Shown: one piece after another, positions 1 through 64,000 of the stretch | How the letters are laid out: every line of letters begins with the position of its first letter | Position numbering within the stretch: the first letter of the stretch is position 1 | Assembly (NCBI GenBank): GCA_051294905.1 | Contig: CM119381.1 | Coordinates: 8,804,001-8,868,000, forward strand | Length of the DNA: 64,000 nt | Reading direction: 5' to 3' | From: Botryllus schlosseri | Lineage: Eukaryota | Program-made: the position numbers and the translations under genes | The notes under the pieces: model-generated | What the model saw: only the letters and a program-made list of their open reading frames with translations | What the model was told of the DNA's origin: nothing | The model's database searches: none

Positions 1-257
1 AGAGAGAGAGAGGGAGGGAGAGAGAGAGAGATGATATCCTTTTTTCCTGCACCATCGAGATGCTTTGACGACGGAAATGCGATACGACCGTAAGGTCTGC
101 ACCCCCGTTTTTCTCCTCCATGCTATCCGTGGATGCTGAGCGCCTACCAGGATAACTGCGGATACCAGTTTTCGAGTCTTTGGTATGACGCGGCGGGCCG
201 GAGATCGAACCCACGACCTACCGATCGAGAAGCCGGATGCATGACCATATCTCGCTC
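1..257 (-). mobile_element. tRNA-derived SINE with (TC)n tail
   Basis: The minus strand of about 190-257 reads GAGCGAGATATGGTCATGCATCCGGCTTCTCGATCGGTAGGTCGTGGGTTCGATCTCC (tRNA-like, B-box GGTTCGATCTCC). A (GA)n run lies at 1-31. A second copy of the head and body is at about 18430-18533. Confidence 0.65.
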
Positions 258-890
258 ATGAAAAGTTGTTGAGAGTCGTTTCTCAAACTCATGAATTAAT
301 TTCGTCAATAATATTTATACATGCACAATGCACATATTAGGCTACTATCAAATATTTATCCTTTCTCCGCCCATGTGATCATATTTACCGGTACAGCTGA
401 TGGAGGGTTGTATTCTAAAATTTAGTGCACATAATTAATGATGAGATTAAAATTTTCAAGTCAAAAATTGAGTAGCCAATAAGTCGTAAATTCAAATTGC
501 ATTTTGGCGGCAATCAACACACGCTCATTACGTGTAGACGGCCGCACAATTGTACTTATACGGCCGCAGGTTGGCCTCCCCTGGCCTAGGGTTTATCTGA
601 AAACCAATCTAACGAAGGATTCTCACTCAATTCCAATCCGTAAATTCCGAACTAACAGCCCGCGCTGCAACATCATGGACTCTGCTGCAGCTATCTAGCG
701 CTCGCCACTACGAATACATGGTATTGTCCTGGCTTCATGGACATTCGCCATTTAACGGTGATGGGCCGGTCGACCTTTCCTCGTAATTATTTGATTGTGC
801 CATATTCGACAAGCTCAAATACCGGTACTTACAAAATATATAATTTCGACGTAGTAAAAATATAATTAGCAAAGTAAAAACACAACTGAA

Positions 891-3800
891 TCAGCCATAA
901 GGTCCTTTCTTCTTCATGAGGCCTTCTCTCGCCTTGATGAACGCCATGATATTAGCATCTGTGTCTTTATCGCCGGTTAAAGGTATTTTCGTATCGCTCC
1001 CTTGCTGCTGCATTCTTATACCAGAACTCAAGCTACGATGGAGCATCCCAGATTCGTTATCACCAGGCATCGCTCTCCTGGACGGTGCACTATGGCTCGA
1101 ATTTTGTTCGGACGGCATGGAAATGCCTGAGTTTGTGACGGGTAGCCTGAACGCTGGAACTGGTACGCGGTAATTTCCTACGGGCGGTTTAGTCCTTTGT
1201 GAGGGTGATGTGTCGGCAGGATGTGCCGGAGGCTTTGGGTATCGGTGGGGTGATTCGGGCGGGGTTCTCCACGCTTCTTTCGTTCTGGTTGAGGTGGACG
1301 GCAAAGGCACGTCGGAGTAACGATAACCGTTACCATTGAATAATTGCTTTTGGACGCTGGAAGATCTAAAAACGATATTGATTAAAGCGTACAAAAATAG
1401 CAATAGATCGTAGAAGAAAAAAAGTAATTCGTAACTGACAATCTCTCTTGGCCAGACATGGTCGTATTGGGACCCTCCTATCTGGATTAACGAAATAAAA
1501 CCGTAGAATGGTTGATCATATCAGGGTTGTAACCAAGTCACAAGGTTCCGAGTCCCAAGTCAATCTCGCTTTTATAGTTTTGACTCGAGTCAAGTCGAGT
1601 CATTTTCAATTCACCACCGAGTCAAGTCAGCTAATAGAGGGCAGAGTCCGAGGCGGATCGTTTTTACTAGAGTCCGAGTCCAAGTCATTATGGTCAACGT
1701 TCAGTTTTCAGTTCAATCCGGTTCAATCCAATTGTTCCAACTCTGCTCGAGTGATATAGAATGGCTCGCATTCACAATATACAAATTCTCCTCAGTCTTA
1801 ACAGTTTCTGACCCTATTTTCCAAGTATCACGACTGATAGATAAAACACCAATGATGTGGTAACTTTACTATTCTTCGAAGTTACGATGAAATGTCTGTC
1901 TTGGCCATCCTAGTCTTGAGTCTTATTTCTTGGTTCGAGTCATGCACATGCACAATGACTCGAGTACAAGTCCAGTCAATACAAAAATAGACTCGAGTCG
2001 AGTCATTTTACTCAAGTCAAGTCGAGTCACCAAAAATCGTGACTCAAGTCATTACAACCCTGGATTACATTGTATTGTAAACATCAGCAATTTCAGGGAT
2101 AAAGTCTACAAGTTTATCAACAAAGGCATAACTTGTCAATGAAAATTTAATCATCAACTCATATTCAGGTAATACGAAAGTCTACAATTTATAGGATAGT
2201 GAAAAAATATATGACTGTTGGAGATGTTCAAATTTTCTAGGTACCCCCCGTAATCGGAAAAGTTCGTCTACCTTGATTTCCCGCTTGGTGGTCTTGTGCT
2301 TTGTTGACTCCACCACACGTCGAAATCTCTTTGCATCTGCACCCGAGTCCGATCGAGTAGATGATGTAAATGGTCTATTTCAGCTTTCATCGCCTTCAGC
2401 ATCGTGAATGATTCCTTGTACCTGCGGCAATATGTAAGTGAAGCTTTGTCCATGGTGGTGGTTCTCAATGATGGAAAAGCCGCAGCCAGAAGCCAATCTA
2501 TTGACTAAATGCTTATTTCAACTCAAAAATACGGACATGACATTGATGAAAAGCTCATCAGCGCAGAAAATGGACAAAAAATGACTTAAGCCCCTAGTAG
2601 CCTCAAAAATATTGGGTACTCCACAAAACTTCTTGATGGCAGCAAGTGTTTTAATCTTTGGAAAGAACGACAAGCCAGGAACTGTGCGATATTACCGGTA
2701 ACAGTCCACTTACTCTTCTTTGACTTCTTCCATTTGCTGTCGAATTTGCGATTCTTGCTCGTTGTCCTCAAATGAATCGTCACTCCCGCTGATGGTGGCT
2801 AACAGAATTTGTAAAATTTGAATAAAAAGTGTCCATAAAGCTTCAACAAGGGAACGTAGATCAGACGGATTTAATTATTATCTCAGATTTGATTCGAGCA
2901 GATTCATTGCATAAATGGAATGGTATTGGTAATTTCAGGCACTTTTGGCTATATCAGGATATAGTATTGAATAGAAAATTACCGTTGCCTATCACCAGCA
3001 TATATATCCTGCAACTGTTAACTATGCATGACATGATTAATCCACATAATACACACACCTAAACAATGGTCATGATGAGTTTGGGCAGTTATGAAATGAG
3101 AAACTGGAATGAGCTGTCCCAAAGGCAAGTTACCACTGTACCTCTTTGAATGCTTTTTGTGTGTTTACTGCAAGCAGTTATATTTTGGTAATCACTGTTC
3201 CTATGTGCGTGCCAGTTCACTTCCCTTCCGTCACTCAGAAATTAATGTCGAATGTACCAATGTAATGCAACAACATAGACTATGTCTGCTTTAATAGTAG
3301 CAAAATTCGGAAAAAGTCTGATCGTATGACTGCATTACTATGCAATGTTTGTATCTCGTGTGGAGCTGTGGTCTGAGGGTGAATATCCATAATTCACATT
3401 GGCCAAATCTAGCAAAATGGTAGATCTCAACAAAGTATTGAAAAGACACACACTAGGATTTCAATGCATCGTTCTGCAATTGATAGGAAATATAAGTTGC
3501 GAAAGATTCAGCAAAGCACACATACAAAAAAACAGGATGAGAGAGACGACTCACTTGACTGTTAGTATAAAACATAAATGAATGAAAAGTGCGTTAACAG
3601 TACCACCACTATAGAACAGTATTTCGCAAGCAATCGGACAGTCGCCGAGCAAGTTTTCATGAAAGTCGAAATATGAACAGATTTCACGCACGATTCTACA
3701 AATCAAGATTAGCAGATTACGAACTGACATATTTTTGCCGAACGGGTTAACGGGAAAATACGAAAATTCACGATTTCTCTCATACATCCCCAAGCCCGTT

Positions 3801-6800
3801 GAGACAAACATTGCTGACATGCAAGAAATGGAAACTCACCTCGCACGGCTCTCTGCTTCTTGAATTGCTCATAATCACTCTTCAATTTATCTGAATAAAA
3901 CCTTGATGTGAGATCCTTTTGCAAACATCAAATATAATGGCACAATGAGAGTGACATGTTCACTTCATCACCTAGTCTATATCTGGTCAGAAGCTGAACG
4001 CTGTGACACTCTGCTATCTCATCAATAGTCTAGTAGTGGTGGTTGCATTGCTACTTCTACTTGTAATTGAGTCGATTTACCGCATTACTTCTACTTGAGT
4101 ATCATTGCTGACAACTTCGACCTCCACTGATGATGTAATTATGAGTCGTAATTGAATATTTGATTTGACTCTGCTTGGGTCACAGAGACGATAACGCATG
4201 CACGGTCTCTTACTCATGACGGTTCTCGTCTTGTTGACTTTCAACCCCAAAGATTTCGCTTCCGAATATCGTTGCTTCAATCGTTCCTTCTGATCAACGA
4301 TCGCTTGCTTATGAGCGTAGTTTTCCTTGAAAATTTCAAAAGCTTCCTGCCTCCCGGCAGACATCTCGGGATCTGAACGATAGAAGCGGAAATGAGTCAG
4401 GGTGCGAATCAAAATTTCAAAGTATTTCCATCAGTCTCGACTTTGGATTGGACTTTACATCGCTGTTCGACAGAAATATTGGACAGCGGCACTAGCTCAG
4501 TAACTTGCATCTCTAGTCTTGCAATGAAGAGGTCTCAGGTTAGATGCCTAATGGCTGTCACCCCTAGAAGCCAGCCGTGACAAGAAAATCCAACCCCTGC
4601 CATAGCCCGGGGTAAATGGTTAAGCTTGCGGCATCAAGGGTTTTTGGCGTTAAACTTCAGCCAAATCATTAAGCCGACAACTGAGCACTCATCGGCTACA
4701 GGTTGAGGGACTCTCTCCGTCTCTTTGTAGAGTATCGGTTCTCAAACTTTTAAAAGTATTCTGCCTGGTGGACTATTTGTAATTCCAACGCCCTACAAAC
4801 ATCAAAGAATTCCTATAGGATAAATACAAAAACCACACCCATGACAGAAATGGCGAAAACTGTCAAATTCTGTAAGCGTTTGACAGGTTGCGTACTCTAA
4901 GCACAAACACATGTTTTTCTGCAAGTAAGTTATATACTCTTGTTCGGGATAGCGCAACTGTCATGTAGCGGGGTACCGTCATTCGGTCTCAGTAGGTTGA
5001 TATCGAGTGAATTCTGATTACGAATCATCTCAAACTGTTGTACGAACCCCAGTTGGTATGTTGATCCCGGTTTGCGAACGGGTGCACAAGAAAAATATTT
5101 TATTTTTGCTTCAACACTATCATCTTTTCCGTACCTTTCACACGGGACTTGAGCTCGAATTGCACGTTATCATCTTTCTTATGGGGGCTGGGTTCGTAAG
5201 CGGAACTATTGTACGGCATCGTGCCGCTAGAAAGATTGCCGTCGGATTGAGATCGATTCGAAGAGTCTGCGTTGGATTCCGCGTCCATCGCCCTTTTCCT
5301 TTCCTTCTTCAGCATGTTCACCAAGATGTCTAATTCGAACAGTTAAAGGACTACTTTCCCAGACGTTTCGTGAGCATCCACGTCCCAACTTCAATATCCA
5401 AAAATCATGAAAATAGATGCAGGAGAAATTTTGAGGCATAGATATACTGACAGCTCAACGCATTAGTACACAAAATTTTCCGATAAAAGAATCTGTTAGA
5501 CTGCTCCGATAGTCGGACAGAAAATTATTATCAATGTGATCTCATTATAGTCAGAGGTGGTCAGTAACGAAGTACTTCTACTTATATGGAGTACTCAAGC
5601 AGGCTTTGCCTACTTCTGAAAGTGATTACGTTTTAAGACTACTTTGATTAGATCCACGTTTAGGCAAAACTAAATACTTTTGTTACTAAGCTACTATGTA
5701 AAACAGAAAGTAGTTTGGGTATATGCTTGCGTCACTTTTATGAGTGACAGTGTCATGACAAATTGGGAAAAAGAGCCTCTGCATCATAGTACCTGAATAC
5801 ATATTTAAAAGTCGCGAGTGAGACACATCAAGAGCGACCTCACTAACGACTTGCCCTAGCACTCGCTAGCGAAGGAGCGGAGCAAAGAAAGAAACGAAGT
5901 CGCGGGCCAATTTCGATACCATGTGATCACCACATTAGCCATGACCGATCTTTTCGATCGGTAGGAACTTCCCTTCGAAAAGGATACTAATCTCCATATC
6001 TCGCTGCTCCAAAATCTCTTTTAATCTTTTGATTTCATGGGGCGTAAGGGAAGCCTCACTCTCGCTTGATTGCTGTGCTGGCCCATCCGAGCTTGCAGAA
6101 TCGTTGTGTCCGTTGCTTAGTTGTATCGACTTCAAGGCGTGCTTTTTTAATGCCCCGTAAGAATATTGGATTTTTCTCATATCGCCGCCAACGTCGAGGG
6201 TCGCCTCCAAGTCCGTGTCGTTCAGGTAGTTTTCTATCATTTCATTGAGGCTGAATGAAAAAGATTTTGTTACTAGTGTATTCATGTATATGTGTAATTG
6301 ACAGAGATGGTGAAAATAGTCAGCATTGCTACTTAAGCTGAAGTAGAAGTATTACCGGGAATTTCTGCTGAATTACAACTAAAAATATAAATATTGATTT
6401 CAAAAAATGTGTCAAAACTAGTTCAAGTCAAAGTAGATAGTAAGAAGTTTCAGCAGTACTCACTTAAGTAGTTTCAAAAGGTGAATTAATTTGGTTGATA
6501 GATCTCATATTGTTAGCACTTAATCGCAAGTAGCTACTTCAAAAATCGCAAGAAGCATCCCCTCCACTAACGCAAATGACTGAGGCAGTAGAAATATGTG
6601 CAATTTTTGAAACTATATTCAGTTACCGTGATACAGGGGCTATTTCGCTCAGTTTTCATAATGTCACTCTGAAAAGTGGTGCAAGCATATCCCAAAACCC
6701 CTTCCTACTTCAGAAAATCCAAAGTATGTAGTTTTGTTTTAAAAAGCGTCATGTAAGTCTCAAGGCATATCCACTTGAGTAAGTCTTACAAGTAGGCAAA

Positions 6801-9800
6801 GTCTACTTGAGTTCCACAGAAAAGTGGAAGTATTTCGTTATTTTATATCTTCTCACAGGCTAGTTCTTGAATGCAGCATTATTTTTAGTTAACCTATTTT
6901 GGCCAAGATATTTCTTTTAAAATATGCTACTACCGTAATTTTCCAAGGATAGTACGCCCCCATGTATAATACGCACCCCTAAAATAGCATGTAAATTCTG
7001 GGAAAAAGCCTGTACCCATGTATAGTGCGCACCATGCATTTCAGTACATGAATAGTTCCGATTCCGTATACGATGTCATTGTTTTGCGATGACACTCTTG
7101 AACAATCATTACACAACGATCGCTAATCATTATACAATTAACGGTATTGTCTCTAAACGATAGTAGATAGCAGCCAAAGCCTGCGAGGCCGGCGGCGAGT
7201 TAGTTTAGGCCAACGAACCGACAGCTTGCGCACGATGCCTATTACACATGCGATTGCGCCTAGGCTAACGGTTACGTCATGCGCAACAGGTCTGTTGGAG
7301 ATGCGACTGATTACGCTAGCGATTATATCTTGCGCACATGACCTCTTGTGTAATGTGTATGTCTAAATTGCATATGCGATTGTTCGGGCCTGTCGTTGAC
7401 GCGATGAATTGGCGCGCGCGAGTGTCTATTAGTAGGCTTACCATATTTTGGAAATGTAAAAAGAGGACACTTATTCAGAAATTTCAGACATGCAAAACTG
7501 GAGAAGAATTCTCAAAAACCGGTAAATTTTTCCCGCTTCGTGATCGGTTGACTAAAAAAAAAAAAAAAGGTCATCACTTCCGCTCAGAGCTCAAAATAAC
7601 GTTTTTCTCTCTACCTTGCCAGGTGGATGACTAAAAAAAAAGGTCTTCTTTTCGCTCAGGGCTTAAATCACCACTTTTCCCTCCGAAATACCCGCCGGAG
7701 CTTCACTTCTGCGCTAATTTACGGCATATCACTCGCGATTTCCTCTAAATCTGACCTAAATTTTCAAAAAAGAGGACAAAATCTCAAAAAAGAGGACAAA
7801 AGGGCGTCCTCCGAGGACACTTTCAAAAAAGTCAAAAAAGAGGACAAATCCTCTTAAAAGAGGACGTATGGTAAGCCTACTATTAGTGACCTAATTTCGC
7901 TCGCCTACAAACCGCAAACCAACTCAGCAGGAGATCGTGTGCTTTTGCACACGACTCTCGTTAATTGGCAACACGGTTCCCACTAATTACTACGCGCGAT
8001 GGCTGAAAGTGATGCGCGATTGGAAACAAACATGAAGAAAGGTGTGATTTCAAGTTTTTTATCCAGGGACATTTTTTTCAAGGCTTGTTGTACCCATGTA
8101 TAATATGCACCCCCCTATTTTAAGGCAAAAAAATCATGAAAATTTTGCGGATTATACATGGAAAATTACGGTATCTATAAATGTATGCATACGTAAGGCT
8201 ATATTTGTGTCAGCCGTAAAAAGCCTAGACTAGAAAAAGGTTAGAATTTGGGAACGACTAACTCGTATTAAAGTGTGCCATCGTCTTGCTTAGCAACAGC
8301 TTTGATAACAAATTTGATTTCACTTACAATTATTATACCTCTAGCTTATATTGACACAGATTTGGAATATAAAGCCCAAAAATGACAAAACCTACCGTTC
8401 AATCTCTTCCTGCGTTAATTGGTCACTTCTTTGCTCTCCAGTTACCAACGACAATTCATCTTTCAACGACTGGATCTCTTTTTTCAATCTCAAGATCATC
8501 TGAACAATAATAATGTTTCAGTTGTGTAATTAACTCTTACTGTGTGAAAGCCATATAATTTCGTTATCCGAAATAAATTTACCCTCGCTACTCGACTCAA
8601 ACCCTTCTTATTTGATATGTGGAATTCGGGATAAGAACTGTATTTGATGCATCACAATAATAAATGACAATTTAGGTATCAAATCTTTTCATAAAACATA
8701 ATGAATTTGGCAGAGCAATCACTGGTAATTTTAGGAGTTGCGGTGAGTTATCGCTAATAACAGACAAGACGTAACTCTTCAAAAACCAACTTCAAAGAAG
8801 TGTTGGGATAAGGTCACCACATTATCAACTCTTAAATATTCGAATTTGAAGGCAATTCACAGTCATGAAATCTTTTCAGATAGGTCATTTGAGTGAATGC
8901 TCAGATGCAGATGCATATAATACTGAATGTCATACTTGTCCAATTTTTTTCATGCCGCGTTAAAACTAGAAAGACAATATAAGTGACTGAATTTTAAGTT
9001 TGTAGCTTGAAATGCTGCTCACGGAATATACTCTAAGTGAAATGTGACATGGAATCCGGTACACAAAAGATTAGTATTAATGACGTGGTCACTTCTCAAC
9101 GAATTGAAAATTAATTCGAAAATGTGACTCTGAGCCGCAAGTCATTTCCTATTTACATCGTGTCAGAGTCAAGTCATTTTGAAGCCGTGACTCGAGTCAT
9201 TCCAGAGCAGTGTCTCTAGTCTGACTCGAGCCATCAACACACTGCTCAAAAGTGGTTGGATTCATATTAAACTTTCGATCGTGTGAAGAACAGTGGATAG
9301 ATTGTTAAAATACCATGTTTGATTGACTATGACATTACATAATGTGACATCAGTGACAAATTATTTCTAAAAAGAGTACAAATGGGACTTGAATTCCACG
9401 GAACAGTACTCACAAGTTTTGGGTCGAGCTCTTCGTTCAAAGTCGCTTCGTTCTTGATCAAAGCAACTCTCTGAGCAAAACGGCAAGTCGATATCGATTC
9501 CTGAAATACCAAGTGTTCGTTCACAATAAAATATTCAAAAGTTGCCTATTAATGAGGGCACTTGAAATTAGGGTTTACACACAGCCTTAACCTATTTAAT
9601 CAATTAGAGTAGAGTTACCTCATTATGTGATTGAGAAACAAACATTGTTACAGGCTGATGTAACAGCAAACTCGTCACTCCAGGCAAAAACCACAATGGA
9701 ACATATGTTACATCCGATTGTAATTATATTTAGGTTGATACAACATATCCTATGTCCTACTATATCACATATCCTGCCCAAGCAGAAGCATTATTGCTAG

Positions 9801-12800
9801 AGTTGATAATGTCCAATTCAAGTATCTAGTTAAAAAGTCTTTTGTGTTGTGACAATGTGTATGTATGTAGTAGTCCTATAGCGGCTTTCAAAGATGTTCT
9901 GATTTTGACCGGACAGGAATCCGGCAAGTTTTTCTGAAACAGGATTGGATCCAGATTAGCAGCTTTCTTTCCATGATCTGCACATCTCTACAAGCATTGT
10001 TCATACGTCTAAATTTTTCTTATCCACGGCAACCGTAGCAATCATTGTCGTCATGCAGTTCCCACCGAGACTATCCCTCAGCACCGATGTCATCATCGAG
10101 TTTCTGTACGGAATGTGCTGTCGGCTTTTTTCAGACAGTGCAATAATGACCTAAAAGCAATATTAAAAGATTTCTGAAAACATGATATATTATTATTGCG
10201 AAACAATTCTCATGGCATACAATTGTTAGCCTAAACAAAATAAAGCAAATAATTTTGCAAGAAATGTTCAATCTCGGTTGACTTAGTCATGAAAATTCGT
10301 GGCCAATGAAGTTGATAGGGCTTGTAACTGACTTGGAAATAGCAGCATTAACGGTAGCCTACATTTTACATGTACTCGGAAGCGACCACTGATTAGGTCA
10401 GTGTTGAAATTAATCTACTTATATCAGGCAATAAACAGATTCAGCTTTACTCACTCGAGCCATTTTTAAAAGCTTTTTAATTTAATTGATAAAAGTATCT
10501 ACTATATACTAGTAAAATTTCTCAATAGATGATAGTTTATTTACGAATTTGCGGAAATTTTTATGTAAAGCGCTACTTTAAAATATCTCACCTGTTCCAG
10601 AAAATGGAGAGACAAATTAATATACTTGGCTTCGGTCAGCAACTGCCCGCCGACATTGGTCTTTGTAACACGTTCGGAACTGCAAAGTTTGTTACATGAA
10701 ATTCTGCCAATATCATCTCATGCAATTGAATCGCCTACCCTGCGAGATCTACCAAGTGTAGTTTGGACCGTCTTATAGTAGCAGAGCCAGGTTCACGACT
10801 CGTGATGTGAATCGTAAAGATGCAATGAGACCGTGTGGATGCTTGGTTCATTGGGGTTTCGGCAATCATTCTAAAATAGGTAGAAGTGTGGATTAGCATC
10901 CTAATTGTGATATCAGTGGCTTTGCAATTGCACTAGCAATATCTCTGTACTGCATTACAGAATCAGTTGTATCTTGGTATTTCGAAAATTAACTTTCATC
11001 ACATAACCACTTTTCTGAATCGACCTACCATGTTAGAACGAACGGTAGGCCTACATTTTGGATGAAATTGCACAGAAGGGATGTATTTTATCTAGTTGAA
11101 TTTGTGAAATTTGTAAAATGGCTTGACCAGCTGACTTGATGGTCATATCACTGGCCACCATTTCACCGCAATACTTTCTTGCATTTGGAAATAAACTTCT
11201 GTCTGTCTGTCTGTATGTAATATTACTTGTGCATGAGACTCGAGCTAATTTGGGTAACTGGATTCAGAAAAAGGTCACTCTTTTATTGAAGCTCATCCCT
11301 TCACTACGGTTTATTAAATTGTGTCATATTAAACAACTCACCTATTAGTATCACCGAGAAAAAGTAAATTCAGAGCTTCTTCGATGTTTTGCGCGGGTAA
11401 AAGCGATAAATTCTTCAAGTGAATATTTTGGTCGGGATCTTCCATCAGCAGGACTTTGCTGTCAGGTTGCCATACTGGTAAAATATGTCTGCCAACGGCC
11501 AAACTGAACAAAATGACTTACGGCAAATCTTCTAGTTTTGCAGCTTCGTGTCTGGGATCAAGCAAATCGTATCCATTCTCATTGTATATCTCCAAATACG
11601 AAATTTCTGTGGAGTATATGTGTCCCTTGTCTGCTTCATACTGAAAAAGTAACACATGTCTATGCTTTTTTTTATGGTGCAAACAGTTGGTACAGGTACC
11701 AGGAAATTATTTTTAGTGCAATGGCAGAGAGCGGGGGACTAATGTACCATTAACGTGGGCGTACTCAGTACTAGCAGTTGGACTTTGTGGCAATTAATTT
11801 GGGACACCTGATATTGATTTTCTGTGCGAATTGAAATCTGTTCTTGATATAGCTCGAAGTTGAAAATTTAGCAATTATAATTTTACATTTTTAAAATTCT
11901 TAGGGGTGGAATATAAAATCTCACATCAGATAGCATCTGTTTAGGTGTTTTCTCTACCAGAGCACAGGTTTCTTCTGCTATTACAGCATCTTACTGTTTT
12001 ATTCCACAGTGCTGGTTACATTCTAAGATGCCAGTGTTACCGTCAGCATAATCAATCAATCTATTTGGAAAACGAAACATGCTGTCTCAGAGCAAGATTT
12101 TCATCACTTTCCATCGGCTTGGCCCACCATTTTTGTTGTTAGACAATGACATTGCAAACAAAAAAGGTCTCACGAAGTCATGTCATTCAGGCAGTCATCA
12201 TTTATTATACAGTACGTGTTCTAGAGATAAGATATTTCAAGAACCATATAGCCTACAAACTTATTCGGACATTTTTACGCTATTTCAGCAAGAAATTTCT
12301 CTCATACCATAAAATTGGCATTGGTCGCAGAATTAAACATGTTTTAAATAACGTGCGTATGCCCATTGCCAATATTGCAATGAGTGCGAGTAGAATTAAA
12401 GGATGTATTTCGATACCTTCTCAAATAAGTAGGAAAGAGATCTGGGTATGATGCCGCGGTCCGCAAATTTTTCCGCTCCTCCCGTGATTGTGAAGGTTTT
12501 GCCACTACCAGTCTGTGACAAAGATAAGTGATTATGCATTTGAAATGCTTCTGATTACGGGCTATTTTTGTGATAGAAAACCATAGAGGCTGACTCAATG
12601 ATCATTCAGGGGTAGAAGATGTAGTAGAACAATTAGTGAATAAATTATATTCATGAATGAAGTGCAGCAATATTCCCCTTTCCGTGTAGAAGTTTGAAAT
12701 TAGGAGATCATAAATATTTAACGACTCACTTGACCATATGCAAATATTGTTCCATTGTATCCAGACAAAACGCTGAAGAAATACAAAATTGTAATACAGG

Positions 12801-13428
12801 GATAATGTGAGATAAAAGCCATATGATCTTACTTGTCAACCACATCTTTTGCGACGTGGTCGAATACCACATCTTGCTTTGCTTGTTGGTCAAACACCTT
12901 CTCGAAGCTGTAATAAGTTATAACTATATTTGAAACATCAAAGTTACCAAAACTGTGGGAGAATAACATATTAACGATAATTGACTAACTATTGGCTGAT
13001 TTTACAAATAAAAACAAGTGCTATATTCCTGATTTCTGCCTCATGTTTTACTTACGAAAATTTGTACGACTCTCTCTTGTTGTTTACAAATCCATCCTGT
13101 TGATCACGGGGAACTACAAATTCGACAGAGGACTTGGGCAACGTCTCGTCATCATCCACAGAAAATATCTGAAATTCATGATGAATATTTTGGAACTTAA
13201 CAAATTGAGAAAGAATCAAAAGTGTGTGGAGTAAACAGAATCGCGAAAATTCCAAGAATTGTTATGAATACGAAAAAGCAAACTCAACCATTCGCGAGGG
13301 TCCGAGGGTTGATTTCTGGTTGTGCAGTACATAATCTTACACTTCAAAAATAGTAACTTGCAACTTACCCCGGTCTTTAGCCTTGTGGGCTTTACCCGAC
13401 AAAATATCTTAATCGTCTGTTTCACCAT
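891..13428 (-). CDS. KIF6: Kinesin-like protein KIF6 (kinesin-9 family), 19 exons, about 851 aa
   Basis: Exons on the complement: 13369-13428, 13056-13168, 12833-12907, 12730-12772, 12417-12512, 11522-11640, 11342-11458, 10739-10870, 10592-10679, 10007-10150, 9414-9500, 8396-8499, 5988-6250, 5135-5329, 4214-4372, 3840-3890, 2714-2798, 2272-2421, 891-1365. All are GT-AG and phase-consistent; they total 2556 nt. Motifs: N-terminus [27 protein letters not shown]-loop GQTGSGKT, switch I NQASTRSH, switch [18 protein letters not shown], and C-terminal [20 protein letters not shown], all matching vertebrate KIF6 as recalled. Confidence 0.95.
1522..2062. mobile_element. Non-autonomous hAT-like MITE (GACTCGAGTC-repeat family), in the last KIF6 intron
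   Basis: TIR CAGGGTTGTAA...TTACAACCCTG with many subterminal GACTCGAGTC/AGTCAAGTC motifs. Flanks gatcatat/gattacat (6/8). An inverted copy lies at 21545-21931. Confidence 0.8.
6931..8173. mobile_element. Tc1/mariner (pogo/Tigger-like) non-autonomous element in a KIF6 intron
   Basis: Ends TACCGTAATTTTCCA...GGAAAATTACGGTA (CCGTA TIR with TA duplication) and repeated subterminal CCCATGTATAATACGCACCC-like motifs. It is interrupted by the MITE at 7433-7879. Confidence 0.7.
7433..7879. mobile_element. hAT-like MITE (TAGGGTTACCAT family), nested
   Basis: TIR TAGGCTTACCAT...ATGGTAAGCCTA, with ctattag duplicated on both flanks. Homologous to 14419-14717 and 30309-30660. Confidence 0.8.
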
Positions 13429-13665
13429 CCTCAAGGGTGTTAGATGATGCTCCAACTAAATACCGCAGACAGTTAACAGTTCGTAACTCTGTAGCGGGCA
13501 AGCCAACAAGGCAACAGAGCACACCACACAAAAATACTCGATGTGCTTATCTGGTCGGTCAATACAATGAACAGTTGATTGGAAGAACAGCTACATTTAC
13601 GATATCAACAACTGCAGCAGCTTGACTGCCCACGACAGTAGGTGTCATGAAAGAGGTATTTAGAT

Positions 13666-14354
13666 CAGAGGTGAGCATGGATTAGGATTTGAAAAAACAT
13701 GATTTGTGAAATTTTGTCGGATTTGGATTGGATTAGGATTAGAGATTTTTTTCTGAACGGATTAGGATTTGGATTGGATTTAACGATTTTCTGGGAGTTT
13801 GATATGCGGTGTGGCGAATGGCGACAAACTCAATTCAGATCAGTTGGATTAGGATTGGACATGGACTTGAATATACCAAAGTTTTGGATTGGGATTTGGA
13901 TTACAGTCCATCCTCAAGATTACCGGACCACGACTGACCTATCGATCTCGCTTCCCATGACATGCCGCCCTATTTCTTGTCGCATTCTTTTTCTATACTA
14001 TCTTCTTTACTTTCATTCAGTGTGCATGCCTCCTCTTTACATCGCCTAGGCCAAAGTGGGTGTCAGATTCCATAGACTACTCCTTGTCGCTTCGACATCT
14101 TCCTGTCTTTTCATTGTATCGCATTTTTGTGGTGTATTGAACTGATAAAATTGCTAATAAACCAATGATGAAGATTCCATAGACTACTCCTTGTCGCTTC
14201 GACATCTTCCTGTCCTTTCATTGTATCGCATTTTTGTGGTGTATTGAACTGATAAAATTGCTAATAAACCAATGATGATGATGATGGATTACGATTTGCA
14301 GCTTCGGATTTGGATTGGATTAGGACATAGAAATTCCAAATCCGCTCATCTCTG
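13666..14354. mobile_element. hAT-like MITE (GGATTAGGATT family) carrying a LINE 3' insertion
   Basis: TIR CAGAGGTGAGC...GCTCATCTCTG with a perfect 8-bp TSD atttagat (13658-13665 / 14355-14362). Confidence 0.85.
13905..14284 (+). mobile_element. LINE 3' UTR fragment with (ATG)n tail and an internal 107-bp duplication
   Basis: Near-identical to the 3' UTR at about 19400-19686. Flanked by tggattac direct repeats (13897-13904 / 14285-14292). The terminal 107 bp is present twice (starting at 14065 and 14172). Confidence 0.85.
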
Positions 14355-14418
14355 ATTTAGATATCATGAGGAAAACGTCCAAGTACAAGTTTATTCATAA
14401 AAACGTAATGGAATAAGT

Positions 14419-14717
14419 TAGGGCTACCATACGTCCACAAGGATTTGTCCCCCTTTTTGACTTTTTTGAAATGTCCTCGGAGGACGCCCAAATGTCCTCT
14501 TTTTTGAGATTTTGTCCTCTTTTTTGAGAATTTTGGTTAAATTTATATCAAAATCGACTTACATACAGTAAATTAATTAGCACTGAAGTAACGTTCCGCC
14601 GGGTATTTCGGGAGCTGGGCCGGAAAGTTAACCTTTTCAGGATTTTCCTCCGGTTTTGCTAGTCTGAAATTTTGAAAATGTGTCCTCTATTCAGATTTGC
14701 AAAATATGGTAACCCTA
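14419..14717. mobile_element. hAT-like MITE (TAGGGTTACCAT family)
   Basis: TIR TAGGGCTACCAT...ATGGTAACCCTA; TSD gaataagt/gaataaat. Confidence 0.8.
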
Positions 14718-14859
14718 GAATAAATCCTTCGTCGTATGCTATTATATCCGTAGATCTCGTTGTGAGCGGATAGCAGAGGTGGTTAGTAACAAAATAATTC
14801 TACTTTTACTTCCAGTAGATTCTGCCTGCTTACACTACTTCCTCAGGTGGCTATGGTTT

Positions 14860-15110
14860 AGAGCTGACCTATCGATCTTGCCTTCCGTGACATGCCACCC
14901 CATTTTTGTCGCTTGCTTTTCTATACTATCTTCTTTTACTTTTCATTCAGTGTGCATATGCTTCCTCTTTACATCGCCTAGGCCAAGGTGGGTGTATGAT
15001 TCCAAAGACTACTCCAAGTCGTTTCGACACCTTCCTATCTTTTCATTGTATCGCGATTTTTGTAGTGTAGGCCCTATATATTGAACTGATAAAAATTGCT
15101 AATAAACCGA
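14860..15110 (+). mobile_element. Diverged LINE 3' UTR fragment
   Basis: Homologous to 13905-14170 (gacctatcgatc...aaaattgctaataaacc). Boundaries are approximate. Confidence 0.7.
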
Positions 15111-15300
15111 ACCGAAGAGCCCAACCGATTAATTATCGGTTCGCTCATAATATCACGTCGATATCACACTTTGATGGAATTATCGGCATCGGCCATTGGA
15201 GTTAAAAAATATCGGCAATTTTCGTGACGTCACAACATGGTGGTAGGAAGTCAGAAAACAATAATCCTTGGCCGCTAGATTGAGAATATTGCAGTCTTTC

Positions 15301-17461
15301 CATCAATCAATCAATCAGGTTTATTATTATTCTCATCGTTTCAAAACATCACAATACCGCGATACAATGAAAAGATAGAAAGGGGTCGAAACAACTTGGA
15401 GTAGCCATTAAGATCAGACACACACCTTAGCCTGGGCGAAGTAAATATGAGGCATGCACATGCACACTGAATGGAAAGTAATGCCAGAGGTGGTCAGTAA
15501 CGAAGTACTTCTACTTTTTCGAAGTACTCAAGTAGTTTTCCTCTACTTCTGGTACTTACTCAAGTAGATCTGATTTTCGCTGCTTCTACTTCTCCTTCGT
15601 AATATTTTGTGATCTACTTACTTACTTTTCGCTATTTTCAGTTTGTCAAGTAGAAGTAGTTCAATCTTCCAATCAGGAAGATAGCCTGAGGAATTTCTGT
15701 TTCCGCGGAGTATGAACATTTAATTTGCATAAAAGTTTAGTAAAGCCCTGAATTTTCGTCGCGCTTCGTGCGCAGTGCTGGATACGGAGTGACCAGTATG
15801 ATGTCACGAAAGTATCGGTGAATATAATTTAGGTAGAGGGTTGGCGTGGTTCCGTTCACACCACATTGTCGCCCTTCGTCCATATCAAATAATTCATCAC
15901 AGTATACAACGTTTGAAACTGATGTTTCGCAATCTAGCATTTACTAGTCATATCGTAATCTAGCATGACCATGGCGTGTCCAAATCTGGAAAAGTGGACT
16001 GTGACTTTTTTTTTAGTTTTAGAGCTGTTTTAGCATACCACCTTTGAAACTTACCGGACTAAAAACATGAAATACATGTTCTGCTTTTAGAAGTAGTATT
16101 TATATTTCACTTTCAATTCCCAGTATCATATACTTTGAGTTTAATTATTATCAGTTCTTTTGTCTGGAGAACATACATGTGGAAGTATAAAAGCAAGTGT
16201 AGTAATGCCTTTAATTTCTGGAAATAAAGCTACACAATATGGCATTTTTACGGTCCACCATAATTTTTATAACGTTTACTAATCGCGCAAAGTGTTTACA
16301 CCGTATCCTATACAACTTTGCCTCCGTATTGTTCTTCAACTAAACTGCGAGCCTTATAATATGGGGAATGACGCCATATCATGCTATTTTCTAAAACGCG
16401 CTGTTCGAGAAAACAGAGGATTAGCATCGCATTTCCATATCAATGCTATCATTTTCATCCCATGATGTGGACGAATACTTATGCTAGCGAATATTGGATA
16501 CCTGCTGGTATGCATCAATATGAATCAAGCTCCTCACCTATCGCATAGCTCAATTTGCACCTTTTTACAGTCCATGTGAACGAATTAGGATCGTTTTCAT
16601 AACTACTTACTTACTTGAGTACTTTTAAAGTCAGTCAATTCTACTTATACTTCAAGTAGTTTTAGGTTGCTTATGGAAGAAGTACTTCTACTCGTGCTTG
16701 AGTAGATTTTTTCGTCGCTACTTCTACTTCTACTTGAGTAGATTTCTTGACTACTTTGACCACCTCTGAGTAATGCAGAGAATATAAGACGCAAGCGACA
16801 AAATGAGGTGGCATGTGGCGGAGGGCGAGGTCGATGTTAGGTCGTGGTCTGGTAATCCTGAAGACTGGCTAGTATTGATTTAGAAGAAATTGCTTGTATT
16901 TCGACTCGAATGCGGACATGCTCGACGACTGTCGGATGGCTGGCGAGATGCTGTTCCACAATTGGAGTCCGGCATACTTGATAGGGCAATGCGTTTTCTT
17001 GTATTCAGTCCTGATCATCTGGTAGTTGTTCTTCGTTGACGCGCGTGTGCTGTACTTGTGCGCTTTTGTCTCCGAGGTGAATACAAGTAGTCATTGAAAT
17101 TTGAGGGACATTGACCGCAATGGAACTGATACATAAACTTGGCAATTCCTAGCTTCCTCATATCTTCTAAGTTTTGAACACCAAATCTTTTGAGAAGCGA
17201 TTTATCAGTTGCACATCCAGGCCCCCGTGGGGCTTTGGCAATGATACGGATGATCCGATGTTAAAGTTTTTGCAGTGGGTCAATTGTATTCTTGCAGGCA
17301 GCACCCCAACAAAGAATTCCGTATTGTAACTTTGATAGGAATAGAGTGTTGAAGAGTATCAAGAGCACGCTGACTTGCAGAGTGTAGGTAAGGCGGCGAA
17401 ATAGACCACATACCTTCGATAGTTGTGGTTTCAGTGATTGTATGTGACTCTTCCAGGACAT
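15301..17461 (-). mobile_element. 5'-truncated LINE (L2/Crack/Daphne-like ORF2 C-terminus plus 3' UTR), interrupted by a hAT MITE
   Basis: The minus ORF 17261-17461 (MSWKSHIQSLKPQLSKVCGLFRRL...LQYGILCWG) is typical post-RT LINE ORF2 sequence. Its 3' UTR is homologous to 19400-19686 and is split at 15485-16768. Confidence 0.8.
15485..16768. mobile_element. Non-autonomous hAT-like element (AGTAG/CTACT-repeat family), 1284 bp
   Basis: TIR CAGAGGTGGTCA...TGACCACCTCTG with a perfect 8-bp TSD agtaatgc. Fragments of the family occur at about 4030-4100, 5552-5720, 6700-6840, 14774-14840, 43225-43460 and 59620-59830. Confidence 0.9.
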
Positions 17462-18150
17462 ATAGCTTACACTTTCATGATGTCTTGTTGCAGCCTTTCT
17501 AGTTTATTTCATGTTCGAGTATGACAATGGCTGCATAATAAGCTGTTGAAATAAATGCTCTGACGTTTTGTAAATGCGCCTTTTGAGGTAGATTCCACCC
17601 TACTTGAATATCTGCGGAATATATCGATGAAGGTGTTAGATAACCCGGTAGACACATAGAATGAATGAAACTGGCAACAATGGGCCGCGGAATAGAGACA
17701 AAACGTTGAAGCAAGAGCTGCGACATCAGGCATATGCGGATGCCAGTTTAAGAGAACGCAACTACAACAACTGGTCGTTCAGCATCCTCCTATATCTGTT
17801 CATTACATCGCATTGTGTCTTATCGCATTTTACATTGTGTGTGTCTTGTTCAGATAAGAATAAAATCTGACGGTTTTATTGGTTTTGGCCCAAAAATCCA
17901 ATATCAGTCGGGCTCTAATTTAGACTACTTTGTCTTTCAGTTTTCGAGGTAAAGCTTATAGCTTGGAAGACTTATTACTTTTACTTGGTATAACCCTATA
18001 TTGTCCAGAATGGAACCGGGGCCTTGACTGTCAATTGCAGTGGTGTACGCCAACACTATATATATGGCATGCAGTGGTATTTCCACAGGCGATGACTGAA
18101 AAAGGGTCATCATCCATGCACTTGGGCCATGGTATTGAGATTTGACGGGA

Positions 18151-18290
18151 GGTATAGCGTAGTGGTGACTGGTGAGCGTTGGCGCCATCCAAGCAGGCGA
18201 CCCGGGTTTGGTTCTGTCCATTACATCGCATTGGGTGTCTTTAATATATCGCATTGTACAGTGTGTGTCTGTCTTGGGCGGATGGAAATA
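18151..18290 (+). mobile_element. Degenerate tRNA-Gly(TCC)-like SINE head or tRNA pseudogene with a short tail
   Basis: TGGTGAGCGTTGGCGCCATCCAAGCAGGCGACCCGGGTTTGGTTC resembles the tRNA-Gly(TCC) core (…TGGTGAGC…TCCAAGCAG…GACCCGGGTTCGATTC). The following cattacatcgcatt… tail recurs at about 17800-17870. Confidence 0.45.
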
Positions 18291-18429
18291 TGTTCTGACG
18301 ATTGATTTATGACTTTTTTTCTAGTCGCCACCATCAGAATCTGGGAATGAACAGACGAGGCATGACGTAATCTTGATCTTGTTTCTTGCTTCAGTCATCA
18401 GCTTCCAACGTCTTGCACTCAGGGTCAGA

Positions 18430-18533
18430 AGCGGATACCAGTTTCGGATCTTTGATCTGACGCGGACGGGGATCGATCCCGCGACCTACCGATCCAGAAG
18501 GCGGACGCGTCACCATTACGCTACATCGCTCGG
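18430..18533 (-). mobile_element. tRNA-derived SINE head (same family as 1-257)
   Basis: On the minus strand: A-box-like TAGCGTAATGG and B-box-like GGATCGATCCC. Shares gcggataccagttt with the copy near 160. Confidence 0.6.
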
Positions 18534-18823
18534 TTAGTAGTGCATTCTAAAGCAGTCCAAAACTACTTGAATTAAGAAGCAGAATTTGCTGTCTTTGAAA
18601 ACTACTCAAGTAGCTTTGAAAAACAAGTCCTAACTCATGAATTCACCTCGTCACCACGAGCCGCCTTGCATACTGACTACTACTTACATTCAAGCACGAG
18701 AGAGCGCGCTCAGGAATGTACCCAAAATTTAGATCTAGATAACCAATCTACCTCGGTATATATATAATTTGAATCCAATCTACCGCAGTACATATGTAAT
18801 TTGAATCAAACCAAGGACTGAAC

Positions 18824-19686
18824 ATGTCCTGGAAGAGACATATTCAGTCCCTAGAAGCTAAATTAGCACCGAAGTGCGGCCTGTTCTACGGCCTTAGGCG
18901 CTTCATGCCAGCATGGGTTCTTCTGATACTCTTTAAATCCTTAATCCAATCGAAGTTACACTTATGGCATCCTCTGCTGGGGGGCTGCCAGTAAAACTGC
19001 ACTCAAGCCACTGCAAAAACTACAACATAAAGTACTCCGAATCATAGCTAGGGCCCAAAAGGGGCTTGGCTGCCCATCCAACAAGTCGCTGCTGAAGATA
19101 TTTGGCGTCCTAAACATAGAAGATATGCGGAAACTAGAAAATCACCAAGTTTATGTATCAGTTCCACTGCGGTCGTTGCCCCGAATATTTCAATGACTTC
19201 TTTACCTCGGAATCAAAAGCGCACAAGTACAACACACGCGCGTCCACGTCGTCCAAATACCATATGATCGACAGAAAAGATCATCGCTCCATCAAATATG
19301 CCGGACCTGATGTGTGGAACAATATCCCGCCGACCATCCGACAGTCGACGAGCATGTCCACATTCAAGTCGAAATACAAGTAATACTACTAAATAAATAC
19401 AGTCCATATCCTCAAGATTACCGGACCACGACTGACCTATCGATCTCGCTTCCCATGACATGCCGCCCTATTTCTTGTCGCTTTCTTATTCTATACTATA
19501 TTCTTTACTTTCATTCAGTGTGCAATGTGCATGCCTCCTCTTTACATCGCCTAGGCCAAGGTGGGTGACAGATTCCATAGACTACTCCTTTATTGTTGCT
19601 TCGACATCTTCCTGTCTTTTCATTGTATCGCATTTTTGTGGTGTATTGAACTGATAAAATTGCTAATAAACCAATGATGATGATGA
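18824..19686 (+). mobile_element. 5'-truncated LINE (L2/Crack/Daphne-like ORF2 C-terminus plus 3' UTR and (ATG)n tail)
   Basis: A frameshifted ORF starts MSWKRHIQSLEAKL and ends ...HKYNTRAS...SIKYAGPDVWNNIPPTIRQ (ORF 19153-19383). The tail is aataaaccaatgatgatgatga. Confidence 0.85.
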
Positions 19687-19773
19687 GATCTGAATACGAC
19701 GGACATTATCGGCTTACAGCTACCAGCGCCAGGGCGACACGGAAAAACGATATCAGAATCAATGACCACCTAC

Positions 19774-21004
19774 CAGTGTTGGGATGACTCGAGTCAGACT
19801 CGAGTCACCTTTTTCCTATGACTTGACTTGACTCGAGTCACTTCGCTAAAATGACTTGACTTGACTCGGTGCATCAGAAATGTGGATTGACTCGTGACTC
19901 GGAGCAAAATTCACGAGTCAATTTCAAGTCATCAAGTAATCGGTGTCGATAAAAATCAATGTTTCTTCCATATGTTCGGATTGTTCGCGAAACGCTGGTG
20001 TAACCCGTGAGAGCGACCAATCTTTTAATGATCGTGTGTTCACTGAGCCTCCATTGTTCTCACGTAAATAAATGACCACAAACGTAGCGATTGAAGCTTA
20101 CAGCTTACGTTGCCGTGAACTGGTAGTGTAGTAATTTAATAGCATAATATTCATTTCTGTTTTCTGTTCTTATACCTTAGCCAAACCTCTTGTTTTATTG
20201 AAATTGAATTCGAATATAGTTTATATAGTCCTCAACCATTGGCGCAGGCTCGAATTTTATCATATCAATATGTAAATATAGGTAATGTATTGCATCTTGC
20301 CAATTTGTTTCTCTATTTTGGCTGATAACTATAAACTGATGCTATGCAATTACTTACGTTATTATCGAGACGACCGATTTCGAATCGTTGGGCGGGGCCG
20401 TTCACAATTCCATTTGTGTGCCTTGGAGCCGACTTTTATCAAAATACACCAACCAAAACTCTGTCAACAAAATGAGTTCGTGTACCACCTAAAAATAATA
20501 CATTGAACGCTCTTTCTTTCATGCTGGTGACGTCATATTTTGTGATTCGATTGTTGATTGACAATGTTCTTTCCAATTCTCTACTAGTTGCTGACGAGTG
20601 TCAGCAGAAATTATTCGGGTTCATTTCAATATGAATATACTATTCAATTGTATATTGGAGTTCTGTACCTCCAAGAAGCTCTTCAATTACTTACGTTTAG
20701 TTTAACAGAAGTTCTTCGTATATGTGATCGATACAGCGCCTTCTTGCGGGTATATTTAACTCTATATTCGTTCATCGGTTCAATATCAATGACCACATCA
20801 ATCTGTATTTCAGACAGCTAGCATGACATAACCATGCCTCATACTTCGAAAAGGCAACTTGACTTGAATTGTGACTTGACTCGAGTCACCTCCAAAAATC
20901 GAGTGACTTGACTTGAGTCACTTTCGAAAATCGATCGACTTGACTTGACTCAAGCCAAAATATGCAATGACTCGAAATGACTTAGTGACTTGATCCCAAC
21001 ACTG
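19774..21004. mobile_element. Non-autonomous hAT-like element (GACTCGAGTC/GACTTGAC family), 1231 bp
   Basis: TIR CAGTGTTGGGAT...ATCCCAACACTG with a perfect 8-bp TSD ccacctac. Confidence 0.9.
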
Positions 21005-21544
21005 CCACCTACCCAATAACAGTAAAAGACGATTAAGCTCCTACCCGCCAGCTAAAACAATAACGTACAGAATTTTCATGTTTGGAACATGTTTGATGAG
21101 AAATCAATAGCTTCAAATAATACAAACGTAATTGCACTGCCATAGAAAACATTCGAGTACAGACACTTGAAACAAGAAAATCAGAATTCATGACAGGTTA
21201 AGGACTGGCAAAAATGAAAAAGGTAACGGGTAATCTCAAAATTTGCAAACGCATTGGACGGCGGAACGTGGAAATCGATGACAGCAACAGAATGAATATG
21301 ATAAGCCTTGCTAGAGTTGACTGCCGAAACGATCCAGTTACTTGCACATTCGACTGATGGAAGACAGGATGCTGTGAAAAGAATAATGCATGTCCGCTTG
21401 TCCAGATGAATACTGTGCAGTGTGCATATATCGTCACAAATTTTCAAAGAAAACTGCATACGCTGAAGGCTGAATTATGCAAGATATAATTTACTATTGG
21501 TCCAACATACAACAACACTGCTTATAACAACTACGGCTAGAATG

Positions 21545-21931
21545 CAGGGTTGTAATGACTCGAGTCACGATTTTTTGGTGACTCTACTCGACTCGAGTCA
21601 TTTTTTCAAATGCGTAAAATGACTCGACTTGAAGAATAGTAAAGTCACCACGCTATTGGTATTTCGTCAATCACTTCTGATACTAGAAAAATAGAGCCAG
21701 AAACCGCGAGAACCGAGGAAAATTTACGATATTATGAATGCGAGCAATTTTATATCACTCGAGCAGAATCGAAAAAAGTGGGTTGAACCGGATAGTACAA
21801 AAAAACTGTGAACAGTGAACACAATGACTGGACTCTGTGGTGAATTGAAAATGACTCGACAGGACTCGAGTCAAAACTGTAAAGTGAGATTGACTTGTGA
21901 CTCGGAACCCTGTGGCTTGCTTACAACCCTA
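21545..21931. mobile_element. hAT-like MITE, inverted copy of 1522-2062
   Basis: CAGGGTTGTAATGACTCGAGTC...TTACAACCCT, with internal homology to 1522-2062 in reverse. The TSD is not preserved. Confidence 0.75.
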
Positions 21932-22575
21932 TTTCATACTATGACATCATAATGAATGATATTCCAACACTCGACACGAAACCAAACACTTTATTCAGTC
22001 TGAACTGACTCCGGTACTCGATATTGCCCAACCCTGATAACAACCAGCCTCATGTGAGAGTTTGAATCACGATTAAGGACGATGGTATGAGAATTTTCGG
22101 GACTACGCAATTAGTTAACGGTGCTGTCATTACCGGATTACAGTGGACGCAATACTCATTTATCGCTGCCAATCACAGCCACTACATTATTACGAATTCC
22201 TTGTGAGAATTCGACGCGCATCACATATTGGTTGTCATGACAGGATTGCAGTGGACGTAATACTTCTTATTTATTTCAGCTGGTCCCTAGCAAATAATGA
22301 CAAATTCCTTCCAAGAATTCAAGCACGCATCACGCCAAAACTCGATATCTTCAGTCATAAAACAAACAAAAACAGTACAAGCTGGAATTTCGATCGTAAA
22401 GTGTGATATGTCAATGCGGACTCCTGATAGTGTTGAAAGAAGAGTATTATTCTGGCAAACTAACAACATTTCGCATTCTGCCATGCTAGGTATTTAGTGG
22501 ACGGAATGTGCCTCATATGTAGGGTCATGAAATATCCACTCCAGGCATGTTCGGTAATATCATAAGAAAACTTAC

Positions 22576-25500
22576 TCATCAGTAGAAACACCAGCGTCGC
22601 ACAGATTTGCCAGGATGTACAGCTTGCGGTAGGCAAACTCCAACTGGTCCAAATCATAGCAGACTCTGTCAAACCACTCGACAACAGTTTTGTAACAGGA
22701 CATGTCGTTCAACTTTGGAGTGGCGTGCATTGCCATGGCTGCGATCGCGTTTTCGCCTTTGGACGCGATGTCGGCGATGCCCCCGAAAAAGTTGGACAGC
22801 TGGTCTCTCATCTAGAAAGGACGCGCACACAATTATTGGCGAGCAGTAGCAGTTCAGGCTGATATGAGGCGAGAGGATGCAAAAAGTCTGGTGAAGAACG
22901 TACTTGGAATTTGATGGAATAAAATTGAATTACTCTTCTAAAACTTTGACATATTTCATTAATCTTTGGCTTAACAATTGCAACCAGATTTTACATAACT
23001 ACGAACCCAGCGAGTTTCAATCAACCAAGGCTGTGGAGTCTGAGTCCTAGAGTTGAAGGTAAAGTTTACCGACTCCACAGCCCTGGTTTCAACAGATATC
23101 TTAAAATCAGCTCAACGCCAGTGACAATTTTATCATCAAGTTCACAAACACAAAATATGTCGAGCGCCTCGCGGTCAGACTACCAAGTGACAGTAGTCGT
23201 CAACTTTAGATCATTTTGCGGCTAGATTAAGTAGGGATTTCAAGCCTATCCTGTGTATACATATCTCAAGAGTCTGCAAGCTGCTACGAACACATGATTT
23301 TTACTCATGATCAGCCATTACCGATATCAACACTAGACAGCACTCCTAAAAATCAGGTTGTCTCAACATCACCTTATATTCCTCGTTCAATTGTCTTCTG
23401 AGTTCATTCTGTTCTTCGACGGAAGTGGCACGTTTAATCCTATTGTACAGAACATGGATTTTCACGTCCGGGGAAGGCACATCGTCATGCTGAAATCAAG
23501 TTACCGGTAAATATTCCCCCGTGCATTTTGAACAGCTCAAGCACACAGAGGAGAAAACCTCAATTTTTAAGATCAAAACATGAATACCGACTACGGTAAA
23601 TGCGCAAGAATCGTATTCCTAAATTTCCTTGGAAAATTCAAATTGAGCAAGCCAACAATACGTCACACTTGAGATGACGTGCTCTCATTGGAAAAGATAG
23701 TTATATACTTCCCGCACAGTTAAATTATGGCTTCAAGTGAAATTTGGGTTCACAAAGCTAATAGCAAGAGCAGCACAATTTCTTCAACACGAACGACCAT
23801 TAAAAATCTGCAACCAACTAATTTCACATCAGTACAAGCCTGAAATAAGAGGGGTATGGACCCGAAAACCCACCCATCCTGCGCCCTGGTTGCAAGATAA
23901 TCACAACAGAACACCGGTATCACGTCAAACGACGACACTAATTTTTTTTACAATACGCAACTAGAACTACTCCATTTTCAAAATCCGTTAAATAGAACAA
24001 GAACTACTCAAAAAAACAGTCATTAGTTGACCGTCAACCAAGTAGTTTGGAAAATTTGCAGAAGACTGTCGAGTCAGTCACACTTGGAATTCATTCACTG
24101 TGAGTTCATGAAAAACAACAACCAATATATTTTATTGGCCGAGTCAGAACCGGAACATCAAGATAATTGCAAAAAGCATCTCAATTCATGGTCATATTTA
24201 ACAATAAACGGTACACAGAGTTCGTAACGAGTGCGGAGATCAATAAACGACATATTTGATGAATCATGACCTTCCCTCTTGCGCACTCGCAGATAAAATC
24301 TAAATTTTTTTTCACAAACCAAACCCGCCTCAAGTACAGAGAATGAGTATAGGGTCAGTCGGCTATAACTCATGCATCTGCAAAAATTCCGCAAGTCAAA
24401 TCAGATCAAGCAAATGATAACTATCATATCGATTATATCATTGTGGAATCGGTTCATCTTACGATATTTCTCAGCGACCTCGGAGTACGCGACACTTTTG
24501 CGCTACCCTGGAAGAAACCGACTGGTTCTTTCGCCATGTTCTAAAAAGATAATATTCGAATCGGTCTGCTGTTCGCGATACTGGTGCCTACTTCTGAAAA
24601 TAAATAACGTACCATATCTCCAAACTGCATCACTTGACTCTGGTTCGTGGCGGCTTTCGTGATTTCGTATTGTTTATGAAGAGACTCGGAGCCCAGGTTT
24701 TCCTGTAAATATACGGTGATCTTACAGTAAAGATGAGAGTTATATACTTTTAATAATTCAAGACCTTATCAGAGTCCTCCATCCACGCGACTGAATACCT
24801 GTCTCCCAAGTACGCATTTCTTTTTTCGTCAAAGTAGCAAGCGTACGAAGATTGGGACCTGTTAGCGGCCGTGGTGGCGTACACATTAATATCGCTGGGA
24901 AGGCTGCCATAGAACATGGATCCACTTTCGCAGGCCTCGATGTACATAACCATCTGTAACACGGCCAACAATCATTACAAGCAACACTCGACGAAGCCTG
25001 AACACCTTTATATTTACCTGTTGGTACCTCTTGTTTGTATGCATGTATTTTATGGCATCGGCCAGATCGTCTTTGTACAGCTGTAAACAAATGTACAACG
25101 AAGGATTAGTGATTGAACATTATTTTTATTTCTGGATAGTACTTCAAGCCTGAGGAACTAAACGTATGACTTTTCATCATGAAATTAACCTGCATTATTG
25201 AGTACCGCTACAGGAAAAAAACATGAAAACGTGACCATTTGAAGGAATATGTATTAGGTAACTAAACCAACTCTTTAAATTAACTGCTATGTTGTTTTAG
25301 GTTTAAGTGTTCACACTAGTTTGTTGGTGAACAAAATAGTTGAAAGCCTCGACAAAATATGTGAATATTCAACAACAATTTGACTGCGATAGTTTTAAAT
25401 AATTGCAAATGGACCGATAGAAACAAATAGGCATCGCAGACTAGCATGGATTTAAACTAGAGCAGCTAATGATTTGTTGAGGCTAGTTCATTTAAACCTA

Positions 25501-27654
25501 AGATACATAGAATTTTCAGGAACAGGAGTATTACTGCATTCGGATTTGATAACGAGCTATTGATCAAGTGAACGTTTCTGGTTGTATACTCTAATTTGGT
25601 GCACAATTTTCCATCAAAAACACCCCATCCAATTGCCCCTAACGAACATCTAATTCCTTACTCGTTCAGTCGGGAATGCAATCAGACCAGGAGCGCCGTG
25701 GTCCGAGAAGAACACAAAAACATGGTCATCAGGTCCACTGTCAATGACTTTCCCACTACCGACATTCTTCATGATATCTTTTTTCCCGGTCAAAATGCTG
25801 ATAAAGTTATCTGGCGTGACATCCTGGAAAGGAAAAACCCTTAATGTCTACAAAGGTCACATGATTTCCTACACAGTACGATGTCACATCATGTTCCTAC
25901 ATCTGCAAATGACAGCTCGTGATCAAGCATGTGAGCAATACCAGGTTACGAGCAATATTTCCTGTAGTCATCTGTTTTTTGGCCATTGATCTTGTTTGCA
26001 CATGCCTTTAAACTTACATACCTCGCCGACATAGTCCTTTGGAACACCTTGGTACACATTAGGACCATCCGGATGGTTGATCAATTCCCCTTTCACGGGA
26101 TTCCTAAAAAGCAACCGTGTCAGAATATGGCAAATAAAGATACATAATGCATCACATGATGAGTTGGCAAATAACTCTGAAAAAGCACTGATGCAGTAAA
26201 ACACAATACGGTAGGTGTTGGTACCAGTTCAAAGTGTGGAATAGAATAGGCCTATATTTTCAAGCAAGTTCATCATTCACATAGTTGAAAATTGAAATAT
26301 ATTATCAACTGCCGTCGTTCACTAAAGATATATTTTTTCTGGACTATTCCGCAGCGCACACAACTGCTGTGTGTCATCCCACGCTAAATCGCAAGAAATA
26401 TAGCTCATGAACAATGCCAGCTGACCCAGTGGCTCATACAAAACCTTTTTGGTTCACGATACAACAGGTCAAATAAAATACAATATGACAGAATTAATGG
26501 CAGAAAAAAGAGCTAACATGCAATGAAAATTAACAATTGAAGTCTTTTCCATGAAGAAAACTACTTTTTGCAGATATTGCTTTGCAGCACAATGGGTCGG
26601 TTAAGTCACAAGTAAGGGCTAAACGTATAATTTTTAAGCAATAAGAAGCACTATATATCCAAACTTACTCAGGAGCATTAGCGATGTCGTCATACATCAT
26701 CACCACAATCTGCTCATCTGGAATACCATGACCAGACACAACCTGATAAGCATGGCAGATATCGGCCTGTAGAAATGAGCAACAGGGTTACAAAGATCCC
26801 GTTATCATGCGAGCAATAATTTTTTTCATAATTTCATGCATGTTTGGCACAGTATGATTAGTCCCTTACGACATAATTTAAAGTAAGCAGTTAGACAACA
26901 AGGTATTCTTCTCTTCATGAAATATTCAAAATTTCATTGTGATGTATCATTGCCAACATATTTCAGTGTTTTTGCTGAATATATTTCATAATTGCAGCAT
27001 GACATTGTGCACAAAGCATCATCACAAATGCATGCTTGTCTTTTTGATAGTACCTGATGTATGCAGGAGCGAATTGCTAGTAATCGTAGTAATCTATTGT
27101 GCTACCAGCCTTAAATACACAATAGGCATAAAATTGGAAATATAGCAGAAAAATAAAGATGTTCTTTGTTTACTTCATTCAACTTCTCTTCAAATATAAT
27201 TAGCTGTTACGGACAGGCTGGGATTTTGGTTAGAGATCAGAATTGAACAAAATGTTGAGACCGCGTCTCATTAACTCATGCAGGCATGCTATCCTAGTCA
27301 GAATGTCTTCAGTCTCAACTAACGCATTCAATTTTTATGCTATAAATGGTTATATTTGTTGTACACAAGAGTATCGTATTCATGACATGCACCAGGGTCA
27401 AAAAAGCAAGGTTTATTAGGTGCTACGCTGCAAATGCTGCATTACCACGTCCATATGCATTGCACAAACTGTACCTGATGTCTGTAATTGTAGTAGTTGC
27501 TTGATCCGGCTACTAGAAGTGCCCATTTTTTGCCTGTAGCACTGGGGGATTTCTTCATTTGCAGACTTAGATCTTCAAGGTTGCCCCTCACAAATTCATA
27601 TTCAGCAACGCACGAAGCGACGGCCACGGAAAAAATAATAGCAAAACGCAACAT
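22576..27654 (-). CDS. LGMN: Legumain / asparaginyl endopeptidase (peptidase C13), final exon unresolved
   Basis: Exons on the complement: 27475-27654, 26669-26766, 26022-26103, 25662-25823, 25018-25080, 24765-24953, 24613-24702, 24463-24540, 23373-23489, 22576-22811. All are GT-AG and phase-consistent. Motifs: signal peptide [41 protein letters not shown], catalytic His in FSDHG and Cys in IEACESG, and a prodomain DDVPSPDV...SCY...CY...KLYILANLC. Confidence 0.93.
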
Positions 27655-28022
27655 GATCAACTCAAAATGCTACAGAACCTGTAGAGATAGAATCAGGATG
27701 AATAACGGTTGCACACAGAAGTTACATCGATCATGATCGGTATAACTATTACTGGTACCTTCTAGTCGCCCGAAAAGTCAAACAATTGCACCCTCCCGGC
27801 TCAGGGTCATACGCCTTTCGGCCTTTGTTCAGTACCAAGCTTACAATACGACGAATGACCGCCCCGGGTTGTGATTATTACTAGTAGTTGTTGTTTTGAT
27901 CACGAGACTTAATAAATTTCGATTTGTTTCCGCATGACTGGCTGTTCAACGATTTGCCTCTCTCAGTCCAGCTCAAAATGAGAGAGTGATGAGTGAATCT
28001 TTATATTCATTATGCATCAAAC

Positions 28023-28511
28023 GGAGAGAGAGAGAGAGAGAGAGTCTTTATTTTCATCCATCCAAAATACATAACACACGGCAGTGATGGTGGTACAGAA
28101 AATATGCATGCACAGTATTCGGTATTGGATAGGAATGATCGATAAAACCGTGAAGGTCATCTAGTCTGATCACACCAGCATCAAACAGGTACACTTGACC
28201 CTAAACAATCTGGCTGTAAAAAATGTTAGTTAAAAAAGGAAAATAAAGGAAAAATTAAACGATGGTAGCAAATGATCAATGAAGCAATGTCTGGGCGAAG
28301 TAGGGCAACAGTGTTAGTATAACGACAAGAGGTGATCAAATAAGTCTTTTTTTAATCTATCATAAGGCAATTCACGGATATGTGGTGGTAAAGCATTCCA
28401 GATGATAGGTCCCGAGTAGTCGATAGATCTCTTAGTTAGGTTGCCATTGGGTGGGGGTAAGTAGATATTTCCTTTTGACGAGGACAAACAGACATGAAAA
28501 CATGGCAACAT
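28023..28511 (-). mobile_element. LINE 3' end (ORF2 C-terminus plus UTR) with (TC)n tail
   Basis: The minus ORF 28314-28511 contains IYLPPPN...KRSIDYSGPIIWNALPPHIRE, a typical L2/CR1-clade ORF2 terminus. The tail is aataaagac(TC)n. A second degenerate UTR copy lies at about 28520-28800. Confidence 0.75.
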
Positions 28512-29463
28512 GGAGACATTGTACAGTATTCGGTATCAGATAAGAATGATGATTACGACTTTCGAGGTGAATTTGTCTAGTCGTACCCGAATCAAACCGG
28601 TACACTATAGAATGAAAACATGTTTACATTCTATAGGTACACTTCCTCTGCAATAATCTGTCTGTAACTATAGAATGATAACAATGTTTACATTCGATAC
28701 TGTAACGAATATATAAGATTTTAAAAAGAAGAAAAAATTAATGATAGTAGAAAATGAATGCAAAAATCAATGTCTGGGCGATGTCGGGCGTGTTAATACT
28801 TTCCTTTAACGAGCTTGTCAACCTTTTACATTCGGTCGATCACAACCAAACAGCAATTGACAACCCTGTTAGGCCATAACCGGATCCTTGAACTTCATCA
28901 ACGATAGCGTCTCGACTTGTACGGTTATTTGACCAGTCCCAGCAATTCGCAAACGTAAATTAAAATTTTTGCTGCATAATTTGTACTATATACAGCCTAC
29001 TGCGGATCTATACGGCGGTGGCTCTTTCAGTGGGCCTTCCCGGTGAGCACGAGACATGCGTCTATGGAAGATTTGGACAATGTGTGGCCTCCGGGCCAAA
29101 CGGCCCGCGACGGGATTTTAAGCGACCCTCGAAAAGTTAGCGGGAATTCAGAACATAAAGCCTATACTTTTGCATATTAATCCGTCGACTAAAATCATAA
29201 GCTGTATAATCTGAACCGGACATTTTCACATGAGGTCTGTTCATTATCTGTCGCGATTACGTCACCTACTCACTTCGTACGAGCACTCGAGCAGTCTTAA
29301 TCCAGATTCAAAATAAAGTCCCATTGTCCCATTTTAACGCTCCGTGCTTCAAATTAATACGTGGTACGTTTTCAAATCCCTAATTCGTAAAACGAGTCAA
29401 TCGTGCTATTGACTACTACTTACCAGCCACCATCATTCGCATCACCACGATGAACAGGCGGAC

Positions 29464-29625
29464 ATGTCAAAAAAGAGGCGAGGGCCTACGGCCGAAATTT
29501 CAAGAAGATTCGGAGCACTAAGTATTTGTCAGATATGAACCCGTCATTCTAGTTTGTGGTGAGCAGGTCGACATGGAGTATAATTTAAGTCGCTCATGGC
29601 AAAGACCATGAAGACAAACACTCGG
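29464..29625 (+). pseudogene. Relic of the N-terminus of a Charlie/SPIN/GTF2IRD2-type hAT transposase
   Basis: Broken frames give MSKKRR, RNFKKIRSTKYL and LVCGEQVDMEYNLSR, resembling the MSKKRK..R.F...W...YF...CLIC.E.VAV.KEYNL.RH motif. A ggcccgcg-type hAT subterminal sequence lies upstream at about 29030-29130. Confidence 0.45.
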
Positions 29626-30308
29626 CTGAGGGTGGGCGAATTTCGAAAGCACTGCTACTTTTCATCAAAAACAAGGCTAAATCACCAAGCTGCACAGTGC
29701 ACAAGCACACTGTTCGAGATGCAGCGCCCAAGACAAGCTTTGTAGTATCCTAGATACATGTTAATGTCTTAATAGAAAAACGTATCCGTGGGTAAAAAAG
29801 GGTCCAATATGTATCATGTTTACCATTGTTTCGAATTATGAAGGCGAATAAATATTATTTCTTGTTAATTACCCTCTCTTTCTCATTGCCTATCAATAAA
29901 TCCAATGAGCAGCATGTATTGACATTGTAAATCACTGATTTCAATTTAGAAATACAATTAATGCGCCGCAAAATGAAGCTAACATTTTTGACGCGACCCG
30001 CTAACATATTTTCTGCTTTTCATTTGGCTTTTCAAATATTGCTTGAAAAAAGTATGTTATTATCAATAGTTGTCTAATTATGCCATAATTGAGAGCTTCC
30101 GAAAAAAATATAGTATGAACTACGGACTATTTGCACGATGATTATGACCACGGGTCATACAAATACCTTATAACAATGTAGTCCTCGCTAAAGATGTTTT
30201 TGTCCTGTAAAGACAGGGGTCGAAATCCTTTTTCGTTAAAGGAGTCATATTCACGCTATATTTTCAATCGTCAATGTCAACCCACTTTGACGTAACAACT
30301 AAATATGA

Positions 30309-30660
30309 TAGGGTTACCATACGTCCTCCTTTTTCAGGTATTTGAAAATGTCCTCCGATGACTCCCCAATGTCCTCCCTTTTCAGATTTTGTCCTCTTTT
30401 TTGAGAATTTTGGTCAAATTTAGCTCAGGCGAGCATTTCGGGAGTCGAGCCGGAAAAATGACTTTTTTTTTAGTCAACCACCTGTAAACGTGAAGGAAAA
30501 AACTGTATTTCGGGCGATGGGCGAGATAGTTGACCTTTTTTAGTCATCCGACCACGAAGTGTGCTAAAATTTAGTTTTCTCAAGATTTTTTTCCGGAATT
30601 CTGGGTTTGAAAATTTTGAAAAAGTGACCCCTTTCCCGATTCCAAAATATGGTAACCCTA
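30309..30660. mobile_element. hAT-like MITE (TAGGGTTACCAT family)
   Basis: TIR TAGGGTTACCAT...ATGGTAACCCTA with a perfect TSD aaatatga. Confidence 0.9.
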
Positions 30661-33359
30661 AAATATGACGTCATGGCTAAAAAACGGCAACAACAAAACA
30701 AAAGCAAAAAAAAACAATCATAAACATGGTTTAAACAAGGGCCATGTTTTAAACATGTTTGTTTTTAATTGATTTTTGTTTTAAATGCAACCCTAGGAGC
30801 AGGGAGGAAAACAGTTTCAGTATAGCCTATCTCTCCAGGTTTGGTATTCCGATCCTATCTATTCTGTCATGCAATCAAGAAACGAGGTGAATATTCATTT
30901 ATTAGCTGTCGGTATCATAAATCGTTGGAATTTAAGGCTAATAATTGCGAGTAGAATTGATCGTTGCACTGTAACCTTCATGGCAACTATGTGTTATGTT
31001 CATGCTTTTACGTTGGTATCGTTTGATTCTTATATGTAGAGGACTAGTAATAGCGCCAATCACTATTTCCTTGTGGGCCTTACGTTGTATTTATAATATA
31101 CCCCATGTTCTGTTATCTACTTCTCTGCTGTTCAACTGCACTGCACAGTGCACAATGCACAATGCACATTGGTTTCGTATTGGAAGCTCGTAGTGAATGT
31201 TTGCTGTACCAGTGTACCTGCGATTATTATGAGGCCGTACGTAATAGCTCATTTGTCAGAACGCGCGAGGTCATGTGAAGTTATTTCGAAGTTGGAGATG
31301 ATGGCCTCCAGCAAGGAAATAAACCATTTATTTTCATCTGATGCAATATACCTGATTGGCTTATGCTTCATTGCATCACTCGCTACAATGGTCGATAACT
31401 CGATATGCATTGGTATTGGAGTTTAAAAAACAGACGGATAGCCTACTTCTACTAATTGACTATTGGCCAAAGGCCATACTTGATATAAAATTTAATTTAT
31501 GACATAATGGGTGAGCCAAATAGCACTGAACTTTTCCCAAGTGGTTTTCTTTAACTAATACACATATACTATTTAAACTCATAAGCGTATAGTCAGTGGG
31601 ACAAGAGGGCTCATGCCTGTGAATAAATGCGAATTGGGAATCGTGCGCGTTTCACCAAAGAAGTATCTCTTTTAGTTTGTTTGGGTATGAGTGAGCGATA
31701 CCAGTACCTTTGGATGGCGACAATTTTTACCGGAGGTCACGAAATAACAGTGTGCGTCAGTTGCAAGATAGCGTATGTTAGTATGAGTCACACTGTCACA
31801 GCTATAACACCAATACGTTGCGGATTCGAGTCCAACCGAGGTCGACTCCATAATCCATTACCAAGTGTAGGAAGTTTATTTAGGCTCCATCTCGTCATCT
31901 GATCCGCGTAATCAAGCGGTGTCTTGTAAAAAGTCTAGAAGTGGGCCGTGCTACATGTCGGCAGAAACAGAATCATAATAAAGAATAGGCCTGGTGTAAA
32001 TGACCATGGTAGTTGAAAACCACCATTAATACCACAAACAACGGCACATATGATTGTATGAAGTAAATGACAATTGTCCCACTCGCCGCTCAAACATGAG
32101 AAACTCGTAAATAGTCATACCGTGTATAGCTCAAGATGTATAAATAGGCTACGTATCCTAGATCTTTGAAGACGCCGCTTCTATCAGCTCTACCGATAAA
32201 CCCGATAATGAGAACGCATATATGCAAGTACTAATTTTATTGACCAATGTCATTCGTTAACGTGACGACATTTTCGTACTTAGTGCAGAAGTAAATACAT
32301 TGAATTTTCATAACATTAATATTATAACGTAACATTATGTATTTGGGTATCCCTCCAGAAGTCGTGTTCGTCACCCAATAAGGACCCAATACCATGATGT
32401 TTGCCTTAGGCTCTTTATTACGATTGTGGAATAAAAGTTCAGAAATTAGCCCTATTTGAAATATACCGCTTGGCTATTCCGCGTTGGCCATGGATACATC
32501 TTGCAGTTTCGATTTTCGCGGTCCAGACTTCATAACGTTAGTAAGTATTTCGACCACTTCCACAGATTTAGTGTCACAGTGCAACCTCGTGTCATCAATA
32601 ACAATTATCATTTTTCTTCTGGTCTATTTCCTGGTAACGACGGAGCATACTATTAAGCTTTGATTATAGTATTGCATACTATCCTCCGGGCATCATATGA
32701 CTATGATCCAATACACGTGATGTTTTGGAATTAATCAAAGAATTGAAGTATTTTGGATCATGTGATGTTTTGAAATGATGAAAATTAATGACCCCTCTAT
32801 GATTCTTTACATTCCTTCTGCAATAACGACAACACATTCCTAAATCTTTTACCATGTTATTGACTTGTTCATCGATCCGCCGGTTGTTGCGAATCACAAA
32901 GTCGCTGCATAATTTCGGATTCCAGTCAATTTCACGTTGGAATGAATCTCGTTGCTAATAAAGTCCGAATGGATGTGTAGAGCCAAAACACTCCCTCTGA
33001 ATCTCCTCGCTCCTCGGCAGTCTACCATGTTCACCTCGTGGCTTATTAAGTAAACGGAGAATTGATCGGGAATCCAAATTAGTGATAGATTGATGTCAAA
33101 GTAATAATTAGCAATACCAATGCCTCCAGGATAGGCTATTAATTGTATGCCCACGACGCACGGATCACATTTCAATTTATATAGTTTTCCTTCGTCTGAT
33201 AACTATAGAGGATCTCCTCTTTGTTGTCAGAGCTTGCAGTGACGCTTCACTAGATAATCTCAATTTCAAGTTGGGTCACCCGCGGTCCCTCACGCTCGAA
33301 GAAGTTGGTCACTATAGTCACCAACTCACCATAGTGCTTGTCGCTGTGGAACCTATTAC

Positions 33360-34830
33360 TAGGGATGGTGCGAACGTGAGGTTTACGTTCGCGTTCGGTG
33401 TGTGAACCTCACAAATTTAGAGGTATACGCATTCGCAAACGAACCTTGGTAAGGGATGGTGTGAAAATGAGGTTCACGTTCGCGTTCTGTGTGAACCTCA
33501 GAAATTTAGAGTTTCACGTTCACAAACGAACCTTGATAGGTTCTGCACAGTGAACCATTTTCATATATTACAATATTCCATGTCATTATAAATAGTTGGT
33601 TGACATCCTTTGCATTTCAACTTCGAGCAACTCTTCCTGCATGGCGCTGGCAGCATAAAAAATCAACACTAACCGAGTATGCACCTTGCCAATCTCAAAG
33701 AATTTACTTGCTTTGTTACAAAAGTCTGCTCGAAATATCCAGCCTGCCGTTTGTAAATATTTAGCGACTCTCCGCTGTCAGCTTGACCCGCAATCACACA
33801 ACATCGGAAATGCGCTACATGTAGGCATAGTCAGTGAATTATGCTTATTCAACCATTCAATGAAATTGATATAAAGAATATATGGCTGTCTAATGCAAAA
33901 GATCTAGCAGGCGTACGGGATCGCTTCTGATTTGATATGTTTATTGTACCATAAAAACCAAATCCCTGCGATTGGGGTGTTGGCTACTGTATAAATTGCT
34001 AATGGGGTAATGGAGTATAGAAACTGTAGAAAGTATAGAAACCCGTTTTACATGCTGCTCAATATCAATGTAGCAATAACCAGACGCTGAATTGAATACA
34101 TTGTCCGATCTGGCCAAGACCGACGGCGGAATCTTATATTCCCTTGCAAGTCAGCATGTACTTCAACATTGTGCAACTGTGCATTTATATATCACTTCAA
34201 CCCACTTTCGCGTTCACACGAACTTGAACCTTCCAGAGGTTCACATCATCCCTACTTGGTAAGTTATGCACTGTGAACCAATTTCATACATTAGAATTCA
34301 TACATACGTCATTGGTAGGAATTCCTTTCCAATTCAACTTAGGACCACTCTGTGCATGGCGCTGGCAGCATGCAAAGAAAATCTGCACTAAACAAGCATG
34401 CTTCTTGCCAATTTAAAAATGTTTTGTGAGAAAAGTTTGCTCAAATTATTGAGCTTTTCGTTAGTGAATATTCAGTGATTCTCTATCGTTGCCCGCAATC
34501 ACACAACATCAAGAACGAAATATAATACGAGTATCTATAGCTAGTCACAAAATTATGCTTAGGCTACTTAACCTAATCAATTATTGATATAAAGAATGCA
34601 TCATTGTCTGATGTAAAAAGTCTAGCATATGCGCACGGTATTTTTCTTGATTTGATACGTTTATTGTATCGTAAAAACCAAATCCGCTTGATTGGAGTGT
34701 TGGCCGCTGTATAATTTGTTTTGAGGTAGTATCTGTAGCAAGTGCATAAACATTTGTTCTCTCTCTGAGCGATAACAGACGCCTTAATAATACATTGTCC
34801 GGTCAAACCTAGACCGCTAAGGCGTAAGCT
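33360..34830. mobile_element. hAT-like element (GTTCGCGTTC family) with a second copy of the same family inserted inside it (about 33452-34254)
   Basis: Two left ends (33360 and about 33452). The inner right end is ...catcatcccta at 34254, with cttggta(a) duplicated on both sides. The sequence after 34255 is collinear with the inner copy from about 33535. Confidence 0.75.
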
Positions 34831-36124
34831 TATCTTCTCTGGCTGGTCCTCGTCGATATTGTTGGCAAAGTGACGGAAGATATTGCTGTTATGGAATTAT
34901 TATATAATTTCAGTTTCAGTTAATACATTTTGTGGTGTTGGAGAAAAATCAGTCTGTACATCAGCACTATGGCATAATGCGGTCTGAGTCGTCACTAGGT
35001 ATCGTGTACTTCAATTTATTACGTTACGGAAATGTGCGATTGGGATTAGAAATATGACGTCGCGTGACGCTATAAGTTCGTGTTCAGTGTTCACCAGAGT
35101 TGGATCAATTAGAATAATTCAGTTCAATTACAATTACAATTACTCCCGTGCATGTTTAAATTACATTACAATTACAATTACTCAATGCTAAAATATCAAA
35201 GTACAATTACAATTACAATTACTGTTAAACATGTAATTAATAACAATTACAATTACTGTTACATGCAATTGATTCGGTAGAGAGGTGTTCTTTGACAACC
35301 GTAGCGACGTAATTAGCAACAATCTCAAGCTATTCATGTTTCATTAATGATACTTAGAATACCCTTTAATTAAAAAAAAACTCGAACGTATTCGAACTAT
35401 TCCTAGTCATGAGTACTGAACACTACAAACACAGAAAAATGTTTCAAGCGGCTGTTAATAACCAAAAGTTTGAGCGACTTACAGCGAATAGGCTACAGGA
35501 CAGTCAATGAAATGTAATCAAACGATTAGGCTACTAGGAGCTGAGTGAGGATAATGAATTGTAATTGGTAATGCGTCAGCGATAAGGATGACACCGATAA
35601 GATGTGTAAAATTAAAATAAATGCAAAAGGAAAGAACCTCCTGATAACTACAAATTAAAACATTTTGGTTCGCATTTACATTTTCACTTGCTCGGAAACT
35701 GCTAGATTGCATTTGATGAGCATTAGGGTGCGAAAATTTCTGGCCCCAGTAAATTTGGTCAAGATTAGAGGTAAGATTGGGATAACATCACAACAAATGC
35801 GTGATCAAGTTTGATGACGCCTTGGTTGGAAACTTGAATTTCTTTTTGCAATTGTTGCAGCAAGCCTCGATACTGGTCAGAGATTTAAAAATAAAACTCT
35901 GACCGTGGTGTAGGAAATGGTACCTTCCTTGTCCAGCGGCATATGCACATCATGCACTCATAATATGCATATGCGCAGATCATGTGTATAATGAGTCGGT
36001 GTATATGCCGCAAAAACATCAAGGACAGAAATAAACTACGTCATTTCCTTTCCTTTCAGCACAGGTTTCAGAAGAGTTTATTTGTTGTTCATTCACTTTT
36101 GAAATATGAATATTTAGTTTAGCC

Positions 36125-36442
36125 CACTGATTCTCCAACATTTTTTAGACACGCCCCACTTTATGACAGTGCAATATTTTGTGCCCCACTTATCGTCATA
36201 TCACACAATGAAACCAGAATGTTAGCAATCCTGACAGATAGTTTGATGGTATGGAAGGTTATGAGTGTTGATGAGAGAATTCTACAATATGAAATGCGGA
36301 CTATACACAGAGCAATAGCTATGAAATGGAGTTGAATCGTGCCAAGCGCGAAAAAAAAATCAGTTTACCGGAGTTTCGCGCCCCCCTTCAGATGCTTTCA
36401 CGCCGCCTAAGGGGGGCACGCCCCCCAGTTTGAGAACCACGG
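36125..36442. mobile_element. hAT-Charlie-like MITE
   Basis: Ends CACTGATTCTCC...GAGAACCACGG with a perfect TSD gtttagcc. Other copies lie at 37516-37829, about 48390-48630 and about 58707-58870. Confidence 0.85.
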
Positions 36443-36777
36443 GTTTAGCCTATAATGTAATTCACAAAGTTTTCTGTTGCTACTGAAGTATGGGAAACAA
36501 TTTAGCATGGCTGAATTATCTACTTATAACGCGGCACGCATAGAACACCGATGTAAATAGGCTAATTATTACAGGTGGCGACTGCGTACTAAGGCCTGAA
36601 GGTCTTGCGCCCCTCGTCGTCATCCTGGTCCGTTCCGGATTTTCACTGGTGTGACGAATAAATGATTGATTTATTGATTATTTTATGTTGTGATTGTCAG
36701 GTTTCCATAACAATGTAATTGAAATTGAAATTACGCAAAATTTCCATCAAATTACAATTACAATCACAATTACAATT

Positions 36778-39700
36778 ACACCAAATTTGGATCGATTCCG
36801 ACCAGTAAAAGCCGTGCAATCTTAAATTGAAATTTCGGCGATTTTTTGAAATAATAATATTTACGGTGGCTAATTTCGACATTTCGGGATGACCAAACAT
36901 TTTGTTCCAGGGATGTCTGAAGAATAATTGATGCTTATTTCACGGGTTTACCTCTTGATAAAGGCCTGTGATAGAGTTTAGGTCATGAAATTGCTAATTA
37001 ATGAGATATCTATTTGATACAAATTTGCTGGAAATGAGTCAAAGACATTGAAATAGCATCGTGAAAACGATTGCGATGAAATTAGCAAATATAATACCTT
37101 CAAGGCTGAAATCTAGCACCATGAAGAAAACATTAACTGACAACAGGTAAAATACAGCAAAAGGTATTTCCCAGATCATTATCGATACCCGAAAGTATCT
37201 TTTGTCGGGGTAATGTAGAATTCACGAAATCATCTCGTCGTTGTGGCAGTATTCTTCACAAATCGCAATGCGTTATGATATCTGCTTTGCACGACTCCTT
37301 TATACCACTACGTAGTGAACTACGAGTTATGAGGCATTATTTTCGAATTTTAGTGGATCCGCATCACCCTAGGACAGGGGTTCTCAACCCGCGGCCCGCG
37401 ACATCTTTCATTATAAACGCAAGTACTACTGACACAGTATTGTTACAAATTAATTTCGATACTTGGCACTTTTATTGCACCGTCTCTGTTTCGTTTGATT
37501 GCTCGTTGTTGAATGCAGTGGTTCTCAAACTGGGGCGCGCGGCCCCTAGGGCGTAAAAGCAACTGAAGGGGGGACGCGAAACTGAGATCAACTGAAAAAA
37601 ATGTTCGCGCTGGGCGCAATTTATCTCCAATTCATAGTTATTTCACTGTGTATAGTCTGGTTTCATATTTGAAAATTCTCTCATCAACAGCCATAACCTT
37701 TCATATGCCATCAAACTAGCGGTTTGTATTGCTAGCATTCTGGTTGCATTTTGTGATATGACGTTTGGGGGCTTGAAATTTTTCCCTATCAAAAAGGGGG
37801 GCGTGTCTAAAAGAGTTTGAGAACCACTGCTTTAATGGGGCGTTTCTTGATATATGCTCGACTTCAGATTGTTATTGTTTTGAATCGGTTTTCGGCTGGA
37901 CTTGGATTCAAGAGAATCCCGCTATGTAGTAGGCCCACACTTTTAAAGAGTGTTTGACTCTGCCGACTACGTTACAGACGCATCGTTCAAAATTGCTTGG
38001 AATATGACTAAACCCAAGAAATCTGCTATAGAAGGTGTGATTTCAATAAAACCTTACCATTGTGTGCGAATATTTGCTGTTTCCGGAGCTTAGCAGCAAG
38101 GACAACATCACCTGACAAATTTTTAAGATACAGTCGTCCGATTTATTCGTGACCAGACGAGTACCATCAATGCCAGGCGATATTTTATCGCATGTTCTGA
38201 AACACGTTGCCGCGTAGACTACTTTAACCCAGCCTCGGACGAATCTACCGACTTTTCATAACATATGCAGAGGAAATGCTGGCTGGGCAAACGTGGGGAG
38301 GGGACCAGCGAAAAATATCAACTTGACAAAGCTGGCTTCTGTAACTATTGGTGCAGGGCCCAGGCATGGAAGGAAATGATAAGGGGTGATTGGTTTGCTC
38401 AGAAACGGCCCCGAACGCCAGACTTCTTCTGATATCACCCAGAGCTCAATGTGATAATGGCCTCTGTAACGCAAAAGTTACCGTAATTTATACTTGCTCG
38501 CTCACGCATTGAAACTGAGTTCGGTTCTCTGGTGGTAGGCTTTGAAGTTGCACATACCGACTCGTCAACGAATGCAATCCACGCTCCATGAAATGATTTA
38601 CTTGCGCCGCTATATGATAGGCCTACATATTCTCACAACAAACAGCAGCTGCAAACTTACGAATGCTGTCCATTAATACTTTATAATGCATAAAAATGTA
38701 CTAAATGCCCGTATACGACTGGTAAATAGGCTACAGTAGCCTAAATTTAATAGTAGCCCACAAATACATGGTAATATTATTATGCGGCCCGCAACGTCTT
38801 TTGCTGTTAAAACGTGGCCCGTTATACAAGGGAAGTTGAGAACCCCTTCCCTAGGGGATGTATATCTGGTGAACTCGGGTCAGCCAACAACAGGATGTCA
38901 TGTGACCATTTGGTTGATAATATTGATGACATATCTTCCTCATATCAATAAATCTTCCGAACTATTCCATATCATTCTCGAGATTTGATGTCTTGCCACA
39001 CAATTGTCTTATCTTAACCTATGTGCGACAATGCGTTGTGCTGTACTTCAACAAAAAGAGGCTTTTAGTGATATTGAAAGACCCCAGATGACTCATGTGC
39101 TTCATAAACTTGGTAAGTTACTATTTGGTTTCCCTGAGTTTCCAAGCGAATAAAATTCAGATCTGAAGTAGGCTACCAAACATGTCGATAATTGGCGTGG
39201 GGACTATTCCCAATTGCAATCAGCAGCATTGTACTGGGCCGCTGACCGATGCTATTGCCTTTCGATCTGTTGGAAATTACAAATTTGGAATCATTAAAAA
39301 GTTAGAGTCAATTCAAACTGAGTCAAGGGTAAGCAAACGTTGCACAATTGGTTAAAAATGGTGTATCTACGGGCGTATCTACGAGGTCGTCGTCTCAAAT
39401 ACCTAAACCTGAGACCATCATTTTAGTGAAGTGAATGAGATCATTCCCCGAACATCCGATCTCGAGACACTCGAATTCCCTCAATATAATACCTGGAGGA
39501 TGATGTGGCATCTCTGAAAGTCGAAAAAATGCATGGCAAGAAACAGCTCGCTTGCCAGAGAAATATATAGACACTCTACCGCAGGATATCGGAAAAGCAA
39601 ATGTTACAATGAGTTGTGAAGACAGCATCCACAAGCTTATTTGCTCTGATTACGTGAAATTCACATCGGTGCGACAGAAGCCATCTCTTAATTTTATATA

Positions 39701-40073
39701 ATATATTTCACTATGTTTTACCTGAATCTGACTGGCGATTTATTTTCTCTTTATATGGTCCCGTATTTCTGCGTTGAAAGGATTATATTTGCTAGTTAAA
39801 TCACGATCGTATTCACGAGGCTATTTCAATGTCTTCGACTCATTTCCAGCAAATCAGCGTCAAATTAATTTTTGATTAATTAGCAATTTTCTGACCTAAA
39901 CTCGATCACAGGCCTTTATGAAGATGTAAACCCGTGAAATAAGCATCACTTTCCCTTCAGACATGCCTGGAACACGATTTTTGGTCATAGCGCAGTGTCG
40001 AAATTAGCCACCGTAAATACTATTATTTAAGAATGGACGCCTTTATTGGTCGGAATCGACCTAAATCTGGTGT
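36778..40073. repeat. Long inverted repeat pair (arms about 36778-37112 and 39765-40073)
   Basis: caccaaatttggatcgattccgacc...atttacggtggctaatttcgac...gcttatttcacgggtttac... is matched in reverse complement by 39765-40073. Confidence 0.75.
37375..38848. mobile_element. Non-autonomous hAT-Charlie-like element with a nested MITE (37516-37829)
   Basis: TIR CAGGGGTTCTCAAC...GTTGAGAACCCCT; TSD ccctagga/ccctaggg with a CTAG core; subterminal cggcccg motifs. Confidence 0.8.
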
Positions 40074-43000
40074 GCATCGTTTTGTTATGCATATCCTGAC
40101 AATTATATCATTAAACAAGTGAGATTTGAAAAGAAAAACAGTTATTTTTGAACAACCCTAGTGTTCACGTTCGCATTCACATAGAACAGGGGTGGCAAAC
40201 CTGCGGCCGTAGAAGAAAATTTGCACGGCCGTCCACGCGCGATTCAATGCAACTTCATTTTTCTGTTTCAATATAGTAGCACCCTTTGCAATCTGAGCTC
40301 CGCAGTATATAGATGCGAACAGCAGAGGGAAATGATGCGTCGGATATAGAAATAACAAGTTGGAATCGTGTGCTCCCAACGAAAGAAATTTGTTTCTGGT
40401 ACGTTTGGCGGATTCTAATATCTTAATTCCACTATAAAGACAATCCTGATGGGAGGTAAAGAAATAACAGTGTGCAACTAATGAAATGACTAATAACAAT
40501 TGGCCCACCCGAAGATGCATCATATATAACTTGCCCTAAATTTTCGAAAACACCCCCTCCATCAACTCTATTGGTGAATCTGATCACGTGGACTGGAAAA
40601 TGATAAATAGCTGATAGCAAAATGTGTAACTACTAATATTAATGACGCAATTCATTCGTGAATCTGAGAAAACTTTCGCGCATGGCGCGACCGCAACCTA
40701 TCCCAGTAATTATTCATAACATGACCATCACTCGCGATTTCGGTGCCTATGTGTAAGCTGGTATGAAAAGGTAGATTAGTCCAGACTCCGGAGTTTACCG
40801 GAAATGGACATGTACGGACAGTTTAACATGGGTATTTGGCGCCCAGTTATTTCATTACGGCTATGCCCTCGAATTCGGCCGAAGGCTGCATAAGTCATCG
40901 GAAAGCCGCCGTGAATAGCAAAAGGGTTCGTCACCCCTGACATAGAGCCTTTCGAAAAGGTTCGCATTCACGCGAACTAGGGCCTTTCAGGTGTTCCCAC
41001 CACCCTTCAATTTTTGATAAATCGACAACTACCAATAAATCTAACATGCCAATAACCTAAACATTATATGCTACATATTTTCTTGTATTGAAACATTATA
41101 AATTTCTTATGCACTCGCAAACTGCTAGCATACTGAACTACATCAATCAATGATGTATACTATTTTCACATTCATACTTATTACACTTACTTAGTATTTA
41201 GTTTATTTTGCATTATTCCATGACCGTGTCGTTACAAAACCAATTACTTTAGTTTTAGAATATAGATGCGACGTTTACCGAGCAAGAATAACATATATTT
41301 TGCACGTGACAGTCATGAGTTGATGAGTGGCTAGTCCTGAAAATTACGAATCGTGAAAATCGCAATTGAATTGGTACCCAGCATATTTTTGACCTTCTGT
41401 ACTGCCTTATGTTTGGCGACAAGCGATCTGCTAGAGGAGGATTATATTTCTCAATTGAATTATATCCTCATGATATCCGTTGAGTGCCGTCTGTAGCATT
41501 CCATTTTGCCAAAGCGCAAAGGTAACTATACGCAGTTCAAGGTTGAATGACCATCGAATTTCCACTTGCTAAGGAGCTAAGCTATCTTATCGAGTCATGA
41601 CTTCGAGGCACAGTTCGCTATCGTTGAAATTGCACGCTATAGCAGCATCATTAACTAGTTGATGGCTATCGCTGCAAACAAACGATATAGCGATGTTACA
41701 AAATTGCTCTATCGCAAACAAACATGCTACGTCGGACAATAGCAACATCAAAGACTCAGATTACGGCCAAAGCATCGAAATAGGCTACTTTCCGGTCCCT
41801 CCAATAAAATGATGAATTTAGTGACAGTGACTATGCAGTGGAGATGAAGTTTCTGAAATTTGATCCATTTGTGATGCGCTTCAAGAAGCTAGTCGTCTGG
41901 AAAATTCAGCCTAACTAACATCCAATGATTTCAAGCGCATTCCTTGAACGCGCTGGTTGTAGTAACAGGTTAAGTGGTAAAGTGATACCAAAATCAACCT
42001 GTATTTTGTATCGAGGCTTGAGGATCATCACCCTGAAACCTATAAGATGAGCGCCGTTTTGGAAGTGAAGCTGTAATTTCCCCCTGTCCCATTACAGAAA
42101 ATTATACTGATATGCATTATAATGTCCAATTTCTATACGTCTTTTTAGGGATTGCCTTATTGCCTTATATCTGTATAGAATGGACGCAAAAGTTGAGGAT
42201 GAATTAACCGCCGTAAAACGAAGACAGCGGAAAAGGACTCCATGGAGGCGCATCTATTCATGTATAGAACCTGCGAGTTTGCTGTACCCAGGATATAGAG
42301 TTAATCCAGGTACGTATGGCAGCAAAGATACAGCTCTTTATTAGCTCTTTTGTGTCTGTCAGTCGGGATTTATAAGTCACAGCTCGGCTCTCCTGAAGGA
42401 ATTTCCGATGTGACCCGCGAACGGCGGAGGCAAATCATCATGCAACCGTTCATTTCCGCGATGCGTAATAGTAGGCCTATAGTAAATATCACAGTGTCGA
42501 CTGTACGTGTACGTGATCGCGGCATCTGACTATAGATAACTAACCTACGTAGGTTAGTTATCTATAATCTGACGCAGTGCGACTAGAGATATGTGACCGC
42601 TCGAGCAGCCCCAGTCTTCACGTAAATAATCCTCACCATGCGAACTCCAGAAGGATATTAGCTGCTTATTAGAGCGGCCTCTCATCAATTTTTTATATTG
42701 GTGAATGTTTCTGTTTCCAAACTTACATGAACAGATTGTCGACGCTTTATTGAAATATAGAACATGTAACGTATATTTAATTTGAACGATGCCGCGATGA
42801 ATAAAATACGATGCCACGGATATCGAACAATTGTAGCGGAGCTCTACAATGTCGTCGATAGGCTATGCGCGATATAGTGTGACTAGATTTATTGATTTTG
42901 GTATGCATACCCTCTACAAAAATAGAAATGAAAAAACGAGTCGGACTGTATTCACAATTACGAGAGAATGCTGTATATTCCTAGTATCTCTTGATGCCAT

Positions 43001-44449
43001 TGGATGTCGTTATGAGATGCTTCGGACAAGGGGTTGTGCACTGTGCAGTCTGCATGTCCGCATCTAATAGGCGCTGGCATTTAGGCGCCATCCATACCCG
43101 CGCCAGGATGTACCAAGACACACGAAGTCTCGACCATCATCATGCAACTCCGTGATAGTCGCCTTCTGGAAAAATCGGCGTCGATTAAACCTTGCCCCAA
43201 ATTGATCGACGCATGTTGGCCGAAATCCAGAGGTGGTCAAAGTAGCCAAGAAAGCTACACAGATAAAAGTAGAAATAGCGACGTAAAAATCTACTCAAGT
43301 ACGGGTAGAGCAAACCAAAACCAAAACTACTCAAGTAGAAGTAGAATTGACAGGCTTTGGATCTACTCAAGTAAGTAAGTAGTAGTAGTGAAAATCAGTC
43401 GTAAATACGCTCTCATGGACCGTCAGAAGCAGGAAACAGTTCCGCGGAAGATGGGGAGAACTGGGTTCGTGTCCATACTCTCAGCGAAAATAGTGTGAAT
43501 TCACATTCAAACCCAACGGGCGGTAGCCAATACACGAGAATATAACCTGGCCCAGGATTATATCGCGGTTATAAATCCTATACGTGCCTACTTGCAGACA
43601 TTCCCACGTTTACGTACAAGCATTATTTGTATTAAAATATTGTATTTAATTTATACCGCGGGGACCGAGGTATACTGAGGTAATTTTTAGTTTCGCTTAC
43701 CGTGGGTTTTTGTTCACACCCATCACGGCTGGTACAAGGGTGTAAATGCGCCATATTTTCGAAAAGAGTCCAGGAGATATATTATTTCCACAGCAAAAAA
43801 ATCGAGTGCATCATGAGATAGAAAAGATAGTTTTGTGAAGAACAACGGTTCTTAACATATTTTATCCTGGCGCCCCGTTTCCGGAAATATCATGGAATGG
43901 CGCCTTCCCGTATTATAGATCCCATAGTTAAGTTAAGTACGAAAAACCTGCATTAACGCTTTGTGCGATTAGTTCGCTGACTAAAAATCGTGAAATAGCC
44001 TACTATTCACATTTAGTTTTCATTCCGGGAAATAGAGGCAATATTGTACTTAGTTTTAAGCTGCTGCATATATGGCGTCAAGACAAAAGAACTCACGTTA
44101 AATGGAACTCAAAGTGACGATACATGTTTAAAAATATATGCAAATAAGGCGATTTTGGGGGGATGGTGCCCGTAGTAAGGAGGAAGGTAACAGAATAATT
44201 CAATAAATACCGATTGATACCATTGATACCCTTTCCGCTGTTTGCGTCGTCCTACTTCTGACATTCTGGATTTATAGAAAATGGCAGCAACAAAGACGAA
44301 ACCGCGACACAAATTGAACCTGAAATTTACATTGCGGCTGTTATGAAGCTGTAAAATTTTTATGTGACAGCGTCTTTTCGCAGCAAAAATCCCAAGACTC
44401 ACACTGGATAACGCCCACCCACGGCCTTATAGTGATTACGTTGCACTAA

Positions 44450-47400
44450 ATGTTCATTATTGAACAAATGAACATTTGTGTACTTGAAGAGGGGTCAGCT
44501 AAAATGCATTTCGAAATCAGCCTACAGAGCAAGAAAGGTTGCCGACGCATGTGCCAGAGTACCCCTGCGTCACTCATGTTGAAGTTCTTGATGATTATTT
44601 GTCCGTCTTTTTCAGAATGGGATGCCACATTCAGCAAGATACAAAGAGACTTCCCAACTGGTTCTGTTGAAAACCTATCCTCAACCAGAACACCTAACGC
44701 CAACGGAAATCCGAATTCCAGAATGCAAGCGACAAAAAATGCGTCAGTGGCAAACCACGGCTTTGATTTCAGAACGTTGCAAAACGGAAAATCTGTGAAC
44801 ACGGGATATCTTCAAAGAATTCGACAATCAGATTTCCTTATGCCGAAAGGGGGTACCACGTTAGCAACTAGGAAAAAGACCAATAATTCGGATGCCGGGA
44901 GGCGAAGACGACACACCGTGTCTAGAATCGAATTGTCCAGCGTAATTACACCGATTGTAGAAACAGACAAGGAAGGGTTCATGCAGGTGCGTACACACCG
45001 TGTTTAGAATCGAATTGTCCAGCGTAATTACACCGATTGTAGAAACAGACAAGGAAGGGTTCATGCAGGTGCGTATAGTATACGGGCTGGACGGACAATC
45101 CGATATCACACTTCCTCCAACTTAGCCGACTGTTCGCTGAGTGTTACATCATGTCTACTGCTGATGCATTATTACGCAATTGAGAAACGATGATTATGTA
45201 GGTAGTGAATAGTAGTAATAATTTTATCCCTTGTCGTCCCAACCACTATTAGTCTCACTTATATCATGCACTTTGTATAGAAACTTGTAGGTAGGGCTGG
45301 GCATAATGATTCGAGTACTCGAATCTGAATCGAGTATTAATTCTAATGATTCGAGTCGAGTAGTAAAAGACAAATTTTTCGAGTACTGAAAATATACGCT
45401 CCTCGCAACTGAAAGTTAATTTACTAACGAGAATTATAGTGTTGATACTATTTTCCACTGAGGAAGCCTTGAAACCTTGATTGGCCGTGTCGCACCATAC
45501 CAGACATAGTATAAAGCGACGACATAAAAGCAGCCACGGCATAAAAAGTACATATTTGAACTTCGACATAGTACATTCTGTTGTGACGTCATAATGAGTA
45601 ATACTCGATTACTCGACTCGACTCGAAGCATATTACGTGATTCAGAATCGAATCACTCAGGTACTCGATTTTGCCCAGCCCTACTTGTAGGTTATTCTGC
45701 TATATAGGTTGTATTAGGGTTGCCATACGTCCGGAATTTCACTGTTGAAACTAGCGTCCGGGAGGAATTTCTAAAATATGCCAAATGTCCGGAATTTTGA
45801 CGTAGGCTCATAATTTTCTCGTAAATCAGCATAAAAGCAATATCTTTTGGGAATATTTATGCTGATGCATGATATTTTTCTTCGCGCCGCGCGCGATTTA
45901 TTGTCACATTTATTGATTTTAATATGGAGACTACCACCCTCGTAAATATAAATATAAAAACATTCATTTACCGGAATAAGTCTAATTGCAATCGCAATTA
46001 TAGGAGGACGGTATATTCCTAGAGATCGTTAAGGCCGTTTAAATGCTTTATTCAAAGATAGTGGTTCAAAACATGAGGTCGCTTACCTTTATTCTGGGGT
46101 TTGCGACTATATGTTGAACGTAATCAGCTTCCAAAATAGCCCGTGAGTCAGTCTGGGCAAAGGCGCTGACTTATTTTAATCAGCTCGTCAAATTTTGATC
46201 TGGACCACGGTACATATTTAAATTGGAGATGGAGTCGCGACCATAAAAGGTTGGAAACCTCTGGATGTGGGGTGTTTATAAGCTCCGTGTTGCGCACCGG
46301 CATAAGGCTGATAAACTTCCTTATCGGTAGGACATGAACATGACTTAACGATGTACAATTACGCTCCCTGTATTTTCGAACTCATCCTCCTCCATGACCC
46401 GCTCTACCGCTAACTCTGATCATGTGGGCGGAGAGTAGTAGTAATACATGGAACGACCAATATTATTGACAGAATTCATTCAAATAATTTAACGACCAGA
46501 GGCATATAGAAACCAGATTCATATAGCAAGACCCCCCAACCATAAGTTGCATCGATTACCCAATAGTGTGGGCTCAAAATCATTGTTTATTTGGGCGGGA
46601 AGTAGCTGAAAACATGTGCTTTCGGTCCCGGTTACACAACACACAGCCACATACTCCTGAACCGGATCGTGACCATACCTCTGGTCTATGAGCAAAGCTT
46701 TGCTAGAGTGACGTCATAACTCATTTTAAATCCACTTGTGGGCGCTAAAGAGTGTCCGGAATTTGGGTTGCTGAAATATGGTAACCCTAGTTGTATACAA
46801 AGTCCATTCACTAAGCAGCCAGCACTTTCACGCTGCCTTATTGAATTGACCTTTCACCCCGAATATTCCGCAGCGATTCTCACAATACAGAACACATTGT
46901 AATACTTCCCACGGGTCAAATGCCGATTTTCATATTCCGGTCTTGTAAGTGTCAGAACTAATCGATTGGTTCAAGTAGATCCAAATACATGTGGTTACGT
47001 AACGCTTGGAGATCGAAATATAATGTCAATCGAGGGTATTTTCTCATTAGGTGACGAAGGATGCAGGTGTCAAAAGTGAAGTTGATAAAAACCAGAGACA
47101 AATGCGTGCGCCACTTAATGACGATGTATATTCTGCCGGCGGAGACAACAGCTATGGTAAGACATTCCGGCCATTCCCGAAGGGAACCGTCCATTTTAAA
47201 ATGCCCTCTATAGTTCTTGCGTCAGTTTATACAGAGTTAGTTGTAGCAGTTTGGGCACGACTGTAGACTTTACTTTACGTGGTATGTAATGAAATTAACG
47301 CAGGTATAGTGAGTTGTACTTTCGATATCCAAATAGTATACTTTCTGCAGAGTTCTTTTTTTCGATCTGAAGCGTTCCATAGTAATAGATTTTGCGGGAC

Positions 47401-50400
47401 CGCTAGCTTTAGGAAAGAGTCATCGATCGAATACGGAACCTCGTGTTGCGTAACAAACGGTTGTATTTGTGTGAAGATCGGATTGCATTGGGAAGGTCAA
47501 ATAAGGAACCAAAATCAATTGTGCGTAATCCCTAGTGCAATCCACCTGTGGGTTATCCCAATGACTGATTTCCCGCCTAATTAGTCAGAGAATGATAGTG
47601 ATTGGAAGCCACTCACCTTCGACAGTAGCAGATGCAATAAGCTTTTATAATGACATCGGTCATCAAACACGCATTCTGCATCATCATTTCGTTCTGGGCT
47701 CCGACTAGCGGGCAGTGCCAGTATATTGCGACAAACATTTGTCTATGGTCAGTGGTCACGCCGTATATCTGGGTGTATAATTAATAGCTGTAGTAGTTTT
47801 AACTGCTGTGACATAGCTCAACTACATGGTATGTGTACAAAACTCCGGTGCCTAAATGCTATAACCGTAGCTCTGCCACGTATATCATTCACCACAGCTG
47901 CTATTATACTTGTTAAATATAAGGAAAGTTGGTATAAAGTTTTATGTTCATCCAGGCCATTCACGAAGTATGTAATTCCAAAGCTGTGTTGTCACATGCT
48001 GAACTCGCAAATTGCTTTTGTTGTAAAATGAATGTACAATTGGACATTTGCACGATCTACATTTAGTCGTGCATTCGACGTATGTATACGAGATTCCAAT
48101 GAGCATATATTGCATGTATGTATTTTTTCACCAGTCGTAAATGAAACAGAAATGAGCATGAACAGTGAAACAGGATACATAAATTTTCAATTGTAGGTCA
48201 TATCGCGACCAGGACGGGAAATGCCGTACACGTCATCTCACTCCCGAAAATATTACCTATTGTTGTCGTGTACTGGACGGATTTGAAGTTGTATAACAAT
48301 TCATATAATAACATATCACTATAACATATCACTATATTTTTCTAACGAATGATACGGAATGAAGTTCGAAACATTTGCAATATATCCGAAACTAGTCCCC
48401 CCCCCCCCTTATCGTCATATCACAAAATCCAACCGGGATTCTAGCAACCCCAACAGATTGTTTGATGACATGGAATGTTATGACGGTTGATGAGAGAATC
48501 CAAAAATATGAAATTCGGTCTATATATAGAGACACACGTGTGAATGGACGGAGGTAAATCGCGCAAAGTGCGAATTTTTTTTCAAGTTGACCGCTTCTTC
48601 GCGCCCCCCCCTCCAGGTTGAGAACCAGTGCATTAGAATAACAATATCAGTTTCAGCGCGTTCCTGTAGTTTTGCTTCGACATTTGTACTGTCGTGTGCC
48701 GTGAAATGCGCTGGGTAACTATTAAATATGCAAGTTTCGAAATTATAGTCATTATAGTCATTAAAGCATCACGATTTCGGGTCCCAGAGATCAAGATTTG
48801 GGTCGCAGCAAAAAGGTGAAGAACCACTGCTGGATCTGTGATTGGTCCTGGCTATACCAGAACTATCAATATCAACTAATCGTATGCCTTGTTGTCTAGT
48901 TACATCGAATTCGTTTAGCTTGGTTGGTAGACCGGCAGATATTGGTAGACTTAATTGCATAGCCATACCCGGCTTTAGTAGCTATACTATGATATTCCTT
49001 ACCAATCGATATTGTAATCTATAGTTCTTTAACTAGAATTGCGGGATTGATTTTCATGCTTCAACGAAGCTTGATTTAGTTTTCCTATATAACGGGGATT
49101 TGTCAGTGCCTTGACATATATCGCCTGCAATAGTCACTCTTACCATATGCAGATAATGGATCAAAGATTGTTGACGTGATGAAGAACAACAATTGTGACT
49201 TTACAACTGCCATTGGCGATAGGCAATCTACAACGCCAAAACCAGCTACTGGGAGCTGTCGTGATGCTAATCAGTGCCGTGCGTTCAAAAGCGAATCAAA
49301 CGCGGTTGATATTCAAAGTATCGTCAATGATCTAGTAGATAAGACGGTTTGCAAGCTAAGTTTGGAGAAACCACCTCGGGTGGCGAGGTACCGAAAATCA
49401 CCGACTCTGGGAATATACAGCGACTTGTGCACCCGAAGGGAATCGGAACCCAGCGTAAGGTTATCGCAGACTGACAAATTGAGGCTACACCAAAGCGGTT
49501 GCAAGAAGCACGAAGCAATATCCGAGAATCCTGTCGAAGATGGGGGCTTGAAGAAATTTTACAAACTCGCGTCTTTGACGCTGGAAAAGAATTCAAGTTC
49601 GGAGCCGAAGATCGCCGACTTCGCTGCGCTTCTGCAAGCAAAAGGCATCTGGCTTTCTGACCCGAGACTCAAGGAGACTCTTCGTGTTATCAAAAAAGAG
49701 CCGAAGAAGGAGGAAACCGAGCTCACGGAAGACGTTTTTAAAAGGTGAACTAAATACATATTTGAAACAGAGATTGATATTCGTCCAAAAATATCTTTCA
49801 CGTTGTATGGAAAATCCGGTAAATACCAACAGATAATTTTGAAATATCTGAATACTGCTGTAGCTGCCGTTAATGTTTTATGACAAATATCAAATATCGA
49901 CGGCAAACTAAATACTTATTTGAAACAATCAGTTCACATACCGTATGGAAATGCGGTAGATACCCACAGACAATTTTGTAAAATATCTAAATGGTGCTGC
50001 ACCGCTAATGTTTTATGACAAAGATCATATGTAGACTTACCTACAGCAAAATAAAAAAAACTTGAGTATATACCGTATATATTTTTGTCCTTGATGTATG
50101 TTTTTGTGGCATACCCCGAGTCATCATACACATACTAGTGCGGAGCGGATCGACAAATTCTCTGGTCCGGCTCCGGTCGTATCAGGAAAAGTACTGATCC
50201 GGCTCCAATCCGACTCCGGCCAAAAATGAAAAAGTTCGACCCTACACGGTACGGGGGTTCCGTGAATTGATAAATATGCCTCGCTTATGTTCGCACTGGC
50301 TTGGCGTTTACTTGCGTGTGGTTGGTTGGTAGTTATTTAGTTATGAAATTCATGCTTATCCATAAAGATTCCGGCCGTAACAGAAAAAGTACTGATCCGG

Positions 50401-53400
50401 CTCCGATCCGGTCCGGCTAAAATTGTAAAATTCCGGCCGGATATCCAATCCGGCTCCGGTCCATGCTCCGCACTAATACATACATGTGATCTGTTTTCTG
50501 CGAGTCAGTTTGAACTAATAGCATTTAGAGCAGGGGCGGGCAACATACGGCGCGCGACGGGATTTTGTCTGGCCCACGGACACTCTCCCGTCCTACATGA
50601 TAATGTGGCCCACGTTTCCAGTGTTATGCTGTCAATAGAAACGATGCTCACCAAATTTGGTTCAATTGCAACCACTGGAAGTGGAGTTATTGCCGTCGAA
50701 AAATTTGGATTATGATTAAAATAGTATTCACGGTGACCGATTCTTTGTTTATTTAATATACTGGTGCTCACCGTAAATACTATTTTATTCAAATCAAAAT
50801 TTTTCGACGGCAATAACTCCGCTTCCACTGGTTGGAATTGAACCAAATTTGGTGAGGACCGTTTCTATAGACAGCCTAACACTTTCATGGGGTGAACAGA
50901 AAATTTTCAAATTTTTTATTATTTATTTATATATAATAAATAGAAACTTTATTCTCCTGTAGCAAAGCGGTTACTGGCTGGAATTGAACCAAATTTTGTG
51001 CGTAGGCTTAAATTAGGTAACCTAACAATTTTATCAAGTAGCCAGTACGATTTGAGAAAAAAAGTCAGTTTTGAAGAGCCCTAATGAGCATTCATGATAA
51101 TATCCTTATATCATGTCCAAAGTCTAATCCGGTTTCGTGAACCGTAGTACCATCCAAATTCAAGGTATATATTCAAATCTGGATTTCCAAGTTCAATGTA
51201 AGTCGATGCTAATGCATATCACCCTGTTAATATATTGCGAAAACATGAATGTACTTAATCCAACTGGAACGTGTTGTCTTTATTATACATATATGATTCG
51301 CCTTCTATTGTAGGATTTGCACGCCTGCAAGTCAATTGGTTCGGCGCTTGCTGTTGAGTCAACTGACTATACCCGGATTTCAAGTGTTCCGAAAAGGAAT
51401 GGCGAAGATTTACCAAAGCATTGTCACAGAGCTGACGGCAATGGTATTGTGATTACACTAATTAGCTTAGTCCTACAGCCTGTATAGGCCAGGTATACGC
51501 AGTTGGTATGACTGAAAATTTCAATATGCGCCATGAATTGCTGTTTAGCAACGCACAGTTTTTGACATTGTGTTTTGGTGGTAAGGAGAGCGCATCTCTT
51601 GTCGCGTTTGAACTACAGGTCGACCGATTATCGACCAGGCCGATATGAGGAGCTTTTCCGATATCGCGACTGATATTTTATATATTAAAAAATTCAAAAA
51701 TATTGGAAATTCAATGCTTCGTGTTCTCAATCTCAAGAAATCGACGACGCAAAAGGCGATACGTGACAAATTTACCCTTGCAGGGCGAGTTTAACTGGGT
51801 GAGCAACTGAGCATGCAGAGAAAATATGATTCCTGCAGTACAATCTACCTCTACAGGCCTGACCTACAATTCTGTATCACGTTTTTCTTTTTGGGTTATC
51901 CCAAATTTCAATGAATGCGCACAATTAAGCAATAATTCTTTTTAATTTCAGTTTTCTTGTTTGTTGTTCAAATTTCTGTTGCATGTACAAGTGCCATCTT
52001 GACTAATACATAATATTTTTGCCGAAATGGTTCCCTGCTCCTTCCATATTAATATCGGCCTATGATATCAGTTATCGGCCTTGTGAGTGTGCCGATAATA
52101 GGTATCGGTCTGCAATAATCTGTCGACCTCTAATTCGAACTGGAGACGTTCCGTACAACCGCAAGAGCGAAGATCTATGTCCCCGTTCCGTGGTATGTGG
52201 CAACAACACCAGCGACGTCTTCAAAGCCGCTGTTGCCTGTTGGAGGTCTTTCTTTTGGCACGCCAACCCCAAGGGCGCCCAGATTAAATCGATGGTTGCA
52301 AACTTTGACCCACAAAAATATAGGCTCCATATTTGAACTTTTAAGGTCATAATTATCATTATTGTTACTACGTCATAATAGAGGGCTCTCGAATGCACGA
52401 CTCGACTCGAAGTTTAGTAGGCCTATAGACTCGGAATCGACTCACAGACGAATTACTCGATTTCTCCCAACCAATCGAAAGTTGACTTCGTTATCTGAGG
52501 TTGAGCTGAAACGGCAACTCTCGTCTAAGATGGATATTGAGACGACATCGCGACCAATTTTCGAAAGTTCCGTGAACCACTTACGGCAGGGGCGGCCATC
52601 CTATAGCCCGCGAGAAGATTTTGAGTGGCCCGCGAGATAATTCTCGAAGTTAGTATTAATATCACATAATAAATTTCTCCGGCACTTTACTTTGAACTTC
52701 CAAGACCAACCAAAATTTGATCAGCCTGATTTCGAAATTTGGGATGTTGATGACTTAAATACCAGTTCCAACGCGTTCGCGCAGCCAGGGGCCAGCAACC
52801 TTTCTCGTAGATCTCCCTATATGACCACAAAGTAGATTTGTCGTTGTAGATTTATTTGACTTGATATTTTTCTTAGCACTTCGCGCGATATTGTCACTCA
52901 ATTTCTTGAATTTAGTACCACTTCCAGAGTGGCCCGCGCTATGGTTCGCAAATCTCATATGGCCCTTTGGCCGAAAAGGTTGGCCGCTCCTGACCTACGG
53001 GTTAAGAACAAGTTGGTTGAACAGTGTGCTATTCGAGTAGTATTGGATTTCGGTATCAACTTTGCTATAAAATCTGTGCAACACCAACAGCGGGGTTTGG
53101 TACAGAATCCACTATATCAATCAGCCAAATAGTATTTTTTTCATCTGTCAAACGAAAAGGAACCTACAATCAAGCACTCCGGCTATGATTCGTCGTCTAA
53201 TTACATCGACTTTATGCAAAGCAGAAGATCGGACAAGTCGAAATCTGTTAGCATGTCAGTATGCACTGTCGATGGTCAACGCTTGTCTTACGGAGATCAA
53301 GGTAAGAAGATTAAGTTTGTAAAGTGACGAAATCGCATGTGCATAAGCCTCGTGTTTACGATACATAGCTACCCTCCATTCCCTTGATTCGTGTGCCGCC

Positions 53401-56400
53401 GTGTTGAACTACTGCATAGCATGTCGCAAAAATGGGATTCAAGCCATGAAATCGCGGATCGGAAAGTCGGCTCTTTTGCGAAATGAGGTAACACAGACAT
53501 ATGTTTAGGCCTGTGTCTGATTAAAAGACCACTTCAAGTCGTTTCGGCACCCTCCTATACGACAATTGTTTGCTTGCCGTGCAATAGGGGAACATTGCGA
53601 CATTTATACGTCAGTCAGTTAACAATGCGAGTTGAGAAATGAGTTGGTCCGTTATGACTTATCTTGTTAATGCTGAACAACCTTCCAGAGCAAGGGGCAA
53701 ATTTATGTACCCAATATATATATATAGCCTATATATATTTATGTATTATCAAAATGAGTTCCAGTTTTAGTATCAGTTCAAGTATTCGGTTGTTAGTTTG
53801 ATAACTCGAATATTTGAAAACAAAATTTCCATGAGAAATATACGTATCGCTGGTGAATGTGAAAAATGTTACAATTGTTGGCCTGTACTACGGGTCAGCC
53901 AGACTCAGCATCATACGGAAAGCCGCGGTTGTGGTTACATTGATAGCATTCTCTTTCGTTCAAGGATGAATTTACATTTGACGAAGACGACAAGGTTTTG
54001 AACCCTTTTACCAAAGCCGGGTCGATCCTGACTTGCGCAACACTTTTGCATAAAGAACTCACGGAGATGCAGGTCGACGAAGTGCACGAAATATATTCGC
54101 AAGCCATCGCAAACGAACCGCTGTGCTGCGATAATCTGAGGTAATACGAGTATATGACCTACTGAAATTTATCTATGGGTTACATAACGTAACGTAACGT
54201 AACCCTACAAGCTGCCCACCACACCAAGGAGATTAAATTCTTCATTCTCCGTATACATGGACATGATCAGAACGCCCCACCCTGGCCTTATAAACGTCTC
54301 TTGAGCTGCATAGGTAGGAAAACTTGGAGGCGCTTAAGCAGATCGCGATTTACGAGTCACGTTCTCCTAACCCATACCTGGTCAAGTCTACTTCAACATT
54401 TATATACTCTAACTTTGCAACAAAACATCTATCATATTATATTCATTTTTCAATGTAATTGCATTCATAACAAAACAAACTATAAAAATTATCAAGGATC
54501 TAAATGACAGAAACTGATTCTATACTCAAAATCTCCTGAATAGTATACGCTGAATTTACTCCAATAGTTGGAGTGGGGCTAGAACTTTATTGCAGGGTCA
54601 GGTAGTTTATTCATTGATGAACAATAATATTTCGATAAAAATTATTACAAAACCTACAACTTATGACACGGAAATGCAGAAGTCACAAAGCACTCCATGA
54701 CGTTGAGTGCATTTTTCGCGAAAAAAAGTGTTCTAGGATCAGAAAGAATTCAGACCAGACATGAAGGTACTCATGCTCCTGGCACCAACCAAAGTAGATG
54801 CGATTCCATTAAATTGAAATTTGTCTAGCTTTATGCACATGAAGGTAAATCAGATTGAAGAATGCATCGGGGAGCAAAATCATTATCTAATTTCAAGTAT
54901 CCTTCGTACGTAACTAATGTTATTTGTATGAATTCAGTAATCGGTATCAACCCAAAGAACTTGGGGCAGTCTTATTTCCGTGTAATATGGATCTCACTGC
55001 ACCAGAAAGCACATTACAATAAAAAAAAAACATACAGTCCGCACAGTAAAGGGGTGGCAAGTGGCTTTTATCACAGCCAACTTGAAATTTCTTTTGTTCA
55101 TTGTCAAATTGGCATGGAAAGGAAGCTTCGTCTTGGTGCATCGTGAGTATTTCCATGACACTTTTTTACCAACACCATTCTGGTTTTAAGCAACGGATAT
55201 CATGACAGGTTCAGGCATAGTTCAGTGTGAAAATTTTCAATTGCTTGTCAGAATCATTTTCATGGCAGTGCATGACAGACAATATGCTATTTTCGATAAT
55301 AATCTTTTATCTCCTGTAGTAGATTCATTAAAACAATCAATATCCTGGTAAAGTATTTAAAGACATGGATCACATTTCAACTGCAGAACTTGTGGTCATC
55401 TGCTGCATCACCTTAGTTACAAATTTAATCTTGGTAGTTTCGTTGTATACAACTTCAATACAATTTTAGCATTGAGCATATGCTGTCGGATAAAGATACC
55501 AACCTAAAGGGTTCGTGTTCAGTTATCAGTGAAGCATGCGGTAGGGAATCGGTTATCCAAAAGGTATCCGGAACATGCTCATTCATGGGGTTTCTTGTAA
55601 ATCGCTTCCACGAGCCCTTTGGGAAAACCGCATGAGTTACAAATACGCTGACCCTGGAAGCGCCAGCCGATTTCATGCAAGCGATGCATCTTTGTACAGT
55701 TCCGCCGGTGTTGATCAAGTCGTCAACGATTATCACATGTTGGTTTTTCGGATTCCCATCCACTATTGTGACCTCACGTTCACTTCCTTTACGTCGTTTT
55801 ATACAGCGGATCACAGGGAAATCCTTGAAATAATAACTGAACCTTTTATAAGCGCCTTCGTCTGGGAATGCTATGGCAATTGGGATATCGTCTTCAAATT
55901 GGTTGATAACTTCAATGAACTTTGGCATCGCCGATGCAAGTTTAGGAACGATATTATCGCTGAAATAGAATCTTTCCTGAAGAGCGTGGATGTCATATGT
56001 CATCAAACGAGCTGGTCCCATAGAAGAGAGTGGTATCGCTGATAGCAACCTTGCCATAGCAACAGCTGTAGCCACTTGACCTTCGGTGTCGACTCTTTCC
56101 ATTGTCCCAGTGTTGTAATAAGGAAGTACAAAAGTCAGTGATTTGATTGAAGATTTAGGTAATGTATATAAAACGGAAATCTGCTCAAATATAATAGCAG
56201 GAGAGTAAAAGCTTCCGACGAAGATCACGTGCTTGTCACTGAAGTCCTCGATGTTTTCGATGAAAATGTTGGGATAGCCATCCTCGAATGCATTCCACTT
56301 TACGGCGTCCATTCTAACATCCACCCTCACCTTGCTATTAGATTGAGAACATCTGGCTGCGATTTCTTTTTCGATCCTCGCGACCAACGTCTTCATATCC

Positions 56401-59400
56401 CGGTGGCAAATGAGGATGGTGTTTTGGCCTGACATAGCGAGCTTCACCCACCAGCTTTTACATTGATACCAGTTTCTGGTTCTGGTTGTGATGTTTACAT
56501 TTCTCTGCTGCTCGGTGTTCCGCTTTAGCTGATAAGTCAGCAAAATCACTCAACCGTGACTGGAAATTTTGCGGTTGAGTAGTTCGAATTTTATTGAGAA
56601 ACTCACTTAGAGTTCGGGTCACTGAGTGGGTTCGGGTTTCGATTCATTATCGAATGTTAACATGGAATGGCAGCGACCGATTTTGCAGCCTCGTTTCGCT
56701 TCGCTGAGGCTGGAGTCAGAATTATTTCGCGGCAGTGACTGGCAATCGAAAAGTTATCTTCCAGAGCCAGGAATTTACGGAATCTGGTCTTGATAACTTC
56801 TGGATTGCCTGAAATCCTACAGTCGCTGCCGCAAAATTATTCTGAACTCAGCCTTAGCGAAGCGGAACGAAGCTGCAAAATCGGTCGTTGCCATTCCATG
56901 TTTACATTCGACATATTCACAATGTAGATTGCAATCGGGTCAAGTTATTATGCCATGAATGCAGAAGAAACAATACAACAGAGAATAAAATGTCGAAATT
57001 TGCCGCGACGATTGCCTAGCTCATTACAAACTGCACAATATTTATTAGTTATCGACTATGAGAATTGCTCCTGTCCTGGCTGGGTGGCTCGGCTCTGAAG
57101 ACTTTGTCATATCGAGCCTAACGTCTACCTTGCATGTCGCATTTCAATGTTACATTTTTGCAATGTTATGTTGATATGTTATGTATACGAATAAAGATGC
57201 TCTCTCTCTCTCTCTCTCTCAATAGTGCATGCGTTGGCGAACACAGTTGTGTCTCATAATACAAAAGTAAAATCTAATTCTTATCATGATATGTGAAAAT
57301 TCACGGTTCTTCGATATTGTAAGGACATATGTCCATTATCCGAGTTAGGGAGCAAGATTTGTATTGAGTGGCGCAGTATCGTAGAATCTTTGGTAGAATC
57401 TTTGGTTAGAATCTTCTCAGCGTATAACTTTTTTGCTTCAATATTGCTGCCAACCTACCAAGCTGGAAAAGTGGTTATGAATATCGTAGGCCCCGTTACC
57501 CCGGCTACAGACAAATCAGTTTATCTTCCTTCCTCCGACCTATACCCCCGTCATTATTTTTATCAGAACTTATGCATCCGTAGTTTTAGCGGTAGCCGGA
57601 TCATTTTACGATGAGTCGAATAAGACGACGGACGTATTGCGAAATTCTGTTTGTATTACGATAGCTGTTACGGCACGCACCGCTAAGATTTTCTCGGGCT
57701 GGAACGAGCCACCCGACCGACAAAAACCGATCGTTCCTGTAGCTCATCAGGAAACAGTGGCGCCGGACCCACACAATGTACCGATATGGGTCCGTCAATT
57801 TGGACTGGACAGCGCCGGGGACCGTCCTGGTCGCGTCAAGCACTAGCATAGATAGCGCCGCTCCGAGCTTCATCGTTTCGTTCACTCCGCCCGTTCCATC
57901 GAAGTCGGTTATATATAGTTATTTGCGCCCTTTCTAGCCCTACATTTCGATTGATGTTGTCGAATCTCAACATAAATATGGAACGATGGAATTTGATTTG
58001 TGTGATCTCTGTACGGACGATTTGTTGGTTTGAGTTTGCTAATACGATCAGTGAGCCCTGTTCAATCAAAGACTAACGTATATCCCACCGTGACCATATA
58101 CTGCCCGAGAGAGAATGTCCGAATAAACGTTCTGCCCAAAACGTTTGTCCCAAATGTATTGTATTCATTTCAGCTACAATCTCAAGAGATTGTACGCCCA
58201 CGAAGAAATATCTCTAGCGTATTTCTTGAGTGCAAGATTGAAACTGCCGAGGATGTGCGTTCCTGGGGATCTATTGGAATTCCATTTTCAATCTTCGTCC
58301 ACGGCCGTTACTTGTGACTCGGCATCTATCGCAGCGGCAACTATTGCAAATGGCGGACAATGTCCTCTGACAGGTGACAAGTCAACAATCGACCAATAGG
58401 CTTACCACGCTATCTTTGCCAAGATAAGTAAGTCAATATGTCTGCAAATATGAATATTGGCTACGTCATAAATGCATCCAAGAAAACGTATTTTCGATAT
58501 GGCATGACTAGAACTGACGAGTTAGCACAATCAATCATACTTGTATTCACAGCCGCACCTCAAACCTAACTAATTGAGGAAAGGGTAAGTGCGAAAGGGC
58601 ACAAAAATTAGTAATTTCGGTAATTTTCTCAAATTTCAAATGGTTTCTTTCGCAATATTACCGCGTCCCTCTTTATGTGGCAAGTGATCGTTTCGATTAT
58701 CTAGTGCAGTTGTTCTCAGACTTAATTAGACACCCCCATTTATGAAAATGAACAATTTCGCGCCCCCTTATCGTGACTACACTAATTATAAATTAGCGCG
58801 AAAAATTCGGTTGACCGCAGCTTCGCGCCTACGTTCAGATGCTTTTACGCCCCTAAGGGGGGGGGGACTGATCTAGTTAATAGTAGTGACTAAGCGACGT
58901 GTTTCATTGTTTGTGGTTACGTCAAATGATTTGTTCATTGCTAAAACTGAAAATAACGATGCTGATACGAAAACAGCGCCTTGTATCCCCCAACAAGTTC
59001 GTTTGACCACCATATAAATTGAGTACCAAACTTTTGGGTATTGCGGGTGACATCCATACGTGCTTCGTTGCTGCGTCGCTCGAGTCCGACAGAATGCCAG
59101 CAGGGCCTAACAGCTCCTTGCCAGCACACATAGTTCGGTGTGTTCATTCCGAAGTGGAAGATTCCTACGAGAGAAGAAGTTCGCTTCATAACATAAACAG
59201 CTATTGAAAATGAGTCGTGGGGTGAAACTTAATACAAAAAGTCGATATTGAATCACTTCCCCGTAACAAAAACATCTCCTTTCCAGATGAAACAGTTTTC
59301 AAGGAAGAAATTATTCAGCACACTCTGAAGCGTATGCGATGTAGCTTGTCGAAATATACCGACTGTAAGGAGGTATAGTTACTAGTTAAATAGGCCTACC

Positions 59401-60075
59401 TATTGTTTTATTTATGATTCATCGCATATTTCTGTTGACTGTTGATTTTCAATAGATGGAAGATATCTGTTGTACAACGAGTGAAAGCGGCACTGTATTT
59501 CTTGTCATACCCGGCGTTCTGGGACTCGTCTTTTTCCTGCATTCATATCCGAGACCAACAGTTTCGAAAGTGGTGGACTCTTTGATTCATGTGAGTGAAT
59601 TGATTGGGACTTTGAGAGCATAGATAGTCGTTACCGAAGTACTTCTCAAGTACGCTTACTCGAGTAGGTTAACCAACTTGCTGTACTCAAGTTCCATCCT
59701 TTAGGATATTTCCACTTCTGTTTGAACAGGTCCTACATCCACAGCACTCCAATTTGGACTTTGAGAATGTTGTAAAGTAGAAAGTAGTTTATGATAGGCT
59801 CGCATGGATTTCTGAGAACTACAACTACTTTTGTTCACGGAGCATGCCGCATCTGATGTTTGAAGTTCGTCGCGGCTCTTCGAAAATATAGTGATTACGG
59901 GACGACAAATTCCACACTATTACCACACAGCGCATAGACTCGAAATCAGATTGGCAGTGCCTGTGCCTGAATGCAGAAACATGTTGAATTTTTATCACAG
60001 AATTTAGGAGCTGAGTTCAATTTCTCGCTGTACCGAAATTTGAAGAGCCGAGAAGACAGATGCTGCAAACGATGA
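44450..60075 (+). CDS. Divergent glutaminase-like protein (GLS fold, degenerate active site, long N-terminal extension, no ankyrin tail), about 760 aa
   Basis: Exons: 44450-44986, 47051-47156, 49153-49744, 51314-51443, 53175 (or 53160)-53301, 53369-53487, 53965-54140, 58174-58373, 59287-59372, 59456-59590, 60001-60075. All are GT-AG and phase-consistent. GLS-like segments: KGIWLSDPRLKE, LTIPGF, SVCTVDGQR, DEDDKVLNPFTKAG, VTCDSASIAAATIANGGQCPLT, VFLVIPGVLG, FNFSLYRNL. The first two exons and the start codon are less certain than the GLS-homologous exons. Confidence 0.8.
44911..45074 (+). repeat. 82-bp tandem duplication spanning an exon end and splice donor
   Basis: 44911-44992 and 44993-45074 differ by one base. 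Each contains ATGCAG|GTGCGT. Confidence 0.95.
45292..45683. mobile_element. hAT-like MITE (TCGAGTACTCGA family)
   Basis: TIR TAGGGCTGGGCA...TGCCCAGCCCTA with a perfect TSD cttgtagg. Confidence 0.9.
45715..46789. mobile_element. Longer non-autonomous hAT-like element (TAGGGTTGCCAT, GTCCGGAA repeats)
   Basis: TIR TAGGGTTGCCAT...ATGGTAACCCTA with gttgtat duplicated on the flanks. Collinear with 63372-64000. Confidence 0.85.
50136..50475. mobile_element. hAT-like MITE (CCGGCTCCGG family)
   Basis: TIR TAGTGCGGAGC...GCTCCGCACTA; TSD acacatac/atacatac. Confidence 0.85.
50635..50868. repeat. Inverted repeat with arms of about 77 bp
   Basis: 50635-50711 pairs with 50792-50868 (accaaatttggttcaatt...ggagttattgccgtcgaaaaa). 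Confidence 0.85.
51614..52132. mobile_element. hAT-like MITE (CCGATA/ATCGG family)
   Basis: Ends TACAGGTCGAC...GTCGACCTCTA; flanks gtttgaac/attcgaac (6/8). Confidence 0.65.
52587..52992. mobile_element. hAT-Charlie-like MITE (GGCCCGCG family)
   Basis: TIR CAGGGGCGGCCA...TGGCCGCTCCTG; TSD acttacgg/acctacgg. Confidence 0.85.
55455..56435 (-). CDS. Class II (plant PRS3/PRS4-type) ribose-phosphate pyrophosphokinase, intronless, 326 aa
   Basis: First ATG at 56435 (the ORF track starts at an upstream GTG). PRTase PRPP-binding motif VIIVDDLINTGGT. Class II signatures: FEDGYPNIFI, SPAIIFEQISV, TGTMERVDTEGQVATA, YDIHALQERFYF, AFPDEGAYKRF, VTHAVFPKGSW, FWITDS. These closely match Arabidopsis PRS4 as recalled. 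Confidence 0.92.
   Translation of the reverse strand: MSGQNTILICHRDMKTLVARIEKEIAARCSQSNSKVRVDVRMDAVKWNAFEDGYPNIFIENIEDFSDKHVIFVGSFYSPAIIFEQISVLYTLPKSSIKSLTFVLPYYNTGTMERVDTEGQVATAVAMARLLSAIPLSSMGPARLMTYDIHALQERFYFSDNIVPKLASAMPKFIEVINQFEDDIPIAIAFPDEGAYKRFSYYFKDFPVIRCIKRRKGSEREVTIVDGNPKNQHVIIVDDLINTGGTVQRCIACMKSAGASRVSVFVTHAVFPKGSWKRFTRNPMNEHVPDTFWITDSLPHASLITEHEPFRLVSLSDSICSMLKLY
56650..56911. repeat. 262-bp fold-back palindrome immediately upstream of the PRPS gene
   Basis: The left arm tcgaatgttaacatggaatggcagcgaccgattttgcagc... pairs with the right arm ...gctgcaaaatcggtcgttgccattccatgtttacattcga over more than 100 bp. Confidence 0.9.
57070..57220 (+). mobile_element. Retroelement 3' tail with AATAAA and (TC)n
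   Basis: ...atacgaataaagatgc(tc)n has the same tail architecture as 28023-28050 on the minus strand. The 5' boundary is approximate. Confidence 0.45.
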
Positions 60076-61216
60076 AGTCGACGATGAAATCTTCTCATAG
60101 AATGGCGCAATACCACTATTAAGGTCGCAAAAATACCTTTGTGGTTGTGTTTCGTAAATATTTCTGGACTATTTGTGCAACAAATATATTTTCATTGCTA
60201 AAAAACCTCTGAGGAGCAGCCGAAACAAAGGATATATGTAGTAAATATTATTACACGAGAGCAGAGGTATATATACATAACACTCAAGCCATACATTTAG
60301 AGAGTATTATAATTATTTATTTGGGATAGGTATGTATAGATGAGATAGGATAATGTATAGTATATTGAACCATTGTAACTATTCAGCAAATAATGCGGTT
60401 GGAACGGAGGAGTACTTTAGAAACTATAAAAGGGTGTCGAGTTCGCTTTGCGAACGACGGAAATTTGGAGGTTTGCGTTCGTAACCGAACCATTCAAGGT
60501 TCGCAGTGTAGTGGGAAATCTCGGCAGACCAGGGCCGCAGGCCACATCATCATGTAAAACGGAAAACTCTCCGCGGGCCAGACAAAATCCCTTCGCGGGC
60601 CGTATGTTGCCCACCCCTGCGTTATGTGCAAGCGGTTGTCAAGTTGGAAATGTTTACAGCAATAGGCGATATTTCATTGGTTGATTCTATTATGTGTAGT
60701 AACACATTAAAATATCGCGATAGTATTTACTGAAATTCTATTTGACAAACGGAAAACTGGATCGCGAATAGAGTTGTAAGTTTCAAGGATTGTTTCAAAG
60801 TATAATCTTGAAATGTGACTTGATCAAAGTTGGTAGTCATGTTTGTCAAACCTATTTCAATTCATACTATGCCAAAGTCAAAATATTTCATTTCGGTTTA
60901 TCTAAATTTATCTATAGTAGTACATCTCGCGAATGGATTCCGACGCCCAAAAATATCTGACTCGTTATGTCTGATGCATTATCCTGTCAGCGACCGTAGG
61001 GTTTTACAATTATTTCACACCTTTTTGAATAAGCGTTAACTTCGCAAAAGATTAGGGTTGGATCAGAAATAAAGTGAGAATTTGTCGGTATTCGAATCAC
61101 CGTCTGCAACGGTTCTGTTATTCGTTACTTATTTAATCTTACCAGTGAAACCTCAGATAATCGAATTCCTGAAGCCGGATGAATTTTCCGTGACTGGGAA
61201 ACAGCTACAGAGTAAA

Positions 61217-62396
61217 ACCAAATATGGTCCAGACATCATTTCAGGACTGGTCCGCTAGGTATCGAGAATGAAGTACTGCGAGCCATATGCATAGTCTTTG
61301 GTGACATTTTTAGAACATTTACGGTGATAATATGAATGCAACTAAATATGGTCCCAACATCATTGCGGCACTGGTCCGCTAAATATTGGGAATGAAATAC
61401 TGCGAAGCATATGCATAGTCTTTGGTGACTTTAATACAAAATTTTCGGTGATTGTGTTATTGAAACCAAATATGGTCCCGACATCATTTCGGCAGTGGTC
61501 CGCTAAATATCGGAAATGAAGTACTGCGAGCCATATGCATAGTCTTTGGTGATATTTTAGAACATTTACGGTGATAATATGAATGCAACCAAATATGGTC
61601 CCAACATCATTTCGGGACTGGTCCGCTAAATATCGGGAATGAAGTACTGCGAGCTATATGCATAGTCTTTGGTGACATTTTAGAACTTTAACGGTGATAA
61701 TATGAATGCAACCAAATATGGTCCCGACATCATTTCGGGACTGGTCCGCTAAATATCGGGAATGAAGTACTGCGAACCATATGCATAGTCTTTGGTGACC
61801 TTTTTAGAACATTTAAGGTGATAATATATGAATGCAACCAAATATGGTCCCGACATCATTTCGGCAGTGGTCCACTAAATATTTGGAATAAAGTACTGCG
61901 AAACATATGCATAGTCTTTGATGACTTTTATACAAAATTTACGTTGATTATGTTTTTGAGACCAAATATGGTCCCGACATCATTTCGGCAGTGGTCCACT
62001 AAATATTTAGAATGAAGTACTGCGAAACATATGCATAGTCTTTGGTGACCTTAATACAAAATTTACGGTGAATCTGTTATTGAAACCAAATATGGTCCCG
62101 ACATCATTTCGGCACTGGTCCGCTAAATATCGGGAATGAAGTACTGCGAGCCATAGGCATAGACTTTGGTGACCTTTTTAGAACATTTAAGGTGATCATA
62201 TTAATGCAACCAACTATGGTCCCGACATCATTTCGGCAGTGGTCCACTAAATATTTGGAATAAAGTACTGCGAAACACATGCATAGTCTTTGGTGACCTT
62301 AATACAAAATTTTCGGTGATTGTGTTATTGAAACCAAATATGGTCCCGACATCATTTCGGCACTGGTCCGCTAAACATCGGGAATGAAGTACTGCG
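61217..62396. repeat. Tandem array (minisatellite) of about 124-bp units, 9.5 copies
   Basis: Units start at 61217, 61341, 61465, 61588, 61711, 61837, 61961, 62085, 62209 and 62333. The core is accaaatatggtcccgacatcatttcggcagtggtccgctaaatat...gtactgcga...atatgcatagtctttggtga. Confidence 0.97.
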
Positions 62397-62692
62397 TGAT
62401 GAAAAACTCAGAATCTACTCCGTTCTACCTGCGGCTTGAGATTCTTATCCAAACACCAGTCCAACACACAGCAGAGTATTTTACAGCGTACCTGTTCAAA
62501 ACAGCGAGCGACGTCTCGAAACTTTCTTAAAAACTTGTGCCACGAGGTAAGCACACTGGCCAGATATTCTACGCGGCATTATGACGACACAACACAATCA
62601 ACATTCCCAAACACTTCTAACACTAGTATAGCAAGCATTATGTACAACAGTCTAACGATGTCTCAAGCATCACAAAATTATCATTTTTAACA
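62397..62692 (-). mobile_element. 3' LTR of a Ty1/copia retrotransposon (296 bp)
   Basis: TG...CA ends with short inverted termini (TGTTAAAAA / TTTTTCATCA). A purine tract GAAAAGGAG immediately precedes it on the minus strand (62693-62701), about 30 nt after the pol stop. Confidence 0.75.
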
Positions 62693-62724
62693 CTCCTTTT
62701 CATAGGACATTTTTTAACTGTTCA

Positions 62725-63273
62725 TCATGCTGGCATTTGAGTAACACCAATATTATCTCTCAAGTAACAGAAAGGTTGTCGACGTAAAGGCTTTGTCAAG
62801 ATATCGGCCAATTGATCATCACTTGGTACATACCGAATTTCAATTCTATCACCATCAAGTTCATGTTTGATATAACCAAATTTTATTGCAATGTGCTTGT
62901 TTGCTTGGTGATTCACAGGATTCTTGCACATAGCAATAGCACTTTGATTATCTTCATATATTGTGATTGGTCCATCAATTTTTCTCCCCATTTCGTCATG
63001 CAACTGACGAAACCATGCAGTTTCTCGAGCGACAAGATTCAACGCAGTGAATTCGGCTTCAGCAGTAGACTGTGCCGTTACAGTTTGTTTTTTCGATCTC
63101 CATGCAATAGGACCATTGTTTTTCATTATTACATATCCAGACGTTGACTTTCTGTCATCTCGATCTCCACCAAAATCAGCATATGCGTAGGCCATAATTG
63201 TATGCGGCTCACGCCTGTAAAGTATCCCATAATCAACAGTTCCACGAATGTAACGTAACAAGTGCCTTGTCAT
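62725..63273 (-). pseudogene. Ty1/copia pol 3' fragment (RT C-terminus plus RNase H)
   Basis: Motifs LLRYIRGT, ADFGGDRDDRKSTSGY, WRSKKQ..TAQSTAEAEF, IYEDNQSAI, KHIAIK, QLADILTKPL. The first RNase H Asp appears replaced (YAYAD). The frame is closed by a stop just upstream of 63281. Confidence 0.92.
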
Positions 63274-63371
63274 CTTCCAGGGTTAGGCCTAACTCTACCA
63301 GCTGGAGAGGATTATGGATTATGCAATTCTTTAACGACAAACAAGCCGTGTCAACAAGAGGCGCACTAGGT

Positions 63372-64000
63372 TAGGGTTGCCATACGTCCGGAATTTCCCG
63401 GACATGTCCGGAATTTCACCGAAAAATCTGCGTCCGGGAGGAATTTCTAAAATGTGCCTAAATGTCCGGAATTTTGAAGGCTTGAAGCAGACTCCAAAGT
63501 TTTTCGTAAATCAACATAAACAATGTTATTTTCAAGCAGATTTATGCTATTCAAAATTGTTCTTCGCGCCGCGCACGAGTTAATGCAATGTATAATGATA
63601 TTAGTATGGGCTCCAGGCACCACCCTCGCCAAAAATGCAATCAAAATAAATATAAATAACCATTATTTACTGAAATAAGTCTGATTGTAATCGCAATTAT
63701 AAGCTAACGGTATATTCCTAGAGTTGGTTAAAACGATTGGATGCTTCAATCACAGACAGTGGTTCCAAATCTAGGGCTCGTTCACCTTTATCTGGAGATC
63801 GCGATGATGTTGGACGTAATCACCTTCCTATAGGCCGTGAGTAAGTTTGGGCAAGCTAAATGTTTTCAGTAATCAGCTTTACAAGTTTTGAGCTTTGCCA
63901 CGGAACATTTTCAAGTGGGAAACGAGGTCGCGAGCATAAAAGGTTGGAAATCACTGGATGTGCAACCTGCTGGCACTGGCGTAGCAGCATGTGCTGCCGC
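63372..64000. mobile_element. Left part of a non-autonomous hAT-like element homologous to 45715-46789
   Basis: Starts TAGGGTTGCCATACGTCCGGAATTT and is collinear with 45715 onward. It runs off the window. Confidence 0.85.

Follow-up and report, generated by a model that had tools for sequence, protein, structure and literature searches.

A conserved and expressed tunicate paralog of animal glutaminase that has probably ceased to hydrolyze glutamine

The 64-kb stretch of Botryllus schlosseri DNA analyzed in this work (hereafter, the window) carries a gene whose product resembles the animal glutaminase GLS and whose active site is altered at many positions. This raises the question of whether the locus is a decaying gene copy, an enzyme with a new activity, or a protein retained after catalysis had been abandoned. 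A preliminary description of the window, in which the product was regarded as either a conserved, dead paralog or a protein with a re-specified pocket, had recognized six exons within the interval 53175-59590. All six are real and in frame (AG/GT borders, compatible phases), and they form part of a larger gene of nine exons (49179-60075), with exclusively GT-AG introns and 537 codons free of any internal stop (Table 1).

Table 1. Predicted exons of the glutaminase-like gene (window positions; residues in human GLS numbering)
Exon	Positions	Strand	Content and support
1	49179..49744	+	First in-frame ATG, low-complexity N-terminus, start of GLS-type EF-hand-like domain; 2 bases over at the end
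2	51314..51443	+	Remainder of N-terminal helical domain, LLLSQLTIPGF motif; AG/GT borders; tblastn with P0003 and P0004
3	53175..53301	+	Tyr249 equivalent, TVDGQR motif; 53301 linked to 53369 by an RNA contig (run X2)
4	53369..53487	+	S-x-x-K site, now D-S-C-A-A; RNA joints 53301/53369 and 53487/53965, GT..AG
5	53965..54140	+	Activation-loop equivalent, Asn335>Lys (FTKAGS); ends within the invariant motif CCDNL/SYN; RNA joint 54140/58174
6	58174..58373	+	Glu381>Lys, Asp386>His, Arg387>Glu, Asn388>Glu, Tyr414>His, AATIANGGQCP motif; covered by RNA contigs
7	59287..59372	+	Former Tyr466 region, not conserved in the family; start backed by RNA loose end
8	59456..59590	+	Former oxyanion-hole strand (Val484>Glu), conserved IPGVLGL strand; GTGAGT donor
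9	60001..60075	+	C-terminal FNFSLYRNLK motif and stop; tblastn with P0003 and P0004; gapless fit to ortholog C-termini; predicted junction

The domain order of the encoded protein is that of the animal GLS type, i.e., an EF-hand_14 domain followed by a glutaminase domain, without ankyrin repeats. The open reading frame (ORF) of exon 1 matches the Pfam EF-hand_14 family (PF17959; E 1e-5, 26.2 bits at a cut-off of 23.7), is collinear with the Phallusia and Ciona orthologs and ends at a GT donor, its 5' end being a prediction. For exon 3, an alternative in-frame acceptor may exist at 53160, and exon 7, spliced as predicted, has the same length as its counterpart in the Phallusia ortholog. The ORF stops 19 codons past the FNF motif, and no ankyrin-like ORF was found downstream, up to position 64000; complete orthologs stop at the same C-terminal place, with the C. 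intestinalis entry ending differently.

RNA data show that the gene is expressed and that its transcript is spliced where predicted. In one contig of 1551 nt (run X2), exons 3, 4, 5 and 6 are joined exactly at the sites of the gene model, with the 4033-nt intron 54140/58174 removed, and a loose RNA end at 58377 runs on into the sequence of exon 7. The RNA check of splice junctions confirmed the joints of exons 3-6 and the start of exon 7. The RNA assemblies contained 0.29-0.32 of the words sampled from a stretch that is 0.44 exonic, and in two bulk RNA-seq samples almost zero reads fell on the exons.

Compared with a profile of 26 canonical GLS-type glutaminases, the spliced 537-aa product scored 213 bits (E 3e-61 at Z=1e6), with the alignment beginning at residue 137; the identity to these enzymes is 25-29% over about 400 residues. 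When single exons were used as queries, exon 6 matched residues 388-443 of human GLS (E about 1e-9) and Pfam Glutaminase (E 5.6e-6), and exon 5 matched Pfam Glutaminase (E 0.0015), but neither exon 4 nor exon 5 alone found GLS in PDB, being too diverged. The orthologs have a precomputed PF04960 assignment. Structural motifs are retained (TVDGQR, NP..(N/K)AG, AAT(L/I)ANGG.CP, FNF.Y..L), two of which, TVDGQR and AATIANGG.CP, had already been pointed out in the preliminary description. Its further statement that the alignment to GLS is essentially gapless needs a correction: there are a few short indels, e.g., three additional residues after Tyr249.

The AlphaFold model of the Ciona intestinalis ortholog, which is 42% identical to the window protein, reached a pLDDT of 83 and a pTM of 0.84, and its top Foldseek matches were to human GAC (TM 0.74-0.78 / 0.84-0.88, 26% identity). 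Using this model as a proxy for the window protein, and taking no pocket geometry from it, we find that the glutaminase fold is predicted to be kept. Furthermore, five of the eight introns share the alignment column (one of them within one column) and the phase with introns of a fish GLS gene, that of Onychostoma (L007/P0198). These include the introns after exons 1, 2 and 5 and both introns flanking exon 8, the upstream one being the one displaced within a column. The gene originated when an animal GLS gene that contained introns was duplicated.

Human numbering was checked by aligning the Ciona ortholog to chain 3ss3 (offset +119) and by reference to Latimeria GLS motifs. In GLS, Ser286 is deprotonated by Lys289, while Lys320 and Arg387 bind phosphate (PMC10912226); the roles of the substrate-contact residues and of the Ser-x-x-Lys dyad are known from a complex with DON and from alanine mutants (PMC4929687). 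In the window protein the dyad is absent: the site reads S-C-A-A, with the serine present and the lysine replaced by alanine. The alignment bore out the substitutions listed earlier, i.e., Gln285>Asp, Lys289>Ala, Asn335>Lys, Glu381>Lys, Asn388>Glu and Tyr414>His, together with the retention of Ser286 (DSCAA). Val484>Glu also holds in the MAFFT alignment, though it depends on gap placement, and Tyr466, described as lost or shifted, falls at a position that is not conserved. The replacement of Lys320 by Glu is present as well, but it is not peculiar to this protein, Glu being usual outside vertebrates: among the 26 canonical glutaminases this position holds Glu in the majority (14) and Lys in five, mainly vertebrate ones. 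To this list we add Arg387>Glu at a phosphate ligand, the loss of the Phe318 lock residue and an acidic activation loop. No alternative exon restoring S-x-x-K was found within the 64-kb window.

The search for orthologs with the same substitutions was productive. Such proteins were found in Ciona intestinalis (XP_002123081.3), C. savignyi (H2ZR61), Phallusia mammillata (CAB3249517.1) and Clavelina lepadiformis, as well as in the Logan contigs L001 and L002 and in contigs of a Tara plankton lineage. Intact ORFs thus occur in eight lineages, the window and at least seven others, the latter being 33-68% identical to the window protein (42-45% over about 400-420 residues for the two Ciona species, Phallusia and Clavelina). 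In a phylogeny built without Clavelina, the family forms a single clade with a support of 100/100, and in a search with a family profile its members scored 743 bits, compared with at most 202 bits for canonical glutaminases.

Across this family the altered positions fall into two classes. The catalytic positions 286, 289 and 466 drift: among the seven lineages for which this exon is known, position 289 is occupied by A/H/S/T/T/Y/Q and never by Lys, position 286 by S/S/S/A/A/E/A (Ser absent in four of seven), and position 466 is variable, with Tyr466 missing from every member. The sequences with Ser286 are those of the window, L002 and Phallusia; Ala takes its place in both Ciona species and Clavelina, and Glu in the Tara lineage. 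In contrast, novel residues are conserved at the ligand-contact positions 335, 381, 388 and 484. A basic residue (K/R) is always found at 335 and 381; the stretch 372-379 (CCDNLSYN), His386 and Glu388 are invariant (7/7), and Glu387 and Glu484 occur in six of the seven sequences covering exons 6-8. Position 285 is D or N, and position 414 is H in four members, S in one and Y in two. The GLS residues that hold the substrate α-amino and α-carboxyl groups, together with one ligand of the activating phosphate, have been swapped for a new conserved set, and the equivalent of the GLS filament interface is frozen as CCDNLSYN.

These data bear directly on the possibility that the locus is an ordinary pseudogene or a recent, decaying duplicate whose ORF is open by chance. 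The missing catalytic residues, the divergence of exons 4 and 5 from GLS and the low read depth in the two bulk RNA runs would be in line with it, but it is contradicted by the intact ORF of 537 codons distributed over nine correct exons, by spliced RNA and by the diverged and still intact orthologs, with their invariant family-specific motifs. Selective constraint argues in the same direction. The alignment of the window with its closest relative, L001, is confined to the exons (70-73% nucleotide identity; 82% identity for exon 6), with a dN of 0.23 and saturated dS; because of this saturation, the maximum likelihood dN/dS of about 0.03 is unreliable, and of the proposed dN/dS check only the dN value and the exon-limited conservation can be used. 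The neighboring PRPP synthetase gene gave a dN of 0.157 for the same species pair. Decay is therefore an extremely improbable explanation, and the earlier argument against random loss was upheld.

We consider it likely that the gene is a conserved, expressed paralog of animal GLS whose product, judging from its residues, very probably no longer hydrolyzes glutamine. As at least seven further tunicate-type lineages have retained the same altered protein, the gene looks like a repurposed, probably non-catalytic relative of the enzyme, be it a pseudoenzyme or a neofunctionalized paralog, and not like a decaying copy. It combines the lack of essential catalytic residues with purifying selection on the homolog, two of the features expected of a pseudoenzyme. 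The remodeled pocket of such a pseudoenzyme would close on itself via salt bridges or would bind another small molecule, probably a more anionic one, and the protein would act by binding or assembly rather than by catalysis. The two options of the preliminary description, a conserved dead paralog or a re-specified pocket, thus gained support from expression, orthologs, constraint, the pattern of sites and the lack of a rescuing exon.

That the new pocket residues are so strongly conserved would suit an enzymatic function as well as it would suit ligand binding. The protein might still be catalytic, its chemistry having been rewired or its substrate exchanged. Where the serine is kept (the window protein, L002 and Phallusia), Ser286 may be activated by a relocated general base, Lys335 or Lys381; alternatively, the invariant Cys372-Cys373, His386 and Glu388 could make up a new catalytic set acting on an anionic or non-amino-acid substrate. 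The invariance of these four residues in all seven sequences and the constantly basic positions 335 and 381 amount to a level of conservation usual for catalytic residues, and the fold, as modeled for the Ciona ortholog, is intact. However, since Ser286 is replaced in Ciona, Clavelina and the Tara lineage, a Ser-based mechanism is not family-wide; Tyr466 is lost in all members, the spatial closeness of Cys373 and His386 is purely hypothetical, and literature searches revealed no precedent for such chemistry in the glutaminase fold. A new enzymatic activity is, in our opinion, unlikely. Comparably doubtful is the broader proposal that Lys/Arg335, Lys/Arg381, His386, Glu388 and Cys372-Cys373 form a new site of a re-tooled module, binding or catalytic, that would recognize or transform a non-glutamine ligand, e.g., a dicarboxylate or an acylated amino acid. 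If true, tunicates would possess in this module a metabolite sensor of their own or an enzyme whose chemistry is new to the glutaminase fold.

A non-catalytic subunit might also co-assemble with dimers, tetramers or filaments of mitochondrial GLS and tune their activity. GLS enzymes function as tetramers and filaments, with F373/N375/F378/Q379 as the filament interface (PMC10912226), and some interface residues remain (Asn375, Asp/Glu412, Gln416). An ordinary GLS coexists in tunicates: the Styela clava 'glutaminase kidney isoform, mitochondrial-like' (P0173), a member of the same domain family that shares just 25% identity with the window protein, has an intact QSCMK dyad, Asn335, Glu381, Asn388, Tyr414, Tyr466 and a basic N-terminus. 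By charge count only, and with a predicted start codon, the N-termini of the family contain 3-5 acidic residues within the first 35 positions, as opposed to 0-2 in canonical tunicate and vertebrate proteins. Because by this count they are unlike mitochondrial presequences, the protein would probably act outside mitochondria. In addition, Glu stands in place of the phosphate-binding Arg387, the lock residue Phe318 is missing, the activation loop is acidic, and the family-specific invariant motif in the filament-interface stretch would suit self-association better than mixing with GLS. Regulation of active GLS oligomers appears somewhat disfavored by the N-termini, the changed phosphate site and the interface motif (PMC10912226), and we regard it as quite improbable.

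As a probable pseudoenzyme, the window protein can be set against several known systems. With vertebrate GLS (KGA/GAC) and GLS2 (PF04960 and PF17959) the family shares the EF-hand-like N-terminal domain and the glutaminase fold. It differs from them in the lack of Lys289 and Tyr466, in the replacement of the substrate contacts Gln285, Asn335, Glu381, Asn388 and Tyr414, in having CCDNLSYN for the filament-interface stretch and Glu387 for Arg387, in the missing Phe318 lock and in an N-terminus unlike a presequence, again by charge count. Unlike KGA and GLS2, the window gene has no ankyrin repeats; GAC lacks them too, but as a splice form, while here the absence is at the gene level. Within the family, the Ciona and Clavelina entries have also lost Ser286, which the window protein keeps. 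Other conserved, catalysis-deficient homologs of metabolic enzymes, whose role is one of binding or regulation, include plant PDX1.2 (PMC6829848) and the viral pseudo-glutamine-amidotransferases (PMC7605207); in both fold and family they are unrelated to the window protein. Our literature searches turned up neither an account of a natural GLS-fold protein that is conserved yet devoid of the catalytic dyad nor a paper on the Ciona, Phallusia or Clavelina family members.

GLS enzymes have attracted intense study as drug targets, and tunicates are the sister group of vertebrates, with knock-out, reporter and localization experiments being routine in Ciona. The family may be viewed as a natural experiment on which parts of fold, pocket and oligomer interfaces can be retained or recharged after the loss of catalysis, and the presence of the gene in Ciona offers a tractable system. 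There is also a consequence for annotation: the database names ("putative glutaminase 2", "glutaminase") are automatic and imply an active enzyme, and because these proteins are labeled in this way, tunicate metabolic reconstructions would count a probable non-enzyme among the glutaminases. Finally, the Phallusia and Clavelina members possess low-complexity N-terminal extensions of 500-700 residues.

A three-frame reading of the region gave six exons (exons 3–8 in the table) that have AG/GT borders and compatible phases. The interval 53175-59590 assigned to the gene in the preliminary description was too narrow, as three more exons lie outside it. The splice of nine exons (1614 nt) yields a stop-free product of 537 residues, and no ankyrin repeats were found downstream of the gene within the window. 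Against a profile of 26 canonical GLS-type glutaminases, the product scored 213 bits (E 3e-61 at Z=1e6, 25-29% identity). Exon 6 by itself matched residues 388-443 of human GLS (E about 1e-9), and exons 4 and 5, searched singly against the PDB, gave chance matches only and found no GLS because of their short length and high divergence. The window's own annotated protein was absent from the word-indexed search results.

Coordinates of the glutaminase-like gene and of neighbouring features in the window
Feature	Position	Strand	Basis or description
Exon 1 (ORF)	49179-49744	+	match to EF-hand_14 (GLS-specific), E 1e-5
Exon 2	51314-51443	+	tblastn with ascidian relatives
Exon 3	53175-53301	+	three-frame reading
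Exon 4	53369-53487	+	three-frame reading
Exon 5	53965-54140	+	three-frame reading
Exon 6	58174-58373	+	three-frame reading
Exon 7	59287-59372	+	three-frame reading
Exon 8	59456-59590	+	three-frame reading
Exon 9, terminal, with stop codon	60001-60075	+	tblastn with ascidian relatives
PRPP-synthetase-like gene, intronless	55455-56435	-	Pribosyltran_N and Pribosyltran domains; inside the 54141-58173 intron
Inverted repeat, 92 nt	56650-56741 / 56820-56911		88% complementary, 78-nt spacer; same intron
Tandem array	61216-62507		at least 10 copies of a 124-nt unit; identity to reference copy 62-91%
ORF, 182 aa	62725-63273	-	resembles C-terminal part (RNase H region) of a copia-type polyprotein
Inverted copies of a ~90-100-nt element, dispersed	50521-50610 / 60540-60629		83-88% complementary
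Inverted copies of a ~90-100-nt element, local	50620-50720 / 50783-50883		83-88% complementary

RNA contigs and reads of the same organism were placed on 53175-59174, and the splice junctions from exon 3 to exon 6, for which confirmation by RNA had been proposed, agreed with the prediction. One 1551-nt contig of RNA run X2 spans exons 3, 4, 5, and 6 with GT..AG joints exactly at the predicted sites (53301|53369, 53487|53965, and 54140|58174) and extends beyond them by 544 nt on the upstream side and by 381 nt on the downstream side, while in run X1 a contig passes from exon 6 into the first bases of exon 7. Within 53175-54140, a share of 0.29-0.32 of the sampled words was present in the RNA assemblies, the exonic share being 0.44 and the expected word share, after loss of junction-spanning words, about 0.34. 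As the exons attracted almost no reads in two bulk raw-read runs, expression is probably limited to a certain stage or tissue. Transcripts using other exons that restore the SxxK motif had been named as a possible objection; a search of the whole window revealed neither a canonical-type exon with Q-S-x-x-K nor a second GLS gene.

As a proxy for the window protein, the Ciona intestinalis ortholog was modelled with AlphaFold from 35 aligned sequences, both family and canonical (pLDDT 83, pTM 0.84). Comparison with human GAC gave TM values of 0.74-0.78 (query-normalised) and 0.84-0.88 (target-normalised) at 26% identity, which points to a common fold. Human GLS (KGA) numbering was checked twice, i.e., by the constant offset of the Ciona ortholog from the mouse and human GAC chains, which places Tyr249, Ser286, Lys289, Asn335, and Glu381 at the expected positions, and by the motifs of Latimeria GLS, which yield identical numbers.

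In glutaminase, Ser286 is the nucleophile, the oxyanion hole is formed by Ser286 N and Val484 N, the alpha-carboxylate is bound by Asn335 and Tyr414 and the alpha-amino group by Gln285 and Glu381, and the Y249A, S286A, K289A, and Y466A mutants lose activity (PMC4929687). Lys289 deprotonates Ser286, Lys320 and Arg387 are phosphate ligands, Phe318 and Tyr249 form the lock, and Phe373, Asn375, Phe378, Gln379, Asp412, and Gln416 make up the filament interface (PMC10912226). The alignment bore out the preliminary description of this site: the window protein retains Ser286 and carries Gln285>Asp, Lys289>Ala, Asn335>Lys, Glu381>Lys, Asn388>Glu, and Tyr414>His; it has no equivalent of Tyr466, and it shows Val484>Glu, a call that hinges on gap placement. 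Lys320>Glu is likewise present but is no peculiarity, since Glu is the majority state at this position (14/26 canonical sequences). The equivalent of Tyr249 is kept, and Asp386>His and Arg387>Glu were found in addition. All told, the general base, the proton shuttle, the lock residue Phe318, and the ankyrin tail are absent, the alpha-ammonium acceptor Glu381 has become a cation, and the phosphate ligand Arg387 has become an anion.

The family was built from an exon-6 search of representatives and from genomic contigs. When all 1.84 billion representatives were scanned, exon 6 gave four close matches far above ordinary glutaminases, which by name belong to Phallusia mammillata (as "putative glutaminase 2") and to Ciona savignyi, and later searches added C. 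intestinalis XP_002123081.3 and Clavelina lepadiformis. The suggested search for orthologs recovered relatives with the same pocket substitutions in other tunicates; their database names are automatic enzyme names. Of two Logan contigs with orthologous genes, L001 encodes a protein 68% identical to the window protein (exons 5-8) and, like the window, has a PRPP synthetase gene in antisense orientation within the corresponding intron. L002 carries a near-complete gene, open throughout and 43-44% identical. Its intron phases agree with those of the window gene, but one intron is missing (the fused exon L002:4824-5112 lacks the exon 6-7 intron); all its introns are far shorter than those of the window gene. 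A more distant version, mostly without introns, is found on eukaryotic contigs of Tara and other marine metagenomes; in the Tara lineage, almost the entire catalytic domain is one exon, and that this lineage is a pelagic tunicate is only a guess. Intron loss therefore parallels sequence divergence in the family.

Members scored 743 bits against the family profile, and all canonical glutaminases scored at most 202 bits. The tree groups the family as a single clade (support 100/100). A very long stem, at 3.2 changes per site, leads to it and places it beside bacterial sequences, likely through long-branch attraction; for this reason, intron positions were used to trace the origin. A fish GLS gene was rebuilt (19 exons, translation exactly equal to the protein) and its introns were projected onto the alignment: 5/8 window introns share column (one within one column) and phase with it. 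The family therefore arose by duplication of an intron-bearing animal GLS gene, and the shared introns rule out a retrocopy or a bacterial transfer. Tunicates have retained an ordinary GLS as well, with the QSCMK dyad and every canonical contact in the Styela clava protein. In many long proteins of metagenome and Logan contigs (900-1300 aa; P0005, P0006, P0008, and others), exon 6 also matched two separate stretches, and these proteins appear to have two glutaminase domains. The bacterial "glutaminase A" proteins P0099, P0137, P0201, and P0208, near animal enzymes in the tree, have the full animal-type EF-hand_14, glutaminase, and ankyrin architecture.

Comparison of seven family sequences (including Clavelina) with 26 canonical ones showed that catalytic positions drift, i.e., 289 (A/H/S/T/T/Y/Q), 286 (S/S/S/A/A/E/A), and the variable 466. 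Pocket and regulatory positions are newly fixed: K or R in all sequences at 335 and 381, H at 386, E at 388, and A at 421 (7/7 each), and E at 387 and 484 (6/7 each). The filament-interface stretch 372-379 is likewise newly fixed, reading CCDNLSYN in all members, the very divergent Tara lineage too. This pattern is the hallmark of a site re-specified under selection after catalysis was lost, not of decay.

Alignable DNA shared by the window and L001 is confined to the exons of the glutaminase-like gene and to the nested PRPP synthetase (70-73% identity); the introns are unalignable. Because synonymous sites are saturated in both genes, NG86, LWL85, and YN00 give no dN/dS, and constraint was read from dN and from exon-only alignability. 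Exons 5-8 (198 codons, amino-acid identity 0.68) have a dN of 0.23 and the PRPP synthetase (325 codons, identity 0.76) one of 0.157, hence the glutaminase-like gene outpaces the bona fide enzyme gene next to it by a factor of about 1.5 but lags far behind neutral sequence. That the locus is a pseudogene is hardly credible, given intact frames in eight lineages merely 33-68% identical to the window protein; these frames, together with the exon-confined alignability and the dN, uphold the earlier argument against random decay.

With this set of residues, the window protein would not hydrolyse glutamine, and phosphate activation in the GLS manner would be impossible. Its pocket is predicted to hold two cations (335 and 381), two or three anions (387, 388, and 484), and histidines, and may be closed on itself through salt bridges or bind another, probably more anionic, ligand. 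A new catalytic activity in such a pocket seems unlikely to us, and a function that is non-catalytic and under selection is the probable one. The invariant CCDNLSYN suggests a conserved protein-protein contact, homotypic contact being likelier than contact with GLS, and the role of a GLS partner is accordingly a very doubtful one. Since family N-termini carry early acidic residues, unlike the basic N-termini of canonical GLS, a non-mitochondrial location is plausible. The protein is a glutaminase by descent and fold, outside the catalytic definition of the family, and its group's own conserved features mark a distinct subfamily. In full-text searches, nothing relevant turned up on either a pseudoenzyme with the GLS fold or a GLS paralog of tunicates.

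The nested PRPP synthetase is transcribed, as seen from a contiguous 1962-nt RNA contig over 54533-56478 and from raw reads. At the 92-nt inverted repeat of the same intron, RNA contigs have a word depth of about 470-1430 (15-37 for genes) and many loose ends, which suggests either a MITE-like hairpin element present in multiple copies or a source of small RNAs. The tandem array directly downstream of the gene translates as a repeated open frame (NQIWSRHHFG.GPLNIGNEVLR...), and the retrotransposon-like ORF was recognized by eye from its translation. Copies of the ~90-100-nt element lie within intron 1 as well as downstream of the gene and probably represent a short interspersed repeat.

Follow-up and report, generated by a model that had tools for sequence, protein, structure and literature searches.

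A complete gene for a predicted class II PRPP synthetase (PRS) lies antisense within a single intron of a glutaminase-like host gene in the window, that is, the whole stretch of 64,000 nucleotides of Botryllus schlosseri DNA that was analysed. We consider it very probable that this is an ordinary pair of host and nested gene, with PRS inserted into a formerly tiny intron, and that it forms no dedicated metabolic module. The earlier note on this DNA had proposed such a module and had named a chance insertion as the alternative, which turns out to be the better reading. In two further ascidians, the corresponding intron is very short and empty.

Structure and transcription of the nested pair

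The PRS coding sequence occupies positions 55455..56435 of the minus strand as a single exon of 326 codons plus stop, with the ATG at 56435, the stop codon at 55455-57, and an intact ORF of 326 aa. Its transcript (54495..56496, minus strand, ~2.0 kb), recovered in assemblies of RNA-type runs, is unspliced: One X2 contig of 2002 nt spans 54495-56496, further contigs come from X1 and X9, and raw RNA reads of X23 cover the unit with sharp coverage borders. The untranslated regions of this transcript measure ~61 nt at the 5′ end and ~960 nt at the 3′ end. Coding sequence and transcript are both contained entirely within one plus-strand host intron (54141..58173, 4033 nt), which begins with GT directly after 54140 and ends with AG at 58172-58173, followed by C and then YNLK...; AG|C read across the intron is a serine codon, so that the intron is of phase 2. 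The intron also contains a dispersed inverted-repeat element with 92-nt arms (56650..56911, no strand assigned), which belongs to neither gene and is located past the PRS start towards the downstream host exon. Outside the PRS unit, the depth of RNA reads over the remaining intron is close to zero except at a dispersed repeat, and no RNA family of Rfam matched positions 53000-60500.

The host gene was traced on the plus strand on both sides of the nest. Upstream lie a region with a glutaminase-type EF-hand_14 (49545..49745, borders approximate, within the ORF 49176-49748), an exon ending ...SVCTVDGQRLSYGDQ (53187..53300, 5′ border approximate), an exon with a degenerate Ser-x-x-Lys site (53369..53487), and the exon that abuts the intron (53965..54140, DEFTFDEDDK...CCDNL plus AG), the latter placed by homology and an RNA junction. 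Downstream follow the best conserved glutaminase-homologous part of the gene (58174..58373) and 2 further exons at 59287..59372 and 59456..59590. Splicing across the nest is seen directly in two X1 contigs that stop at 54140 and continue with 10 letters identical to 58174-58183, and the host transcript carries on through junctions 58373|59287 and 59372|59456 in the X1 and X2 RNA-type assemblies, with one X2 contig reaching 24 letters past 59590. The earlier note had placed a whole minus-strand PRPS ORF in this phase-2 intron, between exons ending ...CCDNL and beginning SYNLK...; ORF and borders were verified, and the RNA contigs add the splice junction itself.

Both genes are transcribed, with RNA evidence from four runs and from contigs of further runs, and their mature RNAs do not overlap, the PRS mRNA touching no host exon. 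Expression was scored as presence or absence in assembled contigs together with one unstranded raw run. By contig presence, both transcripts were found together in at least 5 runs (X1, X2, X3, X4, and X6); in study P4, X10 has a portion of PRS and no host exon, and X11 and X13 contain the host exon and little else. The assembled RNA runs therefore display neither strict co-occurrence nor strict exclusion of PRS and host, and such contig-presence data are compatible with an anti-correlation between cell types.

The guest gene is a predicted class II PRPP synthetase

The PRS ORF scores 114.5 bits against TIGR01251 (ribose-phosphate diphosphokinase; cut-off 113) and carries the domain pair PF13793 (Pribosyltran_N, 32.8 bits) and PF00156 (Pribosyltran, 36.6 bits). 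Its identity is 45-62% to tunicate, other invertebrate, and plant proteins that carry the names PRS4-like or PRS3, and 45-55% to PRS4-like proteins of sponges, cnidarians, molluscs, echinoderms, amphioxus, and plants, as against ~25% to the class I gene of the same genome; solved class I structures are matched at E-values of 1e-12 to 1e-19. The catalytic motifs D-I-H-A, K-R-R, and V-D-D-L-I-N-T-G-G-T are retained, and a motif N-T-G-T-M-E-R resembles the class II RF-loop motif, which has been defined as “TTMER” (PMC13252144). Judged from homology and this motif, the guest is assigned to the class II (PRS3/4-type) PRPP synthetases, which would predict activity independent of phosphate, freedom from allosteric inhibition by ADP/GDP, and a broad range of diphosphoryl donors, and the earlier note's description of it as an unregulated-type enzyme holds on the same grounds. 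Class II enzymes have been reported in most metazoans though not in Craniata (PMC12238573), and the one of the amphioxus Branchiostoma lanceolatum has been shown to be active (PMC13252144). The genome studied here contains a single class II copy, and its class I gene lies on another chromosome. Contamination or horizontal transfer as the source of the ORF was considered and rejected, since tunicate homologues are closest and the gene tree places the ORF within the intronless clade.

The host gene is a probable pseudo-glutaminase

Homology of the host to glutaminases is clearest in the exon at 58174-58373, which matches residues 388-443 of human GLS (E 9e-10) and scores 26.6 bits against PF04960, reaching the cut-off of 27 together with its neighbouring exons. 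The Phallusia orthologue is 31% identical to vertebrate GLS over 241 residues (E 9e-37), and the exon at 53965-54140 shows 50% identity to the Phallusia “putative glutaminase 2” and 66% to its counterpart exon on contig L006 of a related species. When the host exons 53371-53487 and 53965-54138 were searched alone against solved structures, no glutaminase was matched because they are too short and divergent, and their identity therefore rests on the tunicate orthologues and the RNA junction. In an exon-sized protein search, the L006 ORF was the sole match, and Clavelina alone came up when the Phallusia GLS-like domain was used to look for homologues.

The Ser-x-x-Lys site reads S-C-A-A in the host, S-C-A-S in Phallusia, and A-C-A-T in C. 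savignyi. At positions of the substrate site, the host motif NPFTKAGS has Lys for Asn, and the exon at 58174 has Lys for Glu, Glu for Asn, and His for Tyr; we take the replaced residues to be Asn335, Glu381, Asn388, and Tyr414 in human GLS numbering. With the catalytic lysine gone and several residues for substrate binding missing as well, the host probably does not consume glutamine. It is a glutaminase homologue that is probably not a working glutaminase, and represents a paralogue found across tunicates and specific to them in which active-site residues have been lost. Compared with kidney-type GLS (PF04960 plus EF-hand_14), it has both the EF-hand_14 region and glutaminase-domain homology, but it is without the lysine of Ser-x-x-Lys, and the Asn, Glu, Asn, and Tyr of the substrate site are replaced. 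A canonical GLS is also present in the genome, on another chromosome. The earlier note's suggestion of a probable dead glutaminase is borne out by the missing lysine and the four substrate-site replacements, and the accompanying idea that glutaminase competes for glutamine loses its footing with an enzyme that probably does not work.

Distribution of the nesting among ascidians and beyond

The same nesting is found on contig L006, which stems from an independent assembly of another species and has the same three coding blocks, ordered and oriented alike; it is the only relative with the nesting that was examined (n = 1). Between the window and L006, PRS is 77% identical, synonymous sites are saturated, and dN amounts to 0.16 for PRS and 0.18 for the host exons. 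Both genes are under purifying selection. That so deeply diverged a relative has the same nesting rules out a misassembly as well as a recent origin.

Elsewhere, the host intron lies at the same codon position and phase and is empty, measuring ~180 nt in Clavelina and 55 nt in another ascidian (L012). PRS of Clavelina is on a different contig from the host. In Styela clava, PRS is intronless and flanked by MINDY4-like and JIP-like genes, and no glutaminase exon lies closer than 10 kb; these flanking genes are found on other chromosomes in the genome studied here, so there is no synteny. PRS is a single ORF in the window, L006, S. clava, and L007, and its location differs between S. clava, L007, and the window. 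Multi-exon versions elsewhere in the genome are seen in Clavelina (at least 5 coding blocks) and the starfish Patiria (at least 6). The gene tree places window and L006 within an intronless clade that has S. clava and L007 as successive outgroups. Compared across species, as the earlier note had suggested, the arrangement is thus kept in L006 and absent in Clavelina, L012, Styela clava, and the starfish; the nesting is restricted to one ascidian sub-clade.

Origin of the nesting and alternative explanations

From these observations, the following course of events is probable. An old metazoan class II PRS would have lost its introns when a stolidobranch-like ascidian clade arose. In the ancestor that this species shares with the L006 species, it would have come to sit antisense in a very short phase-2 intron, which would then have expanded to 3.5-4 kb. 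The guest is transcribed from its own promoter into an unspliced 2-kb mRNA, and the host is spliced across it. The move itself was presumably an insertion, either through retroposition or through DNA rearrangement of an already intronless gene.

That the pair might be an artefact, with a misassembly or contaminant placing an unrelated PRS ORF between exons that are not joined, is hardly credible, and no evidence supporting it was found. The splice junction 54140|58174 is read in RNA-type contigs and the independent assembly behind L006 has the identical arrangement, which together contradict both the misassembly and the unjoined exons that the earlier note had listed as possible refutations; moreover, the nearest PRS homologues are tunicate proteins, and several other runs of the same organism contain 58-72% of the words of the stretch. 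A tentative option, somewhat doubtful on balance, is direct retroposition, in which a copy reverse-transcribed from processed PRS mRNA entered the intron directly and replaced the ancestral multi-exon gene. PRS is indeed intronless where at least four to five introns interrupt its orthologues in Clavelina and Patiria, the parental copy is gone (we found no second class II PRS copy in the genome), and the location of the gene is not the same in S. clava, L007, and the window. However, S. clava and L007, which branched earlier and have no nesting, also lack introns in PRS, so the introns were lost before the nesting. Of the hallmarks of a processed retrogene, only the contrast with intron-bearing orthologues is present: Past the PRS 3′ end there is no A-run as a poly(A) remnant, no flanking direct repeats or target-site duplication surround the PRS unit, and no parental gene is retained. 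The lack of flanking repeats also means that there is no sign of transposon-mediated capture. Direct retroposition bears on the route of arrival only and is compatible with our main explanation.

PRPP and glutamine are co-substrates of amidophosphoribosyltransferase, and the proposal of a co-regulated or mutually exclusive purine-glutamine module starts from this joint use: Antisense PRS transcription within the host intron would couple the two genes, with transcriptional interference as the basis of any mutual exclusion, and thereby link PRPP supply to a pseudo-glutaminase that senses or handles glutamine. The nesting has been kept in two species at saturated synonymous divergence, PRS and host are each under purifying selection, and some runs seem to hold chiefly one of the two transcripts, all of which would fit such a module. 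We nevertheless consider it quite unlikely. Both genes are present yet un-nested in Styela clava, Clavelina, the L012 species, and the starfish, and linkage does not follow wherever both genes exist, with different contigs in Clavelina, unlinked genes in S. clava, and an empty intron in L012. Competition for glutamine is inapplicable to a host without the catalytic lysine and substrate-site residues, at least 5 runs hold both transcripts, and the mature RNAs do not overlap. With the nesting restricted to a sub-clade, PRS found elsewhere in unrelated contexts, and the host probably inactive, the module put forward in the earlier note is not upheld. Persistence of the arrangement is expected by default, as any break of the intron would presumably destroy the host; that splitting the pair breaks the host is enough to explain why the nesting has lasted. 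As a counterpoint to the reading as an ordinary pair, the nesting has outlasted synonymous saturation, and selection on the arrangement could yield the same outcome. It nonetheless seems highly improbable that selection maintains the nesting because PRS transcription gates host splicing or elongation, or the reverse; if it did, the pair would act as a clade-specific switch, with PRPP production free of regulation on one side and a glutamine-binding pseudoenzyme with a signalling role on the other. For the ordinary nested pair that we favour, we infer no dedicated functional coupling of the two products and at most generic transcriptional interference; nor does anything point to binding between the two proteins.

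Significance and comparison with known systems

Animal genomes commonly have genes nested in long introns, so the find matters little as it stands. Its value lies in a cleanly dated case in which an old housekeeping-type gene would have entered a minimal intron and expanded it ~20- to 70-fold. In these ascidians, moreover, the one gene for a class II PRPP synthetase has been relocated and has no introns; the host, a conserved candidate pseudo-glutaminase of tunicates, may merit its own study. For annotation, PRS and host should be modelled separately on opposite strands.

As a protein, the guest shares the domain pair, the catalytic motifs, and a TGTMER RF-loop-like motif with class II enzymes such as plant PRS3/PRS4 and that of Branchiostoma lanceolatum. 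Its identity to named PRS4-like proteins from invertebrates and plants is 46-50%, and the genome has one such gene in addition to a class I gene. Holozoan class II genes have been reported to have common splice junctions (PMC12238573), whereas the gene is intronless in this ascidian clade. In being an intronless PRPP synthetase with multi-exon relatives it resembles PRPS1L1, the eutherian intronless retrogene of PRPS1 (PMC12238573); PRPS1L1, however, is an extra class I copy whose parent was kept, whereas here the intronless gene is the sole class II copy and the parent is gone.

As a gene arrangement, our literature search found no pair of a class II PRPS within a glutaminase paralogue. Nested pairs as such are frequent in mouse and human, where they favour long introns and mostly have no expression relationship (PMC11694760). 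With these mammalian pairs and with tim2/2mit of Drosophila (PMC3786989), the present case shares a complete, independently transcribed guest on the opposite strand in one long intron, and the likeness extends to the intronless guest, the non-overlapping exons, and conservation in a related species. What sets it apart from the catalogued pairs is that limits can be put on the age of the nesting, through an orthologous intron that is empty and only 55-180 nt long in other ascidians.

Anatomy and transcription of the nested gene pair

Splice-site sequence and RNA junctions together confirm that a PRPP synthetase gene lies nested antisense inside a phase-2 intron of a glutaminase-like gene, as the earlier note had read from the window (G000:C11:8804001-8868000 of a 495-Mb genome). 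The upstream exon of the plus-strand host gene (53965-54140) ends in C-C-D-N-L plus AG before a GT, and the downstream exon (58174-58373) is preceded by AG and begins with C and Y-N-L-K, so that the intron 54141-58173 is in phase 2. RNA evidence came from four runs of the same organism placed on 53650-59640: Two contigs of run X1 reach 54140 and continue with ten letters identical to 58174-58183, and the junctions of 58373 with 59287 and of 59372 with 59456 are present in contigs of both X1 and X2.

The transcript of the guest gene (hereafter PRS) is represented by one gapless 2002-nt X2 contig at 54495-56496, a sharply bordered interval that is also covered by contigs of X1 and X9 as well as raw RNA reads of X23, while the rest of the intron has around zero depth except for a repeat at ~56857-57160. 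Coverage of PRS exceeds that of the host exons in every one of the four runs and therefore reflects a separate transcript, not a retained intron; its strand was inferred from the ORF because the X23 library is unstranded. The mature PRS and host RNAs do not overlap: 355 nt of intron separate the host donor site from the PRS 3' end, and ~1.7 kb lie between the PRS 5' end and the acceptor. The earlier interpretation is supported in its structural part.

The host intron also contains an inverted repeat of a dispersed family, with 92-nt arms of 88% complementarity (56650-56741 and 56820-56911, and 57085-57160), and a short (GA)n microsatellite (57200-57216) adjoins this repeat element. A first look gave more than 1200 candidate sites of the family genome-wide, often with arms paired ~450 nt apart. 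RNA-type assembly depth in these intervals is as high as ~1400, probably due to many copies inside transcripts.

A class II PRPP synthetase as the guest

The PRS ORF (55455-56435, minus strand) is intact from ATG to stop over 326 codons, matches both Pribosyltran_N and Pribosyltran of Pfam, and scores 114.5 bits against the ribose-phosphate diphosphokinase model TIGR01251 (cut-off 113). Aligned to solved class I enzymes, the protein retains the D-x-H-A, K-R-R, and DD..T.GT motifs. Protein homologue searches placed ascidians as the nearest named relatives of the window's proteins, and the top database matches of PRS are ascidian-like sequences (75-77% identity), followed among named ascidians by the “PRS4-like” protein of Styela clava (62%), Clavelina (57%), Phallusia (55%), and Ciona savignyi (53%). 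Identity is 45-54% with the PRS4-like proteins from sponges, cnidarians, molluscs, echinoderms, hemichordates, and amphioxus, and ~48% with plant PRS3/4-type proteins. Class I enzymes lie much further away, with 25% identity to the class I gene of this genome on chromosome C14 and E values of 1e-12 to 1e-19 to class I PDB entries. Class II enzymes reportedly carry a “TTMER” RF-loop motif (PMC13252144), and in PRS its place is occupied by N-T-G-T-M-E-R. Taken together, class II homology, the distance to class I, and the RF-loop motif indicate that the previous label of an “unregulated-type” enzyme is correct at the level of family assignment.

Class II enzymes are reported from most metazoans except Craniata, with splice junctions conserved in holozoans (PMC12238573), and an amphioxus class II enzyme is reported to be active (PMC13252144). 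PRS is the only class II copy in the genome. The class I gene (G000:C14:5856351-5856932) lies within an open frame of 342 codons, approximately the length of a whole PRPS, and may be intronless or nearly so, like PRS.

The host is a divergent glutaminase paralogue

The downstream exon 58174-58373 gives a weak match to PF04960 (26.6 bits) and one to human GLS residues 388-443 with E ~1e-9; a PDB search with exon 53965-54140 alone gave no match, and this exon is 50-51% identical to the Phallusia “putative glutaminase 2” (P0123) and C. savignyi “glutaminase” (P0124). These two orthologues lay out a host gene of at least 49545-60051, a span that includes an ORF with a glutaminase-type EF-hand_14 domain. 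The Phallusia orthologue itself shares 31% identity with vertebrate GLS over 241 residues (E 9e-37), and the active site was read from this alignment and the window exons. Ser-x-x-Lys of GLS is S-C-A-A in the window, S-C-A-S in Phallusia, and A-C-A-T in C. savignyi. Furthermore, the window has Lys for the Asn of N-P-M-V-N-A-G, Lys for Glu381, Glu for Asn388, and His for Tyr414 (human GLS numbering).

The host is likely a pseudoenzyme because the lysine of Ser-x-x-Lys and several substrate-site residues are gone (especially within 53369-53487 and 58174-58373). With a canonical glutaminase present on chromosome C2, the host is a tunicate-wide paralogue that has probably lost catalysis. The paralogue (49176-60051, plus strand) is kept in Phallusia, C. 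savignyi, Clavelina, and two further ascidians, with orthologues of 970-1078 aa that have a long N-terminal extension.

Evolutionary history of the nest

The nest is present in L006 and absent in L012, Clavelina, Styela clava, L007, and the starfish Patiria. L006, a 5.4-kb Logan contig, encodes a PRS 77% identical to that of the window. Its alignment to the window consists of exactly three blocks, namely the PRS ORF and the host exon on either side of it, in the same order and orientation; non-coding DNA is unalignable. The phase-2 junction is the same, with an intron of 3.5 kb. Between the two species, PRS has a dN of 0.16 and the two host exons one of 0.18, and synonymous differences are saturated (proportion 0.82-0.90). 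Both genes are constrained, and the nested arrangement is old.

In L012, a contig with the host orthologue of another ascidian, the same junction C-C-D-N-L/S/Y-N-L-K is broken by only 55 nt, and the orthologous Clavelina intron is empty at ~180 nt. In Clavelina, PRS is multi-exonic and found on another contig, with adhesion-GPCR-like genes on one side and a CLP1 gene on the other. The intronless PRS of Styela clava sits between a MINDY4-like and a JIP-like gene, and there is no glutaminase-like exon up to 10 kb away; these two neighbors are on chromosomes C8 and C10 in the window genome. An intronless PRS followed by a PP1c-binding-domain ORF is found on contig L007, and the PRS of the starfish Patiria has several exons between ARS2 and WD40 genes.

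S. clava PRS and its neighbors (L011, 6473-13849) form three consecutive same-strand genes each annotated as single-exon (MINDY4-like, 710 aa; PRS4-like, 331 aa; JIP/RH1-like, 598 aa); in the window genome, the MINDY4-like gene is multi-exonic and the JIP-like gene one 605-codon open frame. Upstream of the compact glutaminase-like gene of L012, and partly overlapping its N-terminal exons, are plus-strand unannotated ORFs of 133, 250, 309, and 99 aa (353-3763) with no Pfam hit on record.

The PRS tree is (L007,(S. clava,(P0004,(window,(L006,P0002,P0003))))), where P numbers denote further PRS sequences, with Clavelina, Phallusia, and Ciona outside. Given this topology and the distribution of introns and nesting, the simplest history is a single loss of PRS introns at the base of the L007/S. 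clava/window clade, followed by entry of the intronless gene into a minimal ancestral host intron prior to the window/L006 split. PRS shows neither a poly(A) remnant nor a target-site duplication or flanking repeats that would mark its route of arrival.

Chance insertion favored over a metabolic module

The earlier note had proposed a module steering glutamine toward nucleotide synthesis, with chance insertion as its own alternative, and the latter is favored. Since a rearrangement that separated the two genes would cut the host, the nest should persist in L006 even if selection did not act on the pairing. No support was found for a dedicated PRPP/glutamine module, with linkage not kept wherever both genes exist. 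The premise that the host competes for glutamine appears to fail since the residues for glutamine hydrolysis are missing. Expression was gauged from word shares and placed contigs of runs, a poor measure, using a 4561-nt query of which ~0.44 is PRS mRNA and ~0.08 the two host exons. Both transcripts are present in X1, X2, X3, X4, and X6; X10 contains part of PRS with the host exon absent, and X11 and X13 contain the host exon and little else. For bulk samples and by this poor measure, these contents argue against strict co-expression as well as against strict exclusion.

More than one tenth of mouse and human genes belong to host/nested pairs, the nested genes lie preferentially in long introns, and expression is unrelated for most pairs (PMC11694760). 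The nest of PRS in its glutaminase-like host is a new example of this well-known genome arrangement.

Follow-up and report, generated by a model that had tools for sequence, protein, structure and literature searches.

A transcribed, single-exon class II PRPP synthetase gene with a proposed retrogene history, nested in an intron of a glutaminase-like gene of the ascidian Botryllus schlosseri

The 64-kb stretch of Botryllus schlosseri DNA studied here (referred to as the window) contains only one open reading frame (ORF) of more than 200 aa. It lies on the minus strand at 55455..56435 and forms a single coding exon of 981 nt (326 codons plus stop), with its ATG at 56435, its stop codon at 55457-55455, and no internal stop codons. 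The frame stays open upstream as far as a GTG at 56549, but we placed the start at the ATG because the N termini of orthologues align with it. The encoded protein carries an N-terminal PRPP synthetase domain (PF13793, Pribosyltran_N; 32.8 bits) and then a type I phosphoribosyltransferase domain (PF00156, Pribosyltran; 36.6 bits), both above the cut-offs. It scores 114.5 bits against TIGR01251 (cut-off, 113), and PRPP synthetases in the PDB match its residues 47-324 with E values down to 2e-19. Judged by these matches, the ORF is a real member of the PRPP synthetase (PRPS) superfamily.

The entire transcription unit of this gene lies, in antisense orientation, inside an intron of a glutaminase-like gene on the plus strand. 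The host intron (54141..58173; 4,033 nt, GT..AG) is defined by a splice joint at 54140/58174 in RNA contigs of two runs, X15 and X20 (listed as 54138->58172, "GT..AG (cut +2)"), and the gt at 54141-54142 is its donor. The preceding host exon (53962..54140, plus strand) matches positions 84-132 of the Pfam Glutaminase profile with an E value of 0.0015, which alone is below the Pfam cut-off. The following exon (58174..58376, plus strand) matches profile positions 139-200 with 27.3 bits and also matches human kidney-type glutaminase (GLS chains; E = 1.4e-10). Both exons are conserved in a relative at 77% identity (L004:4836-5021 and L004:1146-1371, respectively), where they flank the PRPS gene as they do in the window. 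The host gene has at least four conserved exon blocks, all of them short, and one of its introns is verified by RNA.

The interval from 54484 to about 56478 is covered by RNA contigs without interruption, and no splice joints were found in them there (rare isoforms can be missed by contigs). The gene is thus expressed as one unspliced minus-strand mRNA of about 2 kb, and the original prediction of a single intronless 981-nt ORF at these positions was borne out. The 3' untranslated region (UTR; 54484..55454, minus strand) is covered by unbroken contigs and is about 970 nt long. Its end is approximate, as contigs start at 54484 in run X20 and at 54500 in run X15. The 3'-biased single-cell RNA reads of run X23 concentrate at 54504-54956, and almost all are of the class "first_mate_on+," as expected for minus-strand RNA. 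Candidate AATAAA signals (TTTATT on the plus strand) lie near 54586 and 54606. The short 5' UTR (56436..56478, minus strand) is likewise approximate, its end being estimated from RNA depth, which is about 34 before the bin starting at 56467 and about 2.6 in it. Beyond this unit, RNA coverage of the host intron is confined to segments of dispersed repeats and a few stray reads, most of the intron having none.

The gene is under strong purifying selection. Between the window copy and the L004 copy, pN is 0.14 compared to a saturated pS of 0.90. Of the coding variants within the species (n = 7; assigned by hand), five are synonymous and two replace an amino acid (R37K and R261K).

The alignment shows every catalytic motif to be intact. 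DIHALQERFYF (residues 148-158) supplies H150 and FPDEGAYKRF (residues 190-199) supplies D192; K213-R214-R215 makes up the KRR motif (residues 213-215), and D238-D239 and T243-G-G-T246 lie in IIVDDLINTGGT (residues 235-246). MAFFT shifts the K-x-R motif by one residue relative to the class I KER, and the K-x-R reading is our own. Other positions set the protein apart from class I. The equivalent of human PRPS1 R96 is a T within NTGTMER (residues 108-114), and the equivalent of E39 in the FLAG region is N, as in all 12 aligned class II sequences. The protein ends with SMLKLY, about 15 residues short of the class I end, and the equivalents of S308, S310, and F313 are gaps; the C-terminal part of class I enzymes that holds the allosteric site and the filament interface is absent. 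A TMER loop replacing class I R-Q-D-K/R, together with the other marks, constitutes the class II signature (PMC13252144). Identity is 45 to 77% to class II proteins compared to 25% to the class I PRPS of the same genome, and in the phylogenetic tree a branch as long as about 10 changes per column leads to the class I outgroup. On sequence criteria, the protein is a class II (PRS3/PRS4-type) PRPS. Its motifs had been assigned to this type rather than to animal PRPS1/2, and both of the motifs in question are present.

The enzyme would be cytosolic and would use a nucleoside triphosphate to convert ribose 5-phosphate into PRPP. Plant PRS4 is cytosolic, and the window protein, which has no N-terminal transit peptide or extension in the alignment, resembles PRS4. 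Its diagnostic residues suggest an enzyme free of class I phosphate activation and of allosteric inhibition by ADP/GDP, and the same residues may point to the use of several diphosphoryl donors. Phosphate independence and broad donor use have been measured for plant enzymes only, and the data for amphioxus concern basic activity only (PMC12238573, PMC13252144). The catalytic flexible loop reads K-R-R-K-G in the window protein and in closely related ascidian proteins compared to K-[VI]-R-[ED]-G in other animals and plants. The window enzyme, with this altered loop, offers a second chordate class II PRPS for comparison with the amphioxus protein.

Searching the entire 495-Mb assembly in six frames yielded one class II locus and neither a second copy nor a spliced parent; the suggested hunt for an intron-containing parental copy thus came up empty. 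The class I PRPS of this genome (L002:1297-2253; 318 aa) and its PRPSAP-like gene (399 aa) are also single uninterrupted ORFs, so the intronless state is not special to the class II gene within the family.

To place the intronless state in context, we compared intron positions among orthologues. Six introns occur at the same position and phase in Actinia, Lingula, Ptychodera, and Branchiostoma, and a seventh, the first of the gene, in the variable N terminus, was found in three of the four. An eight-exon structure is thereby seen in a cnidarian, a hemichordate, and amphioxus; the brachiopod confirms six of the seven introns, its first exon not having been recovered. The ascidian Clavelina has none of these introns but six others, all at new positions, and introns are absent altogether from the window copy and L004. 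The class II gene of the animal ancestor had eight exons, and its introns are all gone in tunicates. This comparison of invertebrate orthologues had been proposed as a check. The genes of the four nontunicate animals have the six common introns, and that of Clavelina has six new ones.

The location of the gene also differs among ascidians. In Clavelina and in another ascidian (L005), the convergent downstream neighbor of PRPS is a PP1c_bdg (PPP1R15-like) gene, and the two neighbors are 52% identical over 65 aa (E = 8e-25). No such gene was found in the 64-kb window or in L004, where PRPS instead occupies the glutaminase-like intron. A PPP1R15-like gene was not found elsewhere in the window's genome either, which left no neighborhood to inspect for a decayed parent. 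The ancestral ascidian locus would have held the class II gene tail to tail with the PPP1R15-like gene, and the lineage of the window would have left it. Synteny is poorly conserved among tunicates. Their genomes are heavily rearranged, and a changed neighborhood alone, a caution against the retrogene reading, is no proof of retroposition.

We consider it probable, with room for doubt, that the window gene is an old retrogene: a spliced mRNA was reverse transcribed and inserted into the glutaminase-like intron, and the functional copy replaced a parent that was later lost. Retroposition is favored because the gene has no introns, its site is unlike the locus in Clavelina and L005, and it is nested in an intron of another gene. 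Introns are absent from both the coding sequence and the UTRs, compared to seven in the ancestral gene and six in Clavelina. Since only one class II locus exists, the retrogene would be an orphan that has replaced its parent. The original prediction of an origin by retroposition is therefore reasonable as far as the mechanism goes, whereas a recent copy with a surviving parent does not agree with the single locus. We found no encoded poly(A) run past the 3' end of the gene and no flanking direct repeats (pairs of 14 to 16 nt were internal or at chance level); in an insertion of this age, a poly(A) remnant and target-site duplications are expected to have decayed.

A less likely but serious alternative is that the introns were lost at the original locus, stepwise or by one-step recombination with cDNA and possibly in the ascidian stem, and that the gene later moved to the glutaminase-like intron at the DNA level. 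The Clavelina gene, with no ancestral intron, fits wholesale loss before the split of the two ascidian branches, and the missing poly(A) remnant and target-site duplications are also as this scenario would have it. The single ORFs of the class I PRPS and PRPSAP-like genes hint at a general tendency toward intron loss. In L005 the PRS ORF is uninterrupted and lies at the ancestral locus with the PPP1R15-like gene, and if this contig were genomic, intron loss would be earlier than relocation. The contig is, however, probably RNA derived, and hence uninformative on introns, because both of its genes are contiguous (the Clavelina PP1c_bdg gene has an intron) and it stops about 120 to 215 nt beyond each start codon, with ends resembling those of transcripts. 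Further against this alternative, a complete transcription unit lying antisense in an intron of another gene is a typical retrogene landing, and a clean DNA-level move of one small gene is less parsimonious. Clavelina bears on the retrogene reading as well: as it is also without the ancestral introns, their loss may go back to the ascidian stem and be unconnected with the relocation.

The history may also reach further back. We tentatively propose, as a scenario that is possible but not the likeliest, that ascidian class II PRPS descends from an intron-free processed copy that replaced the eight-exon gene of chordates. Clavelina would then have gained its introns de novo, and on the styelid side the copy, retroposed again or still bare, would have been captured by the glutaminase-like intron. 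If this is true, the PRPS gene provides a natural series of intron wipe-out followed by recolonization in a small and very conserved enzyme gene. As the class I and PRPSAP-like genes are also single exon, the whole PRPS family of the window lineage may have been replaced by processed copies. For tunicate genome biology, the class II gene is a compact case for studying reverse transcriptase-mediated intron loss, orphan retrogenes, and intron gain.

An intronless, plant-like metabolic gene in an animal looks like a product of horizontal gene transfer, and transfer from an algal or protist source was one of the origins first raised. We considered acquisition by a tunicate ancestor, with an alga, a relative of plants, or some other protist as the donor. 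The absence of introns and the identity to plant class II proteins (about 48%), which is close to that with nontunicate animals (45 to 54%; sponges, cnidarians, molluscs, echinoderms, hemichordates, and amphioxus, with annelids also carrying the gene), could be taken in its favor. The nearest matches are nevertheless ascidian orthologues, namely, the closest relatives (77 to 75%), Styela (62%), Clavelina (57%), and Ciona (53%). In the maximum likelihood tree, tunicates and the window sequence form one clade (support, 100/100) that divides into a Styela side including the window sequence (99/89) and a Clavelina/Ciona/Phallusia side (99/95), an internal order that agrees with tunicate systematics. 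This clade falls among eumetazoans in the best tree, and plants form a separate clade (100/100). Forcing all animals into one clade costs 0.97 lnL (AU test, P = 0.445). Grouping tunicates with the plant/algal clade costs 17.1 lnL and survives the AU test (P = 0.199) without formal rejection, both groups having long branches. At the 19 columns separating animals from plants and algae, the tunicate sequences have the animal state in 112 cells and the plant state in 30. Orthologues are carried by every sister phylum among the deuterostomes and by most of the other animal phyla (see also PMC12238573). The gene is thus not missing from sister lineages, and in the best tree it is not nested in a donor clade. 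Its base composition is native (GC, 0.437; GC3, 0.469; similar to the host exons), it is embedded in a native spliced gene, and the Clavelina copy has spliceosomal introns. We therefore regard horizontal transfer as highly improbable, with no positive support for it. The window gene was inherited from animal ancestors, among whose descendants it is present from sponges to amphioxus, and is not algal; it is an old animal gene, lost by vertebrates and kept by tunicates. The originally preferred view of an ancient, patchily retained class II gene agrees with both the tunicate clade and the orthologues in sister phyla.

Hardly credible is a recent processed copy or pseudogene with a surviving spliced parent, or a decayed noncatalytic relic, which the single exon and intron-free UTRs might suggest, given the single class II locus of the assembly, the intact ORF with its full set of catalytic motifs, its transcription under strong purifying selection, and the same nested copy in a species with saturated synonymous divergence, so that the arrangement is not recent. 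Overall, the window gene is very likely the functional, vertically inherited, single class II PRPS of an ascidian, and its history as a retrogene is probable.

Class II PRPS occurs in most metazoans except Craniata and most urochordates, and the supplement of the study reporting this names Styela clava and Ciona intestinalis (PMC12238573). The presence of class II PRPS in tunicates was thus already known, and our result is in that respect fairly ordinary. The surprise first attached to a plant-type enzyme in an animal is lessened by this literature (PMC12238573, PMC13252144), and the PRS4-like annotations first mentioned for other marine invertebrates agree with the presence of orthologues from sponges to amphioxus (see also PMC12238573). 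Our analysis adds the unspliced antisense transcript, the nesting in the glutaminase-like intron, the intron comparison, the comparison with the PPP1R15-like locus, and the single copy number.

Among known systems, the window protein is most like metazoan class II PRPS (62% identity to Styela clava XP_039257336.1 and about 46% to amphioxus, with Ciona intestinalis XP_002127878.1 in the same family), with which it shares the short C terminus, a regulatory loop with TMER, and the replacement of the FLAG-region Glu by N. The enzyme of amphioxus (Branchiostoma lanceolatum) is active and forms dimers to hexamers but no class I filaments (PMC13252144). The genes differ in structure, with eight exons and conserved junctions in amphioxus and other nontunicate animals and a single exon in the window gene. 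Plant class II enzymes (PRS3/PRS4 type, as in spinach and Arabidopsis; our comparison used proteins of Jatropha, Dioscorea, and Closterium) have a DIHALQERFYF letter-identical to that of the window protein and a nearly identical FPD[DE]GA[WY]KRF, but they carry T[ST]ER or SFER and SGGT where animals have TMER and TGGT. Class I PRPS (human PRPS1/2 and the class I protein of the same genome) has the two-domain fold, catalytic residues, and reaction in common with the window protein. It also has the E39/R96 adenine contacts and the C-terminal allosteric/filament segment that the window protein, at 25% identity to its own class I counterpart, does not. The closest parallel in gene history is PRPS1L1, a class I PRPS of eutherian mammals that arose by retrotransposition, has no introns, and is retained under selection (PMC12238573). 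PRPS1L1 is testis restricted and coexists with its spliced parent PRPS1, whereas the window gene is the sole class II copy and has no surviving parent.

The only open reading frame (ORF) longer than 200 amino acids in the 64-kb window, which contains no N stretches, runs on the minus strand from an ATG at 56435 to a stop codon at 55457-55455. Its product contains PF13793 and PF00156, each above the cutoff in a Pfam search, and scored 114.5 bits against TIGR01251 (cutoff, 113 bits). Solved PRPP synthetases matched residues 47 to 324 (E = 2e-19). The original prediction of a single-ORF PRPP synthetase (here PRS) at 55455-56435 thus holds, with 326 codons plus the stop and both PRPP synthetase domains. 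The two motifs it had pointed out are also present, at residues 148 to 158 and 190 to 199, and every letter of the first is the same in plant and charophyte class II proteins. Elsewhere in the window, a 182-amino-acid ORF on the minus strand (62725-63273), containing YADADFGGDRDDRKSTSGYV, presumably represents the C-terminal reverse transcriptase/RNase H part of a Ty1/copia-type retrotransposon.

To follow transcription, we aligned four public sequencing runs to window positions 53900-58400. Three of these were taken as RNA by guess, and they behaved as RNA, covering the PRS unit throughout as well as both flanking exons of the surrounding plus-strand host gene. Most of the remaining host intron had no coverage, apart from segments of dispersed repeats and a handful of stray reads. 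RNA contig pieces over PRS extended from 54484 or 54500 to 56403, with depth falling just past ~56478, and raw single-cell RNA reads were stacked at 54504-54956 in an orientation that fits a minus-strand transcript. Since the RNA contigs had no splice joint inside the PRS unit, the PRS mRNA is unspliced and about 2 kb long, with a 3' untranslated region of about 970 nt. Approximately 170 bp upstream of the transcript lies a MITE-like element (56650-56911), whose two 92-nt arms show 88% complementarity and are separated by 78 nt. The element is a member of a dispersed family, for which a first pass over the genome gave at least 1,247 candidates (40 of them, when scored, gave 123 matches), and its RNA contig depth was very high (up to ~1,900 in one public run, X15).

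A GT..AG splice joint that removes 54141-58173 (4,033 nt) was seen in two runs. The host exon before this intron corresponds to positions 84 to 132 of the Pfam Glutaminase domain and the exon after it to positions 139 to 200, with a match to human GLS (E = 1.4e-10). PRS is therefore nested antisense inside an intron of a glutaminase-like gene (53175-59590, plus strand; glutaminase homology confirmed for two exons and one splice joint). The same layout occurs in a related species, in which a Logan contig (L004) carries a contiguous, 77%-identical PRS ORF between conserved counterparts of both host exons and on the strand opposite to them. Synonymous sites between the two PRS genes are saturated (pS = 0.90; pN = 0.14), so we give no dN/dS value and state only that pN is far below pS. 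It follows that the nested arrangement is old and that the PRS protein is under purifying selection. Within the species, RNA contigs revealed seven coding variants (five synonymous, R37K, and R261K). In the N-terminal coding stretch 56286-56403, two haplotypes differing at five sites (four synonymous plus R37K) were found in two runs from different studies, which points to an allelic polymorphism that is common in the species. The first step of purine synthesis uses glutamine and PRPP as its two substrates, which makes it a curious coincidence that a glutaminase-like gene should host a PRPP synthetase in a conserved nested position.

Next, we turned to intron history by rebuilding exon structures exactly from annotated proteins and their loci in Actinia, Lingula, Ptychodera, Branchiostoma, and Clavelina. 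The first four share six introns in the same alignment columns and phases, mapping to window PRS residues 70, 94, 126, 165, 227, and 253. A phase-0 intron in the variable N terminus occurs in Actinia, Ptychodera, and Branchiostoma (the first exon of Lingula was not recovered). An intron set common to a cnidarian, a brachiopod, a hemichordate, and a cephalochordate indicates that the chordate ancestor had a class II gene of eight exons. The class II gene of Clavelina lepadiformis (L003:4001-6785) contains six GT-AG introns, at window residues 30, 61, 98, 154, 220, and 281; none of the six falls at any of the seven conserved positions, the closest pair agreeing in phase but differing by 4 codons. 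Intron turnover has thus been complete in the Clavelina gene for this highly conserved enzyme. The window PRS has none of the six shared introns, and both it and the L004 copy have no introns at all. The intron-containing parent copy that had been proposed as a search target is absent from the whole Botryllus genome, which has a single class II locus and hence no spliced parent. All three PRPS-family genes of Botryllus are intron free in their coding regions, in a genome that is otherwise intron rich: the class I PRPS (G000:C14:5856147-5857100; L002:1297-2253) is one uninterrupted ORF of 318 amino acids very near human PRPS1, and the PRPSAP-like gene (G000:C1:13515866-13517023; L010:913-2112, minus strand) is one uninterrupted ORF of 399 amino acids whose protein contains an inserted nonhomologous region.

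The Clavelina class II gene is flanked by an adhesion-GPCR gene and, downstream, by a convergently oriented gene that ends in an exon encoding a PP1c_bdg domain (E = 4e-7). The ascidian contig L005 carries a 61%-identical PRS, placed by the tree at the base of the Styela-side clade. There, the gene downstream of PRS and convergent with it likewise encodes a PP1c_bdg protein, 52% identical over 65 amino acids to the Clavelina exon (E = 8e-25). These PPP1R15/GADD34-like genes, both on the minus strand and tail to tail with PRS (L003:8229-8453 and L005:2036-3526), encode proteins with common short repeats of the KNPxIxxILG type. As the adjacency is common to the two main ascidian branches, it is probably ancestral in ascidians. 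Neither L004 nor the 64-kb window contains a PP1c_bdg gene. We looked for a PPP1R15-like gene in the Botryllus genome because a decayed PRS parent might lie alongside it. The full-length protein query gave no match there, a PF10488 search was silent but so were its controls, and the C-terminal 97 amino acids gave one match (E = 0.57) that was not PP1c_bdg-like. We rejected L005 as a third intronless genomic copy, as its two genes are each contiguous even though the Clavelina PP1c_bdg gene is spliced, and the contig stops just past the start codon at either end. L005 probably stems from merged transcripts, and we used it for gene adjacency only.

We favor, with moderate confidence, a history in which a PRS mRNA would have been retroposed into the glutaminase-like intron and the parent then lost, because all introns disappeared at once, the ancestral neighborhood was apparently left, the insertion is antisense within an intron, and no parent copy exists. 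Retroposition was one of the origins offered by the original prediction, and the intronless, apparently relocated gene speaks for it, but no scars of it (poly(A) remnant and target-site duplications, looked for around PRS) were found. The missing scars would suit the main alternative, which we regard as rather unlikely, in which introns were lost at the original locus and PRS then moved at the DNA level. Judging from the Clavelina gene, such in-place loss could date back to the ascidian stem. The single-ORF state of the Botryllus class I and PRPSAP-like genes points the same way, as does the contiguous PRS ORF on L005, although that contig is probably transcript derived.

As for the deeper origin of the gene, the top three database matches to PRS were 77 to 75% identical, followed by Styela clava (62%), Clavelina lepadiformis (57%), Phallusia (55%), and Ciona savignyi (53%). 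Sponges, cnidarians, molluscs, annelids, echinoderms, hemichordates, amphioxus, Capsaspora, and plants matched at 45 to 54%. A maximum likelihood tree of 56 sequences (LG+C20+F+G4), the comparison with plant and invertebrate class II proteins suggested earlier, united the tunicates and the window PRS in one clade (100/100), with plants and algae in their own (100/100). Within tunicates, a Clavelina/Phallusia/Ciona side (99/95) stood opposite a side containing Styela and the window PRS (99/89), Styela being the sister of the window group (100/96). This order agrees with accepted tunicate systematics, so PRS was already present in the ascidian ancestor. The deep backbone was weak, and a constraint uniting all animals cost 0.97 lnL (p-AU = 0.445). 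The tree alone does not exclude horizontal transfer; our case against it combines the distribution of the gene, the signature columns, differences in likelihood, and the embedding in the genome. Acquisition from a foreign source, the other origin originally proposed, is very unlikely: although grouping tunicates with the plant/algal clade cost 17.1 lnL with no formal rejection (p-AU = 0.199; both branches long), tunicates carry the animal state in 112 cells and the plant state in 30 across 19 columns separating conserved animal from plant/algal residues, GC (0.437) and GC3 (0.469) of PRS resemble those of host exons, PRS sits inside a native gene that is spliced, the Clavelina copy has spliceosomal introns, and orthologues occur from sponges to amphioxus. 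The earlier preference for an ancient, patchily retained gene over horizontal transfer stands.

PRS is an unexceptional class II PRPP synthetase that was inherited vertically. According to published work, most metazoans apart from Craniata and most urochordates apart from Oikopleura possess class II PRPS (the supplement has entries for Styela clava and Ciona intestinalis), with class II splice junctions conserved among holozoans (PMC12238573, Nat Commun 2025), so its presence in a sea squirt is already known. The new details, of modest interest, are the complete loss of an eight-exon organization that cnidarians through amphioxus have conserved, the novel introns in Clavelina, and the conserved antisense position of PRS within a glutaminase-like gene.

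To compare classes, we used the class I PRPS of Botryllus itself (L002:1297-2253, 318 amino acids), which is collinear with human PRPS1. PRS is 25% identical to it, versus 45 to 77% to class II proteins. In the alignment, PRS retains the catalytic His (DIHALQ) and Asp (FPDEG), the K-x-R of the catalytic flexible loop (KRR, residues 213 to 215), and the ribose-5-phosphate loop IIVDDLINTGGT. The FLAG-region Glu (human E39) is replaced by N and human R96 by T, the latter inside NTGTMER, and the class I C-terminal segment has no equivalent. Together, this TMER-type loop, the two replacements, and the missing segment bear out the predicted class II assignment. As PRS has no N-terminal extension, it is most naturally read as a cytosolic enzyme. 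From the diagnostic residues and plant enzymology, we infer that it would be independent of phosphate, free of ADP/GDP inhibition, and broad in donor use. The amphioxus class II enzyme is active, and a 2026 preprint describes class II enzymes as having a regulatory loop of the TMER type, lacking the FLAG-region Glu, and ending in a divergent C terminus that has no filament interface (PMC13252144). PRS agrees exactly with that description in the regulatory loop, the FLAG-region residue, and the C terminus.
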